Shown here: one piece after another, positions 1-64,000 of the stretch
Numbering within the stretch: the first letter of the stretch is position 1
Layout of the letters: the number at the start of each line of letters is the position of its first letter
NCBI GenBank assembly: GCA_012960975.1
Contig: DUAE01000028.1
Span: 17,927 to 81,926 of the forward strand
Reading direction: 5' to 3'
From: Candidatus Poseidoniales archaeon
GTDB taxonomy: Archaea; Thermoplasmatota; Poseidoniia; Poseidoniales; Thalassarchaeaceae
DNA: 64,000 nt
Translations under genes and position numbers: made by a program
The notes under the pieces: generated by a model
What the model was told of the DNA's origin: nothing
The model's database searches: none
What the model saw: the letters and a program-made list of their open reading frames with translations, nothing else

Positions 1-1340
1 TTCTCATGAAAAGGCATCATATCGTTCCATTCGTTAGCCCAATCCTGTTCATCGCCCTCAACCGCAATCCCAAGATCGTAGGCGGTTTCGCCAACCGTGA
101 TAACGTATTGACCAGCCCCCCCAATCCTCTGCTCTACCCAAGTAGTGGAAAGCCCATCCGGATGGCTCGACGGGTCGTATGGGTCGGTCCCAGCGGCAAT
201 CTCCACTTCATTACTATACCAATCTCCATCTATATTGTCATCGTATGTATCTGCTATTCCATCTCCATCAGAATCCCAATCAAATTGGATATCATGTTCA
301 ACGTGGTCGGTGAGAGTGAGAGGAGCGAAAGACATTGCGCCAACGATGACGATGACCCAACCAACCAAAGAGATGGTTAAGGCATTCTTGGTACTCGTCT
401 TTTCGGCTAATTTCGTGAATCCTATAGCGCATGGAGCAGCAACGAACTGGATTATGAGAATCGTCAACATTAACGTCCCAGCTGTCAATCCCAAAACGAC
501 GATTCCGTAAATTCCGGCCAAAGCCGTGACGCTATTGATTCCATCGATGAAGAAGAAGAATGCCAACATATAGATGAAAAGAGTTCGGAATGAACTCATT
601 GACTTGATTGTCTTGATCACTTCACCTGTCGCCATCTTGGCAGAAGCGATGACGCCCAACTTCTCCATTTCATTCTCGATGTGAGGTTCTGGCACATACT
701 TGAACGTCACCATGGCGAACCCCATCCACCAAACACCGGAGGTGGCCATAATGAATGGAATTACCCAATCACCTTCAACGAGGCCGAAGAGAATGAAGTG
801 GAATAAAAGCAGCAAACCACCGCCAATATACCCGTAGGCATAAGCCAAATTGGAAATTCTATCCATCTCATCGTCGGTGCCCATATGAGGTAGTAAAGCA
901 TTGTAAAAAACGCCTGCACCATTCAGTCCGATATTAGCGATGACGAACATTATGACCAACCAAACCCATTGTCTCGATACGTCAAACATAGGGCTAAAGG
1001 CGAGTAAAAGGGTCGCTCCTGCTCCAATTATCGTGAAAACTCGTAACCACCACATCTTGATTGTCCGCCTGTCGGCAATGACACCAAGAGACGGGCTGAC
1101 CAAAGCCACAAGTAAGGCTGCGACTGTGACCCCGAGGGACCAAACCGCATCCCCGGTCATGGGTTGACCGAGAATCATAGTGTCCAAGCCATTAGCTTTC
1201 AAGAATAGATATCCGAACCAGGCAGGTCCGACCGCAGAGGTTACCGAAGTCTCGAATGAGGACTTACCCCAGTCATAAAATGCATAACCTCGAACTGCTT
1301 TAGGGTCTGATGCGCGGTCTAGTTGAACTGTCTCTGACAT
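1..1340 (-). CDS. MFS transporter, UMF1/Atg22-like family, with Asp-rich C-terminal extracytoplasmic tail (3' end beyond window edge)
   Basis: Absent from the ORF track because it has no stop in the window. My minus-strand translation from ATG 1340-1338 gives MSETVQLDRASDPKAVRGYAFYDWGKSSF... The frame was checked open at 541-720 (FAMVTFKYVPEP...LFIYMLAFFFFIDG) and at the window edge. YxFYDWxxS is typical of UMF1-type MFS. The tail reads DWDSDGDGIADTYDDNIDGDWYSNEVEIAAGTDPYDPSS. Confidence 0.7.
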   Translation of the reverse strand, partial: MSETVQLDRASDPKAVRGYAFYDWGKSSFETSVTSAVGPAWFGYLFLKANGLDTMILGQPMTGDAVWSLGVTVAALLVALVSPSLGVIADRRTIKMWWLRVFTIIGAGATLLLAFSPMFDVSRQWVWLVIMFVIANIGLNGAGVFYNALLPHMGTDDEMDRISNLAYAYGYIGGGLLLLFHFILFGLVEGDWVIPFIMATSGVWWMGFAMVTFKYVPEPHIENEMEKLGVIASAKMATGEVIKTIKSMSSFRTLFIYMLAFFFFIDGINSVTALAGIYGIVVLGLTAGTLMLTILIIQFVAAPCAIGFTKLAEKTSTKNALTISLVGWVIVIVGAMSFAPLTLTDHVEHDIQFDWDSDGDGIADTYDDNIDGDWYSNEVEIAAGTDPYDPSSHPDGLSTTWVEQRIGGAGQYVITVGETAYDLGIAVEGDEQDWANEWNDMMPFHE

Positions 1341-1419
1341 GGTAATACCTAACGGTCGGTATTCATCTAAGGGTATTAGCATTGGGGCATAGGAGAGTAT
1401 AGAATAGGTCTTGTTCAAA

Positions 1420-2589
1420 ATGAAGAATGCCTACGCAGTGTACGTGGCAGAGGACAATTTATGGGTTCAACCTGTTGAAAACTCCTTGGATGCCATTCTA
1501 CATGGAATGAAATATAGCGATGGGGTTGAGTTCGATTTACGCTTAACCAAGGATAAACGACTAATTCTCCATCACGATCCACGCGATTCAGATAATCGTT
1601 ATCTAGAGGAATATGAATCAGACAAACTCGACAATAGCCTAATTTATTTTGATGAGTTATTAGAAAAATCAGAATTTGTCGATCCTTGGATAAATCAAGC
1701 AAAAATCGCTTGCATCGAATTAAAGGCACCCCATCCAAAATCAAGAGTTGGTGGTGGCTGGTTCGGAAATGAAGCATGTGTGAGCCATATGAAGGATATG
1801 ATTCAATTAGTAAATGAAAATATTTCTGCGTTTGACATCCCAAAAACGAGCAAAGTAATTTACTCATTTGAACCCCTCACGATGAAAGCTGCTCGAGCCT
1901 TTGGAGATGAACATGATTTTGCACAATTAATGCCACATCTACGACAATGGGGGACGACTACAGTTCAACGAATGATGGGGACACCTTCATTCATCTCCCA
2001 TTCTCTACCTCGCCTAGTTGAACGTCATCGAGCAAAAGGCTCACCCCTCCTACCATGCGCTTCTACATATCTTTTCGGCCTTCGTCGCCATCTTACTCTT
2101 GGAAGAACAATTAGTTTGACTCCTGCATCGATTGAGAGATTGAATCGATCAAGAAAGGGCTATCCAATTTATATTTGGCCGGCATATCTCAAAATCGAAC
2201 ACACATTACAAAAATCAGGAATTACAACTCTAACCGACTATTTGGATCCAAATCTCTACACACTTCCAGGAGGAGATGCACGGTGGATTAAGCCGGCTAC
2301 ACAACCGTTGTTACCGGAACAAAAAATCGAATTGGAATTAGCACCCATTGAGATGCACAAAGAATTGATTGATGAATTGAGGTCAAATGTCACCCCTTGG
2401 CACGAATTATCGCCATCACAGAGGCGTGCGCACCTATCGACCTGGAGAAAGAATTGGTATTGGGAAAAAAGCCTCGATGAGTTGTTTGATCTCTCTAATT
2501 CTAACAGATTGCCATGGGAAGTGGTTCGAATGGTGGGTCATCGAGGAACTGGAAAAAATATTCTCCCAAATTATTCCAATCTACGATGA
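1420..2589 (+). CDS. Glycerophosphodiester phosphodiesterase (GDPD)-like protein, atypical
   Basis: ORF 1411-2589 starts at TTG; the first ATG is at 1420. VENSLDAILHG...DGVEFDLRLTKDKRLILHHD and CIELK resemble the GDPD motifs ENTL, E.D..LTKDG..V.HD and E.K. The N-terminal HRG motif is missing, but MVGHRGTGKN sits at the extreme C-terminus. Confidence 0.5.
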   Translation: MKNAYAVYVAEDNLWVQPVENSLDAILHGMKYSDGVEFDLRLTKDKRLILHHDPRDSDNRYLEEYESDKLDNSLIYFDELLEKSEFVDPWINQAKIACIELKAPHPKSRVGGGWFGNEACVSHMKDMIQLVNENISAFDIPKTSKVIYSFEPLTMKAARAFGDEHDFAQLMPHLRQWGTTTVQRMMGTPSFISHSLPRLVERHRAKGSPLLPCASTYLFGLRRHLTLGRTISLTPASIERLNRSRKGYPIYIWPAYLKIEHTLQKSGITTLTDYLDPNLYTLPGGDARWIKPATQPLLPEQKIELELAPIEMHKELIDELRSNVTPWHELSPSQRRAHLSTWRKNWYWEKSLDELFDLSNSNRLPWEVVRMVGHRGTGKNILPNYSNLR

Positions 2590-3740
2590 GGTTGATTTTT
2601 TGGAATATATTTTGGTCGATAAATTGGCGTTCCTCGGCCACCACGAGCATTTCGTTCATCAAGAATTTGGGCACTTATTCCAGCTACACGAGCCCACCCG
2701 AAGAAAGTCGTATAGTATTCTGGCATCCTAAATCCAACCGAATTTAATAAACTTCCACTTGCGATATCAACATTAGGGTATGGATTACTAATTTTTGGGA
2801 TCTCTGATAAGATCGGTGGAACGACTTCTCTCAGTGCCTTGACGATTTGAAAATTATCGTCATCTGGACATATTTCTTCTCCGAGTTCGATGAGTAGTCT
2901 CGCCCGAGGATCTTCAGCTCGAAGAACACCGTGACCGAATCCATAAATTGGCCGCCGATTTGCTAATTCTTCACGAACAAATTCTTCAATCTCTTCGTGA
3001 TTTGATGTTCCAATTCGTTGAACGAACTCCAAACAAGATTGGTTTGCACGACCATGTAATGGCCCTGAAAGTGCATTCATTGCACTTGAAAGTGATGAGT
3101 AAATACTAGCCCATCCAGATGCGACTGCTTTCCCTGAAAAGGTCGAAAGATTGCCACCCCCATGATCCATGTGTAAAATGAAGAAGAACCTGAGAACATG
3201 CGTGACTTTCTCTGCTCTTTCACCTTCATAACCCATCATGTGAACAAAATTTTCAACAAGACCAAGTTCTGGTTTACGAGGCTTAAGTTTGTCTTCAACT
3301 CCATTTCTCAATCTGAAAATTCTCGCCATCAATTCAGGCATTCTAGCAATTAAATTCATCGCATCAGCTCGAGTGTCACCTGTCGTCTCCGCAGTACCAA
3401 GAGCCATTATTCCAATCGATAACCAATCCATTGGATGGCCCGACCCTGGTGTTAATGATTCCAATACTCTCAATGCACCAGTTGGAATGTTTTTACCACG
3501 TTGTGCTAGTTCTGCACGGAATTCTTTCGATTCATGGTCAGATGGTAATCTCTTGTACATCAGAAGAAAAATAACATCTTCTTCTTCCAAATCTACTAGG
3601 TCCTCTACTGGATACCCGACATAATGAATCCCCTCAATGGGATCGACATAAGAGGTCTGACAAGTACCTACTGGAATTCCTCGTAATCCTGTATCGAGAT
3701 GCTTGTCTGTCACTGTGAACAAATCTTCACCATCTACCAT
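2571..3740 (-). CDS. gltA: Citrate synthase
   Basis: 389 aa. Motifs: GIHYVGYPVEDL, LHMDHGGGNLSTF (HxDH..N.ST) and GFGHGVLRAEDPRA (GFGHxV...DPR). Confidence 0.92.
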   Translation of the reverse strand: MVDGEDLFTVTDKHLDTGLRGIPVGTCQTSYVDPIEGIHYVGYPVEDLVDLEEEDVIFLLMYKRLPSDHESKEFRAELAQRGKNIPTGALRVLESLTPGSGHPMDWLSIGIMALGTAETTGDTRADAMNLIARMPELMARIFRLRNGVEDKLKPRKPELGLVENFVHMMGYEGERAEKVTHVLRFFFILHMDHGGGNLSTFSGKAVASGWASIYSSLSSAMNALSGPLHGRANQSCLEFVQRIGTSNHEEIEEFVREELANRRPIYGFGHGVLRAEDPRARLLIELGEEICPDDDNFQIVKALREVVPPILSEIPKISNPYPNVDIASGSLLNSVGFRMPEYYTTFFGWARVAGISAQILDERNARGGRGTPIYRPKYIPKNQPHRRLE

Positions 3741-3903
3741 ATTGCCATCCCTCTCGATTGACCATGCGGGGAATCAATCATAATCCCTCCGATAATAACA
3801 ATTCGTAATATTGATTGACTGGTTGTAATATTTTTCTGATAACACGGATTATTACTAAAATTAGGGGCACAATGGTAATAATTGACACGACTCACGATTT
3901 ACT

Positions 3904-4518
3904 GTGGATGGGTGGCGTAACCGACTCTCTGAGTTCGATGAAGAACATCGACACATGTTCGAAGGTGGCTCCCTCAGCCAGTTATTTCTTCGTTATCCGT
4001 TGACTGTTTGTCATCCCGTTTTTGTAGGCATTATCTATGGATTATTAATCAGCCTTCCTTTGATATTACCATTGGGTTATGAGGCATACTCCATAGAGAA
4101 AACCCTCAATGAATTATTATTAGAATGGGTATTATTGACGATAAGCATAATTGCAATGTGCTCATTTCTCGGTGGATTCTCTAGCCTCGCTTCGTCAATA
4201 TTCAAAAGGCCTCCAATTCGCTTAGAAAATCGAAGAAGGTATCTATTTCCATTTCCATTCATCGGTATGATGATTATTACTTTAACAACATTCTACGACT
4301 TCGAAAGCTGGATTAACTCATTGGGTTTAATTTTCTTAATTATTCCAGGACCATTATACATTCACCTATCTTACGCGCCAAGATGGAGAATGCTTGACCG
4401 AATTGATAGAGGACTTGACCCATTCGAGGGAATGTCTAGAACTATTGATAAAATCAAAACTAGCAACATAGGAATCCAATCAGATTACGAAGTTGAAGAA
4501 GCTGTATCTGAATTATAA
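3904..4518 (+). CDS. Hypothetical multi-pass membrane protein
   Basis: 204-aa ORF with a GTG start (alternative ATG at 3955). It has four or more hydrophobic spans and no motif I recognise. Confidence 0.45.
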   Translation: MDGWRNRLSEFDEEHRHMFEGGSLSQLFLRYPLTVCHPVFVGIIYGLLISLPLILPLGYEAYSIEKTLNELLLEWVLLTISIIAMCSFLGGFSSLASSIFKRPPIRLENRRRYLFPFPFIGMMIITLTTFYDFESWINSLGLIFLIIPGPLYIHLSYAPRWRMLDRIDRGLDPFEGMSRTIDKIKTSNIGIQSDYEVEEAVSEL

Positions 4519-4527
4519 ATTCGTGAA

Positions 4528-5715
4528 TCAGATTAATCTTAATTCAGGTCCTACCTTTTCGAACAATCTTAACACTTCATTGAGATCATCTTGATTCAAG
4601 CCAGCAGACATCTGTGTTCGAACCCTCGCTTGATCCCTCGCAACCATTGGGAAAACTATCGCACCTGCCATTACCCCTTCCTCACCTAATCGTTGAGACA
4701 AATTCTTTGCTACGATTGAATCGCCACACATTACCGGTATTATTGGAGTTTCAGATAACCCAGTATCGAAGCCCATAGATTGAAGTTCATTTCTAAAATA
4801 AATGGTATTCTCCCATAATTTTGCATGATGTTCTGGCTCGCTCATCAAGACCTCTATTGATGCTTTTTGTGCAGCGGCTACACCCGGCGGTTGACTGCCA
4901 GATAGGAGCCAAGAACGAGAATGATTCAATGCATAATTACGCACTTCTTCTGAACCTGCTACTATTCCACCTTGAACACCAAGTGCTTTAGAAAATGAAC
5001 CGATTTCAAAATCAACCTTACCTTGAAGTTTGAAATGATCGACAATTCCAGCACCTCCTTTGCCGAGGACACCTTCTCCATGACAATCGTCAACAAAGAC
5101 CATCGCACCATATTCTTCCGCTAATGTTGTAATTTCATCTAACGGTGCGATGTCACCATCCATGGAGAAAACTCCATCGGTGATAATCAATTTACGATCT
5201 GAATCCCCATGAGACTTTAGAACCGCCTCTAAAGCCCCCATATCTTTATGAGAATATACCCCTCTAGCAGCTTTAGTTAGACGTACACCATCAATGATAG
5301 ATCCATGGTTTAATTCATCACTGATAATTACATCTTGTGGCCCTTGGACAAGTGATGGAATTAAACCTACATTGGCGGTATAGCCTGCTGAATATATCAG
5401 AGCGGATTCTACGCCTTTAAATTCTGCAACTTTCTTTTCCGCATCAAGATGGATGTCCATGGTACCAGCGATTGCCCGGACCGAGCCACTTCCTGCACCG
5501 TATTTTTGAGTAGCTTCAATCATCGCCGAAACAACCCTTGGATGATTTGTCAAATTAAGATAATTATTAGCAGACAACATTATTGTTGGCCGACCATTCA
5601 TGATACATCTAGGCTCATTCGCAGTTTCGAGAGTTGGAGGATTCCAATCCAATCCTTCTCGCTGTAGGTCAGCAAATTTCTCAGACATCCAAGATGTGTC
5701 GCCGGGCATGAACAT
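4528..5715 (-). CDS. PLP-dependent alpha-oxoamine synthase (glycine C-acetyltransferase / 8-amino-7-oxononanoate synthase family)
   Basis: 395 aa. Motifs: GSGSVRAIAGT, YTANVGL, DDCHGEGVLG and the PLP-lysine motif GSFSKALG. The Kbl versus BioF choice cannot be resolved by eye. Confidence 0.85.
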   Translation of the reverse strand: MFMPGDTSWMSEKFADLQREGLDWNPPTLETANEPRCIMNGRPTIMLSANNYLNLTNHPRVVSAMIEATQKYGAGSGSVRAIAGTMDIHLDAEKKVAEFKGVESALIYSAGYTANVGLIPSLVQGPQDVIISDELNHGSIIDGVRLTKAARGVYSHKDMGALEAVLKSHGDSDRKLIITDGVFSMDGDIAPLDEITTLAEEYGAMVFVDDCHGEGVLGKGGAGIVDHFKLQGKVDFEIGSFSKALGVQGGIVAGSEEVRNYALNHSRSWLLSGSQPPGVAAAQKASIEVLMSEPEHHAKLWENTIYFRNELQSMGFDTGLSETPIIPVMCGDSIVAKNLSQRLGEEGVMAGAIVFPMVARDQARVRTQMSAGLNQDDLNEVLRLFEKVGPELRLI

Positions 5716-5778
5716 CTGACAACACTACAGTTCATTGGTTCTTCGCTGGTCAATAGTCCGATTTCTAACTTCACTAAG

Positions 5779-5786
5779 ATTTTATC
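5779..5786 (+). promoter_or_regulatory. Putative TATA box of the PqqB-like gene
   Basis: ATTTTATC is centred about 30 nt upstream of ATG 5813. Confidence 0.4.
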
Positions 5787-5812
5787 ATGTACCTGAGTAA
5801 CCGACCTCTAAG

Positions 5813-6706
5813 ATGAGCCATTTTGTCACTCTCACTTTGCTTGGAACAGCCCAAGATGCTGGACTCCCACAAGCTGGTTGTGGTTGCGAAAGATGCAGCC
5901 TTGCTCATGTCGATTCATCGAAAATTCGATTCCCAGTGTCTTTAGGAATTCGAGGTCTAGATGATTCGAATCATCTCATCGAAGTCACAAGAAGATTGCC
6001 TGCACAACTTTCAGAATGGGCGTCATCACTCGGCGAGAAAATACCAATAACACCCGATTCAGTAACATTCACTCACCTTCACCTGGGGCACATAGAAGGT
6101 TTAGGCCAATTTGGAAAACCCGCTATGGCGCTGAAGGATATACCAATTTATTCTACACGAAAAAATCTCGACTATTTGGGAAAACGAATCGATTTCAAAC
6201 AAATGGTAGACGATGGTAATTTCAATCCAGTTGGGATAGATTTTGAACAACCTTTCAAACCGACTGAAGAATGTGGGTTTACTATAGAATTGATAGAAAT
6301 TCCACATCGAAATGAAAATGGAGATACAGCTGGGATCATCATTCGAGGACCAAAAAACGCCCTCCTCTTTCTACCCGATCACGATACTTGGGAAGAAACT
6401 CTTATCGCCACTAATTCAAGAAACATAAGAGAATTTTTTAAAAAATTACAAATTAATGAAGCTTGGATTGACGGGACTTTTTGGAATGGAGAGGAATTAT
6501 CCAAACGAGATATGTCAAAAATCCCTCATCCGACTATCGAAGAGAGTTTGATGAGATTACAAAAAAAAGAATATAATGATATTAATGTGAAATTTATCCA
6601 CTTCAACCATACTAACCCAGTTTGTGATGACAGAAGTGAAGAGTGGCAGCAGATTAAATCGAAGGGGTGGGGCATTGGCCGAAGAGGAGATGTCATCAAA
6701 CTCTGA
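5813..6706 (+). CDS. PqqB-like metallo-beta-lactamase-fold protein
   Basis: The N-terminus LLGTAQDAGLPQAGCGCERC resembles PqqB LGSAAGGGFPQWNCNC.NC. THLHLGHIEGL is an MBL-type His motif. Confidence 0.6.
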   Translation: MSHFVTLTLLGTAQDAGLPQAGCGCERCSLAHVDSSKIRFPVSLGIRGLDDSNHLIEVTRRLPAQLSEWASSLGEKIPITPDSVTFTHLHLGHIEGLGQFGKPAMALKDIPIYSTRKNLDYLGKRIDFKQMVDDGNFNPVGIDFEQPFKPTEECGFTIELIEIPHRNENGDTAGIIIRGPKNALLFLPDHDTWEETLIATNSRNIREFFKKLQINEAWIDGTFWNGEELSKRDMSKIPHPTIEESLMRLQKKEYNDINVKFIHFNHTNPVCDDRSEEWQQIKSKGWGIGRRGDVIKL

Positions 6707-6736
6707 TAATTAGCGTCGAGAAATGCTCATGAACAG

Positions 6737-7189
6737 ATGGGCAAACCGCAACCCATGGATATGAGAGGCTATATCACAAGTGGGCTAGGCAGAGCTCATG
6801 TTTTCATGGCTCAGTCTCATTATCAAAATCAATTCAAGAAAGTTCTCGACGCAGGAGCTTGGCCGGGTACTTTGAATTTAGATTTAGAAGGCGAAAACCT
6901 AGAATTTTACAAAAATCTAAGAATAATTGCAGGTTTAGATGAAGGCAAAGTCAATTTGGGCCCAGAACCTTTGAGGATACAAGGATTTGAGAGAGATGGA
7001 AAATCATTCGGGGGTGCGACTGCATTCAGAGGTGAAATTTCAATCGATGGGGAAAATTGGATTTCATGCGCCATATTAATTCCGGATCTGACCCGACATA
7101 CAAAAATTGCAGAGATTATCTCGGGATCTTTTCTTCGCGAAAGCCTTCCTTGTTCCGATGGTGATGAAGTTCAAATCAGATTGAATTGA
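6737..7189 (+). CDS. ribK: CTP-dependent riboflavin kinase (archaeal RibK)
   Basis: 150 aa. GLGRAHVFMAQSHYQNQFKKVL...WPGTLNLDL matches the archaeal riboflavin kinase (MJ0056-type) signature G.G.G......Y..qf.....PGTLN. Confidence 0.8.
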   Translation: MGKPQPMDMRGYITSGLGRAHVFMAQSHYQNQFKKVLDAGAWPGTLNLDLEGENLEFYKNLRIIAGLDEGKVNLGPEPLRIQGFERDGKSFGGATAFRGEISIDGENWISCAILIPDLTRHTKIAEIISGSFLRESLPCSDGDEVQIRLN

Positions 7190-8039
7190 GAGAAATTAAC
7201 CATTCTCGTTCCAAAAGTAACCCCATTTCGAGTTTTGCCATCGAGAGCCACCTTTTGTATCGAGTTTTATCTTGGGGTTGAACTGTAAATGAGGATGTTT
7301 CTGCAATTGAATCCAATCCCATACCATCAGAATCTTTGTGTTCGATTTTCCAAAGTATGAGTCCATGTGATTGATTTCTTCCGAGATCGGAAGATATTTC
7401 GGGAGAATTCAGAGCAGATTTAACCTCCTCAATATTTATTCTGCCTGAAACTACTCCGGTGAGAGCTGAAGCGATTCGTCTAACTTGATTCCACAAAAAC
7501 GCTTCAGATTTAATGGAAAAACCAACAAGCCGACCCTTATCACTATACCATGGTTCGCAATTATCTATGGTTCTATTAGGGTTAATATCCTTCTCAAGAC
7601 GGCAAAAATTTGTGAAATTATGGTTGCCAACAAATAAATCACAAACATCCCCAAATAAATCTTCATCAACAATTTCAGGCCATTCTTCACTCATTTCAGT
7701 TCGAAATAGATATGTTCTGCTGATCGCACCCCGGCTCCTAACCATTGAATTGACAAAACGTAAATCCCAAATCGACATTGAGGGAGACAATTTATTATTC
7801 AAAACTCTAATAATCGTTGATTTGGGGACATTATCATATACTTTTTGTGGAATATCGATGCAGGCTAAATTCATTCTGACATTCACACCTGCGTCCGTCC
7901 GGCTTGACATTTCTAAACATCCATCCTCCCACCAAGTAATCTTGCGAAGTGCATATTCAATTTCCCCTTGAACAGTAGAAACATTAGGTTGAATTTGGGA
8001 GCCATGAAACGCTTCGCCATGGTATCCAAAAGCGACCAT
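7176..8039 (-). CDS. truA: tRNA pseudouridine synthase A
   Basis: The ORF runs to 8057 (TTG). ATG at 8039 gives MVAFGYHGEAFHGSQIQP (the YdG..f.G.Q.Q motif). The catalytic SRTDAGVN motif is present. Confidence 0.85.
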   Translation of the reverse strand: MVAFGYHGEAFHGSQIQPNVSTVQGEIEYALRKITWWEDGCLEMSSRTDAGVNVRMNLACIDIPQKVYDNVPKSTIIRVLNNKLSPSMSIWDLRFVNSMVRSRGAISRTYLFRTEMSEEWPEIVDEDLFGDVCDLFVGNHNFTNFCRLEKDINPNRTIDNCEPWYSDKGRLVGFSIKSEAFLWNQVRRIASALTGVVSGRINIEEVKSALNSPEISSDLGRNQSHGLILWKIEHKDSDGMGLDSIAETSSFTVQPQDKTRYKRWLSMAKLEMGLLLEREWLISLNSI

Positions 8040-8070
8040 AATTCGGCCGCGGTGCAAATGAATCCCCCGA

Positions 8071-8619
8071 TTATTCCTCGGTAGAGAGGTACTCGACTGC
8101 TTCTTCTGCTGAAGGGAATCCGAGGCCTAGCAATGCGAATTCGATCGCCACTGCCACAAATTGCTTCGCGAAAGGATGACTTCGATCAAAGTTGGTTTTC
8201 AAATCGATAGATTCCATCAACATTCTTGCCGCTTCATATAGATGGAATGAAACATCGACATCGTCTTGTGAATCTCCAAGTACCTTCAATTTTTGAAATT
8301 CTCGAACAGCCATTGGAACCCTATCAAATTCGATTAGAGCATTGGCATATGCTGCCAAATAATCTGCATTATCTGGATCTAATCCAGCCGCCTTTCTCAA
8401 GTATGATTGAACTTTTCCTTCGTTGATTTTATCCTTGCCAGAATTATCCATATTACCATTTTCTTGAATTTCAAACATTGCCGCTTCAGCCCAACCATGG
8501 AAACCAGCAGGGTCTTTAGGGTTAGTCGCAATGTGTGATTCAAATATTTCCATAGCCCCAATAAAGTCACCTTGGGTGATGTGTTGTGCTGCAATTGTAA
8601 TAACATCCTCTTCAGACAT
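8071..8619 (-). CDS. Hypothetical protein, TPR-like helical repeats
   Basis: 182 aa and acidic. The repeat-like helices GDFIGAMEIFESHIATNPKDPAGFHGWAEA and DPDNADYLAAYANALIEF resemble TPR. Confidence 0.4.
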   Translation of the reverse strand: MSEEDVITIAAQHITQGDFIGAMEIFESHIATNPKDPAGFHGWAEAAMFEIQENGNMDNSGKDKINEGKVQSYLRKAAGLDPDNADYLAAYANALIEFDRVPMAVREFQKLKVLGDSQDDVDVSFHLYEAARMLMESIDLKTNFDRSHPFAKQFVAVAIEFALLGLGFPSAEEAVEYLSTEE

Positions 8620-8681
8620 GTCGAATCCTCTTAACTCGGGTCGAACGCTATTCGGTTATGAACGGTACGGAATCAATACCT

Positions 8682-9659
8682 TCATTCATTAGACCGAGAC
8701 ATCTCTAAAAGTCCAGGTCTTCCTTGCTTTCTATCCATCATTTCATTAACTATTTTGTAAACAAGCATTGGGTTATTAACACCATACAAACTATTTGCTG
8801 GACTCTGGACCAAATCTACTCGTTCCCGTTGAACGAACAATAATACTTTCAATAATTTGAAAAATTTCTTAGTCGTACTTACTTCCTCATTATTGATTAA
8901 TTCACTACTATCTTCGTCAGAATGGTCTGCCGCAACATTATCTTCATCTTCAGTCAAGATTATCACATTGCCAAACCCGATTAATTTCGCAATAAATGAT
9001 TGTTGAGTTTTAACGTTCAAAATCATATTGTAAGGGATTACTCGAGAATAAACTCCCATGGATAATATTCGTCGACGTACATGTATCATTTTATCAGTTA
9101 CCACATATTGAAATGAAGTTTGGTATAAAATAGTTACAAACAACATTAATCCGCTCGTCACTAAACCTAAAACAAGGAACCAATGATCTAACCATAAAGG
9201 AAAGGGGTTTGAAACATCATATCCAAATAATTCCAAAATTACTTCAATCCAATGAGAAAAAACCCAAATTGATGGAATTAAACCTATGACTATCAAGCAA
9301 GTAGTTGTCCACCTTCCAGATGTTGAGAAATTCAAAAAATGATTAATTCTTGCAAATATCAACATGAATAAAACAAAACTTAGCATATCGATTTTATCGA
9401 AAACTAATAGTAGCATTCTTAGTATAATATTCAAGCCATCTCCTTGAAATTTCACTTCTTCTGCGACCCAAAAGAATGACAGATGTATCAGAAAAATCAG
9501 TCCCACTAAAAAATATCTTTCTAACATCGAAAAAGCTGATGGAAAACCCGCCCAAATGACTTCTTCTTCATCTGAAATCTTAGAAAATTTACCTCTTATT
9601 ATCTCCTCGTCTAATTCAGATTTAGCTTCATCGACTATATCTTGAATCATTGTACTCAC
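8682..9659 (-). CDS. Membrane protein with bacterial-type PH (bPH_2/YdbT-like) domain
   Basis: 325 aa with several TM spans. The segment YVVTDKMIHVRRRILSMGVYSRVIPYNMILNVKTQQSFIAKLIGFGNVIILTED resembles bPH_2. Confidence 0.5.
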   Translation of the reverse strand: MSTMIQDIVDEAKSELDEEIIRGKFSKISDEEEVIWAGFPSAFSMLERYFLVGLIFLIHLSFFWVAEEVKFQGDGLNIILRMLLLVFDKIDMLSFVLFMLIFARINHFLNFSTSGRWTTTCLIVIGLIPSIWVFSHWIEVILELFGYDVSNPFPLWLDHWFLVLGLVTSGLMLFVTILYQTSFQYVVTDKMIHVRRRILSMGVYSRVIPYNMILNVKTQQSFIAKLIGFGNVIILTEDEDNVAADHSDEDSSELINNEEVSTTKKFFKLLKVLLFVQRERVDLVQSPANSLYGVNNPMLVYKIVNEMMDRKQGRPGLLEMSRSNE

Positions 9660-9712
9660 TCGTTTATTTAAACATTATTTTCAAAGATATATACTAATTT
9701 CATAGTCATAAT

Positions 9713-10912
9713 TTAATGGAGTAAACCCCAAGCGTGTTCGGCATTTCCAACCAACCATTCATAATCTTTCAACGTGCGAAGACCCTGTTCGTCTAGAATC
9801 GCTATTCTCTCCACTTCAAGGGGATATTCATTGTAAGTTAAGTGGCTAACCATTCCAGCTCGAGTTGGTTGATCAAATGTCCATCGCGCGCGAGAAACAG
9901 CTCGGATTTCGACAGAAATTTGAGTTCTCCCATTCCAAATTCTAATTCTAAATCTAGGTAATGAATTTCCTTCTTCATCGCGTAGAGGGGTTTCTCCTTT
10001 CTTCGGCTCAATCAATTCAAGCTCACATCGTTTGAAATTCTCAGTTCTATCCCTCCGAGCATCATGAAAGATTCCGGTTCCAACATTTGGATTGCGGAAA
10101 ATATCACGAATCCTCCACGGTCTGTCGTCGACGTTGAAGCAAGTCATCGAGACATGGGGCATAAACCAATCTAGATAGGAACCATCATCAAAATGAAGCA
10201 TACCCCAAAACCAGGGGAAACTTGGAGCTTGAACGCTGACCTTCTGAAAATAGGCAGTACCATTCATCCTCTCTCCATCCACCAATAATTTTGCTTCTGT
10301 ACCTTGGATGCGGAGGATATCATAACCCATGTTAGCGAAGAAAATATTATTCCTATACGTAAGAGTGCTAGGTCGACCCCAAGTAGGTGTTAATTCTGCT
10401 TCAAAAGTAGCAGGGGCACCTTCTTTTCTAGATTTATCATCACTGACCAAATTTAACCAGAACCTCCTCTCGCCTTCATCTAACCCTATAGAAATATCTT
10501 CATCGGTGAACGGCACAACTGCTCCAGCACCGAGGCCACTTCCTTCACCAGGCCATAAAGGATGTTTATCATCAATCGAAGCCATTTTACATTCACGCAT
10601 TAGCATGGATTCGTACATTTTATCACCATCAAACCACCATGAACAAATCATTCCTGGAATGATATGACCACCATGTTCATCAATTTTTATTCTATATTTG
10701 GGATTCCACCAATAATCGTTTACCCGGATGATTGGAGTATCTTTTGATGACCAAAGAACCATCAATTGTTTTGATTTTTGAGGATCATCAGGATTCGGAA
10801 TGAAGATGATAACCCACCACCACCACCAAGAGAGACGGCGAAGAGGTGGCATGGCATCTAATCGCCATAAAGATGAAAAATCTCCGACAAACTTAGATAA
10901 TTTCTCTCTCAT
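9713..10912 (-). CDS. AttH/CrtC (hydroxyneurosporene synthase)-like beta-barrel protein; last gene of the ABC operon
   Basis: 399 aa. The N-terminal RLSWWWWWVIIF..LMVLW and GTAYFQKVSVQAPSFPWFWGMLHFDDGSYLDWF resemble the AttH/CrtC motifs EWWY... and G.AW.D.qW....W.Wf.l.l.DG. It starts 9 nt after the upstream permease stop. Confidence 0.45.
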   Translation of the reverse strand: MREKLSKFVGDFSSLWRLDAMPPLRRLSWWWWWVIIFIPNPDDPQKSKQLMVLWSSKDTPIIRVNDYWWNPKYRIKIDEHGGHIIPGMICSWWFDGDKMYESMLMRECKMASIDDKHPLWPGEGSGLGAGAVVPFTDEDISIGLDEGERRFWLNLVSDDKSRKEGAPATFEAELTPTWGRPSTLTYRNNIFFANMGYDILRIQGTEAKLLVDGERMNGTAYFQKVSVQAPSFPWFWGMLHFDDGSYLDWFMPHVSMTCFNVDDRPWRIRDIFRNPNVGTGIFHDARRDRTENFKRCELELIEPKKGETPLRDEEGNSLPRFRIRIWNGRTQISVEIRAVSRARWTFDQPTRAGMVSHLTYNEYPLEVERIAILDEQGLRTLKDYEWLVGNAEHAWGLLH

Positions 10913-10921
10913 TAAACCGCC

Positions 10922-12571
10922 TCACATGATTTCTCGGTTTCTGAAAACTGCCTGACCCATACCAACCATTAGTACGGTCACTACCAACAGTAGAACGATG
11001 CTCACAATCAAAGCAACTACTGGATTACCAGTCTGAAGTGTATGAACTGGAGGATGCCAAAACCAAGAAATTCCTGTTTCTAGATTGAATGCTGAAGACA
11101 TTTCTTGGTACTGTAATGTATCTGGCCAAACGATTAGTACTACTGCATCAATCATCTGTATCCCCCAATGTGAAACAGAGAGAACAGGAATCGTAGCATT
11201 TGGTATTGTAATCGTAAATAATCCCATTAAAAATTCCCACACACCGAAAATAATGCAGATGTAGACACCATATTTTGGAGAGATTAAGCCTAGGGTATTG
11301 AACACAGCACCGTAAGCAGCCAAAACGAGAATTGTTGCAAATGCAATTCCTAACCAAACAGGGAAATCCCCCAATCGAATAAGGTCGTCCCCTGGACCTA
11401 TGACTGAAGTGACTAGAGACATCATAAATACCATAATAAACACAAAAGTTCCTACCAAAGCCATGTAGCCTAATAACCGATAAAGAATGAATTCCGCACG
11501 ATGAATCGGTTTAGACAAGAGGTAATGCAAAGTGCCATTTTCTGTTTCATCACGGATTAAACCTAGGGCAAGGAATAAGGGTAAAAATAGTCCAAGAATC
11601 ATGACAAATGCAATTTTGCCAGTGCCAATAATGAAGGTGCGGTGACTTGATTCCCCGAGAAACTTAGAATCATCTGGATCTTCGTCGACGTTTGAATCAG
11701 CACTTATTGAAATAATTTCACCTAAATCATTCACAATCCAGATTACATCACAAGGAATTCCGTTACGATTTTGATCCATATTCTCTTGAATTGGGTTTCC
11801 TTGGGAATCTATCCAACCAATCTTCAAACAATCGCCATCGTCATCGAATCCCTGGCTTGAGGTTCCCAATTTGAAATCCCAATCAATGTCGTCTTCGTCA
11901 ATATACATCGAAGCCGGGTCAGGATCAATTTCAACATAGTCAGTCAATCGACCCCAACTAGCACTATATTGGTCTGGAACTTCAAGAGTCCCTTCGGCAA
12001 TAAATCCGATGCCATACATCAGATATGTACCATTATCAAATTTACAAGCAGTCTCCCACCTTAAGTTCGAATCAAAATCTAAATTCTCGTCAGAGCAAAC
12101 TTCAACATCGTTCCAATCTACAGTTTCCGACCACTGATCCCAAATAGGAGGGTCATGATTTATCCAAGTTGGTGTAAAATATCCAACAACATTTACCCAT
12201 GTATGATTCCCTGTATGAGTCCTCGGTTGATCATTCCAATCAATATCATTTTCAAAGATAAAATAAGGATATCCAGGGTAAGAAAATTCATTATAATTAT
12301 CCGTCCCATACCTATTTTCTTGCCCAATTGGATAACCGTCTCCATCAGGATCTTCACTATCACCATCATTATCTATAGAATCGAAATCATCTCGAATCGC
12401 ATCAATATAAAATGCTAGAAGCATCACCATGAGAAGCATTCCGACACCGAAGACAACCCAAGTAGACATCCTATGTCGTAGTTGACGAATAGTCAGTTCA
12501 ACGATTGCTCCGGCTTTGCGATCCAACCTGGTCCACACGGTTTCAGAAAGTGCTCTACCTTTCTCATCCAT
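10922..12571 (-). CDS. ABC-2-type transporter permease with large Asp-rich ectodomain
   Basis: 549 aa. TM1 lies at aa ~37-57 and is followed by a roughly 260-aa polar region containing DNDGDSEDPDGDG, DDDGDC and NVDEDPDD. Five or six C-terminal TM spans follow. The start ATG overlaps the upstream ATPase stop (TGATG) and is preceded by GGAGGTGA. Confidence 0.65.
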   Translation of the reverse strand: MDEKGRALSETVWTRLDRKAGAIVELTIRQLRHRMSTWVVFGVGMLLMVMLLAFYIDAIRDDFDSIDNDGDSEDPDGDGYPIGQENRYGTDNYNEFSYPGYPYFIFENDIDWNDQPRTHTGNHTWVNVVGYFTPTWINHDPPIWDQWSETVDWNDVEVCSDENLDFDSNLRWETACKFDNGTYLMYGIGFIAEGTLEVPDQYSASWGRLTDYVEIDPDPASMYIDEDDIDWDFKLGTSSQGFDDDGDCLKIGWIDSQGNPIQENMDQNRNGIPCDVIWIVNDLGEIISISADSNVDEDPDDSKFLGESSHRTFIIGTGKIAFVMILGLFLPLFLALGLIRDETENGTLHYLLSKPIHRAEFILYRLLGYMALVGTFVFIMVFMMSLVTSVIGPGDDLIRLGDFPVWLGIAFATILVLAAYGAVFNTLGLISPKYGVYICIIFGVWEFLMGLFTITIPNATIPVLSVSHWGIQMIDAVVLIVWPDTLQYQEMSSAFNLETGISWFWHPPVHTLQTGNPVVALIVSIVLLLVVTVLMVGMGQAVFRNREIM

Positions 12572-13515
12572 CAGGAATCACCTCCAACTAAATATCCGAG
12601 AAGAGATTCTAAATTGTCATCGGGATTATCAATTGAAGTTACTGCAATTTTTGATTCGACAATGACTCTTGGTAATACCGAATGAGCCTCTGAAAGATTG
12701 TTGGTTTGGATTTCAAGCTTGCCGTCCTCAGGGAATCGAACACCGTAAATTGGCTTCTCACCGATGAATGCGGAAGCTAATTTTCTTGGTTCATCCGTAG
12801 TCAACATAATTCTGTGAGGATGTTTATCCAATAATCCACGAATAGCATGTAAATTTCCAAGTGCAAGTAATCGACCATTGTGAAGAATTACGATTTGTTC
12901 AGTAATCCTTTCAATTTCTTCTAGAATATGGCTTGAGACGAGAACAGTCTTTCCTTGAGAACCAAGTTCCCTGATTACATTCATTATGCTGGTTCTAGCT
13001 ATAGGGTCACAACCATGCAATGGCTCATCTAGAATTATTAAATCCGGATCATGAACCAATGCATGTGCGATTTTTACCCGTTGTCTCATACCTTTGCTAT
13101 ACTTTCCAATTTCCTTATGCCGAACATCATGTAATCCTACGAAACGTAATACATGCTCCGCACGTTTATTCGCTTCGTCTCTTGTCATTCCATGAAGCCT
13201 TGCTAGAGTTGATACAAAATCTTGAGCTGTCATCCAATCATAGAGTCTTTCTGATTCACTAACATAACCGATTCTGCGATATGGAGATGTGTCTTTCCAT
13301 GGATCGATTCCGAAAAGGCGAACGCTGCCTTGGCTCGGTTTCAATCGACCCATTAAAAGTTTGAACAACGTTGATTTCCCAGCACCATTTGGCCCAAGAA
13401 TTCCCGTGACTCCCCCATCTATTGCTAAAGAAACATCATTTAATCCAATTACTTGATCATACCATTTCGAAGTATTTTCCATCAATACTGTTGGAATTAC
13501 TGTATCAACACTCAT
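12571..13515 (-). CDS. ABC transporter ATP-binding protein
   Basis: Walker A GPNGAGKST, signature YSKGMRQR and Walker B LIILDEP. Confidence 0.9.
   Translation of the reverse strand: MSVDTVIPTVLMENTSKWYDQVIGLNDVSLAIDGGVTGILGPNGAGKSTLFKLLMGRLKPSQGSVRLFGIDPWKDTSPYRRIGYVSESERLYDWMTAQDFVSTLARLHGMTRDEANKRAEHVLRFVGLHDVRHKEIGKYSKGMRQRVKIAHALVHDPDLIILDEPLHGCDPIARTSIMNVIRELGSQGKTVLVSSHILEEIERITEQIVILHNGRLLALGNLHAIRGLLDKHPHRIMLTTDEPRKLASAFIGEKPIYGVRFPEDGKLEIQTNNLSEAHSVLPRVIVESKIAVTSIDNPDDNLESLLGYLVGGDS
12578..12585 (-). promoter_or_regulatory. Shine-Dalgarno site (GGAGGTGA) for the ectodomain-bearing ABC-2 permease
   Basis: The minus strand reads GGAGGTGAttcctgATG, with 6-nt spacing to ATG 12571. Confidence 0.55.
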
Positions 13516-14531
13516 TCCCTAGTCACCTCCAATGAACTGACTCGAGTAGTCAGTATTCCGATAGAAATTGCGTTCATCAATAAGATTGAAACTATTGATA
13601 ATGACAACGGGTGATCATAATTCAATTCGATACCGAGGAGATATTGGCCGATATGAGCTAGACAATCGTACGGACTCAAAATATATAGAATTGAAGACCC
13701 GAATTGAGCATCGACCAATAATGCGACGAGTTTTGTGCCGTAGATTACGCTCAAGAATGCAATTGCAGAGAAAAATCTACTTTGACTTATACTAGATAGC
13801 GCTAATCCTATCGAAGTATAGGTGAAAACTAACAAAATTCCACAAAATAATCCGGCGATAAATAATGGCAGGGTGTCTACGAGATAAGCCCAGCCTTCTC
13901 CTCGGAAAACTATTGCAGCAGTGTAATATGCAACATAAGAAAAGATGATGACGAATCCTAATATTACTGCGACACTGATGAATTTCATTATCGTGTAATC
14001 GGTTCGAGTTACCGGTCTTGAGAAATATATCGCGCTAGTACCATTTCTTCTATCATCAGAGATCATACCACCTACAACCATCGCTGTTAAAAGCGGCCAA
14101 AAACATAAGTTTCGAGGAAAATATCCCAATACTTGCCCCCATAAATTATAACGATTCACACCCCACAACCTGGCTAGTTCATCTTCTGAACCCCCGAATA
14201 GAGAGGAAAGGAATAACATCGCGATTGGAGTAAGTGCACCGAGGAAAATTACAGCAATCGATAATCGTACAAAAGCATGATACTGACGATGACCCTTTGA
14301 GGTAAATAATCCGTAGACATGATGACGGAATATCGCATAATTTCTAATCCATCGAGGCCCTAATTCACCTTCCCATGGTCGGTATTTTTGTTCGAAAATT
14401 GCCCCCATTGAAGCTTCATGAGAGACGACTTTAGCCGAAGCTTCTTCGTCGCCATCCCCAGAGCCATAAGCCACTTCCATCCTAGTCAGGCCACCTTCCA
14501 AATTGACCTCGCCTTCAGAAATACTCATCAC
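13512..14531 (-). CDS. ABC-2-type transporter permease
   Basis: 339 aa with six hydrophobic spans. It overlaps the upstream ATPase by 17 nt and the downstream ATPase by 4 nt (ATGA). Confidence 0.65.
   Translation of the reverse strand: MMSISEGEVNLEGGLTRMEVAYGSGDGDEEASAKVVSHEASMGAIFEQKYRPWEGELGPRWIRNYAIFRHHVYGLFTSKGHRQYHAFVRLSIAVIFLGALTPIAMLFLSSLFGGSEDELARLWGVNRYNLWGQVLGYFPRNLCFWPLLTAMVVGGMISDDRRNGTSAIYFSRPVTRTDYTIMKFISVAVILGFVIIFSYVAYYTAAIVFRGEGWAYLVDTLPLFIAGLFCGILLVFTYTSIGLALSSISQSRFFSAIAFLSVIYGTKLVALLVDAQFGSSILYILSPYDCLAHIGQYLLGIELNYDHPLSLSIVSILLMNAISIGILTTRVSSLEVTRE
13523..13530 (-). promoter_or_regulatory. Shine-Dalgarno site (GGAGGTGA) for the second ABC ATPase
   Basis: The minus strand reads GGAGGTGActagggaATG, with 7-nt spacing to ATG 13515. 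Confidence 0.55.
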
Positions 14532-15513
14532 CTCCAGTATGTCCCTCAGTCATCAAATCCTTCGTACCCTTGACCTCTAGTCCCAATCGTTCCATGATTA
14601 ATAGGAAAATATCTTCAAGATCAGGTTTGTATTCGTTTAATTTACGTACTTGAACGTTACAATCTACTGCAGTGGATAAGATTAGATTGATTGTTTCAGG
14701 AGATTCTTGTTTGATCCTCATCACCCTTCCAAGCCGCCTAACCGACATTCCTCGTTTTTCTAATGCATTTTGCATCTTTGAAGATCCACCCCAAACTGAA
14801 ATCTCGATTTCGACATCAACCTGTTTCGCTAATTCATCGATTTGTCGATGAACTACAATTCTACCTTGATGGATCATTACAATATTTTCGCATACCTCTT
14901 GAATATCATCCATTACATGCCCACTCATCAAAACCGAACGACCACCATCTGTCACGGTTTTCCTCAACGTATCCAACATGAATGCACGGGCCCTCGAATC
15001 GAGCCCGTTCGTAGGTTCGTCACAAATCAATATATCAGGGTCATGAATCAATGCACACGCTAATTTAGTTGCCTGCTTCATTCCTGTGCTGAAGGTATCG
15101 ATTTTACGATATCGTTGATCTTTTAATCCAACATATTCCAAAACCTCATGAGCCCTTTGAGTCGCTTGTTTCGAATTCATGCCAAGTAATTCGCCCGAAT
15201 ATCGAACTTGATCAATGGCGTATAAATCCGGATCAAGTGAATCATATTCGGGCATATAACCGATTCTCGAGCGAATCATTTCACCTTGAGTCCGAATGTC
15301 ATAGCCGAGTACTCGGCCATCTCCAGACGTCGTCTTAATCAGACCGAGAATGCATTTGAAAAATGTCGATTTCCCAGCACCATTTGGCCCAAGGAAACCT
15401 GTTGCTCCTCTTTTTAATTTTAAATTAACACCATCTAGTGCCATGTGCGGGCCGTACATTTTCACGAGATCACTTGTCTCAATAACAAGGTCCGAATCAG
15501 ATGAAGTTACCAT
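14515..15513 (-). CDS. ABC transporter ATP-binding protein
   Basis: Walker A GPNGAGKST, signature FSTGMKQ and Walker B ILICDEPTNGLD. Confidence 0.9.
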   Translation of the reverse strand: MVTSSDSDLVIETSDLVKMYGPHMALDGVNLKLKRGATGFLGPNGAGKSTFFKCILGLIKTTSGDGRVLGYDIRTQGEMIRSRIGYMPEYDSLDPDLYAIDQVRYSGELLGMNSKQATQRAHEVLEYVGLKDQRYRKIDTFSTGMKQATKLACALIHDPDILICDEPTNGLDSRARAFMLDTLRKTVTDGGRSVLMSGHVMDDIQEVCENIVMIHQGRIVVHRQIDELAKQVDVEIEISVWGGSSKMQNALEKRGMSVRRLGRVMRIKQESPETINLILSTAVDCNVQVRKLNEYKPDLEDIFLLIMERLGLEVKGTKDLMTEGHTGGDEYF

Positions 15514-15575
15514 GGTTAGTCCGCCGACTCCTAAAGGAGTCGTGTAGCGCTCACACTGAAACCACTTGAATTAAT

Positions 15576-15596
15576 CCCCGGCGGGGCTGTCAAAAA
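15576..15596 (-). terminator. Possible tgtA terminator: T5 run directly after the stop plus a short GC hairpin
   Basis: The minus strand reads TAG-ATTTTTGACAG-CCCC-GCC-GGGG. Oligo-T tracts are the usual archaeal termination signal. Confidence 0.35.
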
Positions 15597-15597
15597 T

Positions 15598-17763
15598 CTA
15601 TTGATTATCCTTTAGAGCACCATCACGAACACGTACCGCGATGCCTTTAGTGAGGAAGGCCATCTCCCTAGCTCCTGTAACAGCGATTCCATGTGCGACC
15701 AAATCACCTTCAGAATCAACGACTAAACAAGGTTGGCCAGGAGTTAGATGAGGGTCGGCTCCAAGAACGTAACCTTGCATGACATTCCGACCAACTCCGA
15801 CGAATGGAATCGCATCATCACGTAATAAAACTCGAGCAATTCCAGGGTGGTCAACCTCCTCACCATCAAATTCTTCCCCAAATTCAAGAGGAGGTGAGGG
15901 ATTCAACAAATTGAGACGTCTAGCTCCAAATAATGTCAATGAAATTGCTCCATCCATCAAACGTGGAGAAAGAATGTGTTCATCATTTGAATGAACATTA
16001 ATCATTCGATCGGTTCTGGAACGGCGACTAAACATACCTTCAGTAATTTTACAACCATCATGAGGAGTAATTCCATTCAGAACCGATAATTTATCTACAA
16101 TCGTACATCGGTCGAGCCAATTTCGAATTTCAATAGTTTGGGCAGGATCGAAGTCAGAAATAGGGGCAGGGGTCAACCTCTCAACTGGCAATCCATCTAG
16201 CCCCAACTCGACTAAATCATCGATGATGTTTTCGATATCAGAGAATTCTGACCATATCTCATCACTACAATCAATGTGGCACCATGGTGAGACGTCTTCG
16301 AGAGAATATGGCAGTAATCCAATAGGTGTCGAGAGAAGAATTACTGACTTGGGAACTTCGATTAAAGATGATATTACTGTGTGTAATGCAGTTTCGCGCC
16401 AAGGGGGGGAAACGCCCTCAATTATCACCACTCGCTCTGGCTCACCTGTAGAAGAATCCCACCAACTTCCAGGTAAGCGCCACCTAGTCGCTAACAATGA
16501 TTCTAGATGTAAAATATGGGGCCTAAATTCAATATCTTCGGATAGATTTTCACCGCCATCTCGAATCGGATTTGTTGATGCAATACCTCGCAGTGAACTG
16601 ATTCCAATCGGACCCTCATCCGGTGATATCATTTGATCGATTACCCATAGAAAAGCTTCACGTAATTGAGGAGAAGCATGGCTTCTCTGCTCTGCTAGTT
16701 GCCAAATTTTTCCATTTCGAACAGCCTCTCTACAACGCGCCAATTCCGCTTGTGTAATCTCGAGATTGTGGTGAGCGATTAGAACACCCCGTTCTTTATC
16801 TCCCATTGCTCTAACTTCAGCAGGAGTTTTCCCAAATAATGCTGATGATGAAATTGGCCACTCAGTTAAATTAGCTAATTTTAGAGTGCCGGTTGGTGTC
16901 ATCAACCGATTATCCCTAGCAAAAAGTGCATACGCGGCTGAATCAAATAAATCCGTGCCGAGGGCGATAGCCAATGGGAATAACAGGGGGTGGCCGCAGC
17001 CGAATAGATGGATGGGTCGGTTTGGTGGAATCGTTGACCTCGCTGCTAGTAATATTTCGAATAATTCTCGGTATCTCTGCCGCTCCATCAATGGAACTAT
17101 CCCCCCGATTGGATGCACTGCAAAACCACGCACATCCCCTGTGACCTGCCCCATCTGCTCACCTGCAATTGCTCGTAAATCGGAGTATAATCCACCCTGA
17201 ATTGGCCCGTTAAGCAATAATTTTTCTCCTGCTAATTTCAATGAGATTGGAGCACGTGAAATTGTTTCTTCTACTGCGTGCTCGATTTGCTCACGTGTCA
17301 TGTCGGGTCTACCAAAAACGTCCAACATCGTACCGATATCTACGCCAAGGTTCTTTTGAAATTCGACAATTTCTTCAACACCAACCTCCACATCCCCATA
17401 AACATAGGATTGGAATGTACCTGAATCGGTCACGATTACTCCAGGGAAATCTAACAAGGCGTGAACACCATCTTTCAATCCAGGTTTGTGCAATCGATCA
17501 TGTTTCCATATAACATATGAATTTGTAATCAATCCTTCAATACCATATCGATCCCACATTTCACGAGGTTCAATCGTTCGAATATTAGGATTGACGACGG
17601 GTAAAAGCATTGGTGTATTTAGAACACCGTGTTTTGTGTGAAGTTTACCTAAACGCGCAGCACCATCTGCCTTGACAATTTCGAACTTTCCGAGGTCTTG
17701 AGGCCTACAGGGATTCGGGTCTGGTCTGTTACTCACAAAGGCATTGCGAGGACAATTGGTCAT
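15598..17763 (-). CDS. tgtA: Archaeosine tRNA-guanine transglycosylase with C-terminal PUA domain
   Basis: Motifs: FEIVKADGAARLGKLHTKHGVLNTPMLLPVVNP, VTDSGTFQ, HLFGCGHP and DLFDSAAY, plus a PUA-like C-terminus (GQPCLVVDSEGDLVAHGIAV). ATG at 17763 overlaps the upstream stop (TGATG). Confidence 0.9.
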   Translation of the reverse strand: MTNCPRNAFVSNRPDPNPCRPQDLGKFEIVKADGAARLGKLHTKHGVLNTPMLLPVVNPNIRTIEPREMWDRYGIEGLITNSYVIWKHDRLHKPGLKDGVHALLDFPGVIVTDSGTFQSYVYGDVEVGVEEIVEFQKNLGVDIGTMLDVFGRPDMTREQIEHAVEETISRAPISLKLAGEKLLLNGPIQGGLYSDLRAIAGEQMGQVTGDVRGFAVHPIGGIVPLMERQRYRELFEILLAARSTIPPNRPIHLFGCGHPLLFPLAIALGTDLFDSAAYALFARDNRLMTPTGTLKLANLTEWPISSSALFGKTPAEVRAMGDKERGVLIAHHNLEITQAELARCREAVRNGKIWQLAEQRSHASPQLREAFLWVIDQMISPDEGPIGISSLRGIASTNPIRDGGENLSEDIEFRPHILHLESLLATRWRLPGSWWDSSTGEPERVVIIEGVSPPWRETALHTVISSLIEVPKSVILLSTPIGLLPYSLEDVSPWCHIDCSDEIWSEFSDIENIIDDLVELGLDGLPVERLTPAPISDFDPAQTIEIRNWLDRCTIVDKLSVLNGITPHDGCKITEGMFSRRSRTDRMINVHSNDEHILSPRLMDGAISLTLFGARRLNLLNPSPPLEFGEEFDGEEVDHPGIARVLLRDDAIPFVGVGRNVMQGYVLGADPHLTPGQPCLVVDSEGDLVAHGIAVTGAREMAFLTKGIAVRVRDGALKDNQ

Positions 17764-19571
17764 CAATCCTCGCTTGAGCGAGAAATAACATTCAACTTGA
17801 CTTTATCATTCACAAGTTCAACACTTATCTCATCGCCGGAGTTAATTGCGAGGGTTGGATCACCCTCAAATCCATGAGCATATGGCACGCTGAGAAGAGA
17901 AGCTGCGGGAAGAGTCAATGGGCAAACATCTCTGTTGATTATCCCTTTAGGCCCTTTTCCTGTATAGATTAATCCCATTAATACGAAGGGTGCAACGGTC
18001 GAACCAGAACCCTTTGGATAGATAAAAATTGTATCTTCAATCGCAACTCCATCAAGAGGATGCCCTGGATCTTCAATTACACCAGTATCGCGATTCACAT
18101 ATCCAAGATAGGTGATTGGAACATCGCTGACCAAAGCCTTTCCTTGGATTTGCCATTCAGATTGACTCGGTAAACTCGAGCCAATCATTTCACAATCTCC
18201 ACTCTGGTATGTTTTGTTGGAATGCATTGGCACCGAGGCTTTGGTTTTCAAAACTGGTCGTATAGATTTAATCAGTGTTGAATCAAAAGCGTGTGCTACG
18301 CATTCGTAAATGGGTGCTACGCTAGTCGGCATTCTATTCAAACCAGAGGTCAAATAATGTTCTGCTTTGAGAGAATTAGTCAAGATGTGGTTGAATTTTT
18401 TACGGTTGTAAGGAGTTACCTCTGGGCATGTATCGCGCAATACCAAAGCCCCGGATTCTTCGAGAATATCTATCGTTCCATCCGCTTCAAGCAATTTATA
18501 ATTATGTCCACTGGTGAATATCCACAAACGGTGATCTGAAATTTTTTCACCTAATTCCATTCTTGCCCTGACTGCTGCTGCAGTGGCTCGAACCTCACCA
18601 ACACTGGCTTGGGGGCAACCGATGACTACTAGGTCAACAATTCCTGTTGGCGCTAAGTCCCGATACCTGCCACGAAGATCATCATCAGAAAATGTCAGAT
18701 ACCCCTCATATGATTCAACTGCTGGCGCTTTGACTGTTTGACCATCTGCCCACAATAAAGGGCAACCATAATTCGCAGCCGCAGCTGCTAATGCTTTTCG
18801 CATCTCAAAACTTGCGGATTCGGGCAATCCACGAATCCGTGGCATCATCCCCCAAGGTAGATCCCAATTCGGGAGAATTTGCTTACCAATCCAATCTCCA
18901 AGAATGCTCCAATCAGTCAAATCATCCATAGGACATTCAACGTCAACGAGGATATTTGGCATTCGATTGGAATCAATATGTAATCCCCAATAAGGTGCCC
19001 ATCCCGTTAATGCTGTAGCAAGGGCTGACAAACCAGATTCTCGGTTTGTAATCAAAGAAGTGTAGGAATTGGAAAAACATACTGCATTTGATTCGGCCCA
19101 CGAACCTATTCCCTCTACCAAGTCTAATTCACTATCATAAGGGGTACAAGAAAGAGTTGCTTCGATACCAAGTTCGGAATAGGCGTGAATTATTTCGAAT
19201 TGATGTTCTAAAAAATTAGGATAATCTATTTCCATCTCATCCATTCTATGTTGGTCACATCCTGCAGAATTCAAAGTCGTTGGAATCGAGACTATACCCT
19301 CTGAGTCGCCAGAAATATCTGCCAAAAACTTCCGTAAACCGTGCCCACCGGTAATTACACTCACCCCCGACACGTGAGCATGCTCACATCGAATGAATTC
19401 ATCAGCCCCAGCAGTCGATGCGAGATCAACAACTAATCTAGCCGCCTTCTGCTTGGTTGGTCCATTCCCGCCAGCAAGCATCAATTGTAACTCTGTTGGG
19501 ATGTTCACATTATGCTCGGCGTGACCGTCCCCCTTCAATTCAACGCAATACTCCACTACAAAATTCGTCAA
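17763..19571 (-). CDS. Aconitase X family protein, fused large (DUF521) and small/swivel (DUF126) domains
   Basis: 602 aa. The N-terminal LQLMLAGGNGPTKQKAARLVVDLASTAGADEFIRCEHAHVSG is the DUF521 pattern. The C-terminal GKALVSDVPITYLGYVNRDTGVIEDPGHPLDG...IFIYPKGSGSTVAPFVL is the DUF126 pattern. Confidence 0.75.
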   Translation of the reverse strand: MTNFVVEYCVELKGDGHAEHNVNIPTELQLMLAGGNGPTKQKAARLVVDLASTAGADEFIRCEHAHVSGVSVITGGHGLRKFLADISGDSEGIVSIPTTLNSAGCDQHRMDEMEIDYPNFLEHQFEIIHAYSELGIEATLSCTPYDSELDLVEGIGSWAESNAVCFSNSYTSLITNRESGLSALATALTGWAPYWGLHIDSNRMPNILVDVECPMDDLTDWSILGDWIGKQILPNWDLPWGMMPRIRGLPESASFEMRKALAAAAANYGCPLLWADGQTVKAPAVESYEGYLTFSDDDLRGRYRDLAPTGIVDLVVIGCPQASVGEVRATAAAVRARMELGEKISDHRLWIFTSGHNYKLLEADGTIDILEESGALVLRDTCPEVTPYNRKKFNHILTNSLKAEHYLTSGLNRMPTSVAPIYECVAHAFDSTLIKSIRPVLKTKASVPMHSNKTYQSGDCEMIGSSLPSQSEWQIQGKALVSDVPITYLGYVNRDTGVIEDPGHPLDGVAIEDTIFIYPKGSGSTVAPFVLMGLIYTGKGPKGIINRDVCPLTLPAASLLSVPYAHGFEGDPTLAINSGDEISVELVNDKVKLNVISRSSED

Positions 19572-19605
19572 GTTGAGAAGGGGAGTTGTTCACGGAGCGT
19601 ATAAG

Positions 19606-20400
19606 ATGGTGCCTACGCCCTACGATTTAGCGGCGCTAACTTTGATAATTTCTCTAATTGCTGGAATTATTCCACTTCAGAGAAAATTCACAAATTTCAT
19701 AGATTTACAAAGAACCACAGGAATTGCTTCAGGAATTTTAATCGCATCAGCACTACTAATCGTCATTCCAGAAGGATTTCATATCGCAGGACAAGAGATT
19801 GGGGTTGGCATTACTACTGGTGGTGCTGTCCTCGCTGGATTCTTGTTTATGTTGATTTTAGAAGGGACGGGTATAGGCCACGCAGTTCATGAAGAACATC
19901 ACGACCACACCCATTCACACGGCCATGAACACGTCCATCATCCTGAAAGTCCTATAATGGCAATAATCGGTTTGACAATTCACGCCGCAACCGATGGTTT
20001 GGTTATCGGCGCGGCGGCATCGAGTGCCAGTAACGGAGTTACGATGTTGGTATTAATCGCTGTTTTATCCCATAAATTCCCAACTTCATTAAGCGTTGGA
20101 GCATTCAGCCTACATGAAAGAGGCGACAGAAAATTAGCTTTTCGGGATGTGTTAATTTTCTCGTTAGCAACCCCATTAATGATAATTATAGCCTTCACAA
20201 TGATGCAAGATATTGAAGTTTTTATTCTTGGTTTGATGATGCTATTCAGTGGCGGAACATTCCTCTATGTTGCGACCGTTGATGTTCTACCTGACGTGCA
20301 TAATCCTGAAACCGGTCGATCTGCACTGGTCAATGTGCTCCTTGGTGCTACGATAATGTATGGTATCATTCTCGCTGCAGGCGATATCGGTCTTCACTGA
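19606..20400 (+). CDS. ZIP family divalent metal transporter
   Basis: His-rich loop HEEHHDHTHSHGHEHVHH and the ZIP signature HKFPTSLSVG. The ORF opens at TTG 19573; the first ATG is at 19606. Confidence 0.85.
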   Translation: MVPTPYDLAALTLIISLIAGIIPLQRKFTNFIDLQRTTGIASGILIASALLIVIPEGFHIAGQEIGVGITTGGAVLAGFLFMLILEGTGIGHAVHEEHHDHTHSHGHEHVHHPESPIMAIIGLTIHAATDGLVIGAAASSASNGVTMLVLIAVLSHKFPTSLSVGAFSLHERGDRKLAFRDVLIFSLATPLMIIIAFTMMQDIEVFILGLMMLFSGGTFLYVATVDVLPDVHNPETGRSALVNVLLGATIMYGIILAAGDIGLH

Positions 20401-21128
20401 TTTCGTTGGCGCTGAGCTTCTATCGCGACCGCACTGAGTGGCGCTTGTAAATTGAAAGATGGGACAAATCCAGTCATTGGAATTCGGACACATTCATCTG
20501 CTAATCGGATAATTTCATCTGAAATCCCATATTTTTCACCACCTACAATCAAAATTACATCTCCTGTCATATCTACCTCCCAGGGAGTAGATTTGCCAAC
20601 ATCTTCTACCGCAATTATGCGAAAACCAGCTTCTTTTGCTTCATTGATTGCTTCAATACCATCGATCCAATGTACTGGAATAAATCGATGAGCTTTCATT
20701 GAAGCACGTTTGGATGCGCTTCTGTCTGCATTATTCATCTGTGCATCGATTAGAACTGCAGTTGCGCCAGATACTTCTGCAGTTCTGATACAAAATCCAA
20801 TATTAACTGGATACGCAGCTCCAGCAAGTAACCAAATCAACCCACCATCTTGTAAAATTTCATCGAAAGATGCTGAGGGATTTCTGCCGACGAGAGCCAG
20901 AACATCCGGTGTCGTATCTGAGTTGTTTACAGCCATCCGCCATAAATCATTTTCAGACCCATGAATGATTTTAATATCAGATTTTTCAGCATAAGAAATA
21001 ATTTTTGTAAGTTTAATCGATGTGGCATCTCTCTTAACTAAAATAAGGCTGATTTTTTCATCGTCCTCAATAGCTGCAAGGACTTCATCTTCACCACATC
21101 TCTGCATACTCATATCTCGCACCTTCAA
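20394..21128 (-). CDS. SpoU/TrmH family RNA 2'-O-methyltransferase
   Basis: Motifs: PVNIGFCIRTAEVSGA, ILIVGGEKYGISDE and RIPMTGFVPSFNLQAPLSAV (SPOUT knot motifs). Confidence 0.8.
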   Translation of the reverse strand: MKVRDMSMQRCGEDEVLAAIEDDEKISLILVKRDATSIKLTKIISYAEKSDIKIIHGSENDLWRMAVNNSDTTPDVLALVGRNPSASFDEILQDGGLIWLLAGAAYPVNIGFCIRTAEVSGATAVLIDAQMNNADRSASKRASMKAHRFIPVHWIDGIEAINEAKEAGFRIIAVEDVGKSTPWEVDMTGDVILIVGGEKYGISDEIIRLADECVRIPMTGFVPSFNLQAPLSAVAIEAQRQRNQ

Positions 21129-21151
21129 ACTATATCATATGAAACTAAGAA

Positions 21152-21943
21152 TTATCGTTTTGTATTTTTAAAAATAGGGATAGGGTGCATTTTATGAGAA
21201 TTCATCAGGTTAAGTTTCAGATATTTTTCCATAACTTCCGATTGTCTTTTAGTGAGTTTTGCATTAGATGGTTTTGAAATTTCTTTCATTACCCACTCCA
21301 ATTCTTCATATGTAGCACCTATTTGATCTTCATCGGTTCTACCATCATCCCACAGGCCGTCAGTAGGAGATGCGTCCTGAATTTCAGGAATTACGCCTAA
21401 TGACTCTGCTAAGGAGTAGACCTCTGATTTATACAAATCGGCAATAGGAGAAATATCAACTCCTCCATCACCATACTTAGTGAAGAAGCCTACTCCAAAG
21501 TCCTCAACCTTATTTCCTGTTCCGACGACTATGCCATTGTTAGAACCCGCAATGGCATACAAAGTAGTCATCCGTATCCTAGCTCTTGTATTCGCTAAAG
21601 ATAAATCTGACAAAATTTGTTTGGATAAATCATATTGACTATACGTATCATAAGTCCTACTAAGGTCTATCAAATGACTTTCAACATTATCCCACTTTGA
21701 TTTTAACCATTCAATTTGCATATCAGCAAGATTTGATTGTGATTTTTCTTGATGAATTGGCATACTTAGGACTATTGTATTCAATCCTGTTTTAGCGCAT
21801 AAGGCAGAGGTTACTGCTGAATCGATACCCCCAGAAACTCCAACCACTAGACTAGTGATTTGATTATTGTTGGCGTATTCTCTAAGCCAATCTACAATAC
21901 GACGTTCTAGTTCATGCCAATCTTCCGCCATGACCTCGCCCAT
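21152..21943 (-). CDS. nadE: NH3-dependent NAD+ synthetase
   Basis: The PP-loop VVGVSGGIDSAV and the GTGNKVEDFGVGFFTKYGDGG motif. Confidence 0.9.
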   Translation of the reverse strand: MGEVMAEDWHELERRIVDWLREYANNNQITSLVVGVSGGIDSAVTSALCAKTGLNTIVLSMPIHQEKSQSNLADMQIEWLKSKWDNVESHLIDLSRTYDTYSQYDLSKQILSDLSLANTRARIRMTTLYAIAGSNNGIVVGTGNKVEDFGVGFFTKYGDGGVDISPIADLYKSEVYSLAESLGVIPEIQDASPTDGLWDDGRTDEDQIGATYEELEWVMKEISKPSNAKLTKRQSEVMEKYLKLNLMNSHKMHPIPIFKNTKR

Positions 21944-21987
21944 GTGGTATGGAACTCAAGACTAGCATTGAACCTTACCAAGAGTAA

Positions 21988-22662
21988 CTAGTGGCAAGCC
22001 ATACCGTACTTCTTCAAACGCCAATAATTGTATGGCCATGGAGTAAGAAAACCCGCAATTAACATTGGAGGAATTACCCACCAAGTCATTCCTATATTCC
22101 CGGTTAGCAACCAATCAGTAGCTTCCATGGCGAGTTCCATTGCAATCATTCCAATAAATGACATTCCTAGTGCGGTTTTCAGAGCATTATTGAAATCCAT
22201 TTGACCCCTCATTAACAATGATGTTTCTAAAGCAACACTAGTGATTAATCCATTAATAATCGGCAAAATTGCAAGGAAAATAAACAGAGTTGTCCCCATA
22301 GAAACCTCCAGTGGCCAACCTGCCCATTCGTAGTACCCCAGAGTTCCAAATTCACCGATGGAACATCCAATCAAACACCATTTGGTGTTGCTTGCAGATT
22401 GACGCCAGACGCCACCATCTTTCCAATGAAATTCATCACCTTCGCCATCGACTGTGTATCCAATCGCCTTTACCGCACCGCTCAACAAATCTTTCGAAAT
22501 GTTATCATGTTGAACAACAGCAGTTCCAGTTTCGTGAGATACTTCAGCAGATAAAACACCGTTCACCGATAGTAGACCATCTCGAACCCTTCCCGAACAT
22601 CCTTCACAGGTCATCCCCCCAACTGAGAATGTTATCGTATCCACCATGGTCATTGGTGACAA
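21988..22662 (-). CDS. Heavy-metal-associated (HMA) domain fused to a DUF4396-like membrane domain
   Basis: The N-terminal FSVGGMTCEGCSGRVRDGL is the MxCxxC HMA fold. It is followed by WCLIGCSIGEFG and four hydrophobic spans typical of DUF4396. Confidence 0.65.
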   Translation of the reverse strand: MSPMTMVDTITFSVGGMTCEGCSGRVRDGLLSVNGVLSAEVSHETGTAVVQHDNISKDLLSGAVKAIGYTVDGEGDEFHWKDGGVWRQSASNTKWCLIGCSIGEFGTLGYYEWAGWPLEVSMGTTLFIFLAILPIINGLITSVALETSLLMRGQMDFNNALKTALGMSFIGMIAMELAMEATDWLLTGNIGMTWWVIPPMLIAGFLTPWPYNYWRLKKYGMACH

Positions 22663-22749
22663 CGGAGTGTTATTAATTCTCGTAAAGAAATCCTTCGCCC
22701 TTTGGGCGAGCCGGTCAAGTTCAAGACATAATCTCGGCTCGCAACCTAC

Positions 22750-25700
22750 ATGGCCGTGCCTAATTCAGTCGGCAACCTCGATGTGGTTGCTCTCGAAAAG
22801 CATCTTATGGACAAATGGAGCGATGAGAAAACCTTCGCTCAGTCCATTGAGAAGCGCCGTGCCGGCGCCAGTCCGTTCACCTTCCTTGAAGGCCCACCGA
22901 CTGCAAATGGCAGGCCTGGAATCCATCATGTATTATCGCGATTGTACAAAGATATGGTTTGCCGATGGAAAACTATGGAAGGGCATATCGTCGAGCGAAA
23001 AGGGGGCTGGGACACCCATGGTTTGCCAGTTGAAATCGAAGTGCAGAAACAACTGAATCTGATGTCCAATGAAGAAATTGAAGCCTATGGAATGGAGGCT
23101 TTCAACCAGAAGTGTAAGGAAAGTGTTTGGACTTACGAGCAGGCTTGGCGTGAGATGAGCGATCGTATGGCATTCTGGATTGATATGGAAGATCCTTACG
23201 TCACTTTTCATGATAATTACATCGAATCAACATGGTGGTCACTCAAACAAATGTTCGACAAAGGCCTACTCTTTCGCGGACATAAAGTACTACCCTACTG
23301 CCCCCAAACTGGAACGAGTTATTCCAGTCACGAGGTCGCTTTAGGCTACAAAGAAGTGGCTGAACCCTCTGTTTTTATCAAATTCAATCTCGTCGATGAT
23401 GATGCTTCGATTCTCGCTTGGACAACCACTCCTTGGACACTTCCAGGAAATGTCGGACTCGCAGTTGGACCAGAGGTGAAATACTCACGAGTCCGTGTCA
23501 CTGCAGCGCCTTCAGATTCGTGGGATGGACGTGGCGGTGCTGCAATCGGAGAAGAATTAATTCTAGCATCCGATTTACTTAATTCCGTATTACGACACCA
23601 TGTTGAGGTGATTGAAGAATTCAAGGGTTCAGAATTAGTTGGTAAATCATACGAACCTCTGTTCCCAAATGCGATTGAAGTCGGTGATTCTGAATCTGCA
23701 TGGATCATCGTCGGTGCTGATTTCGTAACAACGACCGATGGAACTGGTGTTGTCCATACTGCGGTGATGTATGGAGAAGATGATTACAATCTCGGTATGG
23801 AGAAAGGATTCCCTGCACAGCATACCGTTGGCATGGATGGAAACTTTGTTTCTGGGGTTCACCCAGAATTGGATGGAAAATATGTCAAAGACTGTGATTC
23901 TGAAATTATTGACTTGCTCGCAGCAGAAAATCTACTTTATCGTGAGCAAATTTATACTCACGATTACCCTCATTGCTGGCGGACCGAACATCCGCTACTC
24001 TACTATGCAATGGATAGTTGGTTTGTAAAAATGACTGCTGTTAAAGACCGAATTTTAGAACTAAACGATAAGGTCGAATGGGCCCCTGAATGGGTAGGAA
24101 CCGGTAGATTCGGTGAATGGTTACGTAACATCAAGGATTGGGCAATTAGTCGCGAGAGATATTGGGGGACCCCACTCCCAGTTTGGATTTGTCCAGACTG
24201 TAATGGAGAGCATTGTATTGGTTCAATTCAAGAAATGCTGGATATGAAAACTGCAGATTCTCCAACCCCACCTGAACTCCACAGACCATATGTTGACGAA
24301 GTCAAACTGCATTGCCCGAGCAAAGGGTGTTCAGGTGAAATGATTCGTGAACCATATGTAATGGATTGTTGGTTCGATTCGGGTTGTGCTAGCTTTGCCC
24401 AATGGCATTATCCATTCGAAAATGAAGATAAATTTTCCAACTCATTCCCTGTTGACTACATCTGTGAGGGAGTTGACCAAACCCGTGGTTGGTTCTATTC
24501 CCAACTTGCAGTTTCAACAACTGTTTTCGATAATTTAGCTTACAAACGTTGCCTTTCTCTTGGCCTAATAATGGATAAAGAAGGAAAGAAAATGAGTAAG
24601 ACTCGTGGTAATACTATCGATCCTTGGGACCATTTCAATCGTGAAGGTGCCGATGCAGTACGCTGGTACATGATGACACAAAGCGCACCTTGGAATTCAA
24701 CGAATTTTGATTCGAATGGAGTTCGCGAAACTTATGCAAAGATGTTTTTGACATTATGGAATGTACACAAGTTCCATTCAGATTATGCCGCTCTCGATGG
24801 CTTCGATTCAGAGGATGAAAGTACATTTATTCCTATTTCTCAACGAAGTGGTTTGGACAGATGGATTCTATCACGATTACATACCGTTGCGCAATCATAT
24901 CATGAGCAATTCGTTTCATGGGATTTCCACAAAGCTGGAAGAGATTTGGAAGATTTTGTTGTAAATGATTTGTCGAACTGGTACGTTCGCCGAAGTCGCC
25001 GACGACTTTGGGATGATGATGATTCAACCGATAAACGTGCTTGTCAATTTACTCTTCATGAAGTTCTAATCACCGTCTGTAAATTGATGGCACCTGTTGC
25101 ACCATTCATGGTTGACAAAATTCATCGAGATTTGACTGGATTTTCAGTTCATTTGACGGACTGGCCAGTTGGTTCAGACCTTGTTGAAAGCACCCTCCCA
25201 CCGATGAATTACGGACTTGAGCAAGAGATGGCTTTAGTTCGCACCTTAGCTGAAACCGGACGGCGAATTCGCGTTGAATCAAGTCGACGCCAACGCCTAC
25301 CATGTAAATCAGGATGGATAGTTGGAGGTCCAGATATCTCTGAATTCCACGACATCCTAGCAGAGGAATTGAACGTTGAGTCTCTTACGACCGAGAATGA
25401 TTTGGATCGATTTCAGCGTATTGAAGTTCTACCAAATCGCAAAACTCTTGGAAAGAAATGCCGACAGGATTTACCGTCCGTTCTAGCATTGTTTGCAGAG
25501 GCAGACTCAGATACGGTCTTGCTCGAAATTGATTCAGGGATTTGCTTCTTCGCCGGATATGAAATTACCATAGAAGACATTGAAATTCGTCGCGTTGAAC
25601 AGGATGGCTATGCTGCTTCAACAATTTCAGATGAAGATGTAGGAGATGTTTCATTGGTTCTCGACCTCAGCCTAGACGAGGTCCTCCTCTCAAAAGGACT

Positions 25701-25935
25701 CGGTCGCGATATTATTCGTCGAGTTCAAGCAAAGCGAAAAGACCTCGATTTAGATGTCGAAGCGACAATTTCTTTGTCGATTTGGATTGATGGTCAGGAA
25801 CTAGCTGAATCTGATTGGTTGAGAGTTCAGAGCGAAACGAGAACATCGATAGGCTCGATGAATGATGGAGAATCTCCGAAAGCTGCATCCGCATTTTCAG
25901 TAGATGGCATCGACGTACAGTTTATTGTTGAGTAA
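22750..25935 (+). CDS. ileS: Isoleucyl-tRNA synthetase
   Basis: 1061 aa. HIGH motif PPTANGRPGIHHV, KMSKS motif KMSKTRGN, and the editing and anticodon regions typical of IleRS. Confidence 0.97.
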   Translation: MAVPNSVGNLDVVALEKHLMDKWSDEKTFAQSIEKRRAGASPFTFLEGPPTANGRPGIHHVLSRLYKDMVCRWKTMEGHIVERKGGWDTHGLPVEIEVQKQLNLMSNEEIEAYGMEAFNQKCKESVWTYEQAWREMSDRMAFWIDMEDPYVTFHDNYIESTWWSLKQMFDKGLLFRGHKVLPYCPQTGTSYSSHEVALGYKEVAEPSVFIKFNLVDDDASILAWTTTPWTLPGNVGLAVGPEVKYSRVRVTAAPSDSWDGRGGAAIGEELILASDLLNSVLRHHVEVIEEFKGSELVGKSYEPLFPNAIEVGDSESAWIIVGADFVTTTDGTGVVHTAVMYGEDDYNLGMEKGFPAQHTVGMDGNFVSGVHPELDGKYVKDCDSEIIDLLAAENLLYREQIYTHDYPHCWRTEHPLLYYAMDSWFVKMTAVKDRILELNDKVEWAPEWVGTGRFGEWLRNIKDWAISRERYWGTPLPVWICPDCNGEHCIGSIQEMLDMKTADSPTPPELHRPYVDEVKLHCPSKGCSGEMIREPYVMDCWFDSGCASFAQWHYPFENEDKFSNSFPVDYICEGVDQTRGWFYSQLAVSTTVFDNLAYKRCLSLGLIMDKEGKKMSKTRGNTIDPWDHFNREGADAVRWYMMTQSAPWNSTNFDSNGVRETYAKMFLTLWNVHKFHSDYAALDGFDSEDESTFIPISQRSGLDRWILSRLHTVAQSYHEQFVSWDFHKAGRDLEDFVVNDLSNWYVRRSRRRLWDDDDSTDKRACQFTLHEVLITVCKLMAPVAPFMVDKIHRDLTGFSVHLTDWPVGSDLVESTLPPMNYGLEQEMALVRTLAETGRRIRVESSRRQRLPCKSGWIVGGPDISEFHDILAEELNVESLTTENDLDRFQRIEVLPNRKTLGKKCRQDLPSVLALFAEADSDTVLLEIDSGICFFAGYEITIEDIEIRRVEQDGYAASTISDEDVGDVSLVLDLSLDEVLLSKGLGRDIIRRVQAKRKDLDLDVEATISLSIWIDGQELAESDWLRVQSETRTSIGSMNDGESPKAASAFSVDGIDVQFIVE

Positions 25936-25958
25936 TTCAGACATTCCATCCACCTCTC

Positions 25959-27401
25959 TCAAATTGATTCCAAACTATATTTAGTTGGAAGGAGTAGTTC
26001 GACTGCAAATAACGGATCTGGATCCGAAGAATCATGGTAGGCGATGAATGCACCACCATCTGGTAATATACCCATGCTGGCGAAATCGAATCTGATGTCT
26101 GCACCCGCGCCAGATGTTGAATCTAAATCTCCAAGTCCGATGTATGTTTTTTGATCTGGAATTAAAGATTCAGAAAATCCACGAATATGGTAAGACAAAT
26201 CAACATCTGGACCTTCTGAACTCTGATATCGAATATTCAATACCATCAAATCATGAACTCCGCTTGAATGCCATTCCCATTCTTCAAGTTCCGTTGCAGA
26301 ATCTGTCAAATTATAATCTTGCCAATCCCAAGTCTCGCCACCATCCCATGAAACGTAATGCGTTATTCCAACACCACTAGGCATTGACTCAAAGCAGTGA
26401 AGTGCTGTTGAAGAATCAAGTGAACAATATTCAGAAGGTAGAGTAGAACCATTCAATGTAGTTGCACCCCACCAATTTAGTGAAGTGTCAAGGAATGCAT
26501 CGGTGCCGTCAAGGAAGTAATTTGGAAAGTACAGTCCACCCGAAGGCACAGGGAATGATCTCATTTCCTTGTGTGGTTTTGTATAATCCCATTCCGGCCC
26601 CAAATCAATTGCTGTCAAATCCACTTCGATTACATCTAAATTCGCATCGCGATCTGGAAAAGAAAAGAAATCGTAATTTAATCCATCAGTCGAAATTTGT
26701 CCACCAATATTCTGAACTTGATGCCAAAAATTCGAGATGACAATACTTGCCCATGGCCCATTTCCATAAATTCCACCATTGATTGGTCCAATTACTTCAA
26801 CCTGCCATGAACGATCGTAAAATGGTTCAGGTGTTCGATTAAAACACCAAGACCAAGCTTGATCTTCTGCATCGTAAAAGAATGCGTAGAATTGGTCTGC
26901 ACCACTGGTGCTTGGATATGGGAACCAGCCCATAGAAATCAAATCACCATTTGTCGCCTGAACAATACTACCCTCTCCTAATCCTTCTTGCCCTGGCACG
27001 GTTGGCTTAGGTTCTCTACAACCAATTTGTGAAAAAATACTCGGGAGGTATTCATTCCATGTATGCCCTCGGTCTTCTGACCAAGTCGGATACTCTCCAC
27101 CAAAATTCAGTATCCATCCCTCCTTGGTCCCCGCCAAATAGTGTTCACAGCAATTGCCACCTTCTTCATTTCCGAAAACAGCCCAAGACGCATTTCCCCA
27201 AGTCAAATTATTCATCGGATCGCCGACGATGAACACTCTAGAATCTTCATGCGTCAATGGGTCATCGACATAATTCAGGTCCTCATCCCAAATAAAATCT
27301 GAATGAAGATTAGTCTCATCTCCGCCGAAACATCCTGCCAAGGACATGCTGAGAACCATCATTGCCGCTAGGACAGTCTGGCGAGGTTGATAGTCCGTCA
27401 C
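25959..27401 (-). CDS. Exported lipoprotein with BNR/Asp-box motifs (sialidase-like beta-propeller?)
   Basis: Lipobox SLAGCFGG after a hydrophobic N-terminus. One Asp-box SWDGGETW and one degenerate box (SEDRGHTW). The sequence is rich in W and G. Confidence 0.45.
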   Translation of the reverse strand: MTDYQPRQTVLAAMMVLSMSLAGCFGGDETNLHSDFIWDEDLNYVDDPLTHEDSRVFIVGDPMNNLTWGNASWAVFGNEEGGNCCEHYLAGTKEGWILNFGGEYPTWSEDRGHTWNEYLPSIFSQIGCREPKPTVPGQEGLGEGSIVQATNGDLISMGWFPYPSTSGADQFYAFFYDAEDQAWSWCFNRTPEPFYDRSWQVEVIGPINGGIYGNGPWASIVISNFWHQVQNIGGQISTDGLNYDFFSFPDRDANLDVIEVDLTAIDLGPEWDYTKPHKEMRSFPVPSGGLYFPNYFLDGTDAFLDTSLNWWGATTLNGSTLPSEYCSLDSSTALHCFESMPSGVGITHYVSWDGGETWDWQDYNLTDSATELEEWEWHSSGVHDLMVLNIRYQSSEGPDVDLSYHIRGFSESLIPDQKTYIGLGDLDSTSGAGADIRFDFASMGILPDGGAFIAYHDSSDPDPLFAVELLLPTKYSLESI

Positions 27402-27501
27402 GATTAACCCCGTGTAATGGCGACTTATCGGTGCTTCGCACCGTTGTCATTCAACATTGAACCTGATAGATTCAATATGCTTTCACTATACCGCCACCTT
27501 A

Positions 27502-30084
27502 ATGCGCTCACTAGCCGCCTCGATAATACTCCTGATGTTGATATCAATATTTTCACCTTTACAGGTAATTCAAGCAGAGGAAGGAAATCCTACATCTGTG
27601 ATTATCAATGAAATTTATGTATCACCTAGTAGTGAAGAATACGGTGGAATCGATTGGAATGGTGATGGGCAGATTGGCAAATATTCAAATCAATTTTTAG
27701 AAATTTTCAATCCAACATCAGCTGCGATTGATCTTGGAGGATTTTGGATTGACGATGCAGCAAATGCTGGTTCTCCGGCCTGTTCAATTGGTTGGGACAC
27801 TATTATTCAGCCAGGTGCTTATGTAACATTTTTCAGATCAAACACACAGATTGATTTCGATTTTTGGGATGGGGACTCAATCACAATTTACGATAGCAGC
27901 ATGAGTGTTCTTGATTCGGTCACATATCCTGGAGAAGATTCCGATTATGGCATACCTTACGGATATGATGCAAATGGGTCATGGGGAAAAATCGCAGATG
28001 GCCCAACTCCTGGTGGTGCTAACGACCAGCCATGGGTTGGAATTAATCACTTGCAGGGAACATGTTATCCAGTCAGAGATCACATACATTCAGGATCATA
28101 CATTTTACAGGGCAAGATTGTAACTATGATTGCTGAAAATTCAATAATAGAGGATGGTCAAGTATTGGTTACTAATGGAATCATTGAAGCGGTTTGGAGT
28201 TCTGACGACTTAACTCCTGATATCGCAGAAGGAGTCGAAATTATTATCGAAACTAGTGGTGTAATATATCCGGGATTGATCGACATTCATAATCATCCAC
28301 ATTATAATTTCATACCACTATGGGATCATGGTACAAATGGTTGGGATAATCGCTATGAATGGCGCACTGAAGATTACTACAAAGATTCGATTACTATTGT
28401 AGAAAACGGCGTTAACGACGGTGGAAGTGACGGTTGTGACCTGATATCTGAAGCTATGAAATTCGCTGAAGTCCGCTCGATATCTGGTGGTACAACTGCT
28501 ATTCAAGGTTCAACTTCACAGGATACTGCTACATTCGATTCAATTCTAGCTCGAAATGTAGAACAGTATAATTTTGGTAAGGATAGAATCGAAACTCGTG
28601 TCGGAGGAAGTTGGTTCCCGGATGATTATTCTGGTTCTCACATCAAATCTGCCTTGGCAGATGGTGACCTCGATGCTTGGTTAGTTCATCTCGCTGAAGG
28701 TATCGATGAGCCTTCACGAGCAGAATTTGATGCTCTAGTAAATAACGATCTAATAATCGATGAGTTAGTCATCATTCATGGCACTGCCCTTACTTCGAAT
28801 GAATTTGAGATAATGGCTAGCGTTGGAGCTTCTTTGGTTTGGTCACCAATGTCGAATTTACTCCTTTACGGTGATACTGCAGACATCGCAGCAGCCAAAG
28901 CTGCTGGAGTCAGCATTTCTGTGGCACCAGATTGGGCACCATCGGGTGCAAAAAATGTCTTGCATGAAATTAAGGTCGCCGATTGGTGGGACACAAATGT
29001 CCTCGGAAATATTTTCACCGATTTTGAAATGGTTCAAATGATTACGACAAATCCTGTTGATGAAGTAAATTGGACCGCTCAAGTCGGTAGGATTCAACCA
29101 GGTCTAGCTGCCGACCTTCTCATTCTCGATTCGTTCGAGGTTGACCCATACAGAAATCTGCTTAATTCGGTAGATTCCGATGTACGTTTGGTGGTCGTCG
29201 GTGGCATGCCAATTTGGGGAGATGTTGATGTAATGCAAGCTCTAATAGAGGATGCTGAGATTGTTCAAGCACCTGGCTATACGAAGGCTGTAGATGTCAC
29301 TTACGCTGGAATTGAAGGAGGCGAAAAGACTCTCGCTAGCATGATTTCGAATATTGAAAACTGCATGTCAAACTTAGCAACACCTGCGGTTATGGAAAAA
29401 TGGTATACCCTCGGTGATGACCGCTATTTTGATGTTCTAAATCGCTCAGAAACTTTCCAACAAGGACGAACAATTGATCTCTTCGGAGATTATTATGATA
29501 TCCAACTCAATGATGATGGCCATCGTATTGGTGGTTCGGTTAGTGGCGCTGAACCAATTGATCCAGGAACTGGTGAAGGAACAGGGACGGTCATCGAACC
29601 ACCTGTTTTACCAATTATTTGGGAAACCTATGGTCCTCGAGGCGGCTCACTTCCACATCCTACCACAATTGAAGAAGGAATCCACTTCGAAATATGTGAA
29701 ACAGACAGACAGATCCTTTCCGACAATGATGTACCTCTTGTTCCGATTGAAAAGGAACTTCTCTGTGGCTCAATTTTAGTAGTAATGCAACCGACTGAAG
29801 AATGCATAGATTCTGGTGGTTCATACTGTAACTTAGATGTCGGTGATGCGCTTGCAGTCCCATCTCACCTCTGTGATGATGCTGGAACATTTCCAATTCA
29901 AGTAACCTGTAAAGCAGCATGGTCTTTCAACGATATCGATGATGTAGAACCCCAACCTGAACCTGAACCTGAACCTTCATCATTGAGGGGGGGGGCTTTC
30001 TATTATGTTGCCTTCTTAGTTGCAGGGATGATACTAATCGGGTCATTGACAATCGTTTACAACAATTTGAATCGCGAAGAATGA
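27502..30084 (+). CDS. Cell-surface lamin-tail-domain / amidohydrolase-superfamily protein with C-terminal TM anchor
   Basis: The ORF opens at TTG 27457; ATG 27502 gives a signal-like MRSLAASIILLMLISIFSPLQVIQA. LTD-like VIINEIYVSP...NQFLEIFNP...GFWIDD. Amidohydrolase motifs PGLIDIHNHPH, VHLAEG, IIHGTAL and VAPDW. An EPQPEPEPEP linker precedes the TM helix AFYYVAFLVAGMILIGSLTIVY. Confidence 0.7.
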   Translation: MRSLAASIILLMLISIFSPLQVIQAEEGNPTSVIINEIYVSPSSEEYGGIDWNGDGQIGKYSNQFLEIFNPTSAAIDLGGFWIDDAANAGSPACSIGWDTIIQPGAYVTFFRSNTQIDFDFWDGDSITIYDSSMSVLDSVTYPGEDSDYGIPYGYDANGSWGKIADGPTPGGANDQPWVGINHLQGTCYPVRDHIHSGSYILQGKIVTMIAENSIIEDGQVLVTNGIIEAVWSSDDLTPDIAEGVEIIIETSGVIYPGLIDIHNHPHYNFIPLWDHGTNGWDNRYEWRTEDYYKDSITIVENGVNDGGSDGCDLISEAMKFAEVRSISGGTTAIQGSTSQDTATFDSILARNVEQYNFGKDRIETRVGGSWFPDDYSGSHIKSALADGDLDAWLVHLAEGIDEPSRAEFDALVNNDLIIDELVIIHGTALTSNEFEIMASVGASLVWSPMSNLLLYGDTADIAAAKAAGVSISVAPDWAPSGAKNVLHEIKVADWWDTNVLGNIFTDFEMVQMITTNPVDEVNWTAQVGRIQPGLAADLLILDSFEVDPYRNLLNSVDSDVRLVVVGGMPIWGDVDVMQALIEDAEIVQAPGYTKAVDVTYAGIEGGEKTLASMISNIENCMSNLATPAVMEKWYTLGDDRYFDVLNRSETFQQGRTIDLFGDYYDIQLNDDGHRIGGSVSGAEPIDPGTGEGTGTVIEPPVLPIIWETYGPRGGSLPHPTTIEEGIHFEICETDRQILSDNDVPLVPIEKELLCGSILVVMQPTEECIDSGGSYCNLDVGDALAVPSHLCDDAGTFPIQVTCKAAWSFNDIDDVEPQPEPEPEPSSLRGGAFYYVAFLVAGMILIGSLTIVYNNLNREE
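29947..29976 (+). repeat. Hexanucleotide repeat (GAACCT-like x5, 3 perfect) encoding an EPQPEPEPEP linker
   Basis: GAACCC CAACCT GAACCT GAACCT GAACCT, read directly, in frame within the amidohydrolase CDS. Confidence 0.9.
29987..29995 (+). repeat. G9 homopolymer inside the CDS, immediately upstream of the TM-anchor codons
   Basis: TTG AGG GGG GGG GCT. I counted 9 consecutive G at 29987-29995. Confidence 0.9.
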
Positions 30085-30127
30085 AATTCGTCCTAAAGTT
30101 CATCATCATGACCAATCAGTCAACCTC

Positions 30128-31717
30128 ATGCTTGGACAGGATTCGCCAGCTCTTGAATTGGATGCTGGCTTTCTCGACATTTCAGTCCCCCCCTTCAAAA
30201 GAAATGGATTTCAACAGACCTTTATTTCCATAATCAGAATTTTTGCATGGAGCATCGCATGGCTAGGGATGATTATTGGATTCTTATTTTCAAGTGGTGC
30301 ATTTGACTTAATCGGTACTAATTCCTGGATTATATTTTTGATACCTGCATTCATATGCATCATTTGTGGTCTAATCCTTACTTTTACATCTCCAACCGAA
30401 TTATCGAATAAATTGCATAATATCAGAAAGAACGCACCTCCTAGAGATTATATCCGACGACAAGAAGCCGGAGGAATTGAATTAGAGAATTTTTGGAATT
30501 CGGCGACGATAAATATCCCATCTACCGACGATAGAGGATGGGTTTTCGAATCTCCAGGCGAAGAACATTGGTACAATGAAAATCCTTACTCAAAAGATGA
30601 AGGGGGTATTATTGCTGAACATCCGACAATAATTGGAACACCTAAACCCGCAACCATTTCTACCTATGGAATTAGTTTAACTCTCGTATCGATAATGCTG
30701 ATAATGGCAGGTTATGCTATTGCTGATTTTAGCACAAATGGTTGGGAGTGCCAGAATGGAGAAATAATTCCAATCCTCTTAGTCGGAGGAGAGGATGATG
30801 ACGGAAATCCATTATCGCATTGTAAAGATATGAGTGATTCTGGATTAGACAAACCTTCATGGGCTAGTTCTCCAGAATTAGAAGGATATTTTCCTGCTGA
30901 TCCTCGCATTACTTACGGACTTGGTTTAATCTCAATAATTTGGCTCGGTTATAGTATTACACGATGGAAACGAGTTAATACGATAATTGGTGTACCTACA
31001 TCATTAATTCGTTCAGTCGCCATAGGTAATGCAGAATTAGTGGGTCAGGTTAGAAAACATCTTGCCGACCCAATGACCATCACTGTTGACAATGATCCTT
31101 CCAAGGTCGTCGACGACCTCTATATGTCACATTGGACATATGAGGTCTACATTTGTCGACGGGTTTCGGATGGGGATGGCGGAACGAGGGAAGAATGTAG
31201 TTGGGAATTGGTACGGCAAAAAAAAGATGTTCGGAATTTTGTGCTGAATGATGGAACCGGCGGAATTGTAGTACGTCCAGGATCATGGAAAAGTAATAGA
31301 ATCGAACTAGGTCAACACCTCATTCAGTGGGAATGTCGGAATGATCTGAGTTATAGAGGATTAATCCTCAATCTAATGACTAGTGGAGATGTACGTAGAC
31401 ATCGTTGGACTCTATTTGGTTTGAAAATTGGTGACCCCATCTATCTAACAGGGGAAGTCAGCAACCGAGATAATATAGAATTTCAGCATGAAAATATCGA
31501 ACCTTACAAGGACTTAACACGTAAATCTGCAGTTCTACAAGTGAAAGGTCGAGACTCTCCGGGATTCAGAAGTTACCTCGAGCGAGGCTCGGAACTCGGA
31601 GTATTAAGCAACGCCAGAAGTCAATACGACTACCTCATACCTGGAGCCATCGCTGTAATTGGTGCGTCGATGATTCTCGCAAAATGGAATTTTGCATTCT
31701 CTGGGTATTTTTGGTGA
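30128..31717 (+). CDS. Multi-pass membrane protein, possible GIDE-like domain
   Basis: 529 aa with about five TM spans. The beta-rich region NAELVGQVR...CSWELVRQKKDVRNFVLNDGTGGIVVRPGSW plus a terminal TM is reminiscent of prokaryotic GIDE (PF12483) proteins. This is recalled from memory only. Confidence 0.3.
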   Translation: MLGQDSPALELDAGFLDISVPPFKRNGFQQTFISIIRIFAWSIAWLGMIIGFLFSSGAFDLIGTNSWIIFLIPAFICIICGLILTFTSPTELSNKLHNIRKNAPPRDYIRRQEAGGIELENFWNSATINIPSTDDRGWVFESPGEEHWYNENPYSKDEGGIIAEHPTIIGTPKPATISTYGISLTLVSIMLIMAGYAIADFSTNGWECQNGEIIPILLVGGEDDDGNPLSHCKDMSDSGLDKPSWASSPELEGYFPADPRITYGLGLISIIWLGYSITRWKRVNTIIGVPTSLIRSVAIGNAELVGQVRKHLADPMTITVDNDPSKVVDDLYMSHWTYEVYICRRVSDGDGGTREECSWELVRQKKDVRNFVLNDGTGGIVVRPGSWKSNRIELGQHLIQWECRNDLSYRGLILNLMTSGDVRRHRWTLFGLKIGDPIYLTGEVSNRDNIEFQHENIEPYKDLTRKSAVLQVKGRDSPGFRSYLERGSELGVLSNARSQYDYLIPGAIAVIGASMILAKWNFAFSGYFW

Positions 31718-33151
31718 TTATTTTAATTCCCAAACTGGCCCATCGGGTCCATCTTTTACTTTCACGCCAAGAGCACTTAATTCGTTTCTAATTTCATCGG
31801 CTCGAGCCCAATTTTTTGAATCCCGAGCCAAGCTTCGCTCCACCAGCAACGGCTCAACAATCATTTCTAATTCAGTTCTTGCAGTATTATCTTCAGCGAC
31901 CATTGAGCGGGTTGTTTCTTCATCTGGAAGCAAACCTAAAATTTCGCCAGCAAATTCAGTTAACCAACCCACGCCAGCAGCGATGAAATTATCATCATTA
32001 TTATCTGCAAATAAAGATTGTAGCTCTCGAACAATTGATTGAACTTCGACCATTGCAGTTCGAGTATTGAAATCATCATTCATCCCTGCAGTGAAGTTTT
32101 CTGCTGCAGCCTCAAGTGTGCTGAAACCATTCCAATCACCACTTCCAGTAGCGACCAGCGCTTTACCATAAATTGCTATCATCCGCTGGTAATGTTTCTG
32201 GGATTCTTCAAGCATTGCCATATTGAATTCGACAGGTTGACGATAAGGGGCATTGAGAAGAGAATACCTCAATTCAAGTGGACTGACGTGTTCAAATGTA
32301 TCACGAATAGTCCAAAAATTTCCAAGTGATTTCGACATTTTTTCGCCGTCGACATTTATCATACCATTGTGAATCCAATACTTGACTACCGGCTCGATTC
32401 CAAGGCAGCATTCCGATTGAAAAATCTCCGCCTCGTGATGTGGGAAAAGAAGATCTGAACCGCCGCCATGAATATCAAAAGTCTCACCGAGATGCTTGAG
32501 TGACATTGCTGAACACTCGATATGCCAACCAGGTCGACCCTGTCCCCAAGGACTTTCCCAAGAGGGTTCGCCTGACTTCGCTAATTTCCACAATGCAAAA
32601 TCACGATGATCTCGCTTACCCGAGCCGGTTCCATCAACCCGTCCACCAGCACCGGCTCGAACCATATCTAGAGTTTGACCAGTTAATTGCCCATACTTTT
32701 CTGGCGCGGTATCAATCTCAAAGTAAACTCCATCACCCTCAACATAAGCATGGCCTTTTTCAACAAGCTGTTCTACCATTTCGATGATTTCTGGAATCGT
32801 GCCGGTCACTCGAGGGTAATCGTCGGCACGTAGAACATTCATCGCATCCATAACCTCGTAGTAATCTGCGATATTTCTTTCAGCGACAATAGAGAAATCA
32901 ACACCTTCGGCGTTCGCAACATTGATGATTTTGTCATCAATGTCGGTGAAATTAGTTACATAATTCACATCATATCCCGAATGACGAAGCCAGCGAGTTA
33001 TGACATCGAAAGCAATGGCTTGGCGAGCGTGCCCAAGGTGAGATGGAGAGTACGGAGTGATACCACAAGCATAGAGACTAACCTTTCCAGATACTATCGA
33101 ATTAAACTCACGCTTAGAGCGCGAACGCGTGTCGTAGACTCTCAGCGCCAT
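31718..33151 (-). CDS. cysS: Cysteinyl-tRNA synthetase
   Basis: HIGH motif [20 protein letters not shown] motif KMSKSLGN, and WHIECS. Confidence 0.96.
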
Positions 33152-33180
33152 ATTCTCAATCGTTTCTCAGCGCGTGCCCA

Positions 33181-33885
33181 TCATGAACTTCGCGCTGCAT
33201 CAATGAGTGCTTTATACAATTCATGATGGTCAATCCGTTCAGGATGCCATTGAACTCCAATACAAAATTTATGATTTGGCATTTCCACAGCTTCGATTAA
33301 TCCATCATGTGAAGAGTAGCCAGAAATCGTCAAACTACCAGCATCGCTCACCCCTTGATGGTGAGTCGAGTTCGCCGTCACACTTTTCCCAAGAATTTTA
33401 CAAAGATGAGAGCCTTCTACCACCTCTACACCGTGTTCACTCACTACTCCATTCCAGCCACCATGATTTTCAAATCCTTGAGTTTTAGGTAAATGTTGAT
33501 GTATACTTCCACCTGCGAGGATACACATCATTTGGAACCCTCGACACACGCCCAGAAGAGGAATTTCTCTCTCAATCGCTCCTTTGATTAAAGCGATTTC
33601 AGATTCATCCTGTTCAGGATAGATATCATCTGAAAATTCACCTGCAACCTGTCCGTACAATTCTGGGTCGATATCCGGACCCCCTGCCACTACCAATGCA
33701 TCGAGGCAATCGAGAATGCTCACATCACCCCCGGGTGGTATCAATAATGGATTGCCCCCACATTTTCTTATCATCTTGGGATATGTTGTTGGTAAGACAA
33801 TCGCATGAAGATCCCAATTCGCCCATTTTGTTTGACGTGCAGGAGTTGTAATCCCAATGATTGGGGCTCGAACTGCGGTAGTCAT
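33181..33885 (-). CDS. Class I glutamine amidotransferase, peptidase C26 / PuuD-like gamma-glutamyl hydrolase (paralog 1)
   Basis: IIGIT, GGPDIDPELYG, nucleophile elbow GVCRGFQMM, HHQGV and QWHPE. Confidence 0.8.
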   Translation of the reverse strand: MTTAVRAPIIGITTPARQTKWANWDLHAIVLPTTYPKMIRKCGGNPLLIPPGGDVSILDCLDALVVAGGPDIDPELYGQVAGEFSDDIYPEQDESEIALIKGAIEREIPLLGVCRGFQMMCILAGGSIHQHLPKTQGFENHGGWNGVVSEHGVEVVEGSHLCKILGKSVTANSTHHQGVSDAGSLTISGYSSHDGLIEAVEMPNHKFCIGVQWHPERIDHHELYKALIDAARSS

Positions 33886-33928
33886 ATCATATCGCGTAAA
33901 CGAATAACTAAATTAAATAAACCTTAAT

Positions 33929-34630
33929 TCAGTTTCCTGCAGCAGTTATTAGAGCCGTAAATATCTCATCTTGACTAGTCATCTCAGGATGCCATTGAGT
34001 AGAAATCAAAAAAGTCATTCCTTTGAGTTCAACTGCTTCAATCAAACCATCGTCAGTTCTACCGACCACGGCTAGGTCGCCCGCATTGGAAACACCTTGG
34101 TGATGGCCAGAATTAACCATAATTTCTGTACCTAATAATTCCTCAAGAATCGACCCTTTTTCTAGGTTTACTTGATGATTTGACCATTTTCCTCCAGTTG
34201 CACCATGATTTTCGAATCCTTTGGTCTCCGGTAGATGTTGATGAAGTTCTCCACCTCTTTCAATGCAGAGTAATTGATGACCTCTGCAAGTGCATAATAT
34301 TGGCAAGTCGCGCTCAATAGCACCTCTCAATAAATTGATTTCCCACTCATCTTGAGTTCCCCTAACATCCTTCGTTTGGTCTACACCCTCTTGCCCGTAG
34401 AGGATAGGGTCAATATCTCGACCTCCTGAAAAAATGATTCCATCCAAAATGTCGAGGACTTCCTCAAGTTCATCTCCCTCGACCAATAATAATGCAATTC
34501 CACCGGCCTTGTGAACTGCGTTGGGATAATTGGCAGGTAACATGACAACCGATTGATTTCCAACCTCATATTGGACCGAATTAATCGATGTAGTTATTCC
34601 GATTAATGGAATCAATTGTATTACCTCCAA
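33929..34630 (-). CDS. Class I glutamine amidotransferase, peptidase C26 / PuuD-like (paralog 2)
   Basis: LIGIT, GGRDIDPILYG, CTCRGHQLL, HHQGV and QWHPE. It is colinear with the neighbour at roughly 45% identity by eye. Confidence 0.8.
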   Translation of the reverse strand: MEVIQLIPLIGITTSINSVQYEVGNQSVVMLPANYPNAVHKAGGIALLLVEGDELEEVLDILDGIIFSGGRDIDPILYGQEGVDQTKDVRGTQDEWEINLLRGAIERDLPILCTCRGHQLLCIERGGELHQHLPETKGFENHGATGGKWSNHQVNLEKGSILEELLGTEIMVNSGHHQGVSNAGDLAVVGRTDDGLIEAVELKGMTFLISTQWHPEMTSQDEIFTALITAAGN

Positions 34631-34633
34631 TCG

Positions 34634-34981
34634 TTAAGCATGTTTCATTGAGATGAGTACTGCGAATGTGTGAGCTGCTAGCATCATTGCCAATGGTAGA
34701 TGGAGCCAGCCGAAATCTGGCATCATAAATAATCCAACACAGAGTTGAATCACCGATATACCAGCAACTGCGAAAGCATTGCCTTTTACTGATTTATTTT
34801 CAATTCCAGATTGAATTACTATAACTGGGAGTGCGATTGCAAGAACAGTAATCAGATACGCAGTATGTGAATGTCCCATATCAGTACCACTGAGTAATTC
34901 CCAACCAATTGCACCTTGAAATAATGTAAGAGCAAATATTGTTCCAGCGACTGGGCGAATTGCTTTGGTTAGGTCTGTCAT
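34634..34981 (-). CDS. Small 4-TM membrane protein
   Basis: 115 aa with four hydrophobic spans and several His residues. It lies 32 nt downstream of the Fe-S oxidoreductase gene on the same strand. Confidence 0.45.
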   Translation of the reverse strand: MTDLTKAIRPVAGTIFALTLFQGAIGWELLSGTDMGHSHTAYLITVLAIALPVIVIQSGIENKSVKGNAFAVAGISVIQLCVGLFMMPDFGWLHLPLAMMLAAHTFAVLISMKHA

Positions 34982-35013
34982 GACATCGGCTGGTGCCAGC
35001 TAGTATTTGACGG

Positions 35014-37020
35014 TCACGATTCAATTGAAGTAGATTCTACTGCAGTATGAATCTCCTTATCTCGCTCAACAATTTGTTCCCACAATAGTTCTGCGATATC
35101 TTTCACATCCATTTCGGCTCCAACAGTATCCAAACCATCTTTCACCATAATTGAACAAAATGGACAGCCGATTGCTACAGTATCGCAGCCGGTTGCTGCA
35201 ATTTCCTCTGCTCGAATTTTGTTGACTCGTTTGTCGGCGTCTTCTTCCATCCACATCTGAGCGCCACCAGCGCCACAACAGAAAGAATCTTTTCCGTGAC
35301 GCTCAATTTCGACGTCTACTCCACCAAGAACTGCTCGTGGTTCATCGACAACATCGCCTATTCGTCCGAGGTAACAAGGGTCATGGAATGTTATACTCTT
35401 ACCATTTTTATCAAGTTCTGGCAACTTACCTTCCGATTGTAATTTTGCCATTATTTCTGTGTGATGGAAGATTTCTAAATCATCTGCCCCATAATCACCA
35501 TATTCTTTTCCAATTGTATGGAAACAATGTGGACAAGCAGTAATTATTCTCTTCACACCGAGTTCTTCAAATGTTGCAATATTTGTTTCTGCAAGCATTT
35601 GGAAAAGATATTCGTTACCTGATCGTCGGGCAGGATCACCTGAACATCCTTCTCTCATTCCAAGGATCCCAACATCCAGCCCAGCTTCTTTCAGCAAACC
35701 GATAGTTGCGCGAGCGACCTTTTGATTTCGCTCATCGAAACTCGCTGCGCAACCAACGAAATAGATATACTCAGCAGGTTCGCCTACTTTCACATCGAGA
35801 TCCTTAGCCCAATCACCACGCTCATGTTCACCAAATCCATATGGATTTGAAGCCGCCTCCAAATTACCCATCGCCACATTCAATTCTTCAGGGTATTCCA
35901 TCGTCTCCATCATTGCATTACGGCGGAGATCGGTGAGTTTAGGGACATGTTCGATGTAAAGTGGACACACATCGACACAAGCATGGCAAGTAGTACAAGC
36001 CCAAACCGCTTCTTCTGTTATTCGTGCGAGCATCGTTTCTTCGGGTTGATCACCTTTCAGCAGGATGGGTGCGTAATCATTGGCATAATCACGCACATCT
36101 TTGACAATTTGCATCGGGTTCAGCCCTTTCCCAGAAGCATATGCAGGACAAACATCCTGGCAACGTGCGCAAGAAGTACAGGACCATCCATCGATGATTT
36201 GCCTCCAAGTATATTGATCGAAAGTGCTAACTCCAAAAGCATCGATATCTAATTCATCCAATGGAATTGCCTTACCTTCATCATCGATTGCAAGCGGCCG
36301 CATTTTAGCCATCGGTTCGGTATCATGAAAGAATACATTAGGAACTGCCATGACTAAATGCATGTGTTTTGACATTGGAATTAGAATCAAAAAACTACAA
36401 ATTGCTAACATGTGAGCCCAATAAGCAATGATGGCAAAATTTGTCAACGAAGTTCCAGCAACCCAATTTCCAATAGGCTCCCAGGTTGCTGAAGGCGATT
36501 CGACTGATTCAACTATGAAAGAAGTCGTCGTAATCGTCAAAATCAAGAAAAGTATGAAATTGCCTTCCAACTGAGATTCCTTTTTCAACTTCTCAGGAGT
36601 GAAGATGGTACGACGGATGAGTGCGGCCGTGGCACCGATTAGTGCAGACGTATAACCGAGTTCGACAATTCCATTCCATGGATTGTTTAGGATTTCAGGG
36701 AGGATGTTATTAGAGAAGAAATTCGCTGTTGCTAAATCTAGCATATCAGTCGATAGCATCAAAAATCCCCAAAACATGAGAACATGCATTACACCTGCAA
36801 CTCGATCTCGTAAAACCTTCTTTTGACCAAGCCAGCCTACTAATAATTCTTTGATTCGCACACCCCAAGAATCGAACCGGTTATCGGGAGCCCCCAACAT
36901 TACTAATCTAGTCGCGAGAATGACTTGATAGAGAAAGAATATAATCGACCCTCCCCCTATAATTAGAAGGATTAGCCAACCCGAAAAAGGACCATATTCT
37001 AACAAAAGAGGATGTTCCAT
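35014..37020 (-). CDS. Membrane-anchored HdrD/DsrK/GlpC-like Fe-S oxidoreductase (NarI/DsrM-like N-terminal domain fused to a 2x[4Fe-4S] + CCG domain)
   Basis: 668 aa. The N-terminal ~230 aa contain TM spans with conserved His. Ferredoxin motifs CTSCARCQDVCP and CTTCHACVDVCP. Cys-rich CCG-type motifs CPHCFHT, HDPCYLGR, FCCGAGG and GCPFC. Confidence 0.8.
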   Translation of the reverse strand: MEHPLLLEYGPFSGWLILLIIGGGSIIFFLYQVILATRLVMLGAPDNRFDSWGVRIKELLVGWLGQKKVLRDRVAGVMHVLMFWGFLMLSTDMLDLATANFFSNNILPEILNNPWNGIVELGYTSALIGATAALIRRTIFTPEKLKKESQLEGNFILFLILTITTTSFIVESVESPSATWEPIGNWVAGTSLTNFAIIAYWAHMLAICSFLILIPMSKHMHLVMAVPNVFFHDTEPMAKMRPLAIDDEGKAIPLDELDIDAFGVSTFDQYTWRQIIDGWSCTSCARCQDVCPAYASGKGLNPMQIVKDVRDYANDYAPILLKGDQPEETMLARITEEAVWACTTCHACVDVCPLYIEHVPKLTDLRRNAMMETMEYPEELNVAMGNLEAASNPYGFGEHERGDWAKDLDVKVGEPAEYIYFVGCAASFDERNQKVARATIGLLKEAGLDVGILGMREGCSGDPARRSGNEYLFQMLAETNIATFEELGVKRIITACPHCFHTIGKEYGDYGADDLEIFHHTEIMAKLQSEGKLPELDKNGKSITFHDPCYLGRIGDVVDEPRAVLGGVDVEIERHGKDSFCCGAGGAQMWMEEDADKRVNKIRAEEIAATGCDTVAIGCPFCSIMVKDGLDTVGAEMDVKDIAELLWEQIVERDKEIHTAVESTSIES

Positions 37021-37156
37021 TTTGATAAACTCCTCCGACGACTAAGCGCGTCAAACTAAGCGAAGAGAAACTAACCCTTCAATCAACCGCCGATACAGTT
37101 CCCAAAGAGTCTCATAATCCCCAACCCTCATTTCCTCAACACCCCCACCAGATGAC

Positions 37157-38131
37157 ATGGTCCGTGCCTTCGCCCCCGGAAAATGCATCCTGTTCGGTGA
37201 ACATGCAGTCGTCTATGGCCATCCAGCTGTTGCTGTTGCCATCGAAGCAGGAGTTGAGGTTAGATTGGAAGAATCTGAAAGATGGGTTCTTGATGGAATG
37301 AATTTCGAGCCATCACGTCATCCACATATCAAACATATAATAACAAATGTTTTCGAATATGATGGATCCCCATTAAAAATAGATATTAATTCAACATTAT
37401 TTCCAGCAGCAGGCCTCGGATCAAGTGCAGCATTATCCAATGCAATGGGTGCAGCTTTGCAAGAATTGATTGATCCTAGTGGTACTGTTGATGCAATAAA
37501 ATTAGCAAGAATAAGTCATTCTGCAGAAGCGATTGCACAAGAGGGAAGAGCTAGTCCAACAGATACTGCTGCCAGTGCATTGGGAGGTTCGGTAGTCGTA
37601 TCTGGAGAACGACTTAAAGGAATTAATCATAGATTTGATGCTGAATTAATAACCCCTGAGGGCGAGAGAAATTGGTCAATACATTCTGCGGAATTACATC
37701 CAAATCTCGCCGAAGCATGGTTGGTACTGGGATTCACAGGAAAAGGTTCGCCTACTGGAAAAATGGTTGCAGGAGTAGCAGACCTATTGGAAAAAGAACC
37801 AGCTCACAAAGAAGACATGTTGGCGATTGCCAATATTACAAATGCAGGGTTAGCCGCTCTCGCAGCAGGAAATTTACCAGCGGTTGGAATCGCCATGGAT
37901 GCTTGTCATAAACGATTACAGAATATTCAAGTCAGTAGTCCTGCACTTGATTTATTGGTAAACTCAGCTCGGCCACACTCCTTCGGTGCAAAGCTTACTG
38001 GAGCAGGTGGTGGTGGATGTATGGTGGCTCTTACAAATAATCCAAAAAGGGTTGCTGAAGCTATCGAAATTGCTGGCGGAAAACCATTGATTTCTCGCTT
38101 TGGAACTGAAGGCGTTCGATTAATCGATTAA
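37157..38131 (+). CDS. mvk: Mevalonate kinase
   Basis: APGKCILFGEHAVVYG, GHMP motif PAAGLGSSAALS and KLTGAGGGGCMVAL. Confidence 0.9.
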   Translation: MVRAFAPGKCILFGEHAVVYGHPAVAVAIEAGVEVRLEESERWVLDGMNFEPSRHPHIKHIITNVFEYDGSPLKIDINSTLFPAAGLGSSAALSNAMGAALQELIDPSGTVDAIKLARISHSAEAIAQEGRASPTDTAASALGGSVVVSGERLKGINHRFDAELITPEGERNWSIHSAELHPNLAEAWLVLGFTGKGSPTGKMVAGVADLLEKEPAHKEDMLAIANITNAGLAALAAGNLPAVGIAMDACHKRLQNIQVSSPALDLLVNSARPHSFGAKLTGAGGGGCMVALTNNPKRVAEAIEIAGGKPLISRFGTEGVRLID

Positions 38132-38185
38132 TCTAATAAAAAAACGTAAAATCGTGCTGTTTTGTCAATTATTGTTCAACTATTC

Positions 38186-38192
38186 TTTATAA
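38186..38192 (+). promoter_or_regulatory. Putative TATA box of tbp (leaderless-type spacing)
   Basis: TTTATAA within tctTTATAAGGGaaa, centred about 26 nt upstream of ATG 38215. Confidence 0.5.
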
Positions 38193-38214
38193 GGGAAATG
38201 TAAGTCCGAACGCC

Positions 38215-38931
38215 ATGCTTAGTGACGAAGAACGCCTAACAGTAGTGAATGTGGTCGCATCGACCCGAGTTGCAGAAGAACTCGATCTGCCAGATATCGC
38301 AATTCAGTTGAATTGTGAATATGAACCTGAACAATTTCCAGGAGTAGTATATCGAGTTGTAGATCCAAAACTAGCTATCCTAATGTTCCGCTCTGGACGT
38401 GCTGTTTGCACCGGTGGCAAGAACGAACAAAACATCCACACAGGCATCGAGCGCATGACCGCTGACCTAAACAAGGCTGGCATCGAAACATGGGATCCTT
38501 CAAGAATCGAAATTGAAGTTCAAAACATGGTCGCAACCTATTCATTATTCTATCCAGAAGATTATGGTGGAATGGCAAGAATGGATGACAATAACACTCG
38601 AGTCATTGATCTAGAAGGAGGCGGCCTTCGTGCTGCAACCGATGAAGAGGTTAAGGAAGAAGATGACAGAATTCGAGGTATCCGTGAAGGTGAACCACTC
38701 GCAGCACTTCCACGAAAACTTAACCTGAATAATCTAACTTTTCACTTACCTTTCGATAAGGTTGAGTACGAACCAGAACAGTTTCCTGGCTTGATTTATC
38801 GAATAGATTACCCAAAGGTTGTCTGCTTGATTTTCGGTAGTGGAAAAATGGTAATTACTGGTGCTCGCCACAAGGATGAGATTCTTGAAGCAGTGCAGTT
38901 CATTCAAGACGAGTTAGCAGACTTGCTTTGA
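38215..38931 (+). CDS. tbp: TATA-box binding protein with ~56-aa insertion in repeat 2
   Basis: Two TBP repeats are present: VVNVVAST..EYEPEQFPGVVYRV..SGRAVCTGG and VQNMVAT..EYEPEQFPGLIYRI..SGKMVITGA. The protein is 238 aa against roughly 180-190 aa for typical archaeal TBPs. Confidence 0.92.
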   Translation: MLSDEERLTVVNVVASTRVAEELDLPDIAIQLNCEYEPEQFPGVVYRVVDPKLAILMFRSGRAVCTGGKNEQNIHTGIERMTADLNKAGIETWDPSRIEIEVQNMVATYSLFYPEDYGGMARMDDNNTRVIDLEGGGLRAATDEEVKEEDDRIRGIREGEPLAALPRKLNLNNLTFHLPFDKVEYEPEQFPGLIYRIDYPKVVCLIFGSGKMVITGARHKDEILEAVQFIQDELADLL

Positions 38932-38953
38932 ACAAAATTTGAAATAATTCGGA

Positions 38954-38981
38954 TTTGCCAACTGGCAAAATCTAAGTTTTT
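38954..38981 (+). terminator. Possible tbp terminator: hairpin TTTGCC-AACT-GGCAAA followed by T5
   Basis: A perfect 6-bp stem at 38954-38969 and TTTTT at 38977-38981, about 25-50 nt after the tbp stop. Confidence 0.4.
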
Positions 38982-39078
38982 CACGCCAGATAGATGAGAA
39001 TAATAGATGATATTCTCTTTATTACCATGGGAACGAGGCATAGTGAGATTCATTTGATGATAGCCCTACGAGAAGAAT

Positions 39079-42000
39079 ATGAATACTCCCTTTCACAAAA
39101 GTATTCTCCTCGCTTCGATTGTTATATTTTCATCGTTTTCAGGATTATTTTTTGAAATCGGCACTGACGAATTGAGAAATGATTCGCTAAAGTGGAATGG
39201 TGAAGCTAAAACATCATCTTTAGTCGACGTCCCATCATGGAACATCAACGATATTTGGAATTATAATGGCAATCTGGATCTAGTAAATTACGTCGCTAGT
39301 TCAGGAATCAACACGAACCTCCAATCGATGTCAGGAACATTACAAAAAACTGTTACGGACATCTATACGATGACCGTGGACAATAAATCTACATTGGTTT
39401 ACAATATACAATCACACGGAGAATACGATTCCGGCGGAGCCATCAGTCTAGAAGGGACGGATGGATGTTTGTTTGTCACAATGGATACTGAAGAGATAGT
39501 CCGAGCTTCAGATCTCGCTTCCATTGAACAAGAAGCTACGTTTGACCTCGTCTTCGATCCAGTGTTCTTCGGAAGTTGCAGAACTTTTCTTAGACAAAAT
39601 GTTGCTGAACTAATTGTTCTAAACGAGTATTCACCTCCATTAGAAAGCTATGATTTCCCTCTTTATGTTGGTGACAATTGGGATGAAGATTTTACTCAAG
39701 AAACCAGTTATTCCGGTTCGAGTAACTATGTGACAATCCCCAGTGATACAGTGGACAGTAATAGTACAAATTGGGAGGTTATGAGCCAAGGATTTTCGGG
39801 AGTAGGCTACTCAGGTTGCATTCCATCCTATAATATTTCTAGCACTAATAGTGATGGCGAGGACACGGGATACAAATGGTTCTGCCCAGCTATTCGTGGC
39901 GATATCAAAACCGAAACAATTGAAGGAATTGGATTCACTGCAATTCATTCACTGAGTTCATACAACGCGGTCAATAGACCAAAGCAAATTGATGTGGAGG
40001 TAGAGTTTCCCCTATCACCTATAGATCTGGACATCTCTGCATGGGTAAATGTGTCCCAAGGTGGCAATCCTCTATCAAATCAAAACGTTGAATTTCGATA
40101 TGAAATTGGGGGCAATATTCAGACCGTGACTACAGCAGCGAATGGGAGTGCTCATATTATTTTCAATACCGGTCATGCAGCTGATGATTCTATTACTACC
40201 AATGATTTAGGTAGTCATGGAATCGTCGCTTGGATTCCTAGTGAAAATTTGATAGGGGTAGCGACGGTTACCATAGATCCTGACATTCATGAAATCGATT
40301 TAATAGCTTATACTGATGGTGTTACCGTCGAAAGAACTCGTGGCATTCGAACAGTGTCCTTGAATGATGACATTGGTTTCAATGCAATTCCAGGAGATAT
40401 TCTTACATTTAGTATTCCAGTGATAAATCGAGGCTTAATCAAATCACCAACTACGATTCTTGAAGTGACCGGTACAGATGGAGCCACATCGTCAGCAAAT
40501 GTCCCACGTCTCGATAGTCTAGCTGAAACTAGAATAGAAATAGATTGGGTTGTACCTGCAAATCAACTTTCAGGCTATGCATCGATTCTATTCGAAGTCG
40601 ACCCAGGTGAAGTGATTACGAATGATGGAAATCGTTCAAATAACCAAGGGTCATTCACAATTTTCATTGGCAGATTGCCAGAGGCTGTTCTGCTAATTCC
40701 GAATGAAGCTCTAACACTAGATGAGATTGTATTCAATGGATTGTCCTCTTGGGATCCAGATGGTGGAAGCATCTCTTGCTATTTTACAATCGAGAAATTA
40801 AATGGTGACACGATTGGCTCTGAAGAACCAGATTGTATCCATGAGTATTCTTGGGATGATGATGGAATCTTCCTAGTTACGATACTGGTTACCGATGATG
40901 AGAGTGATACAGATTATACCGAATCTTCTGTTACAATTCTGAATCGGCACCCAGAAATAACCATCAGTACAGAATCAGATAATGTTCCAGTACTCTCTCG
41001 AGTTACATTTGAGTTAACCGAACGAATTGATCTAGATACACAACATCCACAAGCTCCCGTCGATATACAATGGAAATCACCTTGCGAAGAAGGTGCTATC
41101 GCTCTGAAGTGTACCGTTACACCTACGGAAGAAGGGACTTACACAGTCGAAGTAGATGCGATGGATGATGATGGAGCGATTACAACTGAAACGTACACTG
41201 TAAACGTGATGAATATTGCACCATTTAATTCCGAAGTTGAAGTCACTTTCCAAGGAAATAGGCTTCAACCGAATAGTTATGGATTGTTTACGGTGAATGA
41301 AGGAGAGGAATTGACTATTCGAGGAATCGCTCATGATTCTGAAAATGACATCGATTCATTACAACATATTTGGACGCCCGATGCAGAAAATATTCCTGAT
41401 TTACAATTTATACAAATCGGGCGAGAGAGCCTAATCACACACATATTTGAAACAGACGGGCAACACCTTGCGACATTGCAGGTGATTGATGATGATGGAG
41501 AGAGTGCGGAAACACTTACCGTTCCATTCAAAGTGAATAATATTGCACCTACAATTCGACCTTTCGCTGAACCTTTACCTGCCGCTGAAGATAATGAGAT
41601 TGAAATTTCAATGATGGTAGATGATACTGCTCATGACCTTCAGATAATGACTGCCTGTTTCGATATAAACCCTGACGAAAATACGGATAGCATTGGAAAC
41701 AAAACCGATGATTGTGATGTTGAATCATTACACCTAAAACAATCCTGGCCTGACTCAAATTCTGCTCCAGACTACATAACCTTTCACGCAACTGATGATG
41801 ATGGAGGAAGAGCGTGGGTCTCAATCCCAATTGATATCAGGAACGTTAAACCTACTGCAAGGGCTACGACCAGCACCTATCAACCAGTTTCTGGAGAGTC
41901 ATTTGTCATCAATGCAAACGGGACTGTCGATTCAGTATTTGATATGCAAAATATGAGGTATCAATGGGATCTTAATATTGCAAAAGATTCAGATGGTGAC

Positions 42001-42546
42001 GGTAACCCAGCAAATGATATCGATGTTGAAGGCAGTATCATAGAACTCGTATTCAATGAAGAGGGTACGATCATAGTTCAATTGACTGTGAATGATGGCG
42101 ATGCGAGCGATTCAATGATCCTAACAATTCAAGTTCAAAAAGCACCATTCAGCGTTGTCGGACTGGTATCTTCACCATTTTTCATCATATTTATCGTGTC
42201 TATAATTGTCGGAGTAGGAGGATTTTTATTCCTTCAAAAGAAGAAAGAAGTATACGATATACCTCTGATGAGCCAACTCAAAAAAATATCGATGGATGAT
42301 GCGTTCGATGATGAAGGGTTTGATCCTTTCAGCGAAGACAAAGAACGGCGGCAAGTCAAATCAAACCGTGTGGTTGAAAAAACAGTTTCTGAACCAATCA
42401 AAGAGGAAAAGAAAACAAAGGTGGATTATCTAACAGAAATTGATGTAGAACAGATTGAATCCGATGGGACGGAACCAAATGTAGCATCGATAAATGAGGT
42501 ATTAAGCGCTGAAGATATCGAAGCACTCTTTGATGAGGAGGAATAG
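39079..42546 (+). CDS. Large surface protein with CARDB and multiple PKD-like domains, C-terminal TM anchor and acidic cytoplasmic tail
   Basis: 1155 aa with a signal-like N-terminus. CARDB-like FSIPVINRGL...VDPGEVITNDGNRSNN. Five or more PKD-like units end in ...DDDG....T..V.V.N..P. The TM helix is FFIIFIVSIIVGVGGFLFL and the tail is rich in E and D. Confidence 0.8.
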   Translation: MNTPFHKSILLASIVIFSSFSGLFFEIGTDELRNDSLKWNGEAKTSSLVDVPSWNINDIWNYNGNLDLVNYVASSGINTNLQSMSGTLQKTVTDIYTMTVDNKSTLVYNIQSHGEYDSGGAISLEGTDGCLFVTMDTEEIVRASDLASIEQEATFDLVFDPVFFGSCRTFLRQNVAELIVLNEYSPPLESYDFPLYVGDNWDEDFTQETSYSGSSNYVTIPSDTVDSNSTNWEVMSQGFSGVGYSGCIPSYNISSTNSDGEDTGYKWFCPAIRGDIKTETIEGIGFTAIHSLSSYNAVNRPKQIDVEVEFPLSPIDLDISAWVNVSQGGNPLSNQNVEFRYEIGGNIQTVTTAANGSAHIIFNTGHAADDSITTNDLGSHGIVAWIPSENLIGVATVTIDPDIHEIDLIAYTDGVTVERTRGIRTVSLNDDIGFNAIPGDILTFSIPVINRGLIKSPTTILEVTGTDGATSSANVPRLDSLAETRIEIDWVVPANQLSGYASILFEVDPGEVITNDGNRSNNQGSFTIFIGRLPEAVLLIPNEALTLDEIVFNGLSSWDPDGGSISCYFTIEKLNGDTIGSEEPDCIHEYSWDDDGIFLVTILVTDDESDTDYTESSVTILNRHPEITISTESDNVPVLSRVTFELTERIDLDTQHPQAPVDIQWKSPCEEGAIALKCTVTPTEEGTYTVEVDAMDDDGAITTETYTVNVMNIAPFNSEVEVTFQGNRLQPNSYGLFTVNEGEELTIRGIAHDSENDIDSLQHIWTPDAENIPDLQFIQIGRESLITHIFETDGQHLATLQVIDDDGESAETLTVPFKVNNIAPTIRPFAEPLPAAEDNEIEISMMVDDTAHDLQIMTACFDINPDENTDSIGNKTDDCDVESLHLKQSWPDSNSAPDYITFHATDDDGGRAWVSIPIDIRNVKPTARATTSTYQPVSGESFVINANGTVDSVFDMQNMRYQWDLNIAKDSDGDGNPANDIDVEGSIIELVFNEEGTIIVQLTVNDGDASDSMILTIQVQKAPFSVVGLVSSPFFIIFIVSIIVGVGGFLFLQKKKEVYDIPLMSQLKKISMDDAFDDEGFDPFSEDKERRQVKSNRVVEKTVSEPIKEEKKTKVDYLTEIDVEQIESDGTEPNVASINEVLSAEDIEALFDEEE

Positions 42547-42554
42547 CCGAGGCT

Positions 42555-43037
42555 ATGGTCAACCTATTCCGACTACTAGGATTACCTGATCCAAATATAC
42601 CTCAACCTAAGCTTCCACGAACGAATACCACAACTGCAGACCCAGGACCACAAGCTGGTGCTGGCTTCCATGATTTTGGTGAAGAAATATGGTCTGAGCG
42701 AACTGAAAAACTAACACGCACGGCTGAAAGAAATGTCATTTACCAAAAGCCTGATGATTTGCACAGACTCCAACTTCACGGAATGGAACATGAGCTTGCG
42801 CAAGGAAATATGTTATTGGTTGACCTTGGAGGTTTAGCTCAATTACCTTCACAGAAAGATGTCTGTAGCCGTCGTGTTCAGGAATTGGGTGAAAGATTCG
42901 ATATTCCTGTATTTTCTTTGAATGATTCAGATTCATTACTAATGGTACCTGGTGCGAGGATGCGAGTCGATACTGAACGACACAAATTAGGAATGGCAAT
43001 CTGGAGTCAATTACCAGAATCTGAATCAACATTCTGA
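42555..43037 (+). CDS. sepF: SepF-like cell division protein
   Basis: 160 aa with an N-terminal amphipathic MVNLFRLLGL. The C-terminal VIYQKPDDLHRLQ..LAQGNMLLVDLGGL...RRVQELGERFDIPVFSLNDSDSLLMVPGARMRV matches the SepF/DUF552 pattern (recalled from memory). Confidence 0.55.
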   Translation: MVNLFRLLGLPDPNIPQPKLPRTNTTTADPGPQAGAGFHDFGEEIWSERTEKLTRTAERNVIYQKPDDLHRLQLHGMEHELAQGNMLLVDLGGLAQLPSQKDVCSRRVQELGERFDIPVFSLNDSDSLLMVPGARMRVDTERHKLGMAIWSQLPESESTF

Positions 43038-43900
43038 ATCCAATTTGAAATCGGAAATCGCCAAGAATTCTGATCTGGCCCTGGACCGAGATTAGCAAAA
43101 TCAATTTGGAATAATTTTGTCGGAAATATTTCATCTGAAAGTTTTTCAGGTAAAACGATGTTTTCAACTCTCATGATTGCCAAGGATCCTTTTGCACCCT
43201 CTGGCAATTCAATCATTTGTACCAATTTACACTCCAATGCGGCAATAGCATTCGAAATCAATGCTGGATAAGGTTGCTTGCTTTCGATTGGCTTAGCATC
43301 GATTAGACCCCATTCTGATTCACTATTAGGTATTGGATTTGCAACTGCATCCAAATTTAGGGCAGACCTATGATCAGCCCTCAAAATCATAACAGAAATT
43401 GGGGCACCTTTCCCATGATTTTGCAAATTCACCATGGTATCTCTAGGCCTTCCATTGTTATCGATTGAAAGAGACATCGAGAGAAGAGGGGGGCTGTTGG
43501 AAATAATGTTCAAAGAAGAAATTGCAGAAAGATTCTCTACCCCATCTTGGCCTATTGTAGAAATGATTACGACGGGTCTTGGCATCAATAATTGTGCCAG
43601 CCATTGCCTTCGGGTGTCGTGATCAATATCTTCTATCTTCAACTCGATTAATTGATCATCTAGTGACGGACCCTGATTATCATCATCAAGAATGACATCA
43701 CCATTTTCTAACCAAGTATCGAGAGAACCAGAGGCAATTTCATCCGCAGAATATGCCGTGAATTCACGATAAGCTCGCCAACGAGTTATTTCATCCTCAC
43801 TATCACTTCGAGAGATTTGTCGCTTGATAGAAGCATCAGAATATTTGATGCATCGTCGTAAAAATCTCTCTACGATTTCACGACGTTGCTTGATTTCCAT
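43007..43900 (-). CDS. Flavin reductase-like (FMN-binding split-barrel) domain protein with N-terminal extension
   Basis: PRPVVIISTIGQDGVENLSAISSLNIISNSPPLLSMSL matches the PF01613 pattern PRPv.lvtT...G..N.ap.S.f..vs.dPP. Confidence 0.6.
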   Translation of the reverse strand: MEIKQRREIVERFLRRCIKYSDASIKRQISRSDSEDEITRWRAYREFTAYSADEIASGSLDTWLENGDVILDDDNQGPSLDDQLIELKIEDIDHDTRRQWLAQLLMPRPVVIISTIGQDGVENLSAISSLNIISNSPPLLSMSLSIDNNGRPRDTMVNLQNHGKGAPISVMILRADHRSALNLDAVANPIPNSESEWGLIDAKPIESKQPYPALISNAIAALECKLVQMIELPEGAKGSLAIMRVENIVLPEKLSDEIFPTKLFQIDFANLGPGPDQNSWRFPISNWIQNVDSDSGN

Positions 43901-43904
43901 ATCA

Positions 43905-44375
43905 TCACTCTAAATCAAATTGGCTCATCAAACGTGCAATATGCCCTTTCGCACGAACATTGTATTTAGCATACAGGAGTGTCCCATCTGTATCGATAAC
44001 AAAGGAGGAGCGTGAGACACCGAGAAATGTCTTGCCATAATTCATCTTTTCTCGCCAAACGCCGTATTGACGGTGCAGAATGACATCTGAATCTACAATT
44101 AACTCAAATGGTAATTCGTATTTATCGATGAATTTTGCATGGGATTTTGCTGAATCCTTTGAAACTCCGAACACACGGAAACCCGCATCTTGAAACGCTG
44201 AAAAATTATCTCTGAAATCACACGCTTGAGTGGTGCAACCAGGTGTACTATCCTTAGGATAAAAATAGAGAATTACCTTTTTCCCATCTGCCAAGATTTC
44301 TGAGAGGCTTATTGTCGTACCATCAGTTAATACAGCCTCAAAATTTGGTGCAACCTCACCTACTTCCAATGTCAC
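43905..44375 (-). CDS. bcp: Thiol peroxidase / peroxiredoxin Bcp
   Basis: FYPKDSTPGCTTQACDFRD (PxxxTxxC). The longest ORF reaches 44528, but GTG at 44375 gives a canonical ~156-aa Bcp (VTLEVGEVAPNF...) and removes the overlap with the divergent small ORF. Confidence 0.85.
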   Translation of the reverse strand: MTLEVGEVAPNFEAVLTDGTTISLSEILADGKKVILYFYPKDSTPGCTTQACDFRDNFSAFQDAGFRVFGVSKDSAKSHAKFIDKYELPFELIVDSDVILHRQYGVWREKMNYGKTFLGVSRSSFVIDTDGTLLYAKYNVRAKGHIARLMSQFDLE

Positions 44376-44466
44376 CCAATCATCACTCACATTACCTCGA
44401 GAGGCTGAAGCATGAAGAATGCTCTCACCACTAGCATTCAAGAAAGATGAGTCGTCGCTTGGAGAT

Positions 44467-44751
44467 ATGAGTAAGTTTGGTACCTTTAGCGGAGCAATTT
44501 TTCTAATCTTAGGAATTTTGGCATTCATTGGATTTTTGGGAACTGGAGCGGTTGTAGATTACATTGATAGCGAACTAGAAGCAAATTGTGATAGTACATC
44601 TGGACAAATTGGCCAAATCACAGGTATTGATGAGGGCCAGTGTCAAGATGGTCGAAACACTAGAGAGATGGTAATAAGCCTACAAACTCCACTATTGATT
44701 TTCGGTGGATTGATGTCTATGAGTGGCGGTTTAATCATATTCAAGAGTTAA
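44467..44751 (+). CDS. Small 2-TM membrane protein (hypothetical)
   Basis: MSKFGTFSGAIFLILGILAFIGFLG...LLIFGGLMSMSGGLIIF. The ORF track starts it at 44419; I prefer the internal ATG at 44467. Confidence 0.35.
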   Translation: MSKFGTFSGAIFLILGILAFIGFLGTGAVVDYIDSELEANCDSTSGQIGQITGIDEGQCQDGRNTREMVISLQTPLLIFGGLMSMSGGLIIFKS

Positions 44752-45392
44752 TTTCTTTCTTCTCGGATTCTTTTCTTACTAGCTGCCCAGCCACAGATAG
44801 GGCATTGTTCGAGATTATGATTGCGTGCTGGGCAATATTCACGTCCAAAATAAATAATTTGCAAATGTCTCCTATTCCATGTTTCCATTGAGAACACCTT
44901 TTTCAAATCTATTTCTGTTTTGGTTACATTCTTTCCGTTGGACAGACCCCAACGAGCTGCTAATCTATGGATATGTGTATCAACTGCGAATGCGGGTACG
45001 CCATATGCCTGTGACATTACAACGCTAGCTGTTTTATGTCCAACACCCGCGAGCGATTCAAGAAAATTCCAATCTGGCCGAACACCACCTCCATCGTCTA
45101 TAATTTGTTCAGCCATTTTTCGCAAATTCTTAGCTTTCGTCGGCGCAAGACCGATCTGGCGAATAATTTTGCGAATCTCTTCAACTTCAAGTTCTGCCAT
45201 TTTCTCCGGTGTATCAGCTCTCGCAAACAACACCGGCGTAACCTCATTGACCTTTTTGTCCGTAGTCTGAGCCGAGAGCATTACTGCAACAAGCAAGGTG
45301 TAAGGGTCGGTGTGTTCTAGTGGAATTGGCAGAGTTGGATAGAGTTCATCGAGTTGCTCACCAATTTTGTCGGCCTTTTCAGCACGACGCAT
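44748..45392 (-). CDS. nth: Endonuclease III (DNA glycosylase/AP lyase)
   Basis: HhH-GPD region LAGVGHKTASVVM and catalytic VDTH. The C-terminal 4Cys cluster is C.ARNHNLEQCPICGW. Confidence 0.92.
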   Translation of the reverse strand: MRRAEKADKIGEQLDELYPTLPIPLEHTDPYTLLVAVMLSAQTTDKKVNEVTPVLFARADTPEKMAELEVEEIRKIIRQIGLAPTKAKNLRKMAEQIIDDGGGVRPDWNFLESLAGVGHKTASVVMSQAYGVPAFAVDTHIHRLAARWGLSNGKNVTKTEIDLKKVFSMETWNRRHLQIIYFGREYCPARNHNLEQCPICGWAASKKRIREERN

Positions 45393-45622
45393 TATTCAAC
45401 ACCCACATCATCCTTCAAGCCGATTATGAATGCGATTGTTATTGTCGCAAAAGGTATACCATAACATGGGCCATACATCCATGTTTCCCAATCTGTAGAT
45501 TCGGCTTGGCCGCCGAAGAGTAAGTATGAAACCAATCCGAAAATAAGCGCTGGGAAAACCGCAACCACACCAAAAATAACCGCGCGTAAAATTCCCATGA
45601 CTCTTCCTCTCGCATTTCCCAA
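45392..45622 (-). CDS. Small 2-TM membrane protein (hypothetical)
   Basis: 76-aa ORF between polX and nth on the same strand. Its stop overlaps the nth start by 1 nt. It has two hydrophobic spans. Confidence 0.4.
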   Translation of the reverse strand: MGNARGRVMGILRAVIFGVVAVFPALIFGLVSYLLFGGQAESTDWETWMYGPCYGIPFATITIAFIIGLKDDVGVE

Positions 45623-45632
45623 TTGAATTTTA

Positions 45633-47648
45633 TTAACGACTGAACAGTTCCTCTATCTCTACTCCTGTCCGAGTATTGAGTACATCTTTGGCTGCAAGCC
45701 AGCCTTTTCTGGCCATCTGAACACCAAACCAAACATCTTGCAACCCATCGGTATCATGAGCGTCTGGATTAATACAAACCGGAACACCTTGATCCCTCGC
45801 ATATTTACAAAGTCGCCAATCTAAGTCAAGCCGATAAGGCGATGCGTTAATTTCCACCGCCTTCAATTCACCTTCTGAATTCAACTCCCCCATCCTTCGC
45901 AAAACAGCGTGCATATCTACAGGGAAACCTTCTCTGCCTTGTAATATTCTACCAGTTGGATGGCCAAGTATCGTGAAAGTAGGATCTTCAACTGCATTAA
46001 TCAACGCTTCAGTATTTGTAATTTCATCGCGGTTGCGCCAACTTCCGAGAGCGTGAACACTTCCGACGACATGAGAAAGAGAGCGACGAGTTTCGTTAGG
46101 ATAATCGAGGCGACCATCGGTCAAAATATCACATTCTGAGCCATGAAATAATCTGAAGTCAATACCATTGTCACGCCAATTTTCATTTAATGCAGAAATT
46201 TTTGCAGCCTGATCTAGAATCCCTTCTCGCGGGATTCCAATCTGCCGGCCACCTATATTCAACACTTCAGAGTGATCGGCAATACCAAGATATTCCCAAC
46301 CTAATGATTGAGCAGCAGCGGCCATTTCTTCCAAGGTATTGACACCGTCTGATGCAATTGTATGATTGTGGAATGCGCCTCGTAAATCACTTGGCTCAAT
46401 TAGATGAGGAAGACCTTTTTTTCCAATTTGAGCAGCCTCAATTTCACCCATATCTTCGCGCATTTCCGGCGTCACCCAATTCATGCCTAAATGTGCATAT
46501 ATTTCGGACTCATCTGAGCATAAAAGTGTGTGCTGAGCAGCATCCATACCTATCAATTCACCAGCTAATTTTTCAGGTATCAAGCCAAACTCATTCAAAC
46601 GAAGTCCTTTGTCTATCGCGGTTTGACGCATACGAATGTTATGTTCTTTTGAACCAGTAAAATATGCAAGAGTGAATGGAAAGGTTTCAGGTGGGACGAT
46701 TCGTACTTGAGCGTCGATAGTAGCATCACTACTCCTTTCTTTGAGAGTCTCAGCGAGTTGAACATCGACGCTACCACTACCTGTTCCAGCAGCGAGCATA
46801 TCTTGCTCAAGAATCAAACTGACCTTTGAGTTTCCATATCCTTTGACTTCAGCAATCCCTGGAAATGCAAGAATGGTGGCAATTACTTCTTCATGATCTT
46901 CAGTATTAGCTGCAACTACAATATCGAGATCGCCAATAGTTTCCCTTCGACGACGAGCACTACCGGCCAAATCCGCTTTTATCACCCCAGGAATTGCTGA
47001 AATTCGTTCTTCAAGTGCTTGTCCAAATACTAATCCCACATCCATTCGGCTCCGACCTTGGTATCGCCGCAGCAACTCGATTCCGGTGAGATATTTTTCT
47101 TGGCTCTTCTCACCGAATCCTACGAGAGGAGAAACGTGCCCCATCTCACAAGCAATTTTCAACGATTCAACAGAATCAATACCTAATTCTTCGTGTAAAA
47201 TACGTGCGCGTTTCGGCCCTAAACCAGGAATCCCGACGATTTCAATTAAGCCAGGAGGTACACGGTCAAATAACTCAGCTAAACTACCCCAGGTGCCTTC
47301 CATCACAGATTCGGTAATCAGACTACCAATTCCTTTTCCGATACCTTTAACTTCGGTAATTCGATTTTCTGAAACTACAGAAAAAAGATCTTCCTCCATC
47401 GAAGCCAAGGTTCGACTACCATTTTGATACGCACGAACTCGAAATCCATTTGCACCTGTTAATTCGAGAAGAACTCCAACTTGTTCTAGAACATTTACGA
47501 GTTGAGTTTTGGTAACGAAAGGCGGGCCATTTAACCTCGCCTTGGGCAAACTCCAACCTGCGACCTTGACCACAGTACGAGACGAGAGTAAGGGGTTTTG
47601 AACTTCTCGATAGCCATGTTCAATAATTTCACTCCCCAACCTAGACAA
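45633..47648 (-). CDS. polX: Family X DNA polymerase with C-terminal PHP phosphoesterase domain
   Basis: GANGFRVRAYQNGSRTL, HhH GIGKGIG / GLGPKRA, GSARRRRETIGDLDIVV, and PHP motifs HNHTIASDG and DAHD. The ORF opens with TTG at 47648; the true start may be an internal GTG (VTKTQLVNVLEQ...). Confidence 0.9.
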   Translation of the reverse strand: MSRLGSEIIEHGYREVQNPLLSSRTVVKVAGWSLPKARLNGPPFVTKTQLVNVLEQVGVLLELTGANGFRVRAYQNGSRTLASMEEDLFSVVSENRITEVKGIGKGIGSLITESVMEGTWGSLAELFDRVPPGLIEIVGIPGLGPKRARILHEELGIDSVESLKIACEMGHVSPLVGFGEKSQEKYLTGIELLRRYQGRSRMDVGLVFGQALEERISAIPGVIKADLAGSARRRRETIGDLDIVVAANTEDHEEVIATILAFPGIAEVKGYGNSKVSLILEQDMLAAGTGSGSVDVQLAETLKERSSDATIDAQVRIVPPETFPFTLAYFTGSKEHNIRMRQTAIDKGLRLNEFGLIPEKLAGELIGMDAAQHTLLCSDESEIYAHLGMNWVTPEMREDMGEIEAAQIGKKGLPHLIEPSDLRGAFHNHTIASDGVNTLEEMAAAAQSLGWEYLGIADHSEVLNIGGRQIGIPREGILDQAAKISALNENWRDNGIDFRLFHGSECDILTDGRLDYPNETRRSLSHVVGSVHALGSWRNRDEITNTEALINAVEDPTFTILGHPTGRILQGREGFPVDMHAVLRRMGELNSEGELKAVEINASPYRLDLDWRLCKYARDQGVPVCINPDAHDTDGLQDVWFGVQMARKGWLAAKDVLNTRTGVEIEELFSR

Positions 47649-47670
47649 ACAACAACCTTACCCGACGGTC

Positions 47671-48033
47671 ATGGATATCGTCCCCTTTCTTGAAAGTGCT
47701 TCGGTTTCCTTATGTGGTATCGCCACACTTCTCTGGATGGCTATCGGCACCTTCGCCCGCAGTGAGGCGGGCGAGAATTTCGCACAACGCCTAATTGCAG
47801 CGCTGTGCGTAATTTCTGCAATCATGCTATTCACTCTCCATGGCCTTGGTGGAGAATTGTGGGGATCAACAAATGTTGCCCGACCACTGGCATTAATTGC
47901 AGTCATCGTCGCGATAAGTGGTATGTTAAATATCAAAGGAAAGGATGTGCAAGGAGAGGCTAATCCCCATCAAATCATGAAATTAAGAGCTGCAGAGACT
48001 GAAGCAGAGGCTGAAAATCTTAAAGAAAATTAG
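47671..48033 (+). CDS. Hypothetical 3-TM membrane protein
   Basis: 120 aa with three hydrophobic spans and a charged C-terminal helix (KLRAAETEAEAENLKEN). Confidence 0.4.
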   Translation: MDIVPFLESASVSLCGIATLLWMAIGTFARSEAGENFAQRLIAALCVISAIMLFTLHGLGGELWGSTNVARPLALIAVIVAISGMLNIKGKDVQGEANPHQIMKLRAAETEAEAENLKEN

Positions 48034-48045
48034 TATGAATAATTA

Positions 48046-48321
48046 TTAATCGGAATTGAGCTTATCATCGATAAATGCTCGCATATAAGCTGGTAATTCA
48101 CCATTCTGGAAAATTACGTCGTTGACCACATCTAGTTTCATCAAAGAATAATAAATTTGCATTGCAGTCATTGGTGTCGAACTGCAACCGGTGCATCCAC
48201 CTTCTAGTGAAATAATAATAATTCCATCCGTAGTATCGACAACATTGACGATTCCGTCATGCGCATCGAGGATTGCCTGAACAGGCCCTACAGAATCCAA
48301 AATTAATTGCTCGTCGACCAT
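48046..48321 (-). CDS. NifU C-terminal-domain-like Fe-S cluster protein
   Basis: 91 aa. DGIVNVVDTTDGIIIISLEGGCTGCSS matches dGG.v.lv....g.v.v.l.G.C.gC. Confidence 0.7.
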   Translation of the reverse strand: MVDEQLILDSVGPVQAILDAHDGIVNVVDTTDGIIIISLEGGCTGCSSTPMTAMQIYYSLMKLDVVNDVIFQNGELPAYMRAFIDDKLNSD

Positions 48322-48389
48322 TCTAAGACATCCCTGTAGTACCCCGTCGGAGACGAGAGGTAATGAACCTGAGGCTGTATGAAGTTGCT

Positions 48390-49283
48390 ATGGCAGGTTG
48401 TATTCGTGTGCTTCTTATCGATTTATTAGCTGAGCGTGCTACTTTTGGACATGGAGGAAATCAAGAGGTTGTTCGACCTCTTGCAGCAGCGGGCGATGTC
48501 GAAGTTTTACTTGTCACTCCTCAATACCAATCTATTGAATCTAGTAATCAATCAGTTGCCGGAGAAGTTAATTTAACCGAAGTGGATGTACCTGATTGGG
48601 ATGATGATTATCCATTTTGGCAATCAACTGAGGTTGAACTAGAAGGCAGAATAGTAACTTTTCGACGAATCGTGATGCCGATGCACGAAGATCAAGAGAG
48701 AATGAAATCGTGGCTGGCGAAAATCAAAATAGATGCACTCGTCTGTTCCGGTTCACGTCGAAATGTCAGCATCTGGGAAGAATGGATGGGCCCTGCTGGA
48801 ACGCTGATGCGGAGTTCTGCCCAATCAGGGATTCCAACTCTAGGAATATGCTTCGGCCACCAATTACTCTGTCACACATTAGGTTCGACAATTGAAAGAG
48901 CTGATTCACTTTCAAGTGGAATTTGGGAGATTGACTTGACAGAAAAAGGGGATTCTGACGAATTATTGACTAGTCATCGATGTAATAATATTGCAATTGC
49001 TGGACTATTTACTCACCAAGACCATGTTGTCACGGTTCCAAAAAACTGCACCTTGCTCTCAACGACATCACACAATAAGGTCACAGCGGTCAGAGTCAAC
49101 GATTCTTTGGGTAACGCCCTACCTGCTTGGGGTATTCAATTTCATCCTGAAGCAGCGAAAGCGCGCATCGAACGCGCTTTCGAATGGGGACACATCACAG
49201 CAGAGGAACATTTGGCATTCAAAGGGGAACATGATGGAGCTGGAATTTTGGCTTCATTCGCCTCAATCATTCTCAATCAATAA
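48390..49283 (+). CDS. Class I glutamine amidotransferase-like protein
   Basis: Nucleophile elbow GICFGHQLL and GIQFHPE. The ORF opens at 48363; ATG 48390 gives MAGCIRVLLID. Confidence 0.75.
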   Translation: MAGCIRVLLIDLLAERATFGHGGNQEVVRPLAAAGDVEVLLVTPQYQSIESSNQSVAGEVNLTEVDVPDWDDDYPFWQSTEVELEGRIVTFRRIVMPMHEDQERMKSWLAKIKIDALVCSGSRRNVSIWEEWMGPAGTLMRSSAQSGIPTLGICFGHQLLCHTLGSTIERADSLSSGIWEIDLTEKGDSDELLTSHRCNNIAIAGLFTHQDHVVTVPKNCTLLSTTSHNKVTAVRVNDSLGNALPAWGIQFHPEAAKARIERAFEWGHITAEEHLAFKGEHDGAGILASFASIILNQ

Positions 49284-49345
49284 TCTTGATTGGAATGGAA
49301 TAGTAATTCTACACGCCCCATAGGGGCGGGATAATTGCATTCCGA

Positions 49346-49351
49346 TTATAA
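49346..49351 (+). promoter_or_regulatory. Putative TATA box of hppA
   Basis: gaTTATAAGGGGg lies about 40 nt upstream of ATG 49390. It has the same TTATAAGGG core as the tbp promoter. A GGTGA SD lies 5 nt before the ATG. Confidence 0.4.
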
Positions 49352-49389
49352 GGGGGCCTTGGGTCGGCGGGACGATATAGGTGAATACC

Positions 49390-51441
49390 ATGATGGACAA
49401 TATACCACTGATTGCAGCAGGAGCAGGTCTCTTCGGACTAGTAATTGCTATGATTCTATACAAGAAAGTTAACAGCATTGAAATAGACAACCCTAAGGTT
49501 GCCGAGATTACAGAAGAAATTCAAAACGGAGCAATGGCCTTCCTCTTTGCAGAATACAAGGTCTTAGCAATTTTCGTAGTTGTTGTTGGTGCGCTATTAG
49601 TACCGCTCAATGATAACAACCCAGACACAGCAATTGCATTCTTTGCAGGTGCAATCGCTTCAGTTCTAGCAGGATTCTCAGGAATGCGCTCTGCAACTTC
49701 CGCTAATGGAAGAACTGCAATGGCTGCAAAGAATGGCGGTCAATCTGCTGCATTAGAGGTTTCATACAATGGTGGCGCAGTCATGGGCCTTTCAGTAGGT
49801 GGACTTGGTCTTCTCGGTATTTCCTTAGTTGCATACTGGCTTGACGCTGGTAGTGCAACTGCAGACCTTTCTGCGGCTGCAGGATTCGGTATGGGTGCTT
49901 CATCCATCGCTCTATTCGCTCGTGTTGGTGGTGGAATTTACACAAAGGCTGCTGACGTTGGTGCTGACTTAGTCGGTAAGGTTGAGGCTGGTATTCCAGA
50001 AGATGACCCGCGAAATCCTGGTGTTATTGCAGATAACGTCGGAGACAATGTAGGTGATGTCGCTGGAATGGGTGCTGATATCTTCGAATCATTCGTTGGT
50101 TCTATCATCGCAGCAATGATTATTGCTTCAAGCTTTGATGAAACAGTAAAGGCAGATTACATTCTATTGCCTATTCTATTAGGTCTAATTGGTTATGTTG
50201 CATCTATCATCGGTGTGTTCTCAATGACTATTCTAAAGAATGGAAGCAATCCAGCAGCAGCACTTCGTAACACGACCTTCATCGCAGCAATTCTATTCGT
50301 TATCGGTGGATACTTATCTATCAAGCAAGGAATTATTGACGTCGAATATGGCGTAATGCATTCCGTTGTACTTGGAAGCGCTGTAGGTATTCTAATCGGA
50401 TTGGTTACTGAATACTATACAGGAATTGAACCAGTCTTTGGAATTAAGACAAAGGCTATTTCACATATTGGCCAGATGTCTCAAACCGGACCAGCAACAA
50501 ATGCTATCGCAGGACTTTCCGTTGGAATGATGTCTACATTCATCCCTGTACTATTAATCGCAGCAGGCATCTATGGAGCAAATGAATTCGGAGGAGAAAC
50601 ATATGGATTATACTCTATTGCAATGGCTGCAATGGGTATGCTAGCAACAGTCGGTGTTACTATGACAGTAGATGCATACGGACCAGTTGCTGACAATGCC
50701 GGTGGAATCGCAGAGATGTGTGCACTTGGTGATGATGTCCGTAAGATCACTGACGAACTTGATTCAATCGGAAATACTACCGCTGCAGTCGGAAAGGGAT
50801 TCGCTATTGGTTCAGCAGCACTAACTGCTCTTGCATTATTCGCAGCATATACCACAGCGGTTGGAGATATTGAATTATCTCTTACCAACCCAATAGTAGT
50901 AATCGGAATTCTAATCGGTGGCTCTCTACCATTCGTAGTAGCGGCAATGACCATGACCTCAGTCGGAAAGGCTGCTGGAGAAATGGTTGAAGAAATCCGC
51001 AGGCAATTCCGTGAAATTGATGGATTACTAGAAGGTCGAGAAGGTGTTAAGCCTGATTCACAAAAGTGTGTTGACATTTCAACAAAGGCTGCTCTACGCG
51101 AGATGGTTGGACCAGGTATTGTTGCAATAACTGCTCCAGTAATCGTTGGAGTTGTACTCGGTGCAGAAGCACTCGGTGGACTTCTTGCAGGTTCTCTTGT
51201 TACAGGTGTTTTGATGGCTCTATTCATGGCTAACGCTGGTGGTGCTTGGGATAACGCAAAGAAAGCGATTGAACAAGGACACATTGAAGGCGCTCAGAAG
51301 GGAGATTCAGCTCATGATGCAGCAATTATCGGAGATACTATCGGTGACCCATTCAAGGATACCTCTGGACCATCTCTAAACATTCTAATCAAGTTGATGG
51401 CAATTGTCGCAGTAGTTCTTGCTGGTACAAATGTACTTTGA
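49390..51441 (+). CDS. hppA: Membrane-bound H+/Na+-translocating pyrophosphatase
   Basis: Motifs: [51 protein letters not shown] and [15 protein letters not shown]. The track starts it at GTG 49381; ATG 49390 is preceded by GGTGA. Confidence 0.96.
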
Positions 51442-51504
51442 ACTTGAAAAAGTGTTCAAAATCATGAGCGTCAGCCTCTTGACTGTGTGACGAGAGGGTT
51501 AACC

Positions 51505-52470
51505 ATGCGGAATGCATACGTGCTAGGTTTGGTCACCCTCTTGTTGGCAACAACATTGGCAGGATGCACGGGAATTACCGGAGGAAATGGTGGCGATTCT
51601 GCAAATTCATCCCTAAATGTGCCAATATGGGAAATCGGTGAGAATTGGCTCTACACATTTTCAACCCCTGAATACAGTGATGACATCGCTCGGCTTGTTG
51701 TTGCAACAGTCGACGAAGAAGATGGCGGTACAGCCTATATGCTCGGAATTTCAAGCCTCACCGAAGCTCGACGACATGCCGTTTTGAACCATAATCCATT
51801 CCTTGGTAGAATTACTCATGGAAATTTGAGCGCCTACGAAAATGGTGAACCCCAGCAAGTTCTACAATTTCCTCTCAAGCAAAACTCTGCATGGGAATTC
51901 ACACTTTTTTCTATTGGATGGAACGCGGTAGTAATTTCAGCAGATAGCGATTCAGCCGCAATCAGAGCAACGTCAAGTGATGGCCAGAGTCTAGACTATG
52001 CCTATGACTCTGAAATCAAATTCTTTTCTTCGTTTGTTTGGACTGACGCAGCAGGAATTGAACAATTACGCATGATATATGCTGACCATGATATTGGTTA
52101 CTCTGGAGATGTTTATTTCGTCCGAGGTGGAGATATTTACACCAATACTTGGGATAATTCAGGACCGAATGCAGAAATTCGCGACACGTTTTTCGTTAGT
52201 GGGCATCCAAAAGATGGCGAATGGGATGAGATGATTTACTTCCTCGACGCATCTTGTGGTGGTGGTTCATCCTCACTAACTCTGACTTTACGCGATCATT
52301 CCTCACTTTCGTTGCTCGAACGTGCGATGGGGCCGGGGTCAGAAGAAATGGGCACGCTCGGTACAATTTCTTATCCTACACAGGAATATACACTCACACT
52401 TACATTCACTGGAACAACTCACCTACGACTAATACTCGCTGGTGGTATTACCTACTCATGGACTCTGTGA
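51505..52470 (+). CDS. Hypothetical exported lipoprotein
   Basis: MRNAYVLGLVTLLLATTLAGCTG is a signal peptide plus lipobox. I recognise no other motif. Confidence 0.45.
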   Translation: MRNAYVLGLVTLLLATTLAGCTGITGGNGGDSANSSLNVPIWEIGENWLYTFSTPEYSDDIARLVVATVDEEDGGTAYMLGISSLTEARRHAVLNHNPFLGRITHGNLSAYENGEPQQVLQFPLKQNSAWEFTLFSIGWNAVVISADSDSAAIRATSSDGQSLDYAYDSEIKFFSSFVWTDAAGIEQLRMIYADHDIGYSGDVYFVRGGDIYTNTWDNSGPNAEIRDTFFVSGHPKDGEWDEMIYFLDASCGGGSSSLTLTLRDHSSLSLLERAMGPGSEEMGTLGTISYPTQEYTLTLTFTGTTHLRLILAGGITYSWTL

Positions 52471-52479
52471 GTTGTTAGG

Positions 52480-53070
52480 ATGTCCGGCACCCTCGTAATG
52501 CTTCATGGTATGACAGGGACATCTGCAAAGATGCAGCCGTTGGCAGACCAAATTGTTCCCAGTGGCTGGAAAATCCTATGTCCGCAGGCTATTGTACCAC
52601 ATCCGACGAAGGGGGGATTTGCTTGGTGGTTACGAGGGAGAAATCCTGTTGAGCCACTTGATGATGTCGCTCAAAGTGAACTATTGATTTCGGTTGAGCG
52701 AGTAATTTCGGAATTACCGGATGGTCCCTTGATTATCGGTGGATTTTCTCAAGGCGGTGCGGTCGCTTCTGCGATGTTGGAATATGAGATTCAAGAGAGA
52801 ATTATTGGTTTAGTTTTACTTGGGACAAAATCTGGAAGACCGAATCAATTGGCTGAATCATTGGCATTTCTGAAGAAGCGACCAATCGTTTGGATGCATG
52901 GCCGACGAGACCATCTGGTACCGCTGGAACAAGGGATTGAACATGCTGAGATTTTCGAGGAGGCAAAATGGCCGGTTACTCGCCTCGAACATGAAAAAGG
53001 CCACATGGTTAATCTGAATCAATTGGATGAATTGCAAATTGCCATCGAAAAAATGGCTAAAACGGGTTGA
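52480..53070 (+). CDS. Alpha/beta hydrolase, phospholipase/carboxylesterase family
   Basis: 196 aa. Nucleophile elbow GFSQGGA with a HG...D...H arrangement typical of PF02230-like esterases. Confidence 0.7.
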   Translation: MSGTLVMLHGMTGTSAKMQPLADQIVPSGWKILCPQAIVPHPTKGGFAWWLRGRNPVEPLDDVAQSELLISVERVISELPDGPLIIGGFSQGGAVASAMLEYEIQERIIGLVLLGTKSGRPNQLAESLAFLKKRPIVWMHGRRDHLVPLEQGIEHAEIFEEAKWPVTRLEHEKGHMVNLNQLDELQIAIEKMAKTG

Positions 53071-53071
53071 T

Positions 53072-53332
53072 TCATTTCAGATAACGTTGTAAATGATCTG
53101 AACCACCTACGAAAATTGGCGTATCTTCTCTCAGGTCAAAAATCACTGGAACAGTACGATGTCCGGTTTCATTGACAACAATCGATCTCCATTCGGGGTC
53201 GGTATCGAAATTGATTTCAGTGAAACTCATTCTTTTTCCATTTAACTGCCCCTTTGCCATGCTGCAATAAGGGCAAAATGTTGATCTAAATACCAAAAAA
53301 TCCGTTTTAGTTTCATTGAGTAATTGATGCAA
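53072..53332 (-). CDS. Glutaredoxin-like protein (CPYC)
   Basis: VFRSTFCPYCSMAK...TVPVIF...IFVGGSDHL is the Grx fold signature. The longest ORF reaches 53437. TTG at 53332 gives about 86 aa and a 20-nt overlap with the upstream gene. Confidence 0.7.
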   Translation of the reverse strand: MHQLLNETKTDFLVFRSTFCPYCSMAKGQLNGKRMSFTEINFDTDPEWRSIVVNETGHRTVPVIFDLREDTPIFVGGSDHLQRYLK

Positions 53333-56300
53333 TTTCTCCAAAGTCTTCCACCTCCAAAATAGCGTCGAGGGTCGGCTCTTCTCCACCCTCGTCATCATCG
53401 TTGTCAAACCGACCTTCAAGAACCCTATCAGTCTCATCAGGGTCGATGAATAATAGAAGGAAGACGGTTGCTAAAGTCAGTGCCGCACCGATATACAACG
53501 CTGTGATATAATCGAAGCGTTGAATCATTTCACCGGCGAACAAGTAAGCAATTACCGCCGAGAAATTAAACATCGACATATAGGCTGTAAATTGAGTTCC
53601 ACCGGCCTTGCTGTATGTCAACCTCATCGAAACTGCAATTATACAAATCCAGGCAATGCCTGTGAATATTGCTCGTGTACAAAGATAAATCGTCATCACC
53701 AATGTATTAGTCCAATAATCGGTGAGTAAGGCTAGTCCTGCATTTCCGAGAGCGAGCGAGGTAAATCCAAGCATGGCGATTTCACGAACCCCATATCTAT
53801 CTCCAAGAATGCCACCTATTATTTGGCCGAACATTATGAAGAGAATTACAATACCTCCCATAATAGCGTTATATTTTGTTTGAGACCAACCCGCCTCGTT
53901 GATGAAAATATCAATGACGATGGGGTCGGTGAAAACGTATAACTCAGATAATAAACAAAGGAAAATTAACAAGAATGAAGATCTAGTCGAAAATCCTTGA
54001 ATAATGTGATATGCAGTAGTAGACATTGTTTTCTTTGAAGATTTAGTTGTGAAGAAGAAAACATTTGGAACACGGCCAAGAGACAAACCAACCTTTTCTA
54101 GCAACAGAATTATGACTGAAATCCCCATCAAAATTTTCCCTATGGAACTGAATGGCGAACCTATATTTCCAAGAAACTCGCTTGCAGTTACAACCTTCAT
54201 GATGTTGAAAGCCCCCCCGATTAGCAATGCAATAATTGCAGTCCACAATAATAGTGCAGCTGGGTGAATTCGCTCTTCATAGAGATTTATTGCAACCCAC
54301 TTAGCAGTTCTAAATCTTGAATCATTACTCTCTTCCCACACTAGTAATTCATCTTCTTCGGAATCATCTTCTTCATTCTGCCAATTGTTAATGGTGTGGT
54401 CAACCTTGTCCCATGGGAATAATCGATCACCATCTTTTTCTCGCAAAAATAACGGCATCATCATGATTAGTAATAAAAGTGGAAGTTGAACCATTATCGC
54501 AGATTTAATACCAAAAGGAACTACTAGCATCCCGAGGATTGCTCCTCCAAAGATAATTCCACCTCGCTTGGCGGCAAACATGAAACCATTAGCTTTTGCA
54601 ACTTCATCTGGTTGTAAAATATCAACGGCTAATGCATCCACACTCACATCCTGAAGTGAAGAGAATAGATTATGGATAAACAATAATATTGTCACCAGTG
54701 CAATGGATTCATTGAGATTTGGAACGAAAAGGAGGGTCGCGAGGGAGATGACCATTCCAGATTGTGCAAAAAGAATCCATGGTCTTCTAATTCCATAAGC
54801 AGGGAATCTTATGACATCAATCACTGGACCCCAGATGAATTTGAATGTCCATGGTAGTGCAATAGTTGCGAAGAGAATTGCGATTTCTGCGGGAGTAGTT
54901 CCGTTTTCGACCAAGTATGCTACAAAGGCGACATAAGTGAATCCAGATGGTAATCCTTGAGCGACATATAGAATACAGAGCGAGATAAATCTGCGTACTT
55001 TATTTTCTGCTAATGAATTACCAGCTTTCCATGTTGTTTTCAATTCTGAAACAGAATTCTTGAGTTCTGAAGGATGCAGTGCACGTATTCCAAGTCCTTT
55101 TTCATCATCTGAATTATTTGAGTGAGGAGACCTAAACTTGTCAATCCATCTTTCATTAATCGAGATATAGGTCAATAAACCGAGAACTATTAAGAATGGG
55201 AAAAAGAAAATATATGAGCCAATAGAGGTCAAATCTCCGCTTTGACCTAAACCTGAACTCACAGCATCGACAAGGATTACCCTTCGGGCATCAACCGGCG
55301 AAATGCTGTCTTCGGAAACTACTATCCGTGCATAAATGGTGGTATTTCCAGACTGTTGATGAGGGTCTAATTTGACTCTCCATGTTGACCAATCTCCGGA
55401 TTTAGATAAATCAGCTGCACCCTTCCATTCCCCGCCGCCAACACGCACCTCGACGAGCCCTGAACCTGGAATCACTCCGGAAGCTATTCCCGAAATGTAC
55501 GATTCGTTACCAATTTCATCCATCGTTTCAATGTCCATACTGATATTGAGTGAACGATCGATACTTCCTGCTGCTTCGACAAATGCGAGTGGGTTGGCCT
55601 GACCATAACCGAATTCATTGTCAGGTCGGCTCTCAAGCAAACTGCAATCATTCAAACCGGGATCACCGCCGATTGAAATATCCCTTTCAATCGAATGTAC
55701 AGAGACAATTTCTTTGAAATCAGCATGGGTCAAATCAGGGTTTGCCTCGACCATTAAAGCCGCAATACCTGCCATCAGAGGAGTTGCCATACTGGTTCCG
55801 GATTTACTTGTATAACCATCTTGAGTTGCAGCATCTGGAGCCATAATGTTAGAGCCAATTGTAGAAACATCTGGCTTGACTCGACCGTCCGAAGTGTATC
55901 CTCGACTCGAGTAAATCGCTAATTCAAGATTTTTATCCAGTGAAGCAACAGTTACAGGAAGTTGAGCATCGCCTGGGCTATCGATCGTATTACAACCAGC
56001 GAAAGTTACGCCACCAAATTCATTTCCAGCAGACAAAGTGGTGATAATTCCAGAATCAGCAACCGCATCCATCTGGCGACTCCAAGCGCTAGAGCCGTCA
56101 TTGTCGAAATGAACCTCAAATTGTTGCTCACCAAGCGATGAAGTGAGAATATCAATCTCTAGACGATCTTTATTGTCAATTGCCCATTGTGCACCTTCGA
56201 TGATATCTTCGATATCTCCTTCACAACATGCGAGGATATTGATTATCCAAGCACCGGGGGCAGCACCAATGTATCGAGAACCATCCGCTGCAGTCTGCCC

Positions 56301-57110
56301 ACCACCAGTTCCAGCTGCAATTCCAGAAACATGAGAACCGTGTGTACCTGAATCAAACGAATCTTCAGCCGGCTGTTCAGAATGAGTATATACAGCATCA
56401 TAGAATGCTTTGACCTTAGGGTCACAATCTGCTGGAATTGGCCCAGGATTAGGATCTAAAGGATCTGGTGGATCGTCAATACAAGTGAACGGATCATCAT
56501 CCATATCGTTCAGACCTTCGTGATCTCCACGCACACCTGTATCTAGTACGGCGATTGTCACTCCTGTTCCAATATAGCCGAAATCCGCCCAAACAGAATC
56601 AACGCCCATATTTGGGACAGCCTCATTCATGTGAGTTTCAGCGAGGCCGAGATCTTCTATCATCACCACTCCCATTAGTGAAAGTATTCCATTTTCACTA
56701 TGAATTATTTCAAGCGGAACTGTAACTGATAATGTGTCAAGGTACATTGGTCGTGAAGTTATTATCGCACCTAAGTCCTCAAGTGCTCTCACATCAGCAT
56801 TACTCGGATGGTGGTCATAATCTACGAATACTCTGGCAAATCCAGAATCGGCTTTTCTCCACCAATCGAGTTGAAATTCTTCAGGTTGGTCGAGTATCCA
56901 TTCAAGTCGGTCATCGAGTGAATCACCATCTTTGTCTCTAGACCAATCTAGCCACCAATTTGCGTGAATTTCGAGTTCGTGACTCTGAACCCATCTCCCA
57001 TCCGCATCGTAGCCACCCCGCTCATCATTGGGGATTATTGTCGAGGTTGCGATGGGTAACAAAAACAATAGAATAATCGTTGAAGCAAACAGAGCCCGAC
57101 GTCCTACCAT
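53313..57110 (-). CDS. Fusion protein: secreted subtilisin-like serine protease (S8) + single TM + AmpG/PAT-family MFS permease
   Basis: 1265-aa uninterrupted ORF with a signal-like N-terminus. S8 triad motifs AVLDTGV, HGSHVSGIAAG and SGTSMATPLMAG. The TM helix is at aa ~630-651. The MFS half has AQGLPSGF, LPWTFKFIWGPVIDV, YGIRRPWILFAQ and SSLQDVSVDALAVD, aligning by eye to E. coli AmpG. Confidence 0.8.
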   Translation of the reverse strand: MVGRRALFASTIILLFLLPIATSTIIPNDERGGYDADGRWVQSHELEIHANWWLDWSRDKDGDSLDDRLEWILDQPEEFQLDWWRKADSGFARVFVDYDHHPSNADVRALEDLGAIITSRPMYLDTLSVTVPLEIIHSENGILSLMGVVMIEDLGLAETHMNEAVPNMGVDSVWADFGYIGTGVTIAVLDTGVRGDHEGLNDMDDDPFTCIDDPPDPLDPNPGPIPADCDPKVKAFYDAVYTHSEQPAEDSFDSGTHGSHVSGIAAGTGGGQTAADGSRYIGAAPGAWIINILACCEGDIEDIIEGAQWAIDNKDRLEIDILTSSLGEQQFEVHFDNDGSSAWSRQMDAVADSGIITTLSAGNEFGGVTFAGCNTIDSPGDAQLPVTVASLDKNLELAIYSSRGYTSDGRVKPDVSTIGSNIMAPDAATQDGYTSKSGTSMATPLMAGIAALMVEANPDLTHADFKEIVSVHSIERDISIGGDPGLNDCSLLESRPDNEFGYGQANPLAFVEAAGSIDRSLNISMDIETMDEIGNESYISGIASGVIPGSGLVEVRVGGGEWKGAADLSKSGDWSTWRVKLDPHQQSGNTTIYARIVVSEDSISPVDARRVILVDAVSSGLGQSGDLTSIGSYIFFFPFLIVLGLLTYISINERWIDKFRSPHSNNSDDEKGLGIRALHPSELKNSVSELKTTWKAGNSLAENKVRRFISLCILYVAQGLPSGFTYVAFVAYLVENGTTPAEIAILFATIALPWTFKFIWGPVIDVIRFPAYGIRRPWILFAQSGMVISLATLLFVPNLNESIALVTILLFIHNLFSSLQDVSVDALAVDILQPDEVAKANGFMFAAKRGGIIFGGAILGMLVVPFGIKSAIMVQLPLLLLIMMMPLFLREKDGDRLFPWDKVDHTINNWQNEEDDSEEDELLVWEESNDSRFRTAKWVAINLYEERIHPAALLLWTAIIALLIGGAFNIMKVVTASEFLGNIGSPFSSIGKILMGISVIILLLEKVGLSLGRVPNVFFFTTKSSKKTMSTTAYHIIQGFSTRSSFLLIFLCLLSELYVFTDPIVIDIFINEAGWSQTKYNAIMGGIVILFIMFGQIIGGILGDRYGVREIAMLGFTSLALGNAGLALLTDYWTNTLVMTIYLCTRAIFTGIAWICIIAVSMRLTYSKAGGTQFTAYMSMFNFSAVIAYLFAGEMIQRFDYITALYIGAALTLATVFLLLFIDPDETDRVLEGRFDNDDDEGGEEPTLDAILEVEDFGEIASITQ

Positions 57111-57161
57111 AGGTAGGACGGATTGACTATGTGGTTTGAGGCTTTGTTCTATTCATTCGAT

Positions 57162-58046
57162 TCAAAGGACTTGAACACCGTTTTCTTCAAAGTCCCATTC
57201 AAGGATTTCCCAACCGGCAGAATTCGTTGCATCACGGACTGATTTCATACCGATAGGAGAACATAATAGCGCAGCTATTCCACCCGCTCCTGCCCCCAAT
57301 GCTTTCCATCCCATTACGGATCTTTCAGCCAGTAATGGCTCGATTACTTCTCTAAAAGGATCATGGATTTCTGAATTAATCAAATCAACTCCTCGGCAAG
57401 TTTCAATCAATGATTCAACAACTAGATGGCGCTGATCTCTTTGAATGCCATCTACCATTTTTCTAGATGCTAATCTGATAATTTGTAAGCCCTCAAGAAC
57501 CTCTGAATCACCTTTATCATATCGACTCCAAACTCCTTCCTGAATCGTGCCAGAATTATGTTTGATTCCACTATCGACTAATATCAGGTGCTTACGTAAG
57601 AAATTTTTTGAAGAATTCATTACCTCAAATGGCATTATTTCCACCTTATCACGAATGAAAATAAATCGGTTAAATCCACCAAAAGCTGCAGCCCATTGAT
57701 CTTGCCTACCACACCGATTACCTTCTGAAATCTCTAATTGGTAGGCATTTTCAGCAATTTTCTCTAAATCATCTACGCCGTCACCGAGCATAATAGCTGA
57801 TTTACAAACATTCACAGAACCACTGGTGCCTAAGCCAGATCCAAATGGCACATCAGAGGAAATTTCAATCTCTGAATCAACTGATTCTTTCACCGCACGA
57901 ATATAGTGATTGATAGTGAAATTAACGACTTCACCACCAATATCAAAAGTATAGGGTGCAAGATCGGTCCAACCACCTGCAAGATCAACCCTTACCGGGG
58001 CAATTACCTCTATACGCCCCGCCATGAAAATAACCGAATTGCCCAA
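57162..58046 (-). CDS. GHMP-family sugar/acid kinase (HddA/fucokinase-like subgroup), substrate unknown
   Basis: APVRVDLAGGWTDLAPY at the N-terminus, GHMP motif PFGSGLGTSGS, and C-terminal KALGAGAGG. Confidence 0.65.
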   Translation of the reverse strand: MGNSVIFMAGRIEVIAPVRVDLAGGWTDLAPYTFDIGGEVVNFTINHYIRAVKESVDSEIEISSDVPFGSGLGTSGSVNVCKSAIMLGDGVDDLEKIAENAYQLEISEGNRCGRQDQWAAAFGGFNRFIFIRDKVEIMPFEVMNSSKNFLRKHLILVDSGIKHNSGTIQEGVWSRYDKGDSEVLEGLQIIRLASRKMVDGIQRDQRHLVVESLIETCRGVDLINSEIHDPFREVIEPLLAERSVMGWKALGAGAGGIAALLCSPIGMKSVRDATNSAGWEILEWDFEENGVQVL

Positions 58047-58134
58047 CTCATGAGAATGATTCGGTCAGCAATTCAACAAAAGTTTGAGTTGATTAGATAG
58101 AAAATAAGGTGTATAAGCACCTAGTCCGGGAGCC

Positions 58135-58848
58135 ATGGCAGACACGGTGGAAGATGCGATTACCGCTTTCTCAGCGGGTAAACCAGTGATGGTTTTCGAC
58201 TCTGATTTCCGTGAGAGAGAAACAGATCTTCTGTGGCCCGCTACCGCTGCAACACCTGCTGTCATGCGCCGTCTTCGCCAAGATTGTGGAGGCCTACTTT
58301 TTCTAGCAATTGGTGATGAAATTGGCCAAATGTTCGATTTACCCTGGTTACAAGATCTTCATACAAACTCTGATTTAGTCAATGAAAATCCAGTCCTAGC
58401 ACACCTTGTAACAAACGATCTGCAATACGATTCACGCTCCGCCTTCACACTATCAATTAATCACCGTGACACATACACAGGAATCACGGACAGAGATCGC
58501 TCTCTAACTACCAGTAGATTTGGAGAATTAGCTGGAGAATTATTGTCTCAAGGAATCTCTGGAGTCGCTGCATTTGAAGCTCTAGGCGCCGAGTTCCGAA
58601 CTCCCGGCCACATTCCAGTATGCAGAGAATCTCCTGGTGGCCTATCTTCGCGACAGGGGCACACTGAACTTGCAGTCACAATTGCCAGATTGGCCGGTCA
58701 AATTCCAGCAACTATGGGTGCAGAGATGTTAGAATTGGATGGTGATGGAGCACTTTCTGTCGCTGATGCTCGTGCCTATGCAAAGAAGCATAATATCCCA
58801 ATGATTACAGGTGCTGATTTGTTGGCAGCACTTGGTTTAGAAGAATAA
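58135..58848 (+). CDS. ribB: 3,4-dihydroxy-2-butanone 4-phosphate synthase
   Basis: AITAFSAGKPVMVFDSDFRERETDLLWPA and RTPGHIPV are the DHBP synthase signature. Confidence 0.9.
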   Translation: MADTVEDAITAFSAGKPVMVFDSDFRERETDLLWPATAATPAVMRRLRQDCGGLLFLAIGDEIGQMFDLPWLQDLHTNSDLVNENPVLAHLVTNDLQYDSRSAFTLSINHRDTYTGITDRDRSLTTSRFGELAGELLSQGISGVAAFEALGAEFRTPGHIPVCRESPGGLSSRQGHTELAVTIARLAGQIPATMGAEMLELDGDGALSVADARAYAKKHNIPMITGADLLAALGLEE

Positions 58849-58865
58849 TATTTGAAGGTGAAAAA

Positions 58866-59324
58866 ATGGTTCGGGTAATGGCTGCCGGGGTTTTTGATCT
58901 ACTTCACGCTGGCCATTTACACTATGTCGAACAGGCAAAATCGCTTGGAGATGAGTTGGTTGTCGTCATAGCTCACGATGACACAGTTCGCAAAAGAAAA
59001 CATGAACCAGTAACGAATCAAAACTTGCGTTGCCGTATGGTTGCTGGGCTAAAACCGGTTGACTCCGCCATTGTGGGCAATTCACCAGATGTGCCAATTT
59101 TTGATATTCTAAAACAAGTACAGCCCGATATTATCGCTCTCGGTTATGATCAGAAACATTCTATGGATGCGATAAGAACTGGTTTGGATGCAAATGGTTA
59201 CGACGATATCAAAGTAGTTCGTGTCGAAGGACTTTCTGATGATCTAGATGGTACTCGTAAAATCATTTCAAAAATTCTCGATATATGGTCAGGAGAGACC
59301 GGTGGTCCTTACGAGGAGGATTGA
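58866..59324 (+). CDS. ribL: FAD synthase (archaeal RibL, cytidylyltransferase-like)
   Basis: VMAAGVFDLLHAGHLHYVEQAKSLGDELVVVIAHDDTVRKRK is the G.FD..H.GH nucleotidyltransferase motif, and the 152-aa size matches MJ1179-type RibL. Confidence 0.8.
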   Translation: MVRVMAAGVFDLLHAGHLHYVEQAKSLGDELVVVIAHDDTVRKRKHEPVTNQNLRCRMVAGLKPVDSAIVGNSPDVPIFDILKQVQPDIIALGYDQKHSMDAIRTGLDANGYDDIKVVRVEGLSDDLDGTRKIISKILDIWSGETGGPYEED

Positions 59325-59326
59325 GA

Positions 59327-59929
59327 ATGTACACTGGAATTGTAGCTGGAATTTGCCAAATTGTGGCGATTGAAGACGGTGAAGAGATTCGTAGTTTTAC
59401 CATCGATCTCAGCGGGTTTGATGAAGGTCTCCAAATCGGAGCGAGCGTCGCTTTGGATGGCGTTTGTATGACTGTGGTATCTCTCGATGGTACGAAAATT
59501 CGATTTGATGCTATTCCTGAAACTCTCAAGCGAACGACACTTGGCGATTTGAACGTGGATGACTGGGTAAATGTTGAGCGAACTCTAAAATTAGGTGACG
59601 AATTAGGTGGTCACATCCTTTCAGGCCATGTGATGTTGACTGTGCAAGTTCTTGAAAAATCAGAACGTGGCGAAGGAATCGATCTTCTGATTGAGAATCT
59701 AGATGAAGTTCGGCCATACATTTTGGAAAAGGGCTTCATCGGAATTGATGGAATGTCTCTGACCGTTGGTGAGGTTACCGAAAATAGCTTTGAATTGCAC
59801 ATTATTCCTGAAACATTGAGAGTCACTACCATAGGACGGAAAGAGATCGGACACCGCGTGAACCTTGAGATTGACTCTCGCACACAAGCCGTTGTTGATA
59901 CCATTCGACAAATGGGGGTTGAACAATGA
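59327..59929 (+). CDS. ribE: Riboflavin synthase, bacterial-type alpha chain
   Basis: MYTGIVAGICQIV N-terminus, with the duplicated lumazine-binding repeats GASVALDGVCMTV and GIDGMSLTV. ATG 59327 follows the ribL stop by 2 nt. Confidence 0.9.
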   Translation: MYTGIVAGICQIVAIEDGEEIRSFTIDLSGFDEGLQIGASVALDGVCMTVVSLDGTKIRFDAIPETLKRTTLGDLNVDDWVNVERTLKLGDELGGHILSGHVMLTVQVLEKSERGEGIDLLIENLDEVRPYILEKGFIGIDGMSLTVGEVTENSFELHIIPETLRVTTIGRKEIGHRVNLEIDSRTQAVVDTIRQMGVEQ

Positions 59930-60321
59930 AAATAGCTGCAGTTTGTGGTTCGTTTCATAAAGATGAAATTACCCGAATGCTTGAATTCGCAAAGGATGAG
60001 GCTGAAACATTAAATTGTGAAATTAGCGAAATAATCTGGGTACCCGGTTCGATGGAAATTCCTCTCGCACTCGAACGCATTTTACCACGCGATGATATCG
60101 ATGCTGCCATCGCTCTGGGAATTATCGAGCGCGGTCAAACTCAACACGGATTAGTGATGGGGCAATCGGTGACTAAGGCAATTATTGACTTGCAAATCAA
60201 ACATAACAAGCCTATAGGGCTTGGAATAATTGGTCCCGGAGCAGAGCCAGAGCACATCGAGCCACGCCTCGAACCACATGCAAGAGCATCCGTTAGTGCA
60301 GTCACAAAAATGTTTGAGTAA
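59926..60321 (+). CDS. ribH: 6,7-dimethyl-8-ribityllumazine synthase
   Basis: 131 aa. IAAVCGSFHKDEIT...VPGSMEIPLA is the lumazine synthase pattern (V.G..E.P). The start overlaps the ribE stop by 4 nt. Confidence 0.85.
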   Translation: MKIAAVCGSFHKDEITRMLEFAKDEAETLNCEISEIIWVPGSMEIPLALERILPRDDIDAAIALGIIERGQTQHGLVMGQSVTKAIIDLQIKHNKPIGLGIIGPGAEPEHIEPRLEPHARASVSAVTKMFE

Positions 60322-61182
60322 TCAAACTCGAGTTGCCTTCAAAGTGAATGATAAAGGGAAATTCACCAGATCTTCTTTAAGCCGCCAGAAATTTGGTCTA
60401 GAAGTTTCAAACATTTCTGGCCATGGAGCCCAAGCTAATTCGTCTCTCTCATTTAGAGATTCAATCATGAATCCATTGTTAATCAATGAGTTAAGGAGAG
60501 TATCGTATCTGTATTCCCAAGAATGGCAAGTACGTTCAATATCAGCCTCTGGTGATGCATAACTTCCCTCACCAACCTCAGAAACAGGATTCTCATTGAA
60601 CAAATCATACTTCAAACCTAAACGAGTCTTCTCAGTTCCTTTTTCGATATCTAATGCATTGAGCATAGGGGTACCTTCCTCAAGATACAGAACACCTCCT
60701 GGTTTGATCAATGCAGAACAGACTTTGGCCCACTCATCCAGATCGGGTAACCAGCATAGTGCTCCACGCCCTGTATATAGTATGTCGAATTGTTCGCCAT
60801 CCAATGACTCAACTGCGTCACTGATTGTACTAACTACAAATTTTGCATCAATAATATTGAGAATTTTAGCAAATCTTTCTGCCTCAGAAATAGCATTGGG
60901 AGAGAAATCTAAACCAGTTACCTTAGCACCTTCACGAGCCCAAGACAATGTGTCTGTACCAATATGACATTGCAAATGAAGAAGAGATTTCCCTTCGACG
61001 GAACCTATCTCTTCTAATTCCCATGGTGCGAGTTTTGATTCGCCGGCAAGCCATTGTTCGATTCTATAGAACTCAGAGCCAGCCCCTTGGGCGTGTAACT
61101 GAGCCAACGAATCCCAAGATTCGAGGTTTTGACGAATTGCTTCATCGTTAGATTCAGGAGGGGGGGCTGGACGCCAACTCAT
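60322..61182 (-). CDS. Class I SAM-dependent methyltransferase
   Basis: Motif I-like LLHLQCHIGTDTLSWAREGAKVTGLDFS and post-I FDILYTG. The ORF opens at TTG 61212; the first ATG is at 61182. Confidence 0.75.
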   Translation of the reverse strand: MSWRPAPPPESNDEAIRQNLESWDSLAQLHAQGAGSEFYRIEQWLAGESKLAPWELEEIGSVEGKSLLHLQCHIGTDTLSWAREGAKVTGLDFSPNAISEAERFAKILNIIDAKFVVSTISDAVESLDGEQFDILYTGRGALCWLPDLDEWAKVCSALIKPGGVLYLEEGTPMLNALDIEKGTEKTRLGLKYDLFNENPVSEVGEGSYASPEADIERTCHSWEYRYDTLLNSLINNGFMIESLNERDELAWAPWPEMFETSRPNFWRLKEDLVNFPLSFTLKATRV

Positions 61183-61243
61183 GTCTCCCGCACGTGGTAC
61201 AGTTTGTAGCAAATTCGGTCAATGATTAAAGAAAAAAACTGGG

Positions 61244-63883
61244 CTAATTACCGTTCTCAGCTTTTAGAACTGCTTGACGAACTAACATTGCCGTGTCGGG
61301 TGTAACAGAAATTGATGTTATACCACATTCTACGAGGAATGGGGGGAATTCTTCAGGGTGATCGGACGGTGCTTGACCGCAAATTCCGATTTCCAATCCT
61401 TTTTTCTTAAATTTATCAACTGCAGTCTTAATCATCGACTTAACAGCAGGTGAGCGAGCATCAACTGCGTGTTGATACCCTTCTAAATCATCGCGTGAGA
61501 CTGCATAAATTGTCTGCACTAAATCATTGGTTCCGATTGAGCCACCAGATAATTCCATTTTGTCAATGAATGAATCAGCATCGATTACATTGGAAGGCAA
61601 TTCAACCATGACGAATAATGGAACTCCATCTGAAGGGCCAATTTTCCATTCTGTTAGTAATTCTTTAACCGCCTCTCCTTCTTCAGGTGAACGACAAAAT
61701 GGAATCATTAATTGTAAATTTTCGAGTTTGAAATCATGAAACACAGAGGCCATTGCTTTGCATTCCATCTCAAATGCAGGCTTGAATGTGGGGTCGAGAT
61801 ATCTCGATGCACCCCTCCAAGCAATCATTGGATTTTCTTCAACTGGTTCAAAAATCCGCCCGCCTAATAAATCTCGATATTCATTTGATTTTAAATCAGA
61901 TAACCTGACTAAAACTGGACGTGGATGGAATGCCGCACAAATCAATCCAACTCCTTCCCTCAATTTATCGATGAATAAACCGGTCGGGTCATCATAAGAC
62001 CAACATCGACGATCGACTTCATCGACAATCTTTCTAACAAATTGAACACCTTCAGATTTAAGATTTCGACTATAATGTTCTATTGAAGGGGCAATTTTCC
62101 CGGTTTCGACAAATTCATTCAATGCGTCTCGGTGAATGAAAGCCAAAGGATGAATGCCTACTTCACCCGCTAATACGAATTCAATTCTAGCTAAACCAAC
62201 ACCTTGAACAGGTAACATTGAATCCGCTAAAGATTTTGTTGGAAATCCAACATTTAATTTGATTTTTGTTTTCAAAACAGTTGAAGTATCAATTTCATAA
62301 TTTGTTATTTCAAATGGATGAATTCCATCGAAGACATATCCAGTATCACCTTCAGCACAAGATCCAGTGACTTCAATTCCATTTTCGAGATTCATTGCAT
62401 TAAGGCAACCCACGATAGCTGGAATCCCAAATTCACGAGCTATAATTGCAGCATGAGATGTCCTCCCACCCTTTCTTGTGACGATTAACGATGCTTCTTT
62501 CATCATCGGCTCCCAATCAGGAGTCGTCATCTCTGTAACCAATACATCACCAGTTTCGAAAACTCTCTCATCCCAAGACATTTCTTCCAATGATACGCCA
62601 ACAGAAGTTCTCTTTGCAATTTCACGTCGCCTCTCTAATACTTCTTCATAGGAATGATAAATTCTGGACCGGCCAGTTCCAATTCTTTTTCCTACTGCCT
62701 GGCCAGTCGCCAAAACTGATTTTTTCAGTAAGCGGCGGAAAAGTTTTGAATCCATTTCATATCTCGTTATTGCTTGATTACTAATATTTGCATGAACGGT
62801 TTCAGGTCGTGCTTGAAGGATGTATAATTTCCCATCTAATCCATCTTTTGCCCATTCAATATCCATAGATAGTTCATAGTGTTCTTCAATTCGAAGAGCC
62901 ATCTCTGCTAATGCATTACATTCCTTCGAATCGAGTGACCAAGCCCTTCTCTCAATGAATGGTACATCAATGATAGTTGTGTTCCTTACACCATCACTAG
63001 CGTATATCATTCTCTGTTCCTTACCACCCAAATGACGGTTTACAACAGCAAATGCACCTCTATTAATTCCCTCTTTCCAAACAGTAAATGTATCAGGTGA
63101 CACAGTTCCTTGAACTACAAGTTCACCTAAACCATATGACGAAGCGATATGAATAACACCATCGTGTCCAGAATCTGGGTCGATGGTGAACATTACTCCT
63201 GAACAAGCTAAATCTGATCGGACCATTTTCATGGTCACGACAGCCAATGGACTTTCTAGTGGATTCATACCTCTATCCAACTGATAGCAAATCGCCCGCT
63301 CTGTAAACTGGGATGCGATGCATCTTCGCCAATGAAGAAGAACTGAGGATTCTCCATGTATATTTAGAAATGATTCATACTGGCCAGCGAAAGAAGCATC
63401 GATTGAATCCTCTGATGTCGCTGAAGATCTGACTGCAACATCAACTCCTTTACCATATTCAGCGCATAATTGAAGATAAGCTGCAGCAATAGCCTCTGAA
63501 ATCTCTTCAGGGATTGGTGTAACTTGGACTAACTCACGAGCCAAAGTCGCACGGCCATGCACCTCCAGATGTTTGGATGAATTTGCACCATCTAAACAAC
63601 AAGCGACCGCCGCAACCAGGGAGTCTGATTTGATGGCACGTTCTCTAATTTTTTCTAACCCTTCAATATCAACAACTTGATCCCAAGTTCCTTCTGGAAC
63701 TTGACCATTAAAAAACTCCCAATAAGCGGCAACAGATACTGTAAATCCATTTGGAACAATCACACCTAATCCACTCAAATTTTGGTACATTTCACCAAGA
63801 GAAGCACCCTTACCTCCAACACGAAGAATATCGTTCATTCCGGTTTCATCAAACCATAAAATAAGTGGGTCGGACATTAACAT
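61244..63883 (-). CDS. ppsA: Phosphoenolpyruvate synthase (pyruvate, water dikinase)
   Basis: 879 aa. VGGKGASLGEM, the phosphohistidine motif GGRTSHAAIIAREFGIPAIVG, and the PEP-utilising C-terminal GSIGTNDL. Confidence 0.95.
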   Translation of the reverse strand: MLMSDPLILWFDETGMNDILRVGGKGASLGEMYQNLSGLGVIVPNGFTVSVAAYWEFFNGQVPEGTWDQVVDIEGLEKIRERAIKSDSLVAAVACCLDGANSSKHLEVHGRATLARELVQVTPIPEEISEAIAAAYLQLCAEYGKGVDVAVRSSATSEDSIDASFAGQYESFLNIHGESSVLLHWRRCIASQFTERAICYQLDRGMNPLESPLAVVTMKMVRSDLACSGVMFTIDPDSGHDGVIHIASSYGLGELVVQGTVSPDTFTVWKEGINRGAFAVVNRHLGGKEQRMIYASDGVRNTTIIDVPFIERRAWSLDSKECNALAEMALRIEEHYELSMDIEWAKDGLDGKLYILQARPETVHANISNQAITRYEMDSKLFRRLLKKSVLATGQAVGKRIGTGRSRIYHSYEEVLERRREIAKRTSVGVSLEEMSWDERVFETGDVLVTEMTTPDWEPMMKEASLIVTRKGGRTSHAAIIAREFGIPAIVGCLNAMNLENGIEVTGSCAEGDTGYVFDGIHPFEITNYEIDTSTVLKTKIKLNVGFPTKSLADSMLPVQGVGLARIEFVLAGEVGIHPLAFIHRDALNEFVETGKIAPSIEHYSRNLKSEGVQFVRKIVDEVDRRCWSYDDPTGLFIDKLREGVGLICAAFHPRPVLVRLSDLKSNEYRDLLGGRIFEPVEENPMIAWRGASRYLDPTFKPAFEMECKAMASVFHDFKLENLQLMIPFCRSPEEGEAVKELLTEWKIGPSDGVPLFVMVELPSNVIDADSFIDKMELSGGSIGTNDLVQTIYAVSRDDLEGYQHAVDARSPAVKSMIKTAVDKFKKKGLEIGICGQAPSDHPEEFPPFLVECGITSISVTPDTAMLVRQAVLKAENGN

Positions 63884-64000
63884 ATTCTCCTATCGGCTCA
63901 ATCGCCTCAAACATGATGAGGAGTCGGCGACAAATATACATTAGTGTAGAAAGGAAAGTGTAGCAAGTTTGCTAAACCCTTGAATCGTAGTATTCAAGAA

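Follow-up and report, generated by a model that had tools for sequence, protein, structure and literature searches.

The AttH-like fold (SCOP) consists of two orthogonally packed lipocalin-like barrels, and kievitone hydratase, a protein of this fold, detoxifies a prenylated phytoalexin. Bacterial AttH is composed of PF07143 (CrtC N-terminal domain) and PF17186 (Lipocalin_9) and carries an N-terminal signal peptide or lipobox, so that it is extracytoplasmic. Its gene ends an operon for an ABC transporter and overlaps, or nearly overlaps, the gene before it. In the bacterial examples examined here, the gene order was ATPase-FtsX-AttH and the permeases matched FtsX and MacB_PCD, which agrees with the statement, made in a preliminary description of the DNA studied here, that attH sits together with an ABC transporter in Agrobacterium. 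The systematic association of AttH with ABC transporters was noted, and a role in lipid biology proposed, in the 2ICH paper (PMC2954199). Among isoprenoid hydratases, the catalytic residues of CrtC are H239-x-W241 and Y266-x-D268 (R. gelatinosus numbering; PMC4717167), and Hgs, an archaeal AttH-like protein, hydrates isoprenoid lipid tails (bioRxiv 10.1101/2025.10.20.683597).

Here we analysed a stretch of 64,000 nt (the window) from a Candidatus Poseidoniales archaeon, in which two ABC ATPases (ATPase1, ATPase2), two permeases (perm1, perm2) and a 399-aa protein (X399) are encoded by adjoining genes. An archaeal host, as first supposed from the sequence, agrees with the ArcTGT gene in the locus and with homologues named Candidatus Thalassarchaeaceae. 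PmtABCD, the phenol-soluble-modulin exporter of Staphylococcus, has the same ATPase-permease-ATPase-permease order, although the PmtCD complex (6XJH) reportedly contains one ATPase and one permease species only and thus lends no support to the single heterotetramer supposed in the preliminary description. PmtABCD, DrrAB, ABCA, ABCG and NosFY have no AttH-fold component, whereas the present operon is predicted to have one.

Operon layout and the two putative transporter modules

The minus-strand order at 9713-15513 is ATPase1, perm1, ATPase2, perm2 and X399 (Table 1). Both this order and the junctions of -17, -4, -1 and +9 nt (5' to 3') had been given in the preliminary description and were confirmed by the ORF list and its coordinates, although the value of -17 results from the choice of GTG as the perm1 start. 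This start is ambiguous, the candidates being GTG (-17), ATG at 14528 (-14) and Met18 at 14480 (+34). Coding sequence fills 95% of the window, and of its 32 co-directional junctions 11 measure at most 10 nt, so short gaps alone are common; four tight junctions in a row, between spacers of 84 nt and 53 nt, are not. The five genes presumably form one transcription unit.

Table 1. Features of the operon and its flanks (positions in the window)
Feature	Position	Strand	Length	Remarks	Source
ATPase1	14515-15513	minus	332 aa		ORF list
perm1	13512-14531	minus	339 aa	with GTG start	ORF list
ATPase2	12571-13515	minus	314 aa		ORF list
perm2	10922-12571	minus	549 aa		ORF list
X399	9713-10912	minus	399 aa	last cistron	ORF list
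Spacer, ArcTGT stop to ATPase1 start	15514-15597	minus	84 nt	likely operon promoter/leader	
AT-rich spacer 3' of X399 stop	9660-9712	minus	53 nt	contains TATA-like TTTAAATA	
GGAGGTGA Shine-Dalgarno motif	12578-12585	minus		6 nt 5' of perm2 ATG	
GGAGGTGA Shine-Dalgarno motif	13523-13530	minus		7 nt 5' of ATPase2 ATG	
GGAGGTGA	14528-14535	minus		overlaps candidate GTG/ATG starts of perm1; Shine-Dalgarno role doubtful	

The motif GGAGGTGA occurs five times on the two strands of the window, compared with 1.8 expected from shuffles, and lies on the minus strand at three internal operon junctions. Its distances to the ATG of ATPase2 and of perm2 are canonical Shine-Dalgarno spacings. At perm1 it overlaps the candidate GTG/ATG starts and therefore cannot serve them as a Shine-Dalgarno site, and only GAGGCGG, without GGAGGTGA, is found upstream of X399. 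The earlier statement that such sites precede the internal genes thus stands for ATPase2 and perm2 and is doubtful for perm1.

In the spacer upstream of ATPase1, a T5 run directly follows the TGT stop, and there are a ATTAATTCAAG element and a hairpin, CGACUCC-UUUA-GGAGUCG, that covers an SD-like GGAG. The corresponding spacers of related loci have a common TTCAA(A/G) motif, one of them (locus L015) has a longer compensatory stem, and the SD-like motif was paired more often than controls (20 loci). The overall fold of the 84-nt spacer was not significant (z -0.49), and the spacer had no Rfam match. Judging from its sequence, the 53-nt spacer is likely the 3' boundary of the operon and may hold the promoter of the next gene, which encodes a bPH_2 membrane protein. 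Beyond the upstream spacer, ArcTGT shares 4 nt with AcnX, an unrelated gene.

Both ATPases match PF00005 (2.5e-29 for ATPase1 and 1.8e-31 for ATPase2) and are 40% identical to each other (BLASTP, E 4e-51). Pattern search found Walker A, the signature (FSTGM in ATPase1) and Walker B-Glu intact in each, and an H-loop His can be read in each translation (...SGHVM... and ...SSHIL...). They are closest to DrrA and to the nucleotide-binding domains of ABCA lipid pumps: the best PDB sequence matches of ATPase1 were those of ABCA4/3/1/7 (E 1e-53 to 1e-48), and its match to TIGR01188 (drrA) was 9.7e-66, under the cut-off. ATPase1 is thus assigned by sequence to the ABC ATP-binding proteins of the DrrA/GldA/ABCA type.

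Perm1 matches PF12679 (ABC2_membrane_2; 2.6e-11), has about six hydrophobic segments by hydropathy and has PmtD (6xjh; 4.5e-4) as its closest solved relative. Perm2 matches PF12698 and PF12679, and the scores for these families exceed the gathering score for both permeases. Between TM1 and TM2, perm2 has an acidic ectodomain of about 240 aa (residues 61-300, pI 4.05), with the cysteines C159/C176/C248/C274 invariant in an alignment. We take this arrangement to be the same as that of ABCA transporters, which presumably have a large extracellular domain at this position. In the AF2 model of perm2 (pLDDT 64), TM1 is followed by a beta-rich ectodomain and five TM helices; Foldseek gave weak matches to the transmembrane domains of ABCG, NosY and PmtD and detected no structural relative of the ectodomain. 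Homologues of perm2 carry the JGI label 'multi-copper enzyme maturation permease', a generic COG label. The initial reading of a pair of ABC ATPases with a pair of ABC-2 permeases was upheld by the Pfam and NCBIfam matches, and the combination of ABC_tran ATPases with intact motifs and ABC2_membrane permeases is that of an ABC-2 (type V) exporter.

We also considered whether the operon is a named PmtABCD, DrrAB, GldAFG or NosFY system and rejected this assignment, because all NCBIfam equivalog scores were far under the cut-offs and the partner genes were absent nearby. The two ATPases scored 222 and 201 bits with the drrA model (cut-off 312), 198 and 190 with GldA (403) and 126 and 119 with PmtA (350); the PmtD and GldF models gave 15.6 (220) and 26 (288). 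No NosD, NosL, NosZ, GldG, PSM-like or drug-biosynthesis genes were found in the neighbourhood of the operon.

Fold and sequence family of X399

The AF2 model of X399 is confident (pLDDT 86.5, pTM 0.90) and all-beta. In Foldseek, ranks 1 to 13 were all occupied by structures of the AttH fold (2ich_A/B, 7a0q/7a0t, 7e5t/7e5u, 7e22 and 7dmo; E 2.9e-9 to 1.4e-6, probability 1.0, TM 0.40-0.55), and the next match had an E of 2e-3 or worse and a probability of at most 0.25. The best match was 2ich_A, a putative AttH (2.9e-9), followed by kievitone hydratase (7A0Q; 5.5e-8) and, near 1e-6, by fungal Diels-Alderases. By its model, X399 has the AttH-like two-barrel fold, which it would share with bacterial AttH/NE1406 (2ICH) and with isoprenoid hydratases such as kievitone hydratase.

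In sequence searches, X399 matched no Pfam family at E up to 0.1, no NCBIfam model and no PDB sequence. Of 31 diverse members of its family, none reached either PF07143 or PF17186 with an E limit of 1, whereas bacterial AttH controls matched both (3.8e-61 and 5.8e-43). Alignment of the X399-family profile with bacterial AttH, represented by only five sequences, was weakly positive in hhalign (probability 66%, E 5.6e-5) over 146 columns centred on a shared motif; in hmmsearch of the PDB with the same family profile, 2ich_A was second-best with this motif aligned (E 0.17, not significant alone). The preliminary description had quoted two peptide motifs (RLSWWWWWVIIF and GTAYFQKVSVQAPSFPWFWGMLHFDDGSYLDWF) and equated them with those of AttH/CrtC. 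Both are present in the translation, and the profile alignments reproduced the equivalence. The proposed relationship to AttH/CrtC was recovered as an AttH-like fold with 2ICH at the top, and PF07143 and PF17186 were never reached.

The core motif G-x-A-[WY]...W-x-W...DG is common to X399 and bacterial AttH. The invariant residues of the X399 family, aromatic or acidic with Q223 among them, are W92, Y221, Q223, W234, W236, Y360, E362 and E392; the Y221/Q223/W234/W236 block aligns in hhalign with the bacterial AttH motif AWLD[RH]xW...WDW. CrtC, kievitone hydratase and Hgs likewise have a conserved core that is rich in Trp and Tyr and contains acidic residues. In AttH, however, a conserved Asp is followed by [RH]-x-W, and X399 has Q223-K224-x-[S/T] in place of the Asp, the [RH] position and the conserved Trp, with K224-V-[S/T] at the [RH]-x-W positions. 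H239-x-W241 of CrtC probably lies at this [RH]-x-W, a placement made through the AttH motif rather than from a CrtC alignment; if it is right, the replacements mean that hydratase chemistry is not readable by homology. The catalytic H-x-W and Y-x-D of CrtC are not demonstrably conserved in X399, whose Y246-x-D248 pair is present in Poseidoniales and not invariant across the family. X399, a soluble protein, has no signal peptide and no TM segment (maximum 19-residue hydropathy 0.85), and is presumably cytoplasmic.

Conservation and gene neighbourhood

The X399 family is small but archaea-wide, with about 286 clusters at 50% identity that are all annotated as hypothetical. Outside Poseidoniales, homologues occur in Thermoplasmata, Bathyarchaeia, Altiarchaeota, Micrarchaeota, Aenigmatarchaeota, Diapherotrites, Nanohalarchaeota and Methanophagales. 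The five-gene order was kept in all those Poseidoniales loci that cover the whole region, in both families, and X399 was always the last cistron, although its identity across about 57 loci falls to 42-50%. In nearly all of these loci, the distance from the perm2 stop to the X399 start was -4, -1 or +8 to +10 nt, and the neighbouring junctions (TGT to ATPase1, X399 to bPH) were tens of nt or more. On the other hand, in 22 archaeal loci outside Poseidoniales the X399 homologue had neither an ABC gene nor any recurrent gene as a neighbour, suggesting that the protein can work alone; synteny of the five genes, which the preliminary description had named as a check, thus holds within Poseidoniales and was absent from these 22 loci. 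The conserved block also takes in housekeeping genes with no relation to the operon (ArcTGT, TruA, riboflavin kinase and an aminotransferase), and Poseidoniales are colinear around the operon over at least 12 unrelated genes, so that the synteny of the operon is in part order-wide colinearity. The neighbours of X399 homologues in Poseidoniales and in the 22 distant loci included no lipid radical-SAM gene; the sole radical-SAM neighbour, in locus L082, is a KamA aminomutase.

Possible function and alternative explanations

The idea that the operon is an archaeal counterpart of AttE-H had to be given up. In bacteria, an exported AttH follows a pump of one ATPase and one fused MacB/FtsX permease, whereas X399 lacks a signal peptide or lipobox, is accompanied by two ATPases and two ABC-2 permeases, and, among the loci examined, has this context in Poseidoniales only. 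The archaeal operon is therefore a lineage-specific analogue rather than a counterpart.

We tentatively favour, at somewhat less than an even chance, an operon of two ABC-2 export modules together with an AttH-fold protein whose role would be to bind or modify the exported molecule, itself hydrophobic and probably isoprenoid. ATPase1 with perm1 and ATPase2 with perm2 would form two paralogous ABC-2 (type V) modules. On the cytoplasmic side of the membrane, X399 would most likely take up a hydrophobic molecule, probably of isoprenoid type, with its Trp-rich barrel and may also modify it, for example by hydration of a C=C bond; the pumps would then transfer it to the outer leaflet or release it from the cell. 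Candidate substrates are an endogenous lipid or pigment or, alternatively, a xenobiotic, which would be exported after its detoxification, in analogy to the detoxifying action of kievitone hydratase. We infer the physical or functional coupling of X399 to the pumps, the nature of the substrate and the role of X399 as enzyme or binder. A narrower version seems unlikely, namely a dedicated pathway, convergent with bacterial AttE-H ('modify-and-flip'), in which a cytoplasmic AttH-fold enzyme of an archaeal family not recognised before would act on an isoprenoid lipid or pigment by hydration or cyclisation and pass the product straight to the two-module exporter, which would deliver it to the outer leaflet or the cell surface.

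X399 may instead be independent of the transporter, a stand-alone cytoplasmic enzyme or binder whose gene, in a streamlined genome, merely ended up after the ABC genes in the ancestor of Poseidoniales and has been passed on with them. This possibility, to which we give a minor but appreciable weight, is consistent with the homologues in other lineages that lack an ABC or shared neighbour, with the colinearity of unrelated genes, and with the general compactness of the window, which includes the ArcTGT-AcnX overlap. However, the tight perm2-X399 junction is kept in both Poseidoniales families next to much wider ones, and in bacteria attH has independently come to lie at the end of an ABC operon, overlapping the gene before it, both of which argue for coupling. 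An exporter of peptides, toxins or drugs (PmtABCD/DrrAB), or a NosFY-like pump for metallo-enzyme maturation, with X399 as passenger or as immunity or accessory factor, would account for the pmtABCD gene order, the relation of perm1 to PmtD, the weak NCBIfam matches to PmtA/PmtD, DrrA and GldA/GldF, and the JGI name of the perm2 homologues. We regard it as improbable, because the scores are far under the cut-offs, the JGI name is generic, NosD, NosL, NosZ, PSM-like and biosynthetic genes are missing nearby, and this reading gives no reason for the conserved link with an AttH-fold protein. Hardly probable at all is an Hgs-type lipid-tail hydratase (hydroxy-GDGT synthase) acting in the synthesis of hydroxylated membrane lipids, with the pump incidental, even though Hgs is itself AttH-like (10.1101/2025.10.20.683597) and homologues of X399 occur in Bathyarchaeia and Methanophagales, lineages with Hgs. 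Hgs, compared by description only, is annotated as AttH-like, overlaps ted and is coupled to the B12-radical-SAM desaturase Ted in GDGT producers, whereas X399 is coupled to ABC pumps, its family hits no Pfam AttH model, and the KamA gene is the only radical-SAM neighbour of any homologue. Furthermore, Marine Group II genomes are without Tes and Grs, and these archaea probably make no GDGTs (PMC8941075).

AttH-fold proteins have been linked to archaeal lipid modification just recently, via Hgs. The X399 family would be a separate, archaea-wide AttH-fold family that current Pfam and NCBIfam models do not detect, hard-wired to an ABC-2 export operon in one whole order, Poseidoniales. Marine Group II (Poseidoniales) is uncultured and among the most abundant planktonic archaea, and its lipid and pigment biology is little explored; X399 is a concrete target for a new isoprenoid-modifying or lipid-trafficking activity. 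As a second, independent coupling of AttH to an ABC transporter, it may also help to explain the role of bacterial AttH.

Organization of the ABC transporter operon

The preliminary description placed five minus-strand genes in this region, and the ORF list bears this out. The operon consists of two ABC ATPase genes (ATPase1 and ATPase2), two permease genes (perm1 and perm2) and a final gene encoding the 399-aa protein X399. The successive junctions are -17, -4, -1 and +9 nt, the value of -17 depending on the start codon chosen for perm1. A spacer of 84 nt precedes the operon, and an AT-rich one of 53 nt follows it. The coding share of the window is 95%, and 11 of its 32 co-directional junctions are 10 nt or shorter; a lone short gap has little meaning in such a compact genome, whereas four consecutive ones are meaningful. 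An apparent ORF-free gap of ~1 kb near the window edge turned out to be a minus-strand gene running past that edge.

Coordinates of the operon genes and of other features mentioned in the text
Feature	Sequence	Position	Strand	Length	Source
Five-gene operon	window	9713-15513	minus		ORF list
ATPase1	window	14515-15513	minus	332 aa	ORF list
perm1	window	13512-14531	minus	339 aa	ORF list
ATPase2	window	12571-13515	minus	314 aa	ORF list
perm2	window	10922-12571	minus	549 aa	ORF list
X399	window	9713-10912	minus	399 aa	ORF list
bPH_2 membrane protein, TPR protein, TruA	window	7176-9659	minus	325 aa (bPH_2), 182 aa (TPR)	
ATPase1 leader	window	15514-15597	minus		
Fused Aconitase-X	window	17763-19571	minus	602 aa	
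Apparent ORF-free gap	window	381-1410		~1 kb	
UbiA-family prenyltransferase	L006	9081-9929			
X399-family paralogue	L083	1778-2656	plus		
X399-family paralogue	L083	4576-5466	minus		

Five copies of GGAGGTGA are present in the 64-kb window (1.8 expected), three of them at internal operon junctions. The proposal of SD (Shine-Dalgarno, ribosome-binding) sites before the internal genes holds for ATPase2 and perm2, where this sequence is located 7 and 6 nt upstream of the ATG, respectively, but not for perm1, where it and the candidate GTG/ATG start codons overlap, which excludes it as an SD for them.

The assignment of two ABC ATPases and two ABC-2 permeases was confirmed. Both ATPases are of the canonical ABC_tran type: their Walker A, signature and Walker B-Glu motifs are intact, each translation shows an H-loop His, and the two proteins share 40% identity. 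Their closest NCBIfam models are DrrA and GldA, with scores far under the cut-off; among solved sequences, they come closest to the ABCA lipid-transporter nucleotide-binding domains. This resemblance is what the DrrA/ABCA group typically shows and lends no specific support to a lipid substrate.

Perm1 and perm2 both belong to the ABC-2 family (PF12679/PF12698) and are distant paralogues (26% identity across 107 residues). In perm2, TM1 is followed by an ectodomain of ~240 residues and then by five TM helices. The ectodomain (residues 61-300) is extremely acidic (pI 4.05), with 57 acidic versus 8 basic residues. It also has a calcium-binding-like DPDGDG motif and four invariant Cys. In Poseidoniaceae, similarity to perm2 splits into two segments around the ectodomain, and the matches end before the C-terminus. 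The AF2 model of perm2 was mediocre (pLDDT 64); in Foldseek it weakly matched the membrane domains of ABCG, NosY and PmtD, and the ectodomain in this model retrieved no structural relative beyond the ABC-2 membrane domain.

In the leader of ATPase1, an SD-like GGAG located 14 nt ahead of the ATG is paired within the hairpin CGACUCC-UUUA-GGAGUCG. This hairpin recurs in the closest relative (L015), where a compensatory C-G pair lengthens it. In 20 loci that have an SD-like motif, the motif had a predicted pairing probability of 0.83; when the upstream sequence was shuffled, the value was 0.65 (p = 0.003). The overall fold of the leader was not significant (z-score -0.49), and comparison of the leader and operon with Rfam found no riboswitch or known RNA. 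A TTCAA(A/G) motif, which may be a promoter element, recurs in the spacer before ATPase1 among Poseidoniales loci. Upstream of the operon, a gene for a fused Aconitase-X (AcnX plus swivel domain) overlaps the start of the ArcTGT gene by 4 nt, an adjacency kept in L015 only. Archaeal AcnX enzymes serve the archaeal mevalonate pathway as phosphomevalonate dehydratases, but the fused form is usually a hydroxyproline dehydratase.

Fold and conserved residues of X399

Both peptide motifs quoted in the preliminary description were found in X399. The protein alone gave no significant match in Pfam, NCBIfam, PADLOC or PDB (phmmer; family profile A1). A word-seeded search retrieved 395 homologues and an exhaustive HMM search 286 representatives at 50% identity, all named 'hypothetical protein'. 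Pfam membership (PF07143/PF17186) was not borne out: a scan of 31 diverse family members gave no AttH, CrtC, tocopherol-cyclase or Svf1 match, the lone oddity being one DUF7064 match (0.026).

The AF2 model of X399, based on 24 homologues, was confident and all-beta (pLDDT 86.5, pTM 0.90), and Foldseek against PDB returned exclusively AttH-fold proteins at ranks 1-13. The putative AttH NE1406 (2ICH) came first (E 2.9e-9, TM 0.46/0.55), and the others included kievitone hydratase at 5.5e-8 and, at ~1e-6, fungal Diels-Alderases (Fsa2, Phm7 and relatives); the following ranks were outer-membrane barrels of low probability (E of at least 2e-3). A profile of the 31 diverse members had 2ICH as its second-best PDB sequence, at an E value not significant alone (0.17), and paired GtaYFQKV...PWyWg.hfeDGS with GTAWLDREW...GWDWISANLDDGS of 2ICH. 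The same region was aligned by hhalign between the family and five plasmid-derived bacterial AttH proteins with a weakly positive score (66% probability, E 5.6e-5); three of these proteins were scanned and each matched PF07143 and PF17186. Together, the Foldseek, profile and hhalign results support a predicted AttH fold for X399, and the suggested AttH/CrtC-like nature is thus retained at the level of fold.

Residues W92, Y221, Q223, W234, W236, Y360, E362 and E392 are invariant across the family. The Y221/Q223/W234/W236 block was aligned by hhalign with the bacterial AttH motif AWLD[RH]xW...WDW. In CrtC, H239-x-W241 is essential (PMC4717167); it probably falls within this motif. Where AttH has its Asp, [RH] and Trp, X399 has Q, K and S/T instead. 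Hydratase chemistry is not deducible from residue conservation; the candidate acids, we infer, are E362 and E392. No segment of X399 is hydrophobic (peak 19-residue hydropathy 0.85), and in the model its WWWWW run forms a confident barrel strand, neither signal nor TM helix, which suggests that the protein should be cytoplasmic or peripheral on the membrane. A Tat/Sec signal in 'RRLSWWWWW' was ruled out on the basis of this strand and the lack of conservation of the Arg pair.

Distribution and gene neighbourhood

A scan with the family alignment A3, taking one genome per species, yielded 80 loci. The family is present in Poseidoniales (Thalassarchaeaceae and Poseidoniaceae), other Thermoplasmata, Bathyarchaeia and Methanophagales, and also in Altiarchaeota, Micrarchaeota, Aenigmatarchaeota, Diapherotrites and Nanohalarchaeota. 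Synteny of the five genes in related genomes, a check proposed in the preliminary description, was conserved in every Poseidoniales locus spanning the region, in the order ArcTGT-ATPase1-perm1-ATPase2-perm2-X399-bPH_2 membrane protein-TPR protein-TruA, with the caveat that colinearity continues into unrelated flanking genes. In nearly all of ~57 Poseidoniales loci, X399 starts -4, -1 or +8 to +10 nt from the perm2 stop, even where X399 identity is just 42-50%; retention of this spacing at low identity argues for conserved co-translation. The 22 non-Poseidoniales loci have neither an ABC gene nor any recurrent gene beside the X399 homologue, and the pump link is therefore a Poseidoniales-specific acquisition, not a family trait.

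The genes for the bPH_2-domain membrane protein, the small TPR protein and TruA, in the orientation of the operon, lie downstream of X399 in all Poseidoniales loci reaching that far. A contig labelled 'Deltaproteobacteria bacterium AH-558-G13' (L064, JAOMAZ010000023.1) carries a perm2-X399-bPH-TPR-TruA block of the Poseidoniales type, with 46% identity to X399; the probable explanation is contamination or a single-cell assembly with the wrong label. In L006 (unclassified archaeal MAG SMAG_U8148), a gene for a UbiA-family prenyltransferase lies 62 nt upstream of the X399 homologue, in the same direction, and is the sole isoprenoid-related neighbour in the 22 distant loci; in L082, a KamA-type radical-SAM protein is encoded near the homologue. 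Both are single cases and anecdotal. One uncultured archaeal contig (L083) has two divergent paralogues on opposite strands, ~2 kb apart.

Relation to known systems and possible role

Association of attH with an ABC transporter was evident in the bacterial operons examined, where attH is the overlapping final gene, behind those for an ABC ATPase and a permease of the fused MacB/FtsX type. The 2ICH paper (PMC2954199) had noted a systematic ABC association of AttH and suggested a lipid/isoprenoid role. The idea of an archaeal counterpart of the AttH-linked ABC exporter is overstated, and the archaeal operon is better called an analogue. Both operons have an AttH-fold protein as the terminal cistron of an ABC exporter, whereas the archaeal pump is ABC-2 and duplicated instead of MacB/FtsX, bacterial AttH has a signal peptide or lipobox in contrast to the predicted cytoplasmic or peripheral X399, and X399 belongs to a different sequence family. 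This looks like convergence, not orthology.

We tentatively regard the operon as a bind/modify-and-export module, a reading we hold at slightly under even chances. On the cytoplasmic side, X399 would capture a hydrophobic molecule of isoprenoid type and perhaps hydrate it, and the ABC-2 pumps would then flip or expel it. The substrate could be a xenobiotic or an endogenous lipid or pigment; kievitone hydratase is a precedent for hydration as detoxification. The main rival, which we consider rather unlikely, is that X399 acts alone and is merely co-packed with the pumps. The 22 distant loci and the colinearity into unrelated genes fit such solo action, whereas the perm2-X399 junction, kept at -4 to +10 nt in nearly all Poseidoniales loci, speaks against it.

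Roles modelled on characterized systems are less likely. A 2025 preprint (10.1101/2025.10.20.683597) shows that Hgs, an archaeal AttH-like protein, acts after the radical-SAM desaturase Ted and hydrates the tails of GDGTs. X399 has neither a Ted-like neighbour nor a Pfam AttH signature, and Tes and Grs are missing from Marine Group II genomes (PMC8941075), so that GDGTs are probably not made there; X399 is therefore unlikely to be Hgs, and an Hgs-type role is less likely. A Pmt-type role, also less likely, would fit PmtD of the S. aureus pmtABCD system as the closest solved relative of perm1 and the ATPase-permease-ATPase-permease order common to both operons; a Drr-type role is similarly disfavoured, the DrrA score being far under its cut-off. 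A Nos-type copper-maturation pump was rejected, because the name is a COG label only and Nos partner genes are absent, as was a defence system, for which PADLOC showed merely generic ABC-ATPase similarity.

Overall, the initial observation is confirmed and its interpretation supported in part. The finding amounts to an unannotated archaeal AttH-fold family that, within a single order, is coupled to a duplicated exporter of the ABC-2 class; as a target, it is well defined and topical.

Follow-up and report, generated by a model that had tools for sequence, protein, structure and literature searches.

A subtilisin ectodomain fused to an MFS permease in Poseidoniales, with exchangeable extracellular heads on the orthologous permease of a conserved locus

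The window analyzed here is a stretch of 64,000 nucleotides from a Candidatus Poseidoniales archaeon (contig DUAE01000028.1), and its minus strand carries one ATG-to-stop open reading frame (ORF) at 53313..57110 that encodes 1265 amino acids followed by a stop codon, as the original prediction had stated. Because this frame is so long in DNA of about 43% GC, it is not a chance product. Based on the ORF analysis, domain matches and more than 120 clusters of full-length homologues, the whole ORF encodes a subtilisin ectodomain, a TM anchor and an MFS permease; the parts are, in order, a signal peptide, a propeptide-like domain, an S8 protease domain, a beta-rich domain, the TM anchor, a cytoplasmic linker and a 14-TM permease. 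The host of the gene belongs to the Poseidoniales (Marine Group II/III archaea) and the product is a single polypeptide. From the signal peptide to the beta-rich domain the ectodomain should be extracellular, with the subtilisin predicted to face outward. Indeed, hydropathy gave a self-consistent topology with the protease outside, one TM segment and the linker inside, and the anchor and 14 TM helices modelled by AlphaFold2 agree with this arrangement, which had already been proposed from the sequence.

All features described below lie on the minus strand. Residues 1-26 (57033..57110) were classified by hydropathy as a signal peptide or, if uncleaved, an N-terminal anchor, beginning with MVGRR, the RR of which precedes a hydrophobic segment at residues 8-26. 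The domain that follows (aa 27-180, 56571..57032) is propeptide-like: in the AlphaFold2 model (pLDDT ~90), residues ~56-156 show a putative beta-alpha-beta-beta-alpha-beta order, with the elements at aa ~91-153. Such an order is known from subtilisin propeptides. An I9-like propeptide had been predicted at this position and is only partly confirmed, the ORF having no Pfam match to Inhibitor_I9 even at E<=1. The catalytic domain (aa 181-503, 55602..56570) was defined by a Pfam match to Peptidase_S8 (PF00082; E-value 6.7e-42, 144.2 bits versus a cut-off of 21.8, profile positions 1-288 of 288), by invariant residues and by the codons encoding them. The S8 triad is present in the order Asp-His-Ser together with the oxyanion-hole Asn, the respective codons being located at nt 56541-56543 (D190), 56340-56342 (H257), 55791-55793 (S440) and 56022-56024 (oxyanion N363), and these four residues are invariant both in 121 aligned homologues (61-99% identity) and in a separate set of 21. 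While all motifs of the original prediction lie where it had placed them, among them those of D190 and H257 and SGTSMATP (aa 437-444), the catalytic serine is S440 and not S439. Among solved structures, Tk-SP of Thermococcus kodakarensis (3afg, 9ues) comes closest to the S8 domain (3afg, E-value 2e-32); AlphaFold2 produced no usable model of this domain or of its placement relative to the permease. The beta-rich post-catalytic domain (aa 504-630, 55221..55601) shows a weak CBM_6-like signal below the Pfam cut-off (E-values 0.005-0.014), a conservation of 0.94 and an AlphaFold2 pLDDT of less than 50.

The TM anchor helix (aa 631-652, 55155..55220) carries an FFxP(W)F motif and was recognized by hydropathy, alignment and AlphaFold2 (pLDDT 92-97). 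Its hydropathy core spans aa 633-651 (nt 55158-55214), in good agreement with the single TM helix predicted at aa ~630-651, and the alignment shows that the helix is homologous in all ectodomain classes, with an invariant F in the motif. Conservation and AlphaFold2 delimit a cytoplasmic linker (aa 653-705, 54996..55154) that ends in a conserved helix before TM1. With a conservation of 0.73 this linker is the least conserved part of the protein, compared to 0.92 for the S8 half and 0.93-0.95 for the MFS half.

The permease half was matched by MFS_1 (PF07690) at aa 711-1002 and over a second stretch (E-value 1.8e-31, 109.8 bits versus a cut-off of 33.4), and its 6 + 8 hydrophobic segments correspond to 14 TM helices that AlphaFold2 modelled, like the anchor, with pLDDT values above 90. 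The N-lobe (aa 706-890, 54441..54995) comprises TM1-6 and is AmpG/PAT-like according to Pfam, TIGR00901 and hhalign (98.4% to the AmpG N-lobe); it contains K757, motif A (D765...G773-x-R775-R776), the TM4 residues D821/D825/D830 and K848, and both motif A (TM2-TM3) and the acidic TM4 residues, which are common with AmpG, are conserved in the homologues. Hydropathy places an acidic central cytoplasmic loop of about 63 residues, 18 of them D/E, at aa 891-952 (54255..54440). Between the lobes, two extra TM helices (aa 953-1011, 54078..54254) were identified by hydropathy, alignment and AlphaFold2. The C-lobe (aa 1012-1222, 53445..54077) has six TM helices according to hydropathy, hhalign and AlphaFold2, and includes a second motif-A-like element, GDRYGVRE, at aa 1103. 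The remaining 43 residues (aa 1223-1265, 53316..53444; 17 D/E), delimited by hydropathy and alignment, consist of a conserved DPDETDRVLEGR motif and an acidic tail. Judging from its sequence, the permease is a 14-TM MFS protein of putative proton type with an AmpG/PAT-like N-lobe.

The identical fusion was found in more than 120 full-length protein clusters from assemblies of ENA, JGI, NCBI and Logan, the contigs being as long as 345 kb. A comparison of fused and split versions had been proposed along with the original prediction, and among the ~27 complete genes in GTDB species representatives all were fused and none was split. One fused gene lies in what, to judge by its name, appears to be a single-cell assembly (AG-422-I22, locus L019). 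It is extremely improbable that two separate genes were joined here by mis-assembly, frameshift or sequencing error, since the same junction recurs in these independent assemblies, in the complete genes and in different species, and since conservation extends to the anchor and linker. The slight GC difference between the halves is the single point in favour of such an artefact; the lower GC content of the MFS half fits its richness in hydrophobic residues, and the composition shows no break and no skew jump where the halves meet. The fusion is real, conserved and recurrent. Hundreds of copies are already present in databases under automatic names ('subtilisin family serine protease/MFS family permease' at JGI, 'hypothetical protein' at NCBI), and targeted full-text searches of the literature retrieved no description of the fusion.

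A resemblance of aa ~706-1235 to AmpG had been noticed by eye. TIGR00901 (AmpG family, NCBIfam) indeed aligned with aa 706-1221 over positions 4-416 of its 417-position model, and AmpG structures took ranks 1-4 in a Foldseek search against the PDB (E-values 7.8e-15 to 1.4e-8). In both sequence and fold, AmpG (structures 9j9z, 8zbb, 9c3f and 8zgz) is the nearest match to the permease half. However, the cut-offs of the AmpG families were missed, with 125.9 versus 350 bits for TIGR00901, 46.1 versus 756 for NF008238 and 56.5 versus 656 for NF008867. Thus, among the profiles named with the original prediction, Peptidase_S8 and MFS_1 match the ORF, TIGR00901 aligns below its cut-off and Inhibitor_I9 is absent. 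In the N-lobe, K62, D70 (motif A), D125, D129 and D134 of AmpG correspond to K757, D765, D821, D825 and D830, and the two extra helices between the lobes also occur in the AmpG proteins of E. coli and Yokenella (PMC12214514). Substrate contacts in AmpG involve K62, D125, Y152, R153 and R365, and proton transfer involves D125, D238 and E326 (PMC12214514). Of these, K62 and D125 are kept, R153 is replaced by K and R365 by A/V/G, and Y152 and D238 are not kept; the proton acceptor E326 is R/K/H in the homologues (R1146 here) in a C-lobe alignment that is weak (hhalign 52%). A true AmpG was rejected on the basis of these scores and of the differing C-lobe substrate and proton residues. Because these C-lobe residues are replaced, the substrate is probably not a muropeptide. 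The protein further differs from AmpG by its N-terminal TM helix and 630-aa ectodomain, and by its archaeal host; archaea are not known to have murein. Other Pfam matches were to Acatn of the PAT/acetyl-CoA group (30.1 bits versus 23.7, N-lobe only) and to BT1 (N-lobe, 56.9 bits versus 22), and the POT/PTR2 peptide-transporter signature was absent from the Pfam matches at E<=1.

The fusion gene occupies a slot in a conserved locus with a fixed order of riboflavin genes, a GHMP kinase gene, the fusion, a glutaredoxin gene and an H+-PPase gene. This slot holds an S8-MFS gene at 22 loci, an M28-MFS gene at three (L040, L075, L077), and at four others (L013, L015, L022, L029) an MFS gene with a ~240-aa domain without known identity, which we designate unkA. 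Under all three heads, which in the case of M28 (an aminopeptidase) and unkA are found in other Poseidoniales, the permease in the slot is orthologous, and in the permease tree the unkA proteins are nested within the S8 clade. The extracellular head of an orthologous permease is exchangeable between S8, M28 and unkA. The two extra inter-lobe helices are shared by the S8-class and some of the unkA-class proteins and are missing from 12-TM paralogues. Paralogues of the permease have a cupredoxin or a second domain without known identity as their head, and an FG-GAP head was also seen. Among 25 metagenomic heads, five were M28 (confirmed by Pfam) and five were cupredoxins, a class that also includes P0131; the remaining heads are mostly without a known fold.

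Outside the slot, an unfused paralogue (P0122) matches the entire ectodomain plus anchor at 70% identity and has no MFS part; S8-plus-anchor paralogues of this kind were found on at least nine contigs in a different genomic context. More distant protease relatives also stand alone, with a signal peptide, a pro-region, an S8 domain, a beta domain and a single C-terminal TM anchor. This layout is shared with the ectodomain and anchor of the fusion, but these membrane-anchored archaeal subtilases end in a short basic tail, whereas the anchor described here runs on into the 14-TM permease. The protease is therefore not dependent on the permease. A highly transcribed 'subtilase' of one study was considered as a copy of this fusion and rejected, the gene in the bin that was checked being a stand-alone S8. 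On the permease side, glycoside hydrolases are the fusion partners of bacterial family members (P0265, P0149). The commonest neighbours of stand-alone relatives (n = 69 immediate neighbours) encode GT4 glycosyltransferases, ApbE, YbjQ and AsmA, and no peptidase family is among their 25 commonest Pfam families. In anecdotal cases, stand-alone bacterial family members adjoin genes for proline racemase/DAO (L050, L053, L074), for an M12B peptidase (L060) or for an S8 that is secreted (L065).

We consider digest-and-import to be the best reading of the fusion, at a probability of roughly 0.5. The tethered protease would cut extracellular or cell-surface proteins beside the mouth of its own permease. 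With the membrane potential as driving force, the permease would then take up the small peptides or glycopeptides released, so that a free-living cell lacking a periplasm would lose less product by diffusion. Poseidoniales are thought to consume proteins and peptides (PMC9723583). The architecture, the intact catalytic residues and MFS motif A, the equal conservation of both halves, and the occurrence of the unrelated peptidase M28 in the same position on an orthologous permease in other lineages all argue for this reading, which the original prediction had proposed. Against it stand the non-hydrolase heads, the unfused paralogue, the missing general peptidase neighbourhood, the absent POT/PTR2 signature and the failed tests for a true AmpG. 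As cupredoxin heads and heads without a known fold occur, hydrolysis does not hold as a rule for the family in general. It had also been suggested that the MFS half serves as an anchor; this is unlikely to be its sole role, because a single TM anchor is present and stand-alone protease relatives use such an anchor.

The observations that weaken digest-and-import suit a display platform, in which a 13/15-TM permease module would mainly present interchangeable surface domains, with protease and transporter acting independently: S8, M28, cupredoxin, two unknown folds and FG-GAP are unrelated heads on one permease family, and the S8 head also occurs on a bare anchor. We regard this as unlikely, though less so than the alternatives discussed below, as one TM helix suffices for display and is present, yet motif A, the second motif-A-like element and buried charges are kept at a conservation of 0.93-0.95, and without a functional link it is difficult to see why two unrelated peptidase families should occupy the same orthologous slot. 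AmpG-like recycling of the envelope is a special case of digest-and-import for own material rather than food: the protease would trim the cell's own surface (glyco)proteins, for example in S-layer turnover, and the permease would retrieve the fragments. AmpG being the nearest family by sequence and fold, the physical coupling of an AmpG1 to a wall hydrolase, and the housekeeping neighbourhood of a gene conserved across the clade would fit, but Y152, R365, D238 and E326 of AmpG are lost, no S-layer gene is linked to the fusion protein, and an M28 aminopeptidase or cupredoxin replaces the head in some lineages, which makes this alternative quite improbable. Still less credit is due to export-and-process, with the permease exporting a peptide or other precursor that the tethered subtilisin would mature outside, in the way that LanP-type S8 proteases mature lantibiotics after export. 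Many MFS proteins are exporters and direction cannot be read from sequence, and the basic residue in place of the proton acceptor E326 may indicate a coupling that differs from AmpG; however, the conserved neighbourhood contains no precursor-peptide or modification genes, AmpG and RhtX/FptX, the characterized relatives whose profiles score nearest, bear the names of uptake systems, and an M28 aminopeptidase as the other possible head would suit nutrition more than maturation.

Among known systems, processing enzyme and transporter share one polypeptide in the C39-peptidase ABC exporters (PCAT), where a cytoplasmic peptidase does its processing before the ABC transporter exports the product, and in LplT-Aas, which couples lipid flipping to acylation. 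Non-covalent coupling also has precedents. The extracellular domain of PepT1/PepT2 (SLC15) binds trypsin, and it has been proposed that proteolysis is thereby concentrated where peptides are taken up (PMC4597091). As MFS importers with such an extracellular domain these proteins would resemble the fusion, but the protease is a separate, transiently bound protein, the transporter is a POT-family member and not AmpG/PAT-like, and the domain lies between TM9 and TM10 instead of being N-terminal. In Acinetobacter baumannii, a periplasmic domain of AmpG1 binds the lytic transglycosylase Slt (PMC13507758), so that an AmpG-family permease is in physical contact with the hydrolase producing its substrate; here the coupling is non-covalent, the hydrolase cleaves glycan and the substrate is a muropeptide.

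More broadly, we tentatively suggest that permeases whose one extra N-terminal TM helix puts an exchangeable head on the outside of the cell form a family in which each head would prepare, by cutting or redox chemistry, the import substrate of its own permease. With odds somewhat against it, the family could be read as a covalent 'process-and-import' device of Poseidoniales and Marine Group III, with an S8 endopeptidase, an M28 aminopeptidase, a cupredoxin and two or more domains of unknown fold as heads, which would have been exchanged in situ at a single orthologous locus. That one orthologous permease bears different heads amounts to a natural experiment in how transporters gain extracellular accessory domains, and the variants form a series of chimeras in which substrate hand-over to MFS proteins can be studied. 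We advise annotating these genes as bifunctional, because inventories of peptidases or transporters may easily count them as 'a subtilase' or 'an MFS' alone. The uncultured Poseidoniales rank among the surface ocean's most abundant heterotrophs. If digest-and-import is true, it would offer a concrete and testable way for a periplasm-less, free-living cell to retain the products of extracellular digestion, and process-and-import could account for the capture of protein-derived organic matter by the most abundant archaea of the plankton, which have no periplasm.

ORF calling confirmed that the fusion is encoded at 53313..57110 on the minus strand by one uninterrupted ORF of 1265 amino acids. Both domains named in the original prediction were detected by profile searches: Pfam placed a complete Peptidase_S8 domain at residues 181-503 (6.7e-42) and MFS_1, together with BT1 and Acatn matches, from residue 708 onwards, and the NCBIfam AmpG-family model TIGR00901 spans residues 706-1221 end to end. 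The motifs that had been read by eye all lie where they had been placed, the only slip being the catalytic serine, which is S440 rather than S439. The hydropathy profile shows a signal-like hydrophobic segment at the N-terminus, one TM segment at residues 633-651 and, beyond it, six and then eight hydrophobic segments separated by a 63-residue acidic loop and followed by a 43-residue acidic tail, in line with the predicted signal-like N-terminus, single TM helix, acidic central loop and acidic tail. There is no compositional break at the S8/MFS junction, and the window contains no paralogue.

To establish whether the fusion is genuine, we relied on its distribution. More than 120 clusters of 1264-1302 residues, with 66-99% identity, were recovered from 5.8 billion proteins, and all of them bear both Pfam domains. 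These homologues stem from ENA, JGI, NCBI and Logan assemblies with contigs of up to 345 kb; they are labelled 'subtilisin family serine protease/MFS family permease' by the JGI pipeline and hypothetical proteins of 'Euryarchaeota/Methanobacteriota archaeon' at NCBI. The full-length architecture also occurs in two proteins of the library clustered at 50% identity, P0121 (62% identical) and P0123 (45%). When each GTDB species was represented by a single genome, the scan yielded at least 564 permease relatives; an S8 ectodomain is present in 34 of the best 80 loci, about 27 of the genes being complete, and none of these S8 loci has a split S8-MFS gene. The genomes belong to Thalassarchaeaceae (MGIIb), other Poseidoniales and Marine Group III. 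Some of the assemblies carry single-cell-style names and no MAG tag, such as AG-422-I22 (locus L019), which suggests that they derive from single cells. The fusion is thus genuine, and the protein is almost certainly as described. Separately, typical Poseidoniales ectodomain-MFS contigs were found inside MAGs labelled Rhodobiaceae, Salipiger bermudensis and Nitrospina (loci L043, L049 and L068); these are probably mis-binned archaeal contigs.

Both halves are well conserved. The catalytic residues D190, H257 and S440 are invariant in 121 aligned sequences, as is the oxyanion asparagine N363 in an alignment of 21 sequences. Mean conservation amounts to 0.92 for the S8 domain, 0.93-0.95 for the permease and 0.73 for the linker; the two domains are under equal constraint, and the linker is not. 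Among solved structures, the protease half is closest to Thermococcus Tk-SP (3afg, E 2e-32) and the transporter half to AmpG structures and SLC33A1. An AlphaFold2 model of residues 27-1226 with 21 close homologues reached a mean pLDDT of 49, the S8 part being poorly modelled. With a 118-sequence alignment, the anchor helix and 14 TM helices were modelled at pLDDT >90 and a beta-alpha-beta-beta-alpha-beta domain at residues ~56-156 at pLDDT ~90; the S8 core stayed at pLDDT <50, probably because distant S8-only sequences aligned poorly, and the geometry of ectodomain and permease is unreadable from this model. Foldseek ranked AmpG structures 1-4 (E 7.8e-15 to 1.4e-8).

The permease resembles AmpG but is not a member of the AmpG family: with TIGR00901 it reaches 125.9 bits where the cut-off is 350, and with the AmpG equivalog models 46-56 bits where the cut-offs are 656-756. 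The PTR2/POT signature was absent from the Pfam scan. Residues defined as substrate- or proton-related in Yokenella AmpG (PMC12214514) were compared on that numbering by phmmer and hhalign alignment. In the N-lobe, K62 and D70 are retained as K757 and D765, and D125, D129 and D134 as D821, D825 and D830, and the position of R153 is occupied by K848. The C-lobe set is not retained: R365 is replaced by A/V/G, D238 is without equivalent, and the proton acceptor E326 corresponds to R1146 (R/K/H/Q/Y in relatives); these C-lobe equivalences are provisional because the alignment is weak there (52% probability).

The most informative result came from synteny. In 22 of the 30 S8-class loci checked for flanks, the gene is placed exactly as in the window, with riboflavin genes and a GHMP-kinase-like gene upstream, and a glutaredoxin, an alpha/beta hydrolase (in about half of the 22), a 327-residue lipoprotein-like protein and an H+-pyrophosphatase downstream. 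The riboflavin set (58135-60321, plus strand) encodes DHBP synthase, a cytidylyltransferase-like protein that is probably RibL, riboflavin synthase and lumazine synthase; like the H+-translocating pyrophosphatase (49381-51441, plus strand), for which high transcription has been reported in Poseidoniales (PMC9723583), it is syntenic across MGIIb genomes. The 327-residue ORF (51487-52470, plus strand) has a lipoprotein-like N-terminal sequence, LLLATTLAGCTG, and matches no Pfam family. Relative to the fusion it is found two or three genes downstream, in 21 of the 30 S8-class loci as well as in 9 others; it is a conserved surface protein and a possible partner. As listed, the glutaredoxin ORF (53072-53437, minus strand) shares 125 nt with the 3' end of the fusion gene. 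Its Glutaredoxin domain begins only at residue 48, and the overlap in related loci ranges from none to >100 nt (<30 nt in roughly a third); translation probably starts at an ATG within the listed ORF. In other Poseidoniales the same genomic slot is occupied by the orthologous permease with other ectodomains: unkA-MFS in loci L013, L015, L022 and L029, and M28-MFS, with an M28 aminopeptidase head, in L040, L075 and L077 (genes at ~4.6-8.0 kb of each locus). In an approximate neighbour-joining tree of the permease cores, the syntenic unkA proteins nest within the S8 clade at two places, and the heads are intermixed in the 12-TM clade. We conclude from the shared slot and this tree that an orthologous permease has had its head exchanged at one and the same locus; two unrelated peptidase families are among the heads exchanged.

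Members of the permease family have in common the MFS core, an acidic linker and one additional, homologous TM helix (FFxP(W)F), but differ in their N-terminal ectodomains. Besides the S8 heads, the best 80 of the at least 564 loci comprise 21 with unkB (a ~225-residue domain of no known family), 7 with unkA (a ~240-residue Cys-containing domain, likewise without known family), 5 with Peptidase_M28, and singletons. A plastocyanin/azurin-type cupredoxin ectodomain is found on the library protein P0131, and among 25 metagenomic heads five are M28 and five cupredoxins (the latter within loci L099-L161), suggesting a putative redox or copper-related 'process-and-import' variant. Profile-profile comparison of the S8 post-catalytic domain, the pro-region, unkA, unkB and M28 revealed no similarity among heads, and a search for unkA homologues returned only 20 close, mostly fragmentary proteins, none with Pfam domains. 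Bacterial permease relatives are mostly stand-alone, some having C-terminal glycoside hydrolases or FG-GAP repeats; the extensions in P0265, P0149 and P0235 are an MGH1-like glycoside hydrolase with GH65C and F5/8-type-C, a 3-keto-disaccharide hydrolase, or FG-GAP repeats.

The protease module also exists unfused: P0122, which is 70% identical to the ectodomain in the window, has its C-terminus right after the TM anchor and is encoded on at least 9 Tara Oceans contigs beside SnoaL_2 and GtrA genes (L164-L166, gene at ~1.4-3.7 kb). A split form, with the protease beside an MFS gene, was not found; neither P0122 nor P0136, another unfused S8-plus-anchor protein, has an MFS neighbour, and more distant protease relatives are simple anchored proteases. 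Stand-alone permeases lie divergent to a dockerin-bearing secreted Peptidase_S8 in a Phycisphaerae MAG (L065, 399-2057, minus, and 2150-3271, plus) and to a dockerin-bearing secreted M12B reprolysin with PA14 in an Isosphaeraceae MAG (L060, 3693-5879, minus, and 5998-7323, plus), anecdotal cases in which the two partners pair up as separate genes. When 69 neighbours of stand-alone relatives were surveyed, no peptidase family ranked among the 25 commonest, and two further contexts were uninformative; with peptidases adjoining in only a few bacterial loci, we therefore set neighbourhood aside as general evidence. In Verrucomicrobiales, the stand-alone permease adjoins a proline-racemase-family gene (L050, 3677-7332; L053, 543-2928; L074, 8-2395), accompanied by a DAO oxidoreductase in L050 and a sulfatase in L050 and, judging from gene order, L053, which hints at proline- or hydroxyproline-related substrates for this branch.

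The original prediction knew of no described protease-MFS fusion, and our targeted full-text search likewise found no description of an S8-MFS fusion, nor any paper on the covalent architecture, its fixed locus or the swapping of heads at that locus. AmpG was never mentioned in the Poseidoniales papers searched, and neither subtilisin nor MFS comes up in a survey of archaeal fusions (PMC11237513). We considered whether this fusion is the 'subtilase' that Damashek et al. highlighted, and rejected it: the annotated supplementary bin holds stand-alone S8 proteins of 813 (gene 558) and 710 residues (gene 59). No link of published transcript data to the fusion gene was found. Neither domain is unusual in itself, and coupling hydrolysis to uptake is a known idea; the fusion is therefore not a new category.

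We put the probability that the fusion is a digest-and-import device at about 0.5. This reading is supported by the architecture, its conservation, the retained catalytic and transport motifs and the exchange of one peptidase for another at a single locus. It is weakened by the unfused S8-plus-anchor protein, by the lack of common peptidase neighbours, and by the cupredoxin and unclassified heads, which show that hydrolysis is not a rule of the family. Non-covalent precedents exist in the recruitment of trypsin by PepT1/2 (PMC4597091) and the binding of the hydrolase Slt by Acinetobacter AmpG1 (PMC13507758). We infer an inward direction of transport, a peptide or glycopeptide substrate and a hand-over from domain to domain. 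On the digest-and-import reading, which we favour, the tethered subtilisin would cleave proteins at the cell surface; its permease partner would import the resulting fragments, and the proximity of the two would limit diffusive loss.
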